Shown here in pieces: positions 1 to 64,000 of a stretch of 64,000 bases of DNA. The stretch covers positions 90,683,971 through 90,747,970 of the forward strand of contig NC_085843.1 in NCBI RefSeq assembly GCF_035594765.1, in the 5' to 3' direction. This stretch comes from Anolis carolinensis. Lineage: Eukaryota. How positions within the stretch are numbered: the stretch's first letter is position 1; each line of letters opens with the position of its first letter. The notes beneath the pieces are model-generated. The model was not told the origin of the DNA, did not search any database, and saw only the letters and a list, made by a program, of their open reading frames with translations. A program made the position numbers and the translations under genes.

Positions 1-940
1 AAGGTGTATACTTTATACCTATTGAATACAACCTATAGATGTATTGCTAGCAGTTAATAATCCCAAGTACAGGAGATGTTTCCTTGTATTTTGCACCCCA
101 TGAAGTCTATCACATTGTATTGCCATCTTTTATATGGAAAACAGTGATTATAATAAATTCTAAGCTTTTCAAATTTTAATCAGCATGGTGGATCTTGCTT
201 TTTATTTTATCTTGTGAACAGGAGCTGAAATAAGTAAGTGAAAGATTATAACAGCACAGGCCCAAATCCAATTGTTAGTCCCACATGGAGTAAATCTATT
301 GGGTTGATGACTCAGCCCATTGATTCAGCTCTAATCTAGTTAGGACTAGCAATTGAATTTGGATCATATAATACTCATATGATTCATGACTAACAAAACA
401 ATCGAATATAATACTGAGAAACTGGGATGGCAAATCTAATTGAACATACCTTTTAAGTTTCTGTTTTTCTTTGCTACTTCAGGGTCACAGTATCCAGCAA
501 TCAGAATGTCTGTTGAGTCACTATTTATGGATGAAGGGGAGGTATTATTCCTGAAACATTCCTCAAGACTTTCTTAATAAAAATAAAAGGTTTGCTTAAG
601 AAAATTGTCATGATTCATCACTGTTGATATAGCCCACTGAATTTCATTAGGTTTATCATGCATGATACTAACATTACATTATTTAATAGCTGAATTTTTA
701 CTAACTACACTCATTTAGTTGTTAACTATAGAATTTCTGGTACCAAACTATTTTTCTTGAGTATCTAATCCAAAATTCCAACATACTTGTGTGATAAAAT
801 CTGTGGTAGACAGTAATTGGAAAAATGCCAGGCTACGTGGATAACTACTCTCTTTTATAGCATTGGCAGTAACAGCACTTAGATCTCTGGAATAGTCATT
901 GTAAGGTATTGTAAAATTGTTTTGACTGTAGTAAAAGACT

Positions 941-1929
941 ATGTTGTCTGTGCGCATTCAGAAGTAGACCTACAAGCCACTCTAAACACCTTTGCAGAAG
1001 CATACAAGAAGCTCGGCCTCACTGAACATTGAGAAAACCAAAGTGCTCTTCCAACAGGCACCAGCTAAGCCCTCTTCAATGCCAGGAATACAGCTTAATG
1101 GTGTAACATTAGAAAATGTTGTCCATTTCCTCTACCTTGGCAGCCATCTCTCCACAAAAGTCAACATTGACACTGAAATACAACACCACCTCAGCTCTGC
1201 GAGTGCAGCATTTTTCTGAATGAAGCAGAGAGTGTTTGATGATCGGGATATCCCTAGAGATACCAAGATGTTTGTTTATAAAGTCATTGTCCTCCCAACC
1301 TTGCTATATGCCTGCGAAACATTGATGGTCTATAGACATCACACTCAACTCCTGGAGCATTTCCATCAGGTCTGCCTCAAAAATCCTGCAAATCTCTTGA
1401 GAAGACAAGTGGACAAATGCCAGTGTGCTGGAAGAAGCAAAGACCACCAGCATTGAAGCAATGCTCCTACGCCATCATCTCCACTGGACTGGCCACGTCT
1501 GAATGCCCGATCACCATCTCCCAAAGCAGTTACTCTACTCCTAACTCAAGAACGGAAAACGGAATGTTGGTGGGCAGGAAAAGAGATTTAAAGATGGGCT
1601 TAAAGCCAACCTTAAAAACTGTGGCATAGACACTGAGAACTGGGAAGCCCTGGCCCTTGAGCACTCTAATTGGAGGTCAGCTATGACCAGCAGTGCTGCG
1701 GAGTTCGAAGAGGCATGAATGGAGGGCTTAAGGGAGAAACATGCCATATGAAGGCCCGTCAAGCCAACCCTGACCGGGACCGCCTTCCACCTGGAAACCG
1801 ATGTCCTCACTGCAGGAGAACATGCGGATCAAGAATAAGTCTCTTCAGCCACCTGCGGACACACCCCCAAGACACCAGAAATGGAGGACCATCATCCTCG
1901 GCCTAGAGGGATCGCCTAAGCAAGTATAA
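941..1929 (+). mobile_element. 5'-truncated RTE-clade LINE with 13-bp TSD
   Basis: Broken RT C-terminus (LNIEKTKV...YLGS...PTLLYACET) and terminal CPHC...HLRTH zinc finger; TSD gtagtaaaagact at 928-940 and 1930-1942. Confidence 0.92.
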
Positions 1930-2044
1930 GTAGTAAAAGACTCTATATTGTTTTCAGCAGTCATTTAACTGTTCCTCTCAATATTAATAACCTGTTATGG
2001 AAGCATAAAGTAGACCAGTGAACCCCTTGTTAGTATTTTGGACT

Positions 2045-2190
2045 ATGGTGGAGGCTCCTTCTTTGGAGGCTTTTAAACAGAGGCTGGATCTATCCATCTA
2101 TCGGGGGTGCTTTGACTGCTATTTTCCTGCTTCTTGGAAGGGGGTTGGACTGGATAGCCCACAATGTCTCTTCCAACTCCATGATTCTGT
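2045..2190 (+). mobile_element. CR1 LINE 3' end fragment
   Basis: ggaggctccttctttggaggcttttaaacagaggctgga...ttccaactccatgattct; related fragments lie at ~24567-24642 (+) and ~36650-36715 (-). Confidence 0.75.
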
Positions 2191-3168
2191 GTGGTGTTAT
2201 ATTTTGTTTAATTTCACTTTTAGTATTTTAATGCTGGATCGGGTCCCATGGGGAATAAAAAATACTAAAAGTAGTTTGTGAGAATGGGTGAATTTCATAA
2301 TGAGTTTGCACAAATAGAAACAATTCAAGGCAGCAAGGGTAGTATGTGTTATGTGCAACTCAAACAGAAACACTGCCTTCACCCATTCCTGGCTCTTGCA
2401 CTCGTCACTAAAGGGCACTGTGCTAAGGAGTTTTGGCATTTTAACTGTATTCTAATTGAGAATGAATTTTCAGACATTTTTTGTGTGGTGGAATTTAGTA
2501 GAACTGTTTTGTTTGATAGGGTCATCCACAGTTCAACATGGAAACAGGCTACTCTAAAGGGTAAATTACATACAAAAACTCCTATTGCAACAAGTTTTAA
2601 AGAGAATCATTCGTTTTCAACAATAGACTTTTTCTGTTGAGTCTGGTATCCTGCTATGATGCAGCAGTACCAACAAGCTCTTCTACAGCAACAGGTCTTT
2701 GTTAAGCAGTTGCCACCACCTAAGCATTCTCCTGAATTTCTTGCTTCTCCTCAGTAGTTCTCTCCAGCCTTAATCTCCTATTCCAAGTCATTTCCAGCTC
2801 ATGTTGGGGCAGCTCTGGATGCCCATTATTCTACAAATAGATCAACGTCCTCTGATGCAGAGTCTGTTTCCAGTTATCAAAAACAATACTGGAATATTTT
2901 CTTATACATTGTATTCTTGCAGTGGTTCCCAACCTTTACTCCTCCAGGTGCTTTGGAGGGTTTCGGAGCTCCCAAAACCCTTGAAAGTTGGGCAAGCTGG
3001 CTGGGGCTTCTGGGAATTGAAGTCCCAAAGACCCAAGGACCATAGATTGGAAACCATTGCTCTTGAGCGACTTCACTTCCATGTTGATATGACTGAATCC
3101 TGCAGCTAACATACAGGATTAAGTTGAATAGGAACCTCCTTGATTCTGTCTTCCTAGCTTGTTAAATA

Positions 3169-3482
3169 CAGTAGAGTCTCACTTATCCAACATAAACGGG
3201 CCGGCAGAATGTTGGATAAGTGAATATGTTGGATAATAAGGAGAGATTAAGGAAAAGCCTATTAAACTTCAAATTAGGTTATGATTTTACAAATTAAGCA
3301 CCAAAACATCATGTAATTGGACAGAAAAAGTAATTCAATACTCAGTAATGCTATGTAGTAATTACTGTATTTACAAATTTAGCACCAAAATATTACAATG
3401 TATTGAAAACATTGTCTACAAAAATGTGTTGGATAATCCAGAACATTGGATAAGCGAGTGTTGGATAAGTGAGACTTTACTG
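3169..3482 (+). mobile_element. Tc1/mariner (Tigger-like) MITE
   Basis: TIR cagtagagtctcacttatcca / tggataagtgagactttactg, flanked by TA. Confidence 0.9.
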
Positions 3483-3687
3483 TACATGGCATTGGAACAC
3501 GTGCATTAGCCATGTAGAAGAATGTACTCAATGCAACTATATAATCTATATAATCACTGGTTGAAATAAACGGATAGTATCGTGGTTCATGTGTGGTCTC
3601 ATGTCTTCTGCAAAATAAACAATCTGGGTTATTAACTCAGCATTGTAAGAATCTGGTCAATATACTCTCTAATGGGTATTAGTTTAC

Positions 3688-3895
3688 CATCCTGTTTGCC
3701 AGTTAGTGTATGCATTAGCAATTCATATTGCCTCTTTACATCCCATAGTTCTTCTTTCAGTCTGTGGTTTTCCTCATTCAGCTGATGACTGATCTCCCTT
3801 ATTCTCCTGGATTCACTCCTCAGCTCACAAATTTCTTCATGCAGGGCCTGCTCATAAGTGTCTACTGGACCATGGCAGTTGTGCATCCTGTTGAT
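3688..3895 (-). CDS. Coiled-coil gene, 208-nt exon (INRMHNCHGPVDTYEQALHEEICELRSESRRIREISHQLNEENHRLKEELWDVKRQYELLMHTLTGKQD)
   Basis: ttttcctcttgaaag|ATC AAC...GAT G|gtaaac; heptad pattern. Confidence 0.85.
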
Positions 3896-6800
3896 CTTTC
3901 AAGAGGAAAAATAGATTAAACTGTGTTTGAGCTCTATGTATACAGTATAATCCTTTGCTCTATGCATTGAATATCCACAGCTTCATTTACCCATGGTTGC
4001 CCCACCCCAATCCCACCAAGAGTCTCTGTGGGCCTCTCTAGGTCTTCCAGTGTGTTTCAGCCCTATGATTCTGGCAGAAATATAGCCAACTAGGTTTCAC
4101 AAATATCTATGGTTTCTGGTAGCCACAGAAGATCTTGGAACATATCCCCCCCATGAATCCAAGGGGGTTATTTCATAATGACTTGTAATTCTCAAGTTCA
4201 TTTAACTTAATGTTATATATACATATCCCGAGAAATACTATAAGCAAAATATAATGCAGAAACAAAAAGAGCTAGGTTAGGATGTTTTTTTCCCATGTGC
4301 CACTCTTCAAAAAGCAGAAAGTTAGTTACTTGCAATAGGGGCAGAGAGGCTTCAGTTTTATAGGATCTATTTTTTGAAAGCTATTTGATGTATAAGAGCT
4401 ACAGCTAAAAGACATACACTTTGGATAAAGGAATTTGGTGTCTCTGGGCACATTCTACTTCTAGGAGTTTATTTTCAGTATGAGAATCCATCTCACACAA
4501 AACCACACTCCTGGATTGCTACATGACTTCTTCAGCAAATATATTTAGGAGAGCGAAGTGATTTAGTTGTGAAATAATTGGAGCCGAAACCAATCCATAA
4601 GGAGACTCCAATCAATCTGCCTACCAATGCACAGCATAGTTTATTCATTACTGTTTAAGACTGTGCAATTAACAAAAGTGTGCTAAAGGTGCCTACAATT
4701 ATTAATTGAAAATATATACAGGTGGTAAAAACACAAGATATATATATGTGTGTGTGTGTGTGTGTGTATAAAAATGTTGTTCCACCATATTATTTGGTGA
4801 ATTTTACGTATGACTGAATCAGTTTTACTCCCTGTAACTCCAATAGGAAAAGAACAGGTTTAAAATCATAATGTAGAGGATATTAAAGATGAATTGTCCA
4901 CTTCCCCTTAAAAGATGGCATACCTTTTTCTTCAACATAAGATTTTCTTCAGTGCAATTTGCTAATTGTTGTAAATATTCAGTTTTTAACAGAGCCATTT
5001 CATTCTTCAGTTGTGAAATTTCTTCATTTGCCTTTGCTAGCTGTAAGACAGCTGTTTTGTTGGCTTTGTGAAGGTTGCTGATCTGGCCTTTAAGATTCAC
5101 TAGACATCAAGATACAAGTACACATAAAAGTGATCCAGCCAGATGTGAATATATTTAAGACCTGGTTTACTCAAAACTTCAATCCTATGTTTCATTCTCC
5201 TCTAAGAAAACATTGTATTATGCAAAAAATATAATAAACAATTGATAAAATTGTGTTGCATTTTTTTCTTCCTGTTGCAATATAATGGAGTTCAAAATGC
5301 TCAGGTTGCAGCCAAATATGCTTAAGTGACAAAGAGTCACTTAAATTGAGGAGCTTTATCTCCAGTTTAGTAGTATACTTAAGCTTGCAAAACTGAAGAC
5401 TTTAATGTCAGTATTAGTATTTTTAGAATCAGGATAATATTAAGAACAACATTAAAGAATGAAAAGCACACCTTGCATTAACTCTAGCACAAGTCAATAC
5501 ACACTCTAATGAAAATAAAAATTGGTGAATGTCGAATAAAGAAACAAAGCCTTCATACCAATAAATTGCTGCAGGATGATAGGAGAATTGCATTCAGATA
5601 TCAGTAGACTGTCGGTGGATTCTTCTTTGTTAACATTTTCAGCCTACAATATGAATTCATTGGAATTTATTTTGTTGAAAAACCAAATGTAAATATTTTT
5701 CCTTACTTTTTATTGAACTGATTTATTTTTTTTAATTTTCTTTCTTACTCTGTTCTTATGTTCAAAGAAGGATACCTTATTTATTTGTATTATATGACGC
5801 TTAATAGTCCAGCTAAGTGCAACAGCTCATTCACTGGGCTATGTTTATTCTTAAAGCAAACTATTGCCATCTGCCATAAACTAATGTACAACCTAAGATT
5901 ATCCATTTCAGAAGGAATTCAGTTTACTTGATTTGCACTCCAGCTTCCAGAAAAAGAATAGGTGCAGGTTCATCGGTCTTTCCCAGTCCTACTATCAGAG
6001 ATTGAAGCTCTACTCTTCTACATGTTCGGACCCCTGAGCTATTACGCTATGAAGGTGGAGAAAATTGAAACATGCATTCTGTTTTTCATATTGTGAATGC
6101 AATCCTCAGAGCAGCAGACACTCTTGAATGAATTGTTCTATACTGCCATAACCTTATCTTTAGATATCACAAAGCAGAGATCTTTAAAGCACTGGTCATT
6201 CAAGCCTTTATGTGAACTATATCTCTCACAATCCATCACCATTGACTAAGCTGGCTAGGCCCAATGGAAGTTACAAACCACAGCTTTTGTGAAACTACTG
6301 TAGGAAGAAATTATGACTTCAGGGGAGAAATTATGACTTCAGGCTCACTCGTGCCTTAAGTCATAATTTCTCCTTTAGTAGTTACACAAAAGCTATGTCT
6401 CAGTGGCAACATAAATGGAAAGACCTCTATATTATTTCAATGAGCACCCTTAACAGTTCTTCTGCTGCACAATCGGTTCACTCTGCTGCACAGAAACAGA
6501 CTCTGTTTCTTACATTGTTATTAAAAGCATATCATATCTATAATAAGAGGAAATTATTATACAGTAGAGTCTCACTTATCCAACACTTGCTTATCCAACA
6601 TTCTGGATTATCCAACGTATTTTTGTAGTCAATGTTTTCAATACATTGTGATATTTTGGTGCTAAATTCGTAAATACAGTAATTACAACATAGCATTACT
6701 GTGTATTGAACTACTTTTTCTGTCAAATTTGTTGTATAACATGATGTTTTGATGCTTAATTTGTAAAATCATAACCTAATTTGATGTTTAATAGGCTTTT

Positions 6801-8429
6801 CCTTAATCTCTCCTTATTATCCAACATATTCGCTTATCCAACGTTCTGCCGGCCCGTTTATGTTGGATAAGTGAGACTCTACTGTACTTTTAAAGCATTT
6901 TACCTTGCTGTTCTGTTTGCTACTGTCAGTAAGATTCAGACTCTGTTCCTTGAAGAGAAGTTGGCCTTTGCTCTGAAGATTCTTCATGTCTGTCCTTTCC
7001 CATTTGTTTTCAACTGGACATTTTTGCTGAAATTTAGACTGTACAAGCAAGTCTCTCGTCTTTGTTGGTTTACAAACATAAATAGATAAACATGTCAGTT
7101 TATATTCAAGTATTTACTCTTCAATTTGACTATTAAACAAGGGCTGTTGCATTAGCATATATGGTGTTTGCTTTTTCTATTTATAAGTCAGACAGTCTTT
7201 AAAATTGATACTGGGCATTTGAACAATATAATGTATCATCTTTACACTAAAACTATTTATATGCTCTTAATTTATTGCAGCTCTCAAAGCAGTCTAAAGA
7301 CCTAACAGTTGTAGTACCACTATAATTAAATTAATATAGGAATATTTCACAACATTGAGATATACAGGACTGGATATTTGTGTATGTTCTCATCCCACAT
7401 TTATATATGTGTTTATGCTTATATATGTGTTTGAATGCATATATATGGGGAAGAGCAGGAAGGGTAACAGAAAAACCAAATAGGAAAAAAATAAGAGGTT
7501 CTCATGTCTTGTTTGCATGGGCCAAGCAGAATATGCTGATGCACATTTTTTTCCTTTTTGAATTGACCTTTTATGGTCAATAAAGAAATATTTCCATTGG
7601 GAAAAATGAAATGGAAATAAAACAGTAATAAATATTGCTACTTCCACCACCACCACTACTACTACTATATGCAGTTCCTTGGAAGTGTGATAGGATGGAC
7701 CCAGGTATATTCTCACAACACAGTTGTAGAAGTGCTCTAGTTTTATGAGAAATTCAACAACTGGAAGAACTGCAACATTAAATCCATGTACAATATTACA
7801 TAAAGGCCCAGCACCCACCAAAGCTATTATGTAGAACCCGGGTTGTTGAATTTATAGAATGATAATGTGCACAATGGTAAAATAAATTGCTGTGCTCACA
7901 TTAGTGTAGGACAGGTTCTAAATCTAAACTATTATGGTTGCAACCCAAGTGGCTTTTCTAATAAACAGTAATGCCTATAGTTTGGATCAGGGGTCCCCAA
8001 ACTAAGGCCCGGGGGCCGAATGCGGCCCTCCAAGGTCATTTACCTGGCCCCCGCCCTCAGTTTTATAATATATTTTTATATCATTTTAATAATATATTGT
8101 ATTTACATATAATATTGATAATAATATTATAATGTTATAAAATATAATATTAATACCATATAATAATATTAATTATATGTTATATATTACATATAATATT
8201 ACAGTATAGTGCAGGGGTCCCCAAACTAAGGCCCAGAGGCCGAATGCGGTCCTCCAAGGTCATTTACCTGGCCCCCGCCCTCAGTTTTATAATATAATAT
8301 TTTATATCATTTTAATAATATATATTGTATATACATATAATATTGATAATAATATTATGTTATACAATATATTAATAATAATACCATATTACAATATAGT
8401 GGTATCGTTCAATATATATAATATATATA

Positions 8430-8463
<34 letters not shown>

Positions 8464-11400
8464 TACTAATATTGTGCTATGCTAATAATATAATATATTG
8501 TATGTACATACAGCTGCTCTGAGTCCCCTTCAGGGTGAGAAGGGTGGGATATAAATGTAATAAATAAATGTAGTAAATGAATAAATATATAATTTTAGAC
8601 TTAGGCTCGCCCAAAGTCTGAAATGACTTGAAGGCACACAACAACAACAACAATCCTAATTCACTTGACTATCTCATTGGCCAGAAGCAGGCCCACCCTT
8701 CCCATTGAAATCCTGATAGGTTTATGCTGGTTACAATTGTTTTCATTTTTAAATATTGTATTGTTCTTTCATTGTTGTTTTGCACTACAAATAAGACATG
8801 TGCAGTGTGCATAGGAATTTGTCCGGTTTTTTTTTTTTCCAAATGATAATTCGGCCCCTCCACAGTCTGAAGGATTGTGGACCAGCCTTCTGCTTTAAAA
8901 GTTTGAGGACCCCTGGTGTGGATAGTAAGATTTTTTTTCTGATATTAAAAAGGAGAAAATTTGCCCTTCAAATCATAATACTATCTCAGTAAACCATCCC
9001 TAGGTTGTTTTTTTTTTTTAGAATGAAGAGCCCAAATGCAGAACTAAGAAATTCCTACAAAGAGTCCTTCAAAAGAATGGAATGAGTGGATGTAGATGTG
9101 ACAAGACCTTGCATCCCAAGAACTCAGGCTGCTTTAGACTAATCTGAAAGAGCCCTTTGTGACAGTTTTTAGTATCACAGTAATAAGATAATAAATAATT
9201 GTGGTTAGATTGATCGTTCTAAATTAAACACAGCAAATTAATCTTTAAAATTACAGCAAAGAATACACATCAAATATACTGATATAAAGCTTGCATTCCT
9301 TCCCACCTCATTACAGTCTTTAAATTGCTGGAGTAGGGTGGTGCTTGCATATCCTCTCCCCTTTGAAATTACAGGCACTACAATGGCCATAGGGACTCTT
9401 CAAAGTTCAATTAATATTACACACACACAAATATAATCAGAAACAAGTAAGAGTGCTGGAGGATTGAAGTCTTGTCTTCAAAATGAGAAAACACTCATTT
9501 TTCTCGTGCTGTGGCGCAGGCTGGAAAGCAAGCCAGCTGCAACAAATCACTCTGACCAAGAGGTCATGAGTTCGAGGCCAGCCCGTGCCTGCGTCTTGTC
9601 TCTGTCTCTGTTCTATGTTATGGCATTGAATGTTTGCCTTTATGCGTGCAATGTGATCCGCCCTGAGTCCCCTTCGGTGTGAGAAGGGCGGAATATAAAT
9701 GCTGTAAATAAATAAATAAAACACTAGGTAAAAGAAAAATTCTTAAAATACTGAATGCCCATGTATATTGAGAATAAGAATTGAAAGCCTGTAGCTTTGA
9801 AAAATCAAACTGTTCACCGTATTTAAAAAAAATTCAAGAGACAATCAAGTATTTGAAATCTGTTTCCTGTAATAGTGTTCCCTCACTTATCACAGGGGTT
9901 ACATTCCAGGACCACCCACAAAAAGTGAAAATCTGCAAAGTAGGAATGCTATATTTATGTTGTTTGCAAGCAGCATTTCTGTCCTCTCCTCGCCTCTCAA
10001 GCACACACATGTGTGCTCCCGCCGCTGCCATTGCCTTGTGAGGTGAAAACAAAGCTGTTTCAGTCTCCTTTTCTCTCCCTTCCTTCGGCTTCTCCTTAGG
10101 AAGGAAGTAGAAAGAAGGATTTACAATATTTATGATTTATACTATTATTTTAGTGTTTATTAAAAAAACACAAAAGAGTGAATCCACGAAAAGCAAACCA
10201 CAAAGTAGTGAGGGAACACTGTACTTTCTTTTAGCTTAATCATAAGTACTTCCTATTAATACACGGAAAGTATTATCTTAAAATCAGCTATTAGCATAAA
10301 GCTTTTGTTCTTGGTACACTCATTGTTCTGCCCAGAAAGTATAAAAAACACCCTTCCCTTAAAAAAAAATCATTTTCTATTTTACCTCCATTGTTTTATT
10401 CATTTGGTCAGTATTCATATTTCTACCTTCAGCATCCCCAGCAGCTTTTCTATAATGGCACTGCCTTTCATTTACATCCAGAAAGAGCTTTTGTGTTGAC
10501 AATTTAACCACCACGGAGCCACGGAGGCAGGGCTTTGTCAAAAACACAGCTTGAACAGCTGCTGCAGAAGTCTGGTATAACACAACAAACACAAAGGAGA
10601 CAAGTGGGTCTCTTTCCAGCAAAATACAGCCAGCTCCCTGTGTTTCTTGTTTATTGTATGAATCAGACTTGTTAAAAAGCATCTTTCTGTAATGAAGATG
10701 ATCTGTAAAAATAATCAGTTTGGGTAACAACTTTATCACTTACTGTTTTGTATGTTTCATGTAATTTCTTTTTAACGACTTCTGCTGACATTTTGTAGAT
10801 ATTGGAAAAGAAGTCATACATATATTCATTAATATTTGGCCCTCTGCCATACACACACATTAGATTCTCTTCCTTCATTGCATGATCAAGCAGCAGTATA
10901 TATTGGAAAGCCAGCAAGAAACACGGCAACTATATAGTCAGCCTTATTGTCATTATTATTATTTATGTTTATTTATACCCTGCTTTATCTCCTCCGAAGG
11001 GGACTCAAAGTGGCTTAACATAAAAGCATCAGCATAACCATTTAACATATACAAATATATGAACATTAAAACAGGATTAAATATAAACCTGATTAAAAAT
11101 TCCCAAATAAAAACCAGTAAAACATTCAAAGTTAAAAACCACAGGACCCCCTTGAATTGATCTTAAACATCTTCATCTTTAAAAGCCTGCTTGAATAAAA
11201 AGATTTTAGCTTGCTGCTCAAAGGACAGTGGGGGGGGGGGGGGAATCATTCTGGCTTCCCTGGGCAGGTAGTTCCAGAGTCGAGGGGCAACCACCAAGAA
11301 GGCTCGCTTTCTCTTTCCCACCAACCGAGCTTAAGGTGGAGGTGGGACCAAGAGAAGGGCTTCTTCTGAAGATCTCAAGGGCCCAGCAGCTTCATACCAG

Positions 11401-13032
11401 GGGATACGGTCAAAAGATAAATGAAAGTATTAGCGGTCTTACTCCCTCTATCCCTACTGCTTCTTACACAATTGATTTCATATTATTTATTTTATTTATT
11501 TATTTACAGCATTTATATTCCGCCCTTCTCACACCGAAGGGGACTCAGGGTGGATCACATTGCACATAAAGGCAAACATTCAATGCCATAACATAGAACA
11601 GAGACAAATGACCAAACAAGAGTTAAATTCTCTCCCCAGAGATTTTTGTCATTTTATTCACATTGTTTCATTGTGATTTCATATCTTTCTCTTCTGTTTA
11701 CTTGAACACATTCTAGAGAACTGTAATAATCAAGGCAGAATAAAGGGAAATAATAACCTTTTCCAAACAATTCAATTTATTATGTTATCATCTTTCTTGG
11801 TCTTAACTTTCAGTTTTGTATAACACTTTCAGATTATGATAGCTGCCAAAGCATCTGGAGATAGTCATAGCTGGACTGCTTTTCCTACCCAACTTCTATA
11901 CAAGAAAGGTTTGATATGTATCTGTTGTATCTGGTTTCTTCCCTAGTTTTATGGTCATTTATTTGATTATTATGAAAAGTCTTTCTATTAGAACCAGCCA
12001 TCTCAAAGGATCACTATGGATTTTTAACACAATGTAATTATTGTTTATGATGATTCTAAGATGCAGAATCATCATAACTGAATTTCAATATGTATGGTAA
12101 ACAATCCAAAAACACATAGTATATCTCACTTCACACCCCAACCAGCAAAAATGATGTTTTTTTAACCTTATGATGATTAACATGATGTTCCAAGTCAGCT
12201 AATGGTGAAGTATCATTATATAAGTTTTTAGGAGAAGTAGCTGATATCCAAGCCTGATCAATAAAACTTGAATCTTGATCAACAGCTGGAAAAAAAGATA
12301 GAGAAGAAAATTACACTGGTGAATCACTCAACAATTCCAACTAAACTTAAAAGTATCCTAGTTACCTGAACTCTGTGATTGATTAACTTGTATTCCAGCT
12401 TCCAGCAACTTTTCTGTTCTTGGGCATTGCAGTGCTATACACTCAGAAACATTCAGAGATTGCTTTGCATTTTGGGGTGTTGGTGATGCAAAGTGTTGTA
12501 TTGAGGGAACTGTTTTAAAATCTGCAATGTAAGTACTACCTTGATTATGCTTTAAAACTTGGGGAAATATACTGAAAACAACATCATCTCCAATTATATC
12601 ATCTACAGTGTATTGGTTATCGTCCATTGATGGTTTATATCCTCCATCTGTACATTCTTGAGGGATACCTGAAAATTGTGCCAGTGTGTCCTGTGATCGG
12701 CTAGATCTCAAAACTTTCCACTCAAGAGGAAGAATTGATTGATTCAAAGTTAAAGATAATATATTATCAGCAGAGCCTCCAAAACGACATCTTGAGTGCT
12801 TCAAAGAGTCTTGATCTTGGCTTATTTGTGAATCCCAGTCTATTATCTGTACAAGTGAATGTCCCATTAATGGTTCTTCTCCAAAGTAAGAATGTGCATT
12901 TTCCATTGTAGTAGTACCATCATGGACATTTTGTGTGTGTACTGGAGAAGCCAACAGGTCATTACTTTCTAGATGAACATCCTTCAGTAGAAGATCAGAA
13001 TTTTCTCTGCTTACATTTAATGACGAATTCAT
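3688..13032 (-). CDS. Uncharacterised multi-exon protein with C-terminal coiled coil (>=524 aa; last exon unresolved)
   Basis: Phase-compatible GT-AG exons: 12366-13032, 10744-10784, 10386-10571, (9307-9360), 6904-7059, 5559-5643, 4924-5099, 3688-3895. The ATG has A at -3 and an upstream in-frame TGA. The last two exons show heptad-like L/I/E/K/Q periodicity. Confidence 0.75.
4924..5099 (-). CDS. Coiled-coil gene, 176-nt exon (VNLKGQISNLHKANKTAVLQLAKANEEISQLKNEMALLKTEYLQQLANCTEENLMLKKK)
   Basis: tgtctag|TG AAT...AAA AAG|gtatgc; heptad pattern. Confidence 0.85.
5559..5643 (-). CDS. Coiled-coil gene, 85-nt exon (AENVNKEESTDSLLISECNSPIILQQFI)
   Basis: attgtag|GCT GAA...ATT G|gtatga; phase 0 in, phase 1 out, joining the next exon in frame. 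Confidence 0.75.
6562..6884 (-). mobile_element. Tc1/mariner MITE, same family as 3169-3482, reverse orientation
   Basis: Same TIRs, TA TSD; sits 19 nt inside the intron after the donor at 6904. Confidence 0.9.
6904..7059 (-). CDS. Coiled-coil gene, 156-nt exon (TRDLLVQSKFQQK...SSKQNSK)
   Basis: Branch-like ctgac, T-rich tract, aaag|ACG AGA...AGC AAG|gtaaaa; phase 0/0. Confidence 0.65.
7988..8915 (+). mobile_element. Non-autonomous hAT (Charlie-like) with internally duplicated 5' end
   Basis: TIR caggggtccccaaact / agtttgaggacccctg; 8-bp TSD gtttggat/gtgtggat; a second 5' terminus at 8212; internal (TA)n and SINE-tail sequence. Confidence 0.88.
9307..9360 (-). CDS. Coiled-coil gene, possible 54-nt exon (GRGYASTTLLQQFKDCNE)
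   Basis: gtaatttcaaag|GGG AGA...AAT GAG|gtggga; symmetric phase 0/0, weak splice sites. Confidence 0.35.
9505..9720 (+). mobile_element. tRNA-derived SINE with L2-like tail
   Basis: B-box-like gagttcgaggcc; tail gccctgagtccccttcgg...gaagggcggaatataaat(aaat)n. The tail recurs many times in the window. Confidence 0.75.
9873..10221 (+). mobile_element. Tigger-like MITE
   Basis: TIR agtgttccctcactt / gtgagggaacactg followed by TA; a related right end lies at ~24300-24480. Confidence 0.7.
10386..10571 (-). CDS. Coiled-coil gene, 186-nt exon (TSAAAVQAVF...QMNKTME)
   Basis: tttgttgtgttataccag|ACT TCT...ATG GAG|gtaaaa; phase 0/0; an alternative upstream acceptor lies at 10702. Confidence 0.65.
10744..10784 (-). 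CDS. Coiled-coil gene, 41-nt exon (AEVVKKKLHETYKT)
   Basis: aatgtcag|CA GAA...AAA ACA|gtaagt; phase 1 in, phase 0 out. Confidence 0.55.
10950..11410 (-). mobile_element. L2 LINE 3' fragment
   Basis: Reverse-complement L2-type tail (ccgaaggggactcaaagtggctt) and 3' body. Confidence 0.6.
12366..13032 (-). CDS. Coiled-coil gene, first coding exon (MNSSLNVSRENSDLLLKD...QVNQSQSS)
   Basis: 222-codon open frame in AT-rich DNA. Acceptor ttttttttactgttgttag at 13064/13065, start ATCATCATGA, donor TCAG|gtaact (phase 1). Confidence 0.8.
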
Positions 13033-13134
13033 GATGATTGTCAAATTTCCTCAACTTGTTAATCCTAACAACAGTAAAAAAAATAACATTCATGTTAAAA
13101 GACAGGATCATTCAATAAATCCAATGAAACTGAA

Positions 13135-13769
13135 GAAGTGAAGATGTCATACTGCCCTCAGATAGATGCAACAGTCAAGAGTGCTTACTACCAGCTTCAG
13201 GTGATACACCAGCTGTGCTCGTTTCTAGATGTGGAGGACCTAAAGATGGTAGTTCATGCACTGGAAACCTCAAGGTTGGACTTCTGCAATGTGCTTTACA
13301 TTGGGCTACCTTTGTACCATGTTCAGAAACTCCATTTGATTGAAAATACAGCAGCCAGATTGATGTTACAGGAACATCCAGGAATGAACATATTACACCT
13401 ATCCTAAAGTCACTCCACTGGCTGCCAATTAGTTTCCGAGAAAAGTACCAAGTGTTGGTTTTGACCAAGCTCTACATGGTTTGGATCCAAGTGGATCACC
13501 TTCTCCAATACAACACACCCTGAACACTTTGGTTCTCTGCAGAGTGGCTTCTTCACCCTGCCAGAACCGAACTGACCACATCACCCAGAGGATCTTTTCA
13601 TTGGCTGCTCCAAGACTGTTGAATTATCTGTCGGAAGAGATCTAACTGCTCAATGAGCTGCCAGAATTTTAAAATATTTGAAGACTGGCAATCTTCTGGC
13701 AATCCTACCCAGTCAGTTTAATCATGAATGTTCAACTCACGTCCTGTGTTTTAATCTTTGTTATGTGTA
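13135..13769 (+). mobile_element. L2 LINE ORF2 C-terminal fragment
   Basis: VHALETSRLDFCNVLYIGLP...ENTAARL and HITPILKSLHWLPI, diagnostic of the L2 clade; a short copy lies at ~60995-61095. Confidence 0.88.
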
Positions 13770-14113
13770 CAGTAGAATCTCACTTATCCAACATAAACGG
13801 GCTGGCAGAATGTTGGATAAGTGAAAATGTTGGATAAGAAGGCGGGACTAAGGAAAAGCCTATTAAACATCAAATAACATTATGATTTTACAAATTATGC
13901 ACCAAAACATCATGTTTTACAACCAATTGACAGAAAAAGCAGGTCAATACACAGTAAAGTAATGTATTAATAATTGTATTTACGAATTTAGCACCAAAAC
14001 ATCGCAATGTATTGAAAATACTGACTACTAAAACATTGACTACTAAAAGGCCGACTGCATTGGATAATACAGAACATTGGATAAGTGGAGGTTGGATAAG
14101 TGAGACTCTACTG
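13770..14113 (+). mobile_element. Tc1/mariner MITE nested in an L2 3' tail
   Basis: Same TIR family, TA TSD. Confidence 0.9.
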
Positions 14114-17109
14114 TATTTTAATATGTATTTTATAAAAATAATTTTTAATATTTGTATTTTATAGGATGTTTACAATAAGAATAATAATTATTATTTTTAT
14201 TTTAGTTCTTACCTGCCTCTCCTTGTGACTGGAAGCGGATTACAATATAGTTAAAAACATATAATCATTGTAAACATTCTATAAAATACACATATTAAAA
14301 TAAAGCCAACATAAATCCATTATTTATTTATTTATTTATTATATTGGATCTATGTTGGCTTTATTTTGATTTTAATATCTGCCTTTCAGTCTCCCAAAAC
14401 AAGCCATAAAGAAAGTAGTGTGTCATCCACTGTATGTTAAGAGCAGTCAGCTAGTTTCTCTTGTAAGGTTCTTGATAAGCCAATTATATATGCTTGCTGC
14501 TGCTTCACTTAGAATAGTTTCCTCACTGCCAGCATTTTAGCCATGGAACAGCATGTAGCCTAGTAAAGTAAGACTAGAGATAGATTAGAAAGTGTCCTGA
14601 CATGGGATATGACATGATGCTTCAAGGAATGTATGCACACACAAACAGGCTTCTCATTAAAGATACACTTGCTGTTAAGGTCATCCCTTTCTTCTAAAAA
14701 TGAATATTATGTCAGAACTGGAATGCTCCTTAAGCAAATTTGCTCAGTAGTTCATAATTAAGTATATCTGAAAACACATTAGCTACTATTAAAGGTAACT
14801 ATTTCAACTTAATATGGCAATGAACATTTTGAAAGAACAGAAGTATTAAAATATATAAAGATAATTGACTGTTAACTGGTTGTGTCTATGGCAATTATTT
14901 CTAATATACTTTAAAAGCAGTTTTTATAAGTGTGTTGTAATAATGTCTTGTTCAATCTAGTCTGAATGTACTTTTGAGAATTTTATTGTAAATTAAAGTG
15001 GTAAATTTTATAGAAAGAAGAGTATACCAACTTACAATACATACTTTGCTGTGATAAAATTGAGATATGATATAACATGGCGTGGGACGAATAATTTAAG
15101 CAAAACAATATTTTCTTTATGGTTTTTCATTCACTATGAAGTTTACAATGCTAAAGCAAAATAATATTTAAGTACGAATTTTTCATGGGAAGTTATAATT
15201 AAAGGAAGGACCATAACCAACATTTTTGATTATATGATAATTTCTTGTTACAAGGAGTTACAAGGTCAAATAAGCACTGACTCCATATTGAGATTTCTAT
15301 CCTAACATGCTGGGATAAATTACATCCTTGAGAAAATACTGCACCGATTCATGTTTATTCAGGCACAAAGTATGTGATGTAAATGTACAAACCCTGGTTT
15401 GAGGGATAAAAACTAGGAAATACTTCAGCATGCCATAAGAAAAGAGGGTTCACTTCAATGGGCAAAATTCTCTCTGTATTAGGTACTCCTGTTTGGAATA
15501 TTGTTCCTATGTCCAATCCAAATATAATTTGACATTCCATAGTGTGATTTGTGCTTCTCAAGGCTGAACTAGAAGTGTAAGCATTGCAATAGTGATTGTA
15601 ACGTTTTTAAACGTTTTAATGGATTTTAAATTCTATTTTAAAATGTTTATTTTAATTGTACACAGTTTTAAAGCATCAAATAGTTGCGTATATGTAAAGC
15701 TGCCTTCAGGGGTGAGAAAGGTGGGGTATAAATAGGGTAAGTAAATGAATAAATAAATAAGAAGTAAGTCTGAATAGTTGAAAGAGTTTGATAAGGATTG
15801 CTATTCCCTAGAAAACACTTAAGAAGCAGCCCATTTATATTATTATCATCATCACATCTCTCTTTATATGTATCATATATTTTCATGTATGAGACAAAAA
15901 ATGTTTGACAAAAAATCAAACCAAAAATACCTGAATCGACACAAGTCAATGTTGGAACAGGAACCTAACAGGAGGCAGAGGCAACTAGCTCCCACCCATT
16001 ACCACTCCTTTGCCTAAACTGGAAAAAAGCATCCTTCCCTCCTTCCTAATCATTTTTCCTTCCTGCACAAGCAATATCTAGCAGTCTGAAGTCTAGCAAT
16101 CTACATATCTGAAGAATGAAATGCACCTGACATTTGGGGCATTTTATGTAGCATGGGATGGTAATTTTTATTAAAGACTTACTGTACAAGCCTCTCTGCA
16201 GAGGGTCTGCATTATGCATTTTGATAGATGCTTACTATAAAAGCCTGTCTGCCCCTTTGTGTCTTGTCACTGCCTTTGCACTGGATCCTTAGTAGAAGCA
16301 AGTTGTTTTCTTTCTCTCCTTTCAGACCGCATTCTCATTCTTTTCCCCAATTTATATTTCTTTCGCTGTCTGTATATGTATAGATGTAGACATATTGCGG
16401 TTAACAATACAATTTACACCACCACACTGCCCACCCCTAACCCCTCAAATTATCATATCCTATCTTTCTCATGCCTTCTTCCTAAGTATGTTCCCTCTTC
16501 AGTCTTTTCTTGCATCTACCATGGCTTGGCAAGTACCTGCTCGCCTTCCCACAGGGATTCTTTTTGGGTGTGGGGAGGGTAAAAAGAGTGGGTGTTAAAA
16601 TCTCGTCTGCCTTCAAGCTGTCTACTCTGGCACTGCAACGGAACAAACAAAAGTGCCACATCAAGGCACCTGCCATGCCCCATAATAGGAGTATGAAAAA
16701 CTGATGGCTGGAGGGATGGGTCACATCCCAACCACATTCCACTTATACCTCGTGTGCTCTTTTGAGTTCTCTTCAGTTCTGCATTGCCTATGACAGGGAC
16801 AGGCCAAGTTCTGTCTTTGGAAGGAATGTAGCAGTAGTGGAAATGGGAGGATGTATTTCCTCTGACCCACTCCCCCAAGCTTTGAGATTTTGTTGTTATG
16901 GTTATTGACCAAACTGGATTGCAGTCCCCTCTCTTGTGCACTTTGTAGCAAGGAATTGAGCATGTGTGCCTTTTGCTCCCTGCGTGAAGTCCTGGTACTA
17001 AAATCACATGGATACCAAGAGTCTCCTTTCTATTGACTAGAAAAGAAACAATTTAGAGATGGAGATGGCCACTGGGATACTAATCTGCATTGTCCAAAAT
17101 ATTTAATGA

Positions 17110-17447
17110 TAGGCAGTCCCTAATTTATAAACAACACATGTCTTTAAGTTTGTTCTTAAGTTGAATTTGTAACTCAGAACAAGTAAATTTTTAAAAGGAA
17201 ACTCGAGCTAGTTGGTTGGAGAAGAAAGGAGGAAGCTTGCTGAGAAACTCCCTCATGTTCCTCCTCAGCTAAGGCTCTGGCAAGGGGCAAGGAAGGCAGG
17301 CTGGTGAAAGCCTTCCTTTGCCCCTTGCCCCAGCCTTGACTGCGGAGGAAGGGTGGGAGCTTGTTCCACCACTCCCCAGCTGGCCAGCTCTGCCCTGTTC
17401 ATATCTACCAATTGTAAGTCAGATATTCATAACTCAGGGACTGTCTG
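17110..17447 (+). mobile_element. Tigger-like DNA transposon remnant
   Basis: TIR aggcagtccc / gggactgtctg followed by TA. Confidence 0.55.
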
Positions 17448-18772
17448 TATTCAGTTGTCTGGGATGACTTATTTTGGAACATTTGTAATTATAGATAAAT
17501 GCATCCCAGCCTGAAACTCTGGAATGTGCTAGTTCTCAACTCTAATAATGAGTCCTCGAGTCTAACCACGTGGCTAGACAGATATTAAAATCAGAAAATA
17601 CTGGTAAGATAACTGGCCCAAGTGTTGGACTGAGGGAAACAATGGACGTATCTTATTGAATATAAGCACAAGTAGATAAAATCTCATGAAAAGCAAAAAA
17701 AAAAAAAAGTTTAAGTGGGTTGCTGTGAGTCTTTCAGGCTGTATGGCCATGTTCCATGGCAAGAAGTTAAGTGGTTTTTACCCAAAAATAAAAAGGAGTA
17801 AACAATTCAAGGGGTGAATCCTTAAGAGAAAGAAACAGACTTGCACAGCTAATTGCACAAAATGTGTCTAATCTGAATTTTATTTCCAAACCTTTTATTC
17901 CCTTTAGCATAGTTCAAGGGAAATATATGTCAAAGGAAGCATGGGCATTTCTCTTGGAAACAGAGCCAATTAGATAATCCAGAATCTATAGGGTGAAATA
18001 CTGTACACTGTTCATGAACTTTCTTCAATTTAATTTCTCATCTTAAAATGGGTTTTCTATTGATTTCAGCAGAAAGAATTATTAAATTGTTGGTACATAT
18101 TTTCATCTCAACATTTTAATGACTGCTTACATTGGTTTATTCTCACCATCACCTTCTCCAATGTATGAAAGTCTTACAAATAAAGAAAAAAGGGTGGGAT
18201 GACAAAATATTTCTCATCTCCCTTTCCACAAGAGAATGTGCTTTTCTACAGGCATAATTACTAGAAGAGAATGAAGGTCCAATTTAAAAACCAGTTTTAT
18301 TTTGTGCAGAAATATACTCCAATCCAGCAAATTAGCAAAGAATGTGATTGTTTGAAAATCATTGGTACTACTTTAGAAATCAATAATGCAAGTTATCTTT
18401 AGAATTATCTACCTCAAAAGCTATTTTCCAACTTTATAATATAATGAACCAATTACAAATGTTGTAGAACTTTTGACTCGTTTTAAAAAGTGAAATGAAT
18501 ATTAGAAGAAAGTCTTATTCCAAAGTATTTGTACTTTTAATGTATGTCTTTGTTTTCCTAGCAGCAAAAAACCAAATGACAGAAAAACATCTAAGAGCAT
18601 ACAGCAGCATTCATATATGGTATATATGAAAGCTTTCATTAAACATCACTATTTTTTATAGATTTACAATTTTGTTAAATGCAAGGCAACAGGGACAAAA
18701 ATAAGTTGTTAATAGCTAATTTTTAGAAAAACCAGTCTTTATTCCACAAGGATTTTGAAGAGCTCTCTATAG

Positions 18773-19250
18773 CAGGCTTGTCCAACCGGTAGCCCCTGAA
18801 CCACATGCCACCCAGGACAGCTATAAATGTGACCCAACACAAAATCGCAAACTTACTTAAAACATTATTATATTTTTGGGCTATTTTTTGTAACCCAATT
18901 GAGTATTTCTAGAGTGCAAACTTCGTAGATGACAACAGAACTGAACTGAATAAATAGAATAAATATGTTACTTCCACAAATATCATATTTCCATTATCCA
19001 TAATTTGCATTATAACTGCAAACAGTTTGGCCGGAAGACCTGCTCAGCAATTTTAAAAGACCCTCTGAACGGGGTGGTGCATAATTATTATGTGAAAACC
19101 TTTTTGCTTGTCTGTGGTGCTGCAAATCACAAAAATTATGCACTGACCTTTTTCCCCCTCATCAACTATCATTAGTGTCAATGTATTTTATGTGTGGCCC
19201 AATTCTTCTTCCACTGTGGCCCAGGGAAGTCAAAAGGTTGGACACAAGTG
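18773..19250 (+). mobile_element. MER30-like non-autonomous hAT-Charlie
   Basis: caggcttgtccaacc ... tatgtgtggcccaattcttcttccactgtggcccagggaagtcaaaaggttggacac. Confidence 0.75.
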
Positions 19251-20499
19251 GTTTAAGGGGTTGTCTACATTTGCAAAAAAACCACCCCAAAACAAAACAA
19301 AAAAAACCTGGACTTATCACAGCTAGAAAACTATCTTTCTCTACAATGAAGCCAGGCAATCTCCCCTCCTCCTTACTGGTTGCATAGGCACCTCTGCTAG
19401 TATCAAAGCAGGGCACTCACATGACCAGGAAAAATGAGGGAAAATCCATTCTTTTACCAGCACTGGCACAAGGACATGGAGCACCATGGTTCGCTTGGTG
19501 TGGTGGCAACAATGAGGAAATGAGATACAGGCTACTCCAGCAGAGTGGATGTGCTCCCAAGCTGTATGAACAATGGATCCGCGGCTGTGCTGGGGCATAT
19601 TTACAAGAGCCCTAAGCTGTACAGGTCTTTTAGTTCTATGTGATCATCACAAATTCTGCTAAGTTTGTTATACCCTGTCTCAGAAATGAAACGGAATATG
19701 GCTTTTTTGTGAGAACATCTTTGCCAGAGGTGGCTTCCTGAGCTAAGAGTAGAAACCTATATATAGGTTTGTATTCCTACTAATTGTTCAAGACCAATAT
19801 AGATAGTTTCTGAGCTTTTGTACAGAAGGGAAGGAATTAAAACTGGATAAAAACAAAAGGAAAGAACAGTACACCCTCTCCCAACTTTTGTACTGGATGT
19901 GGTGAGAAAATGTCAAATGAGAGACGAGAACGAAGGAAAAAATCCTTCTGGGTCTTTGTCAATCCTTTTCATTGAAAAAGATTGCAAGGTTTTCAGTAGT
20001 TCTGCCAAGGGAGAAAGTAGAAGTGATGACATAAGAACAAAGTTGGAGCAAACAGTTATTACAAGGAACATGACTTGAATGGTGAGTAGCAGACATGAAG
20101 TGAAAAATGGAGATCAAAGGGGGTAACAGAGGAGAAAGTGAGAGGTTGAGAAACTAGGATTATCAGTGTGAATGTTGGTCCTCAAGGACAACAGTGACTG
20201 ACAGTACAAGGAGAGAAGCCAAGCTTCAAAGTTAGAAAGTGTAGGTGCCAATGTAGTGGAAGAGGAAAGTTGCCCATTATATATTAGTTTGACGTATTAA
20301 GCTTCAAAGTTAAAGAGTGTGCAGATTAGTGACTCATATGGCAAAATATCACCTCCATTATAAACTTAGAAAGCTGGATCTGAAAGTCCACAGATGGAAT
20401 ACTTATTACCGTATCCTAATATGAGCATTTTTTGTTTTAAATAAAGCTCTGTAGCTGTGTGCTAAAGCTGGGTGGTAAGAATTAACCCTTACCTACTTA

Positions 20500-20710
20500 G
20501 TGCTGTAGTGGTTTAGCAGTTGGAAAACAACTCTGGAGGTCAGGGTTCAAATCCCTGGTTAGCTCCAGAATGGCCTTGGGAAAATCACACTCTCTGCTTC
20601 AGAGAAAGAGAAAACCAAGCCCACTCTGAACAAGTCTTGCCAAAAAAAAAACCCATGATAAGTTCTTCTTAGGACCGGCATATATCCGAGATGGTATGAA
20701 GAGACAGCAA
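20500..20710 (+). mobile_element. tRNA-derived SINE remnant
   Basis: A/B-box-like tagtggtttagc...agggttcaaatccc head with decayed body. Confidence 0.55.
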
Positions 20711-23194
20711 ATCTTAGAAAGAAGGGGAGGCCCTGTGAAAATAAATATCATACATGCCCGCACAATTGGAAAATAATTGCTCCTAAGTACATTTAAACAT
20801 TTAATAGCACACTAGGAACTTGACCCCAATGGGACTTATCACAAGTAAGCATGTGTGATGAATAGATTGAATGAAATTGTATGATTGAGGTCTGGCTAGG
20901 GCCTATTAAGGTCTGGCAAGGCTAAAGACACCATTCTAAAATTGGAACCTGAAAATGGCATTACGGAGGAGGTGAAGAATGAAGAGTGCTGATGACAAAT
21001 CCAGATAAATGACTTGAGAACTTTTGGTGCAAACAACACCTGTTTACATAGTCAAAGATAATGTTATCTTAAGATCTTAAGAAAGAAGTTGAACATCATA
21101 TTTTCCAGGATTGGTGAGGCTACAGCAAGTCTGAGCTGAATGACAGGTTATCTAAACAACCAAGTACAACAACAACAACCACAACATCACTACATAAGAA
21201 GACCCTTTTTCTTTTTGACTGTGTGCCAGATCTGCAAGGAATGCAGCATTGAACACCGGCCTCCTTCCAAGAAGCCTGTTTAACTGAATGAAGAAGGATG
21301 GTGAGTATGAATGAGTGAATGTATGGATTATGAGTGAATTTTAGAGTACACATATGTGATGTTTCTTTTTTGTCTGTGTAACAAATATAGCTATTATAAA
21401 ACCCAGTACTGGAGTCTGTGTTTGCTTCTTTCTCTGAAGGTGCCTGATACTCTATCTCACTAAAAATGGATTAAGAAACATTTTAAGGTTCAAAAAGTAT
21501 TCATGACACATGCATAAAAGTAAAGTAAAAGAACCTGGAGTTGGTCCCATTTGATATCTTTGAACACAATAAACAATGTTATGACATGATAAATGATTTC
21601 ATATTTTTCTTCCTCTAATTTTCAAAGTTCTGCAGCACATAATTACTACAACTGTTGTATTGAACAGCAGTCTTCTGCCCAGCAAATTAATCATATGAAG
21701 AAAAATCCAGTGAGTAAATTGCAGCATACCATTCACTTTAAGGATAATTTGAAAATAACATTTTCCAGATTTCACATTGTACTTAGCAGAAATGCAAAAG
21801 TCTTGAACCTACAGAGATTGGCTATTCAATGCAGCCATTTAATCTTTATTGCAATGAAATGCCTTGCTTGTCACAGATGTTGATGAGGCCATCTGGAAGT
21901 AGTAGTGACAGGATAAATAAGTAAAATGTAGTTCTGTTTTACTGTTCCCCAAAGATCCTTAACTAAAATGTCCATTTAATTTAAAAGCATCTGGAGCTAT
22001 TCATCACAAACAGTTTAACAATGCTGCCGGCTGTTATGGGAAATACAGAAAAGAAATGACTACAAATAGTCACTAAGACTACTGCTGGGAATGCAGACTT
22101 TATATGGTTCATAGCTATTGCTTTTACTTATCTGAATAACTAATGTTAAATATCTACAAAAGCTATTATAATCAAGCATTGCCACTGATGTACTGGAACA
22201 AGCTTGCTGTATATGTCGGGACAAAGAAGCAGGAATGCACGCCTTCATTTTGTGGAAGGTAATGTGTATTAGTGGTTGCAAGCAGTACATTTATGACCCC
22301 CCACTCTTTCAGTGGTAAAATTATATACAGTGGGATTTGGTTCCATGACACCATCCACCATGGATACCAAAATGTATGGATGCTGAAGTCTCATTATATA
22401 AAATAGCATAGTAAAATAGTATCTCTTAGATAAGACAGCAAACTAATAGCTTGCCTCCTGGAACCTTTTTGAAATCAAGCTGTAGATGGTTAAATCTGTG
22501 AATGCAGAATTCATGGGTACCAAAGGCTAACTATACAGTCTTCATGATATTTCACATTCATGATCATCATGATCATGGAAAGGGAAGTTTTATGAAGATT
22601 GTGGACATTAATATTAATTCAGAATTAAACATTTTGAACATTTCAACCTTTTCTTTATCTATAGATGAACTATAGGGTTGGTTTCTTTATTTATAGACTA
22701 TAGGTAGAATTTAACTGTCTAACTCTGTATGCTCTTCTAAATATATAAAGAGATACTGTTGTCTGAATATAGAATATAGTATGACCTTCGTATTCATGAG
22801 GGATATGTTCCAGGACTTTGCTTGGATACACAAAACTGCAGATAATAGTAAACCTTATTGAAATGAATATTTTCTGGCCCAAGAATACAATAGAATTATG
22901 TTGAAGAACTTAGAAAATGCCTAAAGAAGGACAGTGGAACCTCTATTTAAGAGTACCCCAACTTAAGAGCATTTTGAGTTAAGAACTGTCGTGTAGCCCA
23001 AGTTTCACTTTGATATAACAGCAGTGTTTTGAGTTAAGAGCTAGCACCAGAAGGAGCACTAGCACATGGAGGGCTTTAGGGCTTCAAGGGAGTAGCCTCT
23101 GTGCCTCATGCTTTTATCCCAGATGTTTGTCCAGAATTTGATCAATTGTTCTCTATTTGGCACTTCTGTGTTTCCTTCCACCTCTCCACTTACT

Positions 23195-24240
23195 CTCTGG
23201 TAGAGTTGTTTCTAACTGGAGTAGAAGAGTTGATTCTGTCTGAATTGCGCAACCCTTGCTTCGAATCTTGCAATCTTCTTTGAAACTGCTACTAGCCATT
23301 GTTTAACTACTTTCAGTGCTTCACTGAGTCCCCTCTTGTCCAGGTTGTTTCTCTTAACTAGGTCTGTCTTGATTTTGTCATCTTTCAGCTTTTTTTCCTT
23401 CATGCTTTTCAGTTTGCTTGCATCTGATCATAGTTTGCTGATTTTTCTTTCCAGCCTGATTTTCCACTTTGCAGCCTTCTTTCTGGATTGTGAATCTTCA
23501 CCTCTAACGCTTTAGTAATCAGTACCGCAGTGATGTACATAAGCTGGTTTGTTTCATATAGTGCTATTGTCTGAATTCCAGCAATGGCCTTGTTCGCATC
23601 CTTCAATGAACTGAGCAGATCCTTCCTTGGAACATTCTTCAGTGGTGGCAATCTTGTATGTTCATTTGCATTGTTCACGTGCTCCAGAAACTTCTGCTTC
23701 AGTTCTCCTTGGTTTTTTTTTAGTCCATTGGGAACTCTAGGTTGGCTCCATTGATTCTGTTGCTTTATCTGTGATTATTGTTATTTCTTCCTTCTCTTCA
23801 TCTTCTGTCTCTAGTTCTTGCAATCCATGTATAGTCCTTGTATTAATTTGACTAGTTGTTACCAATTCTGTTGAATTTCTCTTAGTGTTGCAGGTATGTT
23901 TTTAACACTATTGGCTTGTGCTTTCCACTTGATTTCTGCTAGTTCTAGTGCATTAAAAACTTTGCTTTTAGTAATATACCTACTTTGATCAGCAAGTCTT
24001 TGCTGAGTAATTTCTGTATTTGGGTGTATTTCTTTTGAAATGTGGTGCATTCATTTGAGATATCCTATTTCCAATGGGTTTGATCTGTAGTAGCAAGCCA
24101 TAATTTCTCTATTCTGTACACACGTGTATTTCCAACATTTATTCAATGCTTCCAGTAGACCTGTAGTCTCCAGCCCTGGTTGCTCAGCTGAAGATCCTGA
24201 TTCCTGTAGCCAATTTTCCACCAAGTGTCCAGGTATTCCA
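23195..24240 (-). mobile_element. R4/Dong-clade non-LTR retrotransposon ORF fragment
   Basis: Frameshifted peptides CYYRSNP...ITQQRLADQSRYITKSKVF, RLPPLKNVPR...ETNQLMY and ARFEARVAQFRQNQLF, resembling the N-terminal part of Dong/R4 ORFs. Confidence 0.7.
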
Positions 24241-25064
24241 GCGTCCCTCCCTCTCTCCCTCTCTCCCTCTTTTAATGTACTGTACTATATACCTTTGTGT
24301 TCACTGAGGCGATGAGGCGCAGGCGGTGCCTACTGGTGGACAGGAGGAGGACAGGCCGGGCCAGACCACACGCCTCAGCTTGGGCCTTTTTGTGCCTGTG
24401 AGGGAGGGCGGGCCGTATGAAAAAACCTGCGAAACAGCGAATCCGCAATAAGCAAATCGCAAAGTAGCGAGGGAACACTGTACATGTGTAATTGTGCTCT
24501 AGATTGCAGGTCTAGATCTGCATATTCTTGCAGCCTGAAAAGCTTCTAAATTAATATGTAGAATGCAATTTTCCTGCTTCTTGGCAAGGGTTGGACTGGA
24601 TGGCCCACGAGGTCTCTTCCAACTCTATGAATCGATGATTCTAACAGCAGTAATTCCTTACTCTTAATTTGTGCCTATCCAAAATATACAAAGAATCAAT
24701 GCAGTGAATTTCTAAAGCTGCGCTGGAATTCTTCCTTAAACTTCACCACAAAACACAGTCCCATAAAGAAGACTGTAGAAAATCCCATTAACTGTAATGA
24801 GCTTTGGCATCAACATCAACACAGAAGGTTTACTGGAAGAGTTCAGTTGGTGCCAATGGATTATTCTTGTGGACTAATCAGGGCTGAGAATAGCAGTAAG
24901 CCCATGCAAATTATATCTCCCCAGTAGTTTGTTACATTGTTTGGTTCTGAATTGAGTGTAATCTCTTTCCATTACTGACCATCTTGAATTTTACACTCTG
25001 GTCACTGTTTGATAGAAACAAAAAACTAACTTAAAGCAACTAAGAAATGTCTATAAGTTTTTTT

Positions 25065-25300
25065 GTGTGTCTGTCAGGGGCGACTTGAGAAATTGCAAGT
25101 CACTTATGGTGTGAGAGAATTGGCCATCTGCAAGGACGTTGCCCAGGGGACACCCGGAGGTTTTTGATGTTTTACCATCCTTTGGGAGACTTCTCTCATG
25201 TCCCCGCAAGGGGAGCTTCCCGGATTTGAACTGGCAACCTTCAGGTCAGCAGTCCTGCTGGCACAAGGGTTTAACTCATTACGCTACTGGGGGCTCCTTC
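25065..25300 (-). mobile_element. Sauria-type SINE, partial
   Basis: Reverse complement of a tRNA-like head; nearly the same as 61540-61780. Confidence 0.75.
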
Positions 25301-26270
25301 CACCGGTGTAAATATGTCACATATTATATGTAAATACAACATTGAATATGGCTTGAAATCCACAAGGTGATGATAAAGGAATCTGGACACAACTTAACAG
25401 AAGTTGATGTTTTGCACTCAGAATTAAAATTAGTAGTAAAACATGATAACCAAGAAGTAAAAAGTCACCACTTGTTTATAGAGTTATCGTATCCACAATC
25501 CTCTATATATTTTTTCTTGAGATCTTCTTTGGAAGATATGACCAGGAAAAGGTGCAATGTCTATCTCAATCAAAAATGCTTGGGTTAGCAGTACTCTTCT
25601 CAAGCACATGACAACACATGGTTAGAAATTGAGCTATCATCCTTGTTATTGTAGTTTTGCTTTCAATTTAATTTTGCTTCTATTTTCACAAACACCCTGG
25701 GATTTCTCTGCTTCATTTTGGACAAAAGAAACATGGCCTATATGTAAAAGTTAAAAAGACTCTGAGGGAAACCCAGCAGGCAGCCACAGTGACATTTTTA
25801 ACAAGCCATCTTTTTCCCTTTGAAAAAGGACTTTTAATGAGGACAGAAATGTGTCCAGACACGTGGTCATTATGTTGACAAGCAGAATTTAATGGTGTAG
25901 CCAGGGACTGCCTGCCCTTTAAGTTACAGCCCGATTTTTTGTTATTGTTCTTATTGTTGCTTTAAGAGAGACACAAAATAAAGGAAAAAAGTAACAGGTT
26001 TCGACTGGGATTTCATCTTAAACATTGTTACGTGTTTTGTAGTTTATTTATGTTATGTTTTGTTGCGTTTTCCCATTTTGATTATAAGAGTTGGCCTTCA
26101 TTATTCTGTACCTACAGACGTAACCATTCACAACTTAGAAATTGTAAAAAAAAAAAAAAAGATATCAAAAAAGCCAAACTTTGCTTTTGTCACTTTATAT
26201 AAGGGACATCATTGCATTACGCTATGGTATATAATGGGACTGGGGCCGCGGCAGGTTTGGTTTCCAACAG

Positions 26271-26372
26271 ACCTCACAACCTCTGAGGATGCCGGCCATA
26301 AATGTGAGCAAAATGACAGGAGATAATGCTTCTGGAACATGGCCATAAAGCTCAGAAAAATTACAGCAACCC
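26271..26372 (+). mobile_element. Penelope-like pseudo-LTR fragment with decayed hammerhead motif
   Basis: Homologous to 30595-30695 (cctctgaggatgcc...tgcttctggaacatggccat). Confidence 0.75.
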
Positions 26373-26439
26373 CAAGAAAACTATGTATATGTAGGATCGA
26401 AAAGGTATGGGGATCTCATGAAAACCTTTATATGAACCT

Positions 26440-27207
26440 ATATATGAAAGGTTTTCATGAGATCCCTATATCTTTTATTACAATTTATGTGTGTGTCTTC
26501 CTCGCCTATGTTTAGAGGATCAAACAAGTCATCATGGGTAGTGGCCTTAAACAATGAGATGGCTAAAATTGGCCTTCCTTTACAATTTCTGAATGATCTA
26601 GGACCTAGGGCAAAACAAGTGCTCATGCAACGCACTCATGGTATCTATGCTCAATTGGACCTAGCAAGTATAGGTAGGTCTTTTGCCACAAAGTTTTTAG
26701 CCTCCCACATAATGAATATTCATTTAGAACACTATCTGACTATTCCAGTTCCGTTACCCTTAAGAAGAATATATATACCAGGGCCAGGTTTGAACAACTC
26801 GGTATTATGATGCAAACTGGTCGCTACGGTAACATCCCAAGAAATGAGAGATTTTGTGTCTGGGGAGAACAAATAGTGGAAGATATCGAACATTTTTTGA
26901 TTGACTGCCCAGCATATGTTGAACTTCAACACAGATATCTTCATCCATTACTATCTAATTTTAGGTCCCCCAACAGAAATGATCTTCTGACAGTCCTCTT
27001 GCAAGGACAAGAAAGATCCACCATAATCAGAGTAAGCCTTTTTATCCTGAAAGCTATCAAGAAAAGAGCACATTTCCTGAAAGAAGAATCAGGAAAATAA
27101 GATTTTGACGGCAAACAGAAGGTCCTCCCATCCTTTTTGCCTTGTTTTTATTTATGTTGCACTTTGAAATGGTCATATAACTGGTCAAACAAATAAATTA
27201 TTATTAT
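26440..27207 (+). mobile_element. Non-LTR retrotransposon 3' end (RTE-X-like), C-terminal zinc-knuckle region
   Basis: TGRYGNIPRNERFCVWGEQIVEDIEHFLIDCPAY; ends aataaa(tta)n. Confidence 0.75.
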
Positions 27208-27426
27208 GTGTGTGTCCATACCTCTTATAAAGGGGTTGGTTTAAACTCTGGTTTGCTAGTAAAACTGAATGATTGTGTTGCAAAATGATGCATGTCTCAA
27301 AAGTGTGTCACTAGAGGATACCAAAGGGATCACTGTATATATAAATTATATATACTGTTAGGAATTGTGGGAGTTGAAGTCCAAAACATCTGGAGGGCCA
27401 AAGTTTGCCAGTGCCTGGATTATAAA

Positions 27427-28667
27427 TCTCTAGACATAATAAAAGTGAAAATGTGTGTGTGTGTGTGTGGTTGGGGTATCCACTTACACAGACAAGCTCC
27501 CATTTCCACAAATAGCTATAGCTCCCACTACTCAGGAGACTCCAATGGCCCTCCCTCCAATGAATGCCATGAACATGTCCAAGAGCCCTGCCAATGTCCT
27601 CCACAAACACCATACTGCCCACCACCCAAGTGAAGGCTTTCATACAGGGACAATTTCATCCTAGATTTACTGTTTTTCCTCCACCACAGACATTCCAGTG
27701 TTTCTGACTCCCTCCACTGGTGTGGAATTTGCATGACCCGTCCACTGCCTCTCCCATAACCCTTTCCTATTCTTTTCTATGGCCTACAGCAAACAAAGGA
27801 ATTGATCAGCAACTGAACATACTGGAGAGGCTTGGGGAGAATTCGTCATGATTTCTAGGAGTTGTGGGTATTGGGATATATATTTCACCTGCAATTGTGA
27901 GCACTCTGAATTCCATCAACAATGGACCTGAAACTAACTTGGCACACAGAACCCCCATGACCAACAACAAATACTGGAGGTCTTTGGAGGGATTTATAGG
28001 AGTTGCAGTTCATCTACGTCCAGAGTGCACTGTGAACCCAAACAATGATGGATCTGGACCAAACTTGGCATGCATACCTCATACGCCCAAATTTGAATAC
28101 TGGTGGGTTTTGAGGGGAATTGGTGTGGACATTTTGGAGTTGTAGGTACTGGGATTTATAGTTCACCTGCAATCAGTCAGCACTCTGAACTCCACCAAAG
28201 ATGGAACTGGACCAAACTTGGCACACAGAGCCTCCATGACCAGCAAAAAATACTGAAGGTGTTTGGGGAAAATTCACCTTGACAGCACTGATGGATCTGG
28301 ACCAAACTTGGCACACATACCCGATATGCCGCAATTTGATTATTGGAGGGGTTTGGGAGGAATTGACCTTCCTTTCTGGGAGTTGTAGTTCACCCACAAC
28401 CAGGGAAACTGTGACCTCCACGGATGAGGGGCCTGGACCAAGCCTGGCACACAGAACCCCCAAGACTCACTCAACCTCCTGGAGAGGTCTGAGGGGACGG
28501 CTCACCATAGTGGGAGTGGGAGTTCACCCTACGGCCAGAGAGCACACTGAACCCCACGGAGGATGCATCTGGTGCACTGGGGGTGAACCTGGCATGATGA
28601 CAGTTGTAGTCAATCCATAACCTTATGCGTCTTGTACAATCAATACACTGACTATTTCAAATAACCC
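27427..28667 (+). mobile_element. Non-autonomous Helitron with internal ~135-bp tandem units, 3' end truncated
   Basis: 5' a|tc...tagacataataaaagtgaaaatgt; repeated ggatctggaccaaacttggca units; ends at aataaccc, the start of the family's terminal hairpin (compare 34188). Confidence 0.65.
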
Positions 28668-28779
28668 AACTGAAGGAGAAGAAAGAACAGATGGAAGAAG
28701 AGGAGGAGGAGGATAAAGAAGAGGAGCAAAAAGAAGAAGGAAGAGGAGGAAAAGGAGAAGGGGAAGAGGAGGAGGAAGA

Positions 28780-29420
28780 AATACAAAACACACGAAGCCC
28801 CCTCGTGGCTGCCTTGCTCGTCTGGCCCACGCAGCCTCTAGCTCTGAGCGACACCTGTATCCTTGGCTGCGTGTGCCCAGGCCTGAGTCCCACGGGCACC
28901 ACGCCGCGAATGAGAAGGGTTTGCTGCGGTTCTTCCCCCTCCTTCCCTCCCTCCCTCCCTCCTTCCCTGGCCCAGGGGCTCTTCTAGGGGCGCGCCTGCC
29001 TGCTCTCTTCCTGCCTACCTGCTTGGCCCTTTTCTCCGAAGCCAGCGGCTCTTTCTGGGGCCAGGGAAAGGGAGGCCCGGGTGGCTTCCTCTCCCGGGGA
29101 CGCCCGGCTCAAGCGCCGCCTCGCTGCCCGGGGAAAGGAGGGCCGTGGCGGGCGGCGGGCGCCTTCTCTCCTCCCAGCCAGGCTCGCCCGCTCCTCCTCC
29201 TCCTCCTCCTCCTCCTCGCTCAGGAAGGCAGAGGCAGCCGGGCTCTGGAGGGAAAGAGGAGGACAAAGAGGGGCGGCTTTGCCGAAGGACAAAGGCACTC
29301 CTGGGGCCCCTTCCCTTCCCTTCCAGGCTGGAAAAACATCTCGTTCTTCTCCTCGTCAGTGGTTTGGCCTTGAGGTGCTCAGGCAAGACAAGGGTCCCCC
29401 TTCCACACTGGCCCTGCAGC
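28780..29420. promoter_or_regulatory. CpG island, probable promoter and non-coding first exon of the coiled-coil gene
   Basis: Abrupt GC- and CpG-rich block (cgcgcc, ggcgggcggcggg, GC boxes, (CCT)n run) in AT-rich surroundings. A minus-strand donor CAG|gtaggc lies at 29019/29018. Confidence 0.65.
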
Positions 29421-29882
29421 CCCAACCTTTGGGCTCCTATCCCTCACTTGCATAGAGACAGTGTAGAGTACGGTGTGTTCTCAAAGGATTTGGAATAACT
29501 GGGTGGCTGTGAGTTTTCTGTACGGCCATGTTCCAGAAGCATTCTCTCCTTTTGTATACAAAACTCCTGTGGGATCCAGGAGTTGTCTGATCTTTTCTTT
29601 GTATTGTTCCATTTCCATGATTAGTGTAGCATTCCCCTTGTCTGCAGAGGGAAATTGTGATTTCTGGATCTGAGTTGAGGACTTTGATGGCTTGTCTTTC
29701 TTTCCTTGTTATTTTTTCCTTTCTAAGGATCCTGTTTCCTCTCTTTCCACCTCCTCCAAGGTGAACTCGACCACCTAAACTGGGCTCCACAGGCCAATGG
29801 ATACTCCACCACAGACATCAGATGAGCTGCAAGGTCAAGAACAAGCCTTGAGAGTAAAGACAAAGATCCACCCAGAGGAAAA

Positions 29883-30353
29883 GTGTTCTTACCATACATC
29901 AAAGGAACCATTGACCACATAGGGAAGCTGATGAAGAAACACAACCTACACACTATCTACAGACCCACTAAGAAAATCCAACAAATGATACGTTTAGCAA
30001 ATGACAAGAGGGATCCTCCCACCTCTGCAGGAGTCTACTGTATACCATGCAGCTGTGGACAAGTCTACATAGGAACCACCAAAGGCAGCACTGCCCAAAC
30101 ACGAATCAAGGAAAATGAAAGGCACTGCAGAATAACTCAACCAGAGAAGTCAGCCATAGCAGAGCTCTTGATGAACCAACCTGGACACAGCATATTGTTG
30201 GAGAACACAGAAATGCTGGATCACTCTAACAATCACCACGCCAGACTACACAGAGAAGCCACTGAAATCCACAAGCATGTGGACAATTTCAACAGAAAGA
30301 AGAAAACCATGAAAATGAACAAAATCTGGCTACTAGTATTTAAAAAACTCTGA
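29883..30353 (+). pseudogene. Penelope-type GIY-YIG endonuclease coding remnant
   Basis: GVY-x-I-x-C-x-C-x3-YIG motif with conserved R, H, E and N positions. Confidence 0.88.
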
Positions 30354-30603
30354 AATCAGGACAGTAAATAAAGAACAACACTAAAAAACAGAGGAATTCC
30401 AGGGCCAGCTAACACCTTCCAACAAAGGATTCCCCCAGGCAGTAAGCAGCCCAACCTTGAAGCTGAAAGGATACTCAGTGCTAATCAAGGTGACCAACTG
30501 AAACATTTACACCTGCCTCAACCATACAAGAGTTCTTTCTCCCACTCTGAACATTCCACAGATATATAAACCCCACTTGACTAATTTTCAACATACCTCA
30601 TTA

Positions 30604-30644
30604 CCTCTGAGGATGCCTGCCATAGATGCATGGGAAACATCAGG
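30604..30644 (+). ncRNA. Degenerate minimal type-I hammerhead ribozyme motif in the Penelope pLTR
   Basis: CCT-CTGAGGA-T-GCCTGC-catagat-GCATGG-GAAA-CATC-AGG: stem I (CCT/AGG), both core boxes, damaged stem II and helix III. Confidence 0.6.
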
Positions 30645-30769
30645 AAAGAATGCTTCTGGAACATGGCCATACAGCCTGGAAAATTCACAGAAACCTGATG
30701 ATTCAGGCCATGAAAGTCTTTGACAACACTTGGCAAACACATTTAACACATACAACATACAACCCACAG

Positions 30770-31734
30770 TGTCAGGACCCAGGCTGCAGAGCACCAATAA
30801 CCATACGCAGAGGCCAGAATCTATCTAATATCTTTATTAAAGAAATATTTAAAGTCAATAAAAACAAGTGTAGAATATAGTTCAGAAGTAGACCTTTCAG
30901 GGAAGGTCAAATATAGTCCAGGAAAACAATGTCCAATATATGATATTAAAGTCCAAAGTTATAATCCACTTCACCGTAACACACACTATTTGGCAAGCAA
31001 TAGTGTGGGGAACTGTCCATAGTCTTTGAGGCTCAAGGTAAATCCGAAGGAAAGGAAAACAAGGCTGGAATCCGAGAAGCAGGGTCCGTGGTTTAAAACG
31101 CAAGGCAAGGCAAGACTTGAGACTTGGCAAGGTCCAACTTGAAACAAGGCAATCGTGGAACAAGAACTGAGTCCATAGAAATCCGTGGAACAAGGCAGGG
31201 CTGGGAACTTGATTCAGGAGCTGGGAACTGGGGTACGAAGTCTACACACGATCTCACTCCACGAGCTGACGAATTGACTCCGCAAGGATTCCTTTGTGGC
31301 CAAACACCTATATAGGATCTTGTTTTCCCGCCAAAGCACATTTTCTCTGGGGAACAAGAATCGAAACCTATACTGTGTCCAGATGCAGGACTCCTTAAAC
31401 TTTCCCAAGGGAAACAGACTTAATCATCTAATTGTCTGGCAGCAATCCTGGCGCTCCGGCGAGTCGCCTCGCGAGCGCCTCTTTGTTGATTATAATAATC
31501 TCGGCGAGAAAATGGGGGAGATTTCTTCTCAAGGCTTGTTTGGCTGACTTCTGGAGGGCCACAAGTGATAGTTTCCAAATGAGTATATCATAATGCCACC
31601 TGAATCCTAAAAGCTTTCCACCGACCCATTTCCATATAAGATGAAACATAGGCAAAGGATTCTTAACCTTTATCTCCCCCTTGGAAATACACTAGTTCTT
31701 CCTCTTATGAGGATTAGGGGTTAGGATCACCACA
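30770..31734 (-). mobile_element. Probable solo LTR (Gypsy/ERV type)
   Basis: tgtcagg...caccaca termini, ~965 bp; minus-strand TATA-like element near 31310 and AATAAA near 30835; internal short direct repeats; no clean TSD seen. Confidence 0.6.
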
Positions 31735-32746
31735 AAAAAACAGAAATTTAAAAAGCCACTTTTTATCTAAGAGACTCTAGGATTCTCTAGGTCCTCCAGT
31801 GCAAATCTATAAGACTGAAAACGTGTCTTTGTGAAAAAAAACTATGGAGAACTTGTGCAATGGACATATATAGAATGATGTGAAATCACTTTTGGAATAG
31901 CCCGATTTATGCTTTTGGATTACTGGTATGTGATTAATTGTGACTGTATTGTTTTAAATGTTTTAATTGTTTTAATGTATTTTACAATTTTCTTTTAATG
32001 TCTATTTAAACTGTACACTGTTTTTAAGACATCAAATACAGTAGTTGCCTATGTGTGAAGCTGCCTTGAGTCCCCTTTGGGGTTGAGAAAGGCAGAATAG
32101 AAATGACATAAATAAATACATAAATATTCAGGCACCAGACATTGGTCCCAGCATATTCTAACAGTAGACTTACATTTAACCAGAACACAAGCAACCAACA
32201 ACAAAAACATCAAATAAATAATACTGTACATAAAAAAACCCCTGTTTGGTACTGTTCCATTATCCTGGTGGAGGCCAAAAGAAGGCACTAGACAGAGAAG
32301 GATGGTCCATCTTAGAGTGGAAGGGAGTTGAAGGAGGAAAACCATTTCCTCCTGTTTTCCTGTTCTTCCCTCCACTCATGTTACCATCTAGAAAAAAACC
32401 CCTTGTTTATAAAATGGGAAGGCGGGGAGAGAGAGAGAGAGAGAGAGAGAGTGGGAATAACCAGCCAAAATGGGGGAAATTGTTTTCCTCCTTCAGCTCC
32501 CCCCTCCCCATAAAATGGACTAGCCTTCTCTGCCTAGCACTCCCTAGTGGCCTCCATCTGGATCATGGAACAGCACCAGCTGTTTTTAATACAGTAAAAC
32601 AGTAAAACCATGTTACATTAAGTAAACTTTGTTTTTGTTTGCCACATGGTTTTAGTTACGTACTATATTTCGGTCTTAATGTCAAGTCAATACAGAGTGT
32701 ATGGTGTGTTATAGAATGGGATATAGTATTCGGCCTATTTTTAATA

Positions 32747-33070
32747 CAGTAGAGTCTCACTTATCCAAGCTAAACGGGCCGGCAGAAGCTTGGATAAGCG
32801 AATATCTTGGATAACAAGGAAGGATTAAGGAAAAGTCTATTAAACATCAAATTAGGTTATGATTTTACAAATTAAGCACCAAAACATCATGTTTTACAAC
32901 AAATTTGACAGAAAAGGCAGTTCAATACGCAGTAATGTTATGTTGTAATTACTGTATTTACGAATTTAGCACCAAAATATCACGATACATTGAAAACATT
33001 GTCTACAACAAATGGCTTGGATAATCCAGAAACTTGGATAAGCAAGGCTTGGATTAGTGAGACTCTATTG
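32747..33070 (+). mobile_element. Tc1/mariner MITE, same family
   Basis: cagtagagtctcacttatcca ... tggattagtgagactctattg. Confidence 0.88.
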
Positions 33071-34187
33071 CAGTTCCTCTCAACCAAGCAGAAATTACAT
33101 TTTTCTGCCATCTACCAACCCCATGGGTACCGGTTAATTGAGAGTCTATTGTATTCATCCATATCCACTCTAAACCAGCCAGTCTTCTTTGACTCAATAT
33201 TCTGTCTGCCACAGCCCTTGAGATGGTTCCCTCCCAAAACCAAGCTTCATCTTGCTACTCACAGAGACAAGTTTCTAGTTTTTTAAAACATGTTTTCCCT
33301 TCAGCCCCTCACTCATCAGACCCTGAGCTTGGTTGCCTTCAGCCCGACTTGCCCTGCTCCTCTTTCACAGCCCTGCTTTCCTCAGGGATGGTTTGGGGCC
33401 AGCATCTCCCTCCCTTGACTCTCCATAAAAAGACTTCTCTGTGGCTGGAAGCCATGGATTTGCTTTCCTTCTGCCTAAAAAGACCTCCAAAGTGGTACCA
33501 CTGTCACCTGGCCAAACTGAGCTAAGACCTGCTTTCTTTGAGCACTCTTTTGAACTGCTGCTGGATGGTAACAGTCTTCCTTAAAGCTATGGAGCAAAAA
33601 ATAAAATTACAATAAAATTAAAAAAATAAAAACATCTCCTATATTGTAGTTACATTTATCTTTAAACTGAAGTGTCAGTGCATAGTTGCTATATATGGGG
33701 AAAATAACTTGATGGGGTAACTTGATGAGGACTGAGGTTACAGGAGTATTTGTGATGCAGCAAAAACACAGTTTATAACAGACTTTTAAAATGAGCCTCA
33801 TATCATAGATGTCCCTATTCCCCCTAGACTGTGCACTCCAGTCTCAAATTTGGCCATGAGATAAAATATCATTAACCCCAGAATATTCCTCTGTATGGGG
33901 TTTTTTAAACATATGTGTTTGTCTCAGATTTTATTTCCCTGTGCATTTGAGCTTCCTGTGTCTACACTGCCAATTAAGGTGCTGTAGTCACTTCCTTGGC
34001 AAAAATGGTGATAACTGCCTGTTGGCTGGGCTGTTTATTTTTGTTTTTATTTGCTTTATTTTCATTCCACCTTTCTCCAGATATAGGAATGCTCAACAGG
34101 CCAGGTGGGAGAATTGCTTCATTACTTGTCATCGAGTGTTATTATATCTCAAAGAGAAGTAACAGTGCTTACCTCCTTTAAAGATTA

Positions 34188-35530
34188 CTAGCTTGGGGAC
34201 CCGGCGGTGCCCGGGTTATTAGTAGAGGGCAATGAGTTGTTTTGAATATTATGAATGGGCGGATCTGTGGCCGATGGGGTTTGCAGTGGGAGGCGATTTG
34301 GATGAAGGTAGTGCAAATCCCATAATCCTTGGTCCATCCTCCCCCAAACTGCTGCAGGGTGTAAAGTGTCATTTGGGATATGTGTGCCAAGTTTGGTTCG
34401 ATTATGTCATTTGGGGCAGGGGCAGTGGTTTCAGTAAGTGAGTGAAGGTACTGTAAATCCCATCATCCATGGTCCGGTGTCCCTTAAATCGCAGCAGGAG
34501 ATAAAGTGGGTGATGAGGGATATGTGTGCCAAGTTTGGTCTTGATCAGTCATTGGAGTGGGTTGCAGTGGTCTGAGGAAGTGTGTGAAGGTACTGTAAAT
34601 CCCATCTTCCCTAGTTCGTTGTTCCCTCACACCGCAGGAGGACATAAAGTGGGCTAGATTGTACCTTTGTGTCCAATTTGGTACAGTTTCATCATTCATG
34701 GGCATCAAAGTGGTCTATGGGAGGTTAATTGGATGAAGGTATTGCAAATCCCATCATCCTTGGTGCGGTCTTCCGCAAACTGCACCAGGACGTGAAGTGG
34801 GTCACATTGCACCCATGTTTCATGTTTGGTACAGTTTCGTCATTCATGCGTATCACAGTGGTTGTGGAAGGTGAATTGGGTGAAGGTATTGTAAATCCCA
34901 TCATCCTTGGTGCGATCTTCCACAAACTGCACCAGGACGTGAAGTGTGCCACATTGCACCCATGTGTCATGTTTGGTACAGTTTCATCATTCATGCGTAT
35001 CACAGTGGTCTGTGGGAGGTGAATCGGGTAAAGGTACTGCAAATCCCATAATCCTTTGTCCATCCTCTACCAAAATGCTGCAGTGGGTAAAGTATATTAT
35101 TTGGGATATGTGTACCAAGTTTGGTTCAGTTCTGTCATTCGTGGCAGTTGCAGTGGTCTGAAGAAGTGAGTGAAGGGACTGTAAGTCCCATCATTCTTGG
35201 TCTGTCCTCCCCCAAAGTACCCCAGGACGTAAAGGGGGTCACGAGAGTTCTGCCTACCAAGTTTTGTCCAGTTACATCACTGGTGGGCATCGCAGTGGTT
35301 TGTGGGAGGTGAAGCATTAGAAAGTACTGCAAATCCCATCATCCATGGCCCATCATCCCCAAACGGTACCAGGCCATAGAATGGGTCATAGGGGTTATGT
35401 GTGGCAAGTTTGGGCCAGGTCCGTTATTCCTGGCGGTCACAGTTGTCTGTGAAAGTGGAAGCCAATCAGAACGCTGCCACATACTCCTCCGCATACAAAC
35501 ATTCACCGCATACAAACATTGGGGACCCGG
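34188..35530 (-). mobile_element. Non-autonomous Helitron with ~140-bp tandem array
   Basis: Minus-strand 3' end aataacccgggcaccgccgggtccccaagCTAG|t (GC hairpin + CTAG); about 8 diverged units sharing gaaggtactgcaaatcccatcatcc...ccaagtttgg. Confidence 0.85.
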
Positions 35531-37105
35531 AATCATGAGAGGTGTGGTTTGGTGAGGCACCAGCACTATTTGACTATTCCCATAGCACAAAAATATGTCT
35601 GTTAAAGTGGTCTCAAACAGTTTTAATTCTACAATATAGATGCACTCAAAGTTCCAGTGTTATTATTTCAAGACTTTTTTCACCAGACTTCTTGCTCTTA
35701 AAAAAACAAAAACAAAGCATTTATATGTTTGGTACCTCACAGCTGATACACTGTTGGCTTAATATAGAAACGTGGAGGATTTGTTAAGTTTCAGTTCTCT
35801 AAAACAGTTTAAGCACATTTATAATTAAATGCAGTCAGTGGCATTACTCTGTTCAAGCTTCTTCTTGTTCTTCTTGTGGTACAGCTGTTGACCACTCCTG
35901 AGAACTCATTACCTCCATTTCTCTGAAAACTAGGGTAATATATTTTGTTAATCAGCTGCTCAGTGTGAAGTGAATGAAAAATAGCCACTCTTGCAGAAAA
36001 ACACTTCAGCGGCATTATTATTTTTTTAGGTTCCCATATTCAAATAATAAGATGCCAACAAGATAAGGGGAAATAATATTATATAATTAATGCAAGTTAA
36101 ACATTGGCTTTTTCTATTACAACTATCCTGTTGAGATTTAATTATAAGTCCCCACAAAATCCTTTTTATTTGTATCAACAGAAATGAATTTTAATTAAAG
36201 TTTGTACAGTAGTTGAACCTGAGCTGCCTTAGCACAATTACTTAGTGATTTGATAAATATATGCAATTACAGCATTCTATTGATATTAGGATTCTTAAAT
36301 TGTTTGCATGCACTTTTGTTATGAAGTTTTGTTTGAAATGATTGCCTACAACAAAAGCCAGTCTGTGGTTAAACACAGCCTAGCAGACAAAAGCCGCCCT
36401 GAGTCCCTTCGGGTGAGAAGGGCAGGATAGAAATGATGTAAACAAAAACAAAAAAAAATAGCAGTATTTGCTGAGCTGATATTAGGTGGAGGCCAAACTC
36501 ACCAGATTTCTGATTCTTTTATAGGGTGAGCTTCCCAAAACCTTCCCTTAAAGACCTAATTACTTAAGCACCTGTGTTATTGAGAAATTAGGCCCTCAAA
36601 TCATGAATTATATGGAATTACATAAAATAATAAACTGTGGTTACAATTGTAGAATCGTAGAATCACAGAATACAGTTGGAAGATACTACATGGGCCATTT
36701 AGTCCAACCCCCTGACATGCAGGAAAAGCACAATCGAAGTACCCCTAACACATTGCCATCCATGAGACCCAGCAGGCTGTTCCTTTGTCTCACTTCAATC
36801 TTTATCATAAATTCACCTTTGGAATGCCGGCCAGCTGCACCTAAGATTTTGTAGAATTCCTTCACAATAAACATGGAGATTGGGGGAAGCCTCTGAATGG
36901 AGGTACATCAGAGTGCTTCCCAAGCCCATTGATACATTTCTCAGCTTCATTGCAGAATTTCTCCCTATTATTCTTAAGAACTCCTGTCCCATTGATGAAT
37001 TTCCTACTCTCATTCACGAATTGTTGGGCTGCATTGATAAAATCAGAGTTATCTCTGCTTGGGAATCAGTGCCCAGGCTCCGGGCTGTTTCCCTATTTAC
37101 TAGAC

Positions 37106-39825
37106 CAGTGATTCCCAAAGTGGGCGTTACCGCCCCCTGGTAGGTGCTGCAGCAATCCAGGGGAGCAGTGATGGCCACAGGTGCATTTGGGGGCAATGAA
37201 TAATTGTAAGGGGGCAGTGAAAGCATAAAAGAAAGAAGATTTAGAAAAATTGATTTATGTATTCCACTCATAATGCTTAATTTTTCTTTGAACAACGTAC
37301 TGGATGTTGGCTCGGTCCCACATATTCCCTCACTTGCATTGAGATATGTGCAATCGCACACTGCTACTGTTCACGCGGTGCCACTGAATTGCTGTTCCAA
37401 AACACGTGAGCACTACGAGCATTGCTGCAGGCAACTGCCACTCATGGGATTGGTCGATCGCAAGGCCAAAGCCTGGAATGGCAGGGACAGTACTGGCTAC
37501 TGGCAGTACTACCAGCAGATTTTGGAGCACACTATGAATCAGGAGATTTCCCATAATTATTATGGGAAAATTACGGCGTAATATAACTTTAAGTTAGATC
37601 ATTGTGATATTGTGACAAGTTAAAGTTAACTAACAAATAGTGTGACTATAATTGGTGAGTATGTTATTTATTTTGTAATAATTACATGCGCTTTACAATT
37701 AATAATATCATGTTTATTTATTTCATTAGTATTTATTTTAGTTTGTTTTTTACAAAAATATTTCAAAAATTACAAAAAAAAATAATTAAAAATACCTCCA
37801 TAAAATTTTTAATTTTTCTACAGATAATAACGGTTCAACCAAAGAAAAAATGTAGACAATATAATATCGAATATTTGAAATATGGCTTTGTTGAGTCGCC
37901 TGTAAACAATACATTACCAATGTGGCTGATTTGCCAGAAAGTTTTATCAAACGAAGCTATGAAGCCTTTCAAACTACAAGAACATTTGACTAAAATTCAT
38001 GGTGATAAAAAAGATAGGGATTTATCTTATTTTCGAACACTAAAAGAAAAAATTATCAAACGACTGACAATGGCAACCGCAACCACACAAGATGGCGATG
38101 GCTTGCTTGCTTCTTACAAGATTTCGTTAATGATTGCCAAATCGGGAAAACGCCATACTATTGGTGAAGAACTAATTATATCGGCGATAGTGAAGTAATA
38201 CGTACTGTGCTACACAAGCCAGCATCTGATATTATCAAGAAAATTTCATTGAGCAATAATACAGTGCAAAGAAGAACTGATGAAATGGCTCAAGATGTTG
38301 AAGATTCATTGTGTGGCTATTTAAAAACATCTCAGTTTTCTATTCAACTTGATGAGTCAACTTTGTTAGGAAATGAAGCTTTACTTTTAGCATTTGTGCG
38401 GTTCACAAAGGAAGAACAAATTCGTCAAGAATTAATATTTGCTAAATATTTGCAAACTTTTACTAAAGGAGAATCAATATTTCATGCATTGGATGAGTTT
38501 TTTTTTAAAAGAAAAAGAAATACTTCTGAGTAATATCTTATCAGTAGCCACAGATGGTGCTCCAGCGATAGTAGGGTGCTACAGGGGTTTTCTTGCATAT
38601 TTAAAAAAGGAGGTGTTGAATGCATTCATAGTACACTGTATATGTACTAGCAACATCTAGTTGCCAAAAATTTAAGTGCACACCTACATAATTCATTACT
38701 ATATGAAATTAAAGCTATCAACACAATCAGAAGCAAATCATTGAATGACAGATTATTTAAACAGCTTTGTATTGAAAACGATGAAGAATTTAATCATTTG
38801 CTGCTTTATACAGAATTCTGTTGGTTGTGAAAGGGTGCCTGTTTAGATAGGTTTTATAATTTTTTAAACTCAGTTCTTGAAAGGTAAAAATGCTTTACGA
38901 TCCAATTTAATTCAATCCAAAAGTGACACCGCTTACTTGACCAACTTGCTTCAAAAATTTAATGAAAGCAATCTTCAGCTTCAAGGTGATAAACTGAATT
39001 TAATAAAAACAAAATCTTTTATTTCTGCATTTGTGACAAAACTTCTTATGTACAAATGAAATTTTGGAATAGGGGAATTCAGCCAGTTCCCAAATTTATC
39101 AGGAGCAGAAAAAAAAAAAAAGATGAAGACATACTTTCTTATTGTGAGCACTTGGATGCTCTCCATTCAGATTTTAATCAATGATTTCATGATATTTTGA
39201 AAATGAACATACCTGATTGGATTTTGAATCCTTTTTCAAGTGCAAACACGGAAGAATCGCCACAGTTACAAGAAGAACTGATGGAAGTAACTGATGAATT
39301 GAAATTTAAATTCAAAAGCAGCTACCAACAATTCTGTCTGCAAAAGGAGATCCCTAAGGCTTATCCAGAAATATGGGCTGTAATTCAAAAGTTCTTAATT
39401 GTATTTCCTTCAGCATATTTAGTGGAACGTGGATTCAGTTAACCAAAAAAAAAAAAAAGAGAAACCAATTGCAAATAGTCAATCCCGGTTATTTAAGATT
39501 ACTGCTGACGAAAATAGAGCCAAGGATTACTAAATTAGTAGCAGCATACCAGGTTCATCCTTCTCATTAAGATGATTTTGAATGTTTTAATTTTTTTATA
39601 TTACCTTTCTATTCTGAGTTCAAAAAATAGTTTCATAATTTCAAATTTTAATGTTTCTAATTTACACCTTTATTTACTATATTTTACAAAAAAGGTAGAA
39701 ACATTAACACATATATCTGTTTAATTGCTATTAATTTTTTTTTAAAAAAATTAATTTTCACGGGGTGCTGAGTAATATTTTTTCTGGAAAGGGGGCGGTA
39801 GACCAAAAAAGTTTGGTAACCACTG
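37106..39825 (+). mobile_element. Full-length degenerate hAT transposon (Charlie/Buster group)
   Basis: TIR cagtgattcccaaa / tttggtaaccactg, subterminal ccgcccc / ggggcgg, 8-bp TSD tactagac/gactagac with central TA. Confidence 0.95.
37821..39570 (+). pseudogene. hAT (Buster/ZBED8-like) transposase pseudogene
   Basis: BED-finger remnant RQYNIEYLKYGF...LICQKVLSNEAMKP.KLQEHL.K.H; catalytic FSIQLDEST, ATDGAPA, HC and YLVERGFS motifs; multiple stops and frameshifts. Confidence 0.93.
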
Positions 39826-42587
39826 GACTAGACTATTACTCCTGTTTATTGTGTACCCAGCACCCATCTATTGATTTTACCCGGGCTGCATCAATAAGTT
39901 AACCCTACACTGTTTTACATATTGATACACCACATTCCTTTTCTATCGTACTCCTCTTTGGGTACGACCAATAAAAGGACTGACACTTCAAATCAACAAA
40001 TAACAGTTTATTTGATTTCCCGCCACCACCAGGAGCCAATCATGGGAGTGCTCCATGGAGTCCTCAGCCAACAAGAGTACAGATTCAACCAATCAGACTG
40101 GCGCGGGCTTTCTGAACAGCTGTCAAAATGAAAAAAAAATGCTCTGTATGTTACATTGCATTATTTTAGTACTTTTGAGTACTTACTCTACTGCCATCCA
40201 CTTTGCATATTGGGAAAAAAGACATGTTTTTGCCTTCAAATCCCTGTTTTAATCTGGACTTCAATTAGTGAAGTGTGCCAGGCTTATAAACCCGCAATTT
40301 AGCAGAGCTGAAATCACATAATACCTGGCTCAAAATCTCCCCTTTAATTCAGTTGATGTAGCATGGAGTTCACTCATGTTTGCACTACTTCGACTTTTTG
40401 TAATCATGGTTTGCCTAATGTAGACATTTATTTATTTTTAGGGCATTGAATTGAGTTGTGTACCTCCTATTGGATAATGTGTTGTTGAAGGCTTTCATGG
40501 CTGGGATCACAGGGTTGTTGTATGTTTTCCGGGCTGTATGGCCATGTTCCAGAAGTTACTTCTGGAACATGGCCATACAACCCGGAAAACATACAACAAT
40601 CCTATTGGGCAGTTAAAAAAGAACTGGTTTTGATTCATGATCGCTATCATGCCTCAACTTCATTATTGTTAGGGTTACAAGCCTGCCTATTCAGCCCGCC
40701 CTCCCCAAGAATCTTCTTACAGGCAAACCCGAGTTAATCAAGTTTCTGACAAGGAAGCTCTTCACATTCTTGTTACAACTACTAAATCTTTTCCTCCTCA
40801 TCTTCCATCTCTCTCTCTCTGTGTTAGAACTGGGAAGATGATGGAGGATGATGAAATGCACACTTTAGGTACTTGGTTGCTGCAGCATATTGGTAGTAAA
40901 CAATGTAATGAAAGCTTGAGCTGGGAAACAATAAGATCTTATTCTATTATATGCCTGACTACAACAGGCAAGATAAACAGCAGCCACCTCCAGAATCACT
41001 TGTTGAGCATGGCTGAACAGAAAAATAGAAAAGATAGTGTCCCAAAGAAATGTGTTAGCATGTATGTTGTCTCCCAGTGCTTCAAGTTGAGGAGACTTCA
41101 ACTTCCAGACAACTTCCTCTATTTTAGAAAAGGAGATTATTATACCCAAAGAATCCCTAAACCATCCTGGCCACCTAGCTTCAGAATGTACACAGAGACC
41201 CAGAAATAGGCTGGTTACTACTGTGGCTTGTAGATCACTGCAACTCCACACACATATACATACACTGGTTTCACTCGGAGCTGCTCACTGAACCTAGTAG
41301 AACCTTAGTAGACAAAATTGACAGAGATTAACCCCCCTCCTTACCTCATCCAGAAGGGTCTTTGTGATATATATCAGGTCAGTTCATGCCTGCAAGATCA
41401 AGTGCCAAAATGGCAGCTGTTTTCCATTGATTGACCTGACATTTAGAAGCAGCATTTTCAATTCTGGAGGCTGTTGTGAAAGCTATCCAGGTTGAATTGG
41501 AAGACAGTTCTGGAGCAAGAAGCAACTTAACTTGCAATTTTATTAAGCTATTTTCAGTACAGACTAAATAGGAAGAACAATACCATCACCTCAATACCAA
41601 AATCATACTATATATAAAAACAAAGATAAGAATCCCATTGAATCATAATCCTAAAACCATTCACTACAAATTTATGAAAATATTTATATCCTACTATATA
41701 TGATAGTTTTTGGGTAGTATATAAATAAAATAATTGAAGCAATTTAAAACAATTTAAACTAAAATATAATATCAGTTGAACAGATGGAAAGTATACCAAA
41801 CAATTTAAAGACAAAAAAGTTTAAAATAATGTAAAGCACAATTTAAAGCCACGCACATGTCTATATCGGAATAAACCAATCTCCAAATCTTTCATAACCA
41901 TGATCTTCTTACATGGTATTAGAACAAAGACAGTGTCAGTACTAAATGGGTCTCTGATGTACAGTATGTGTGTCATAGCTGAGGTCTCAATGGTGTACAA
42001 AGGAGAAAATACCAGTAAACCTATGGTCTCGGGCAGGTGCACAAAGGGAGAAATGCTTCAAGCACTGAAGTTCCAGGCCATGTTTTGAATATCATAATGA
42101 GCATCCTGAATTCAGAAATGAATTGTACCGATAGTTAGTGAAATTCCTTCAAGACCACCATTGCGTGTCCTTATAGAGTTGTCCAGTCAGCAACCTAGCT
42201 TTTCAATTTTGAAGTATCAGAAGCTTCTGTTTCACCTTCAAGGGCATCCCAATATACAGTACATTACAGTAGCCGAATTCAGAGGTTACTCTCAGACTGG
42301 CTGGAATATACAAGACAAAGAAAGGCTATAGCTGGTAGACTAGTAAAAGTTAATCCCAATCTAAGATATGTGCACCACCTGGACAGAAGAGGATATAACA
42401 CCCTCAAGTTGTGTAGGTGCTCCATCATGGGAAATATAACTCCATCAAAGACAGAAATCTCTACTGCATCCAATAGGAATCACTTCATGTAGCTCAATGC
42501 TGTTATGCATGTATTTAAAGTTTGCAGTACTATGTTAGTTTTGTGAACTCTTTTAGATGATTATTCAGAGTGTCCAGTATAATTCGA

Positions 42588-42912
42588 AGCCCCGGTGGCA
42601 AAGTGTGTTAAAGCACTGAGCTGCTGAACTTGCAGACCGAAAGGTCCCAGGTTCAAACCCCGGGAGCGGAATGAGCACCCGCTGTTAGCTCCAACTCCTG
42701 CCAACCTAGCAGTTTGAAAACATGCCAATGTGAGTAGATCAATAGGTACCGTTCTGGCAGGAAGGTAACGGTGCTCCATGCAGTCATGTCGGCCACATAA
42801 CCTTGGAAGTGTCTACGGACAACGCCGGCTCTTCGGCTTAGAAATGGAGATGAGCACCAACCCCCAGAGTCAGACATGACTGGACTTAACGTCAGGAGAA
42901 ACCTTTACCTTT
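42588..42912 (+). mobile_element. Full-length Sauria SINE
   Basis: gccccggtggc...ggttcaaacccc head, Bov-B-like tail gagtcagacatgactgg, terminal (accttt)n. Confidence 0.9.
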
Positions 42913-43349
42913 TTTACCAGTATAATTCATACTGCACAAAGCTATTTATTGTCACTTTTCAACATCAACCTAGCAGTTTGAATAATGACTATGGGAAAAC
43001 CAAGCAATATGGACACCATGACTCGGCATTTTGTATGTTTTTAATCTGTTTTATCACATTTATATGTTTTAACTGTTTCATAATTAAATATGCTGTGTTT
43101 ATTGTTGTGTGTATGATGCAGCATCAAATTTTTGCTGTAGTTTGTAAGCTGCTCTGAGTTCCTTTAGGAGTGAGAAGGAGGAGGTATAAATATAGTAAAT
43201 AAAATAAATAAGCTAGATATGCGCAACATACAATATGTACCGCAAACATACCAAGAATATAAGGAGGATAGGAGTAGAGTATGGTTGAGAAGGATCTAAT
43301 TAATTTTGAGATTTTAATTTTGCATTAATTTCAAGCATGAAAAAAAGTA

Positions 43350-44822
43350 TCCTAATACCAGATTACCAGAATTTTATTTATTTACATCAGACTGTGGATT
43401 TATAAAGCACTTTCACAAACAGAGCAGGCTTCATTATTTCATTCATAGCTTCCATTGCAAACATAATTAAAAAAACAAGGTCTAACACATTTTAAATCAC
43501 ATTTATTCCTAGTAGTGCAACCCCAAACAGTATTGTTGGTTTGTACCTTCACTTAGTCCACTTAAGAATGTTAAATTTGCGGGTGGGGAATTACACATCT
43601 TCACAAAAAGTTAACATGGTTTCCACTACTGATTCTGTTATGTAGAAAAACTGGAATTAATTACAATTTTATAAAATTGGAACTGTAGCTATAATCTTAT
43701 AAAAATAATGTGATATCCTATATATTCCCAGAAACTGTTATTGAAACTGCCCATCCCAGAATTCCTTACAACACAGTAGCAAACACATGTGAAGACAGCT
43801 CACAAACAAGTGGTTTATAAGTTAATTTTAGATTTGTTTTTTAGCATTTGTCTGGGGAAAGAAGAAATTATTTGGCACCACCTCCATTTCCAAGACCCAC
43901 AGTACAGTGTACTCCCAGTCCAAATGCTTTGCAGTTTATAATAAAAGGCAACATATTCAGCCTGGCAAGATCTGTATTTTCTGCTGATTGCTAGAACACA
44001 TAGAAAAAATATACTACACTGTAATGTCCTGAAACTTTGTGAAAAGGGTATCGGTACCTGAATGACAGATTTGATTCTGAGTTTCACAAGTCACACTCCT
44101 GAGATTACATGCACAGTCTTGATACAACCTAACTTGCCTTTTATCATTACATTTATTGGCATGCTAAAACATTTGTCACCCAGAATGGCTGGCAAGAATT
44201 ATCCTACATTTCTCCTATGCATAAATATTCAGAAGTCATCATTTACATTGCACTTAATGAAAAGGCATTTATATTAAATATCCCACAAAGATTTAACATT
44301 CTTTGAATTTTCTGTTCTCAATATTATTTCCTAAATTACACATTCTGTAAAAGTGCAGCAATTTCACACAAGACAAACACAGTAAAATTTAGAGCAAGAA
44401 TGTTCCCTTTAGCTCCTAGTGCATACTGCTCTCATTCAGAACATTCATGCGCTGAAATCCCAAATTAGGTGAATTCATGCTTTAAAAGGTGTCACCATGC
44501 CCTTTCATTATACAAAATAATTGGCTAAATAATTATATGACTAACATTTTGCTATTGGGATTAGACTACACCATTCATTCCCCAATAAACCATTTTCTGT
44601 AATCATTTCGTGATTATATGACAGCAGTCTGAGGCATCTTCAAGTATAATGCAAACTGTATTCAAGAAGCTTTCATTTCTACTCACTTTAGTGTTATATT
44701 ACCTGTCCCACTTATAGTATTTGCAGTAAAAGAAAACAACATGGAAAACATTTGGTACATGTCTAGGGGACCTGGGAGGAATTTCAAGGAGGCATCTGAT
44801 GAAAGCCCATCAAAAGTAATAT
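43350..44822 (-). other. GK: Probable GK terminal exon / 3' UTR
   Basis: Strong acceptor (tgcatcttccctcttcag|ATATT) at 44822. About 1.5 kb of AT-rich sequence with no recognisable repeat follows, ending in AATAAA with a downstream U-rich tract. Confidence 0.5.
43373..43378 (-). promoter_or_regulatory. Candidate GK polyadenylation signal (AATAAA)
   Basis: tttatt on + strand; on the minus strand it is followed ~25 nt later by a T-rich tract. Confidence 0.45.
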
Positions 44823-46165
44823 CTGAAGAGGGAAGATGCACTTTTTTGCCTCTTTGTTTCCATTTCCGTCTCTTTATTCATTTACTGTACTCCATACAGA
44901 AAACAGCAAATAGTTGTGGATACAAAAACAAAAACAAAAAAGGAAAGGCAAAAGGGATTAAACTATGAACCAGCACAAAGACTGAGATATGTTGTGTCTA
45001 AGAGTGTGAGTAACAACAAAAGGAGAGAGAAGGACAGCGAGAGTTGGCAGTGATGTTTACTTTAGGACCCTCCCACCAATAATATAACAGTATGTCATTT
45101 TGAAAGTACTTTTATCCCAAATGCCACTGCCTGTTATTCCATCTCATTAAGATTCCAAAAACAACATTTGAAGCAGACTTTTAAACCAAATTAAACAGAT
45201 GGCAAAGTGTCCTGTTAAATTTCCCATAACTAGCTCCTCTACAACTGGAAAACAGAAAATTTAATTCTGGACTAGCCTAACCGGGAGAGAGAGTATTGGA
45301 AATGAATCTATCAGATCTTAATTCATGCCTTCACATTGTGGTCTCCTATTTCTTCTGTTTTCTGTTAATTTGCCATTATAGTACCTGCAATGCATGGCCT
45401 CCTTGCTGCTAGGTTCTTTGACTTGCCAATATATAAAGAAGCCTAAATATTTAAGAATATAAATGTGATTTTGGCAAATACAACCAACCATATTTAACCT
45501 AGAAGCTTGTGGCACTTACAGTATTTGGAGTCCTTTGGATTGATAAATAATGCACATGAAAAGAAAAGTAAAATAAATCATTATAGGTTTTTGTTTTTTA
45601 AAAGCACAGTTGAAGACATCAGCATTGAGTGAAGATCATGATACAAACCATTGTTGTTCCCTTCATCTCTATCAAGAGCTTGGCAGGACAATTATATGGG
45701 CAATTTCCAAGGAAGTGGAGAAAACCACTATGAGTTTACAGATGTGTACTTAATGCCAGGCCCTTGAATTATAATGATTTTGAAAAAGTACAGCTTTTCT
45801 TATTCCTATGTCAAAGAAGTGATCACAGATGAGGAAGCTAATCAAGGCTTCTATCCCATTACACAATTAAGCAGGGAACAGGTAGCAGCAATATTTTGTA
45901 TGTTCCTTATTCAAGTGTCCCTTAAATGTCCAATGATTTTGACAGTGGTCAAGTCAAAACAATGACATCACATTGGAAGAGAGTCCCCAATACTCTTCAT
46001 CTGTTGCAGTTTCCTGGAAATCTGTTAATGAGTCTCATTTACAGTAAGCTAGAAAAGAAGAGCATAACATTAGTTAATTAAATAGTTCAAAGCATGCTAT
46101 TTAATGCAATGCATTTATTCCTTTTTGTGGAAAGCTTTAACTATAATGTTGTTACCTGACAAATT

Positions 46166-46820
46166 CCAATACCTGCCTATAAGCTGCCGATCCCAATTCA
46201 AGGTGCAGTTGATGACCTATAAAGCCCTACACGACTCAGGCCCTGCCTATCTCCATGACTGCACCTCCCCCTATGAACCAGTGTGGGCACTAAGATCTGC
46301 TGAGGAGGCCCTCCTCTTGCTCCCACCACCATCACAAGCATGGTTGGTGCGGACAAGGGGGTGGGTCTTCTCGGTGGTGGCTCCCCGGCTCTGGAACGCC
46401 CTTCCTAGAGAAATCAGACAAGCTCCTTCCCTGTTTTCCTTCTGCAAGGAATTAAAACCTAGTGGTTCCTGCAGATCTTTGAGCAGGATTAGTCCTTGGC
46501 CCTCCCTTTTGACCCAGCTCAGCACTTTATTCACTACTGGCCCCAAGTCCTCCTGTTGCACAAGACTTGAATAGCACTTTATAGTTGGCCATTCCAACAT
46601 TGAACTCTGGGTCACTATAACCGGCCCGTAAATTGAATATTGTTACTAGTTTTATTTTTCATTGTTGTATTGTATACTGTGTATTTATGTTTATTACTTG
46701 TATAATTTTTAAATTGTTCTATAGTTCTGTTTTTATTGTGTGTATTGTATTATATTGTTTTTATCATGTTGGAAACCGCCCTGTCTCCTGAGGAGATAGG
46801 GCGGTATATAAAGAAAGTTT
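46166..46820 (+). mobile_element. L2 LINE 3' end
   Basis: LPISCRSQFKV..TYKALH..GPAYL...FSVVAPRLWNALP, followed by a 3' tail and trinucleotide microsatellite. Confidence 0.88.
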
Positions 46821-46846
46821 TGTTGTTGTTGTTGTTGTTGTCGTCG

Positions 46847-46892
<46 letters not shown>
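46820..46892 (+). repeat. Compound microsatellite (TTG)n(TCG)n(TCA)n
   Basis: Seen directly; tail of the L2 insertion. Confidence 0.95.
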
Positions 46893-47539
46893 AAATTCAG
46901 ACAATCCTAACTGAAGCGTAAGTTACAATAGCTGCAATCACTACCAAAACATGGAATGTTCTCACTTAGGGAATCATGTTACAATTGTCTTGCAGATGCT
47001 GGACCAGTAATCAATTTGTTTGCAAGCACAGTACAAACTGACACTGATGATCTTTGATTACTTTTCCTCAGATATGGAAAAGGCATGATGGAGAAAACAG
47101 AAAGGTGCACCAAAACTAGAGTTCATTGTATGGTGAAAATGTTTCTGCCCGGGCATTTCTTATGAACTGTACAAAGATATGAAAGCTGAGAAAAAAGGAA
47201 GAAAATCTGATAATAATAATAATAAAAAAAACAAGTTTTCCCACCCACAAGACATTTTGAAAAAAGGGGTTATGGAATATTTTCTCTATATACTCATATA
47301 TTTATTCCCTTAAAATGCCTGAGGAAGATTTGTATGTAAGAATATGCATAGTGCCATAATACTGCAATTCCCGGTCTTGGTTTCATTTTCAAAGTTTCTT
47401 TTGATGAAAACAAGTATTTGCTTGACACAATGGATTACCACATGTCATCGAAAGTATCAAAAGTAAACAAAAAGCCATAAGAAGCTGATTCCCATGCACA
47501 TCTACTTTTTCTAGACTTCTCCAGCTATTTGACCAAATA

Positions 47540-47958
47540 CCCTGTTTCCCCTAAAATAAGACATCCCCAGAAAATAAGACCTAGTAAAAGTTTTGCTGAA
47601 TTGCTAAATATAAGGCCTCCCCCGAAAGTAAGACCTAGCAAAGGTTTTGTTTGGAAGCAGGCCCACCAAACAGAACACCAGAGAATGCAGGATCGGTAAA
47701 TGTACGTACCATAGAGTGTTGTACATGGAAATAATGGTAGTAACAAGAAATTCTTGATAGGATTCACAGTTTGTCTGGTTATGCTGGTTTGTAATGACAA
47801 CTACTGTACAGTATATAATAAATGTTCATTTTTTTGTTCAACAATAAATGTGAATTCTTCTTCATGGAAAAATAAGACATCCCCTGAAAATAAGACCTAG
47901 AGGATCTTTGGGAGCAAAAATTAATATAAGACACTGTCTTACTTTCAGGGAAACACGG
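47540..47958 (+). mobile_element. Tc1/mariner (Tc2-like) MITE
   Basis: TIR ccctgtttcccctaaaataagac / gtcttactttcagggaaacacgg, TA TSD, repeated aaaataagac motifs. Confidence 0.85.
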
Positions 47959-49116
47959 TAATTCTTTTTTTTACCATTGGAAAATGGCAATTTACAAGTC
48001 TGTACTGTAAAAAAATTACAGTGAAGAGAACTGCTTGCTTTTAAGGCAAAGCAACCAACAAGATTATATTTTTTTACACAATGAAAATAAATCCCACTTC
48101 ACATATCATCTACACTAGGTTAGGGCACCACATTAGCCTTCTTGGAGATCTGCGTGTGCTCCCAGAAAGTAATTATGATGATATTACCAAATGCCTCTGG
48201 TTTTCTGAGGGTATGTATTTTGACTAATTTGGGGTTGCAAAAAAAGGAAAAGGTCTCACTGAGGCTAATTTACAATTTTAATAACAGCCCAATTCTCACA
48301 ATATGCTGACAAAAATCCTGGTTTGAAATATAGTTTCATATAGTTAAGCGGCATAGTTTGTGGCACAACTTCTACATAAATTGATTATATTTTATTCAAT
48401 GCAGTGCTTCAGAATTAACAGTTATTACTGTGTTTCTTTACACAAGAAAATACTGAATGCCAGGCATACCTCAGTTAACAAAGCTTCTGACAAAGAAGCT
48501 CCCCATTATACATTTTTAATGCCTGCCCAGCTTCTAAAGCCTTTCTTTAGCAGCATTAGCACTTGGAGGATAGTGAAAGAAGGGTGAAGAAACACACACT
48601 CTCAGTGTTGGGTTTTGCGTCTCCCATAAACAATGCAATAAGCCTTGAGATAGGAAAAATTGGATTATATTCTGGTTGATCCTACTTGTAGCCATGAGTG
48701 CTTGTCTAAAACATGCAAGGTAAAACAGCAGCTATCTCAGAATTGCTTATAAAACAAAGAGATAGGACAAGACTAGATAAGCCTATCTCGCCAGCTCCTC
48801 CACCACCAGTATGTTAAAAAAGCATGGATCTATACATTTATCCACCAAATGGAAATTGTAAGAAAAGTGGAGGTTAATGAAAGACGGATGCATTTTGGAA
48901 GATGCTTTCAAATGGTCTGCAGAAGGTTCAAAATAGATGAACATCTTGAATAGCTCTCCTTCTTTGTGGTGCAGAAATCAATCCCTATTTTTTGCATGTT
49001 ATTTCTGTCTCCAGTACCAACATATCCACTTTGTTAATTGAGGTATACCTGTACTTTTTTTTTTTTTTTACAATTTGTAAGCAGTATACTACCGGTTCAA
49101 AAAATAATCAACTAAC

Positions 49117-63393
<14,277 letters not shown>

Positions 63394-64000
63394 CTAACCA
63401 AAAAGAAAGATTTTATTCTTTAAAAATATTCTATGTCATTTCTTTTTTAACTAGTAATTTTCTCAATATTTTGTAAAGAAAGAATGCAACATATATGAGT
63501 TCCCTTTGGGGGTGAGAAGGGCAGGGTATAAGTACAGTAAATAAATACATATAGCTAGAAAACCATCTGAATAAAGGTCAAGTACATTTAACATATAAAT
63601 CTCTTTTTAAATATAAATCTTATTTATATTAAATCCAGTTATATCCATACATTTACTCAGTTTTTTTGTAATAAACAAACAAACAAACAAACAAACAAAA
63701 GGAAATTTCTAATTGCAATGAAAAATGACAAGGTTCTGAAAATAAATTAGCCAATTAAATGGGAGGAGAAAATAATCTTTTGCCATATAATCTCTCCTTA
63801 CTAACATTGTTGGATTCTATTTGAGTTCCACTGAAATATAGTTACATGGAAAGGCAGAACTGGTTATTACTCATCATTTATGATTCCCCATATAAGACAA
63901 TGAAATAGTTTATTAACATAAATCAGACCTCTTTGTGTTCAGTTTCAGTTTGTTCCAATGAGAAAAGGTGCTAAGGATAAAAATGGGTAGCATCCTGTAG

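Follow-up and report, generated by a model that had tools for sequence, protein, structure and literature searches.

The 64,000-nucleotide stretch of the Anolis carolinensis genome analysed here (on contig NC_085843.1, hereafter the window) carries seven of the ten coding exons of LOC103278344, a real and intact gene on the minus strand, whose product is predicted to run from a disordered N-terminus through two coiled coils and a Ser-rich linker to a single CAP-Gly domain at the C-terminus. To judge from its sequence, the protein belongs to a CAP-Gly group of its own, apart from CLIP1-4, dynactin, CEP350, KIF13B, CYLD, TBCB and TBCE, which is found from corals to lizards, has an altered (LxGR, GKHDG) and nearly invariant groove, and appears to be absent by loss from mammals, birds and teleosts. 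The CAP-Gly domain, overlooked in the preliminary description, points the protein toward the microtubule cytoskeleton, which would fit the germline or centrosomal role suggested there.

The remaining three coding exons lie past the left edge of the window, about 1, 9 and 17 kb away. Each of the nine introns has GT-AG ends and matching phases, and the spliced frame of 662 codons plus a stop yields a product that is letter for letter RefSeq XP_008105565.2 (A. carolinensis isoform X1, uncharacterised). A scan of the minus strand for open exons bounded by AG and GT recovered the chain proposed in the preliminary description, whose six exons between 13064 and 3688 (exons 1 to 6 below) do have canonical GT and AG sites and matching phases. 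That this chain goes far beyond chance is borne out by the A. sagrei protein: a tBLASTn search of the window plus 100 kb to its left and 60 kb to its right finds it tiled by ten exons at 78-96% identity per exon. The start ATG is at 13032, and the same exon has an in-frame stop just upstream of it. The genome contains a single match to the large exon, and its use as a 221-aa query against longer proteins gave 5 matches among 476 candidates, each of them an uncharacterised lizard protein of 611-663 aa that carries a CAP-Gly domain. The gene had been called unrecognised, which agrees with the RefSeq label "uncharacterised", but a RefSeq model exists and UniRef speaks of a CAP-Gly domain-containing protein. 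The features, with negative coordinates counted leftwards from the window, are:

12366..13064, minus strand: exon 1, coding, ATG at 13032; residues 1-222, predicted disordered; identical to RefSeq X1
Near residue 143 of LOC103278344: conserved motif (V/I)DD(V/I)(V/I)GDE of exon 1
12167..12285, minus strand: exon 2, coding; residues 223-262
10386..10682, minus strand: alternative first exon, coding part; takes the place of residues 1-262 in RefSeq isoform X2 (499 aa); A. sagrei and Pogona have comparable short isoforms
6904..7059, minus strand: exon 3, coding; residues 263-314
5559..5643, minus strand: exon 4, coding; residues 315-342; coiled coil 1 begins
4924..5099, minus strand: exon 5, coding; residues 343-401; coiled coil 1
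3688..3895, minus strand: exon 6, coding; residues 402-470; coiled coil 2
450..572, minus strand: exon 7, coding; residues 471-511; conserved Ser-rich motif; absent from the preliminary description
-1081..-1240 (left of the window), minus strand: exon 8, coding; from the A. sagrei alignment and the spliced model
-9159..-9395 (contig positions about 90674575-90674811), minus strand: exon 9, coding; CAP-Gly domain, together with exon 10
-17328..-17385 (contig positions about 90666585-90666642), minus strand: exon 10, coding; CAP-Gly domain, together with exon 9
28751..29500, minus strand: GC-rich patch (GC 0.63-0.67, CpG o/e 0.48-0.57) with a strong donor at 29018
49120..60900, minus strand: 3' exons of GK, with an FGGY_C match at 53055-53177 and the last long coding exon near 49,150

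Our reading of the splicing draws on sequence signals, cross-species conservation and RefSeq isoform models. The earlier count of at least 524 codons could not be reproduced and falls short of the true frame of 662; chains that include 10571-10386 as an internal exon give 518 or 532. The RefSeq models of A. carolinensis, A. sagrei and Pogona use that exon (10386..10682) as an alternative first exon instead. Some A. sagrei and Podarcis raffonei models skip the CAP-Gly exon of 237 nt in frame. The frame would also stay open with a first exon of 50 nt (13064-13015) followed by a 73-nt intron, but this variant was rejected: it would lose residues that are conserved in other lizards from the ATG on, and it occurs in none of the RefSeq isoforms viewed. 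The GC-rich patch is a candidate promoter with a putative non-coding first exon. The large exon is present in 20 of 24 sequencing-run rows, which are uninformative on expression as no row is recorded as RNA.

On the contig, TAB3 (plus strand) is followed by LOC103278344 (minus), GK (minus) and a TASL-like ORF (plus, at +111.4 kb), TAB3 and TASL being labels that we presume from their sequences. TAB3, with its large exon at -47.5 kb and its zinc finger at -23.2 kb, lies tail to tail with LOC103278344, and GK, whose first exon is at +80.9 kb, lies upstream on the same strand. LOC103278344 had been placed immediately downstream of GK; strand and order were right, but about 36 kb separate its first coding exon from the last long coding exon of GK, which has a short final exon besides. 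As had also been proposed, a gene of no named function thus sits between GK and TAB3 and is kin to neither. In human, we take the gene order to be TASL-GK-TAB3. The linkage to GK looks old: a sturgeon gene model (P0060) fuses a GK exon to a coiled-coil exon of the LOC103278344 family, and the Podarcis raffonei family protein P0184 is filed as "glycerol kinase isoform X5", both of which suggest it.

The N-terminal 342 residues are rich in serine, glutamine and aspartate, as described earlier (S 12.9%, Q 8.8%, D 7.9%). The heptad-rich segment attributed to the C-terminus was partly right: the predicted long helices 335-408 and 412-469 have hydrophobic residues at 68% and 71% of their a/d positions (best of seven phases), but the coiled coil (335-469) is central, with four exons and the CAP-Gly domain after it. 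AlphaFold2, with a 78-row alignment, gave a mean pLDDT of 59.7, and 375 of 662 residues fell below 50; in the two helices and in the domain at about 577-662 the block pLDDT was mostly above 90, and outside the helices and the CAP-Gly domain the model has low confidence. Conservation within the family is likewise highest in the two helices and the CAP-Gly domain. The gene had been suspected of evolving fast, which holds for most disordered stretches (33-47% identical to Pogona), but not for the coiled coil (78%) or the CAP-Gly domain (87%). An acidic-hydrophobic motif near residue 143 is kept in 35 of the 40 jawed-vertebrate rows of at least 600 aa, and a Ser-rich motif near residue 483 in 38 of 51 jawed rows. 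CAP_GLY is the sole Pfam family over its cut-off. Coiled-coil matches to TPR, SNaCT14, Rab11-FIP3 and DUF7491 were weak and all below cut-off; for DUF7491 (PF24319, cut-off 30 bits), the best score was 27.6 bits, in a lamprey protein, with none in LOC103278344 and no match at the locus. An Atlas search for clusters with the coiled coil and without CAP-Gly reached at best 0.86 with only 105 shared features (RABGAP1-like), which is chance level.

The CAP_GLY match (PF01302) spans residues 601-657 and scores 61.4 bits against a curated cut-off of 26.5. The predicted model of the domain has the SH3-like beta fold and compares with TBCB at Z 12.4 (rmsd 2.0, 81 residues), CLIP-170 at Z 12.0, p150Glued at Z 11.8 and CYLD CAP-Gly3 at Z 10.7; Foldseek and VIA place it among the solved CAP-Gly domains. 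Residues 574-662 have a net charge of +6, with values of +3 to +8 in 48 of 51 jawed-vertebrate rows (a net charge, not a surface map).

As far as the accessible parts of the sources go, CAP-Gly domains typically read the EEY/F tails of tyrosinated alpha-tubulin or EB via a GKNDG loop (PMC13406575; bioRxiv 10.1101/2022.08.09.503328). By its residues, LOC103278344 departs from such canonical readers at three or four places of the groove. The loop reads GKHDG, with His for Asn in 76 of 78 family rows and K or R before this His in 45 of 51 jawed and all 27 other rows. Gly occupies the site of the Phe found in CLIP-170, p150Glued, KIF13B and TBCB, and Tyr replaces the groove Trp (each in 72/78 rows); the position of p150Glued's groove Arg holds N, S or A, and the Phe matching the GIFV strand of p150Glued is kept in 73/78. 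With the p150Glued numbering and residue roles that we assume here, F52, W57 and F88 become G614, Y619 and F651, of which one is lost, one conservative and one kept. The groove is nearly invariant from coral to lizard, with L612 in 74 of 78 rows, G614 in 72, R615 in 74, H632 in 76 and F654 in 70. GKHDG also occurs in two domains of this genome that we take to be TBCB-like and CLIP3-like, so that His for Asn need not disable the groove.

That the family is separate from the known CAP-Gly genes is supported by several comparisons. In a tree of 94 rows and 82 columns, which leaves out named CYLD, TBCB, TBCE and KIF13B domains and whose deep forks are open, the long jawed-vertebrate form makes up a single clade (28 rows, 99/93) whose subgroups are taxon-true, and the family is split from 17 outgroup rows (95/87), with two long-branch outsiders inside it. 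Among the best 150 proteins listed, single-domain proteins of the family type (97/150) score 72-155 bits against the family profile, versus 32-61 bits for multi-domain CAP-Gly proteins (43/150), the profile having been built partly from the same single-domain group that it scores. The A. carolinensis genes that we take to be DCTN1, CLIP1-4, CEP350, KIF13B, TBCB, TBCE and CYLD lie elsewhere in the genome (20 stretches read). Orthology to CEP350, KIF13B or DCTN1 was not found by size, by motor or dynactin domains, or in the tree (drawn without KIF13B). Family members carry the database labels CLIP2, CEP350-like, CLIP4, myosin-like and glycerol kinase isoform, which could be taken to mean that LOC103278344 is a diverged copy or a mis-joined model of a known CAP-Gly gene. 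Because the usual CAP-Gly genes lie elsewhere, however, the CLIP2, CEP350-like, CLIP4 and myosin-like names are probably automatic mislabels, and the profile scores and the split in the tree, despite its two outsiders, speak against a copy or mis-join as well; we consider this reading extremely unlikely and largely refuted.

At E<=0.001, a HMMER search of 1.84 billion representatives returned 1165 proteins, and the best 150 of these were listed. Named members among the matches listed come from frogs, caecilians, chimaera, sharks, sturgeon, gar, bowfin, a crinoid, amphioxus and a clam; further named members come from lampreys and Montipora corals, and in the Atlas a rotifer-dominated cluster joins the family at 0.93. 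Named searches with the coiled coil (28 matches among 127 candidates) and the CAP-Gly domain (48 among 94) found lizards, turtles, frogs, caecilians, coelacanth, reedfish, sturgeons, paddlefish and cartilaginous fish. None of the 28 and none of the 48 is from a mammal, in keeping with the loss from mammals that had been suggested, and none is from a bird, crocodilian, snake, gecko, salamander, lungfish or teleost. The suggestion of a gene retained by sauropsids finds no support: the family extends from corals to lizards, and neither birds nor crocodilians gave a match. Teleosts and coelacanth have a short paralogue of about 260-330 aa, which was not found in the A. carolinensis genome; it has the same CAP-Gly type, ends in MAWE/AWE after a short coiled coil and groups inside the family, but is without the two conserved coiled coils (profile score at most 23 bits).

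It is conceivable that the gene was not truly lost in mammals, birds and teleosts, and that its orthologues there are unannotated, short or too diverged. The named searches were word-limited and covered 364-1161 aa only, and since the CAP-Gly search recovered 10 of 17 known family clusters, single taxon gaps mean little. Three lizard-like fragments without species name (P0051, P0064 and P0144, 74-84% identical to lizards) could come from geckos, varanids or snakes, so that losses within squamates (snakes, geckos) are weakly supported. Moreover, according to the accessible parts of Hara et al. (2018, PMC5901865), many "elusive genes" that had been thought missing were later found in birds or mammals. 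However, the CAP-Gly search did recover sharks and sturgeons, at 69-76% CAP-Gly identity, so that mammals, birds and teleosts, which are heavily sampled, should show matches, and all 14 vertebrate-type long-form representatives checked in the length-free HMMER search, which carry no species name, have their closest relatives in frogs, lizards or sturgeon. That three heavily sampled groups are missing altogether is telling, and we think it very unlikely that orthologues were overlooked. To our knowledge, the human CAP-Gly gene set contains no such gene. Parietal eye, cone oil droplets, colour change and egg type were considered as correlates of the loss pattern and rejected, since none fits turtles, teleosts and invertebrates together.

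With confidence a little better than even, we lean towards LOC103278344 being a dimeric linker that would bind the acidic tails of alpha-tubulin or EB proteins and tether cargo to microtubules. Its coiled coils would dimerise and pair two CAP-Gly domains, giving avidity, and the basic domain would grip the acidic tails via the altered groove. The conserved coiled-coil face and the acidic-hydrophobic and Ser-rich motifs may hold cargo and regulators, while alternative first exons and skipping of the CAP-Gly exon could tune the linker. A microtubule/EB linker with a remodelled groove is favoured by the basic domain, by the K/R and the last groove Phe, which are kept, and by the presence of GKHDG elsewhere in the genome.

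The near-invariance of the altered groove from coral to lizard suggests one specific ligand, which might instead be a dedicated non-tubulin partner (a C-terminal aromatic tail, a zinc knuckle or a proline-rich motif), so that LOC103278344 would be a scaffold protein (at centrosomes, basal bodies or membranes, for instance). Structures of CAP-Gly domains bound to SLAIN2 and to a zinc knuckle of CLIP-170 have been solved, and CYLD CAP-Gly3 binds NEMO on a conserved surface, according to the accessible text of PMC8511506. The basic charge and the K/R-H-D-G loop are kept, however, and no candidate partner was found; such a partner is in our estimate rather unlikely. Alternatively, the domain might bind ubiquitin as CYLD CAP-Gly3 does, and in jawed vertebrates at least the protein would then be a ubiquitin receptor with coiled coils. 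CYLD CAP-Gly3 is the best solved match of the family profile (39.9 bits, nearly tied with CLIPR-59 at 39.6, a difference of 0.3 bits), the only solved match of the chimaera protein at E<=1e-6 (3/3 rows), and ranks 2-3 in Foldseek, but its structural Z (10.7) is below those of TBCB, CLIP-170 and p150Glued. Residue 591, which would correspond to CYLD Leu475, is Leu in 43 of 51 jawed rows but in only 4 of 27 non-gnathostome rows; E625, the presumed counterpart of CYLD Glu507, is Glu in 46 of 51, whereas the Val487 position (T605) is mostly Thr (32/51, with V, L or I in 12). As far as the accessible text of PMC8511506 goes, Leu475 is required for binding to ubiquitin, and the majority of other CAP-Gly domains carry Arg or Pro there, yet KIF13B is hydrophobic at this position and does not bind ubiquitin, so that a hydrophobic residue there is not enough. 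The same text places Phe545, in a C-terminal helix of the ubiquitin- and NEMO-binding CYLD domain, in the ubiquitin interface; the chain of LOC103278344 stops at about CYLD 544 and misses this helix. We regard ubiquitin binding as distinctly unlikely. A predicted complex of the CAP-Gly domain with ubiquitin scored 0.01 twice, in runs without an alignment and with controls not folded, and carries no weight either way. A broader reading, also unlikely in our view, is that the family is an undescribed, ancient class of animal CAP-Gly proteins whose invariant, rebuilt groove would read a ligand other than the EEY tail of tubulin or EB, possibly ubiquitin, and which would have disappeared independently from mammals, archosaurs and teleosts, and perhaps also from snakes and geckos.

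The putative microtubule linker can be compared with several known systems. With TBCB, its top structural match, it shares the GKHDG loop (this genome's TBCB-like exon) and presumably the architecture of a single C-terminal CAP-Gly domain behind a helical region. Unlike TBCB, it has no Pfam ubiquitin-like domain, is 662 aa long with a long disordered N-terminus and has lost the groove Phe; unlike TBCE, it has neither a ubiquitin-like domain nor LRRs by Pfam. CLIP-170/CLIP-115 and p150Glued (DCTN1) resemble it in joining a CAP-Gly domain, basic and structurally similar (Z 11.8-12.0), to a long coiled coil, but in LOC103278344 the order is reversed, with one CAP-Gly domain at the extreme C-terminus and no zinc knuckles, and the GKNDG and TxFA motifs of CLIP-170 and p150Glued read GKHDG and LxGR. 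CLIP1-4 carry zinc knuckles or ankyrin repeats alongside their two or three CAP-Gly domains, whereas LOC103278344 has one CAP-Gly domain and no other Pfam family over cut-off. CYLD CAP-Gly3 matches without gaps over the G-x-x-PG loop and the GxELE strand and shares the Leu at the ubiquitin-contacting position, but CYLD has a USP catalytic domain and three CAP-Gly domains, whereas LOC103278344 has no USP domain and one CAP-Gly, lacks the Phe545 helix and keeps K/R-H before DG. KIF13B and CEP350 also have a single CAP-Gly domain in the C-terminal part, and several family members are auto-labelled CEP350-like, but LOC103278344 has no motor domain, is far shorter than CEP350, and both genes are separate in the genome.

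Counts of CAP-Gly proteins usually draw on human, fly and worm, and the set is regarded as small and well known. What seems new here is that a separate CAP-Gly family, ranging from corals to lizards and bearing a groove signature of its own, is recognised; already known are the gene model, which is in RefSeq, and the pattern of loss, as the "elusive genes" (469 in PMC5901865, in its accessible parts) are likewise old genes of vertebrates that reptiles have retained and that mammals and birds lack. The main text of that paper does not mention CAP-Gly, and a search of 12 of its 19 supplementary files for six terms gave no match; its lists could hold the gene under other identifiers. Our literature searches found no paper on LOC103278344 or its family; subscription journals and most supplements were outside their scope and may hold expression tables that include it. 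The family appears to be missing from mammals and, as regards its long form, from teleosts, so that the usual vertebrate models would not reveal it, and yet it has persisted since corals and bilaterians diverged, its non-standard groove staying nearly invariant. It lends itself to a natural test of the groove residues that a reader of tubulin tyrosination needs, and it is an instance of a cytoskeletal gene repeatedly lost from the conserved block TASL-GK-TAB3. If its groove did read ubiquitin, it would be the only ubiquitin-binding CAP-Gly protein besides CYLD. These ideas are testable at once in Xenopus, whose family member is LOC108708387.

Judging by its sequence, a GC-rich patch upstream of the CAP-Gly gene LOC103278344 is likely to comprise the promoter and a non-coding first exon of this gene. 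The patch, mobile elements and further CAP-Gly loci of this genome are as follows (window positions, negative ones lying to the left of the window; positions in Mb are those of contigs C4 and C6).

28751-29500: GC-rich patch, located 16 kb upstream of the LOC103278344 start codon and carrying a strong splice donor on the minus strand at 29018
901-1920: LINE-like piece, presumed transposon remnant
29826-30353: GIY-YIG/Penelope-like ORF, presumed transposon remnant
37659-38533: hAT-like transposase piece, presumed transposon remnant
About -10,400 to -15,500 (stretches L002-L003): CpG-rich element, last intron of LOC103278344
G000:C4, about 77.68-77.70 Mb: CAP-Gly stretches L029 and L033
C4, 4.92 Mb: CAP-Gly stretches L032 and L034
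C6, 10.72 Mb: CAP-Gly stretches L035 and L037

The CpG-rich element in the last intron contains overlapping minus-strand ORFs of 302, 411, 753 and 991 aa, and we take it to resemble a DIRS-type retrotransposon. A similar element lies inside TAB3, at -42.8 to -37.9 kb.

Among the further CAP-Gly loci is what we assume to be a second KIF13B-like CAP-Gly tail in this genome, with an apparent exon duplicate 27 kb away. The stretches listed (L029, L032, L033, L034, L035 and L037) presumably also include two more CYLD-like loci, in addition to the one on contig C11.

Most of the lizard proteins compared have in common a G-(I/T/M)-Q-V-N motif at residues about 213-218 (window about 12375-12400), a putative counterpart of the LC8/DYNLL-binding motif of nNOS, which it resembles.

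The architecture of the family differs between lineages. Turtles, frogs, coelacanth and chimaera (P0191, P0201, P0022, P0024, P0030) have an additional likely coiled-coil segment N-terminal of coiled coil 1, whose counterpart in lizards is shorter and poorly predicted (helix 288-305, low pLDDT). Amphioxus and other invertebrate members (P0044, P0045, P0048) share a beta-rich N-terminal stretch that is absent from the vertebrate members; to us it is reminiscent of a CBM48/AMPK-beta carbohydrate-binding module, and a Pfam search with these N-termini gave zero matches at E<=0.01. Teleosts and coelacanth have a short unnamed CAP-Gly paralogue (P0087, P0090, P0092, P0095, P0099), wrongly labelled CLIP4 or TBCE in databases, and some of these proteins have a hydrophobic N-terminus.
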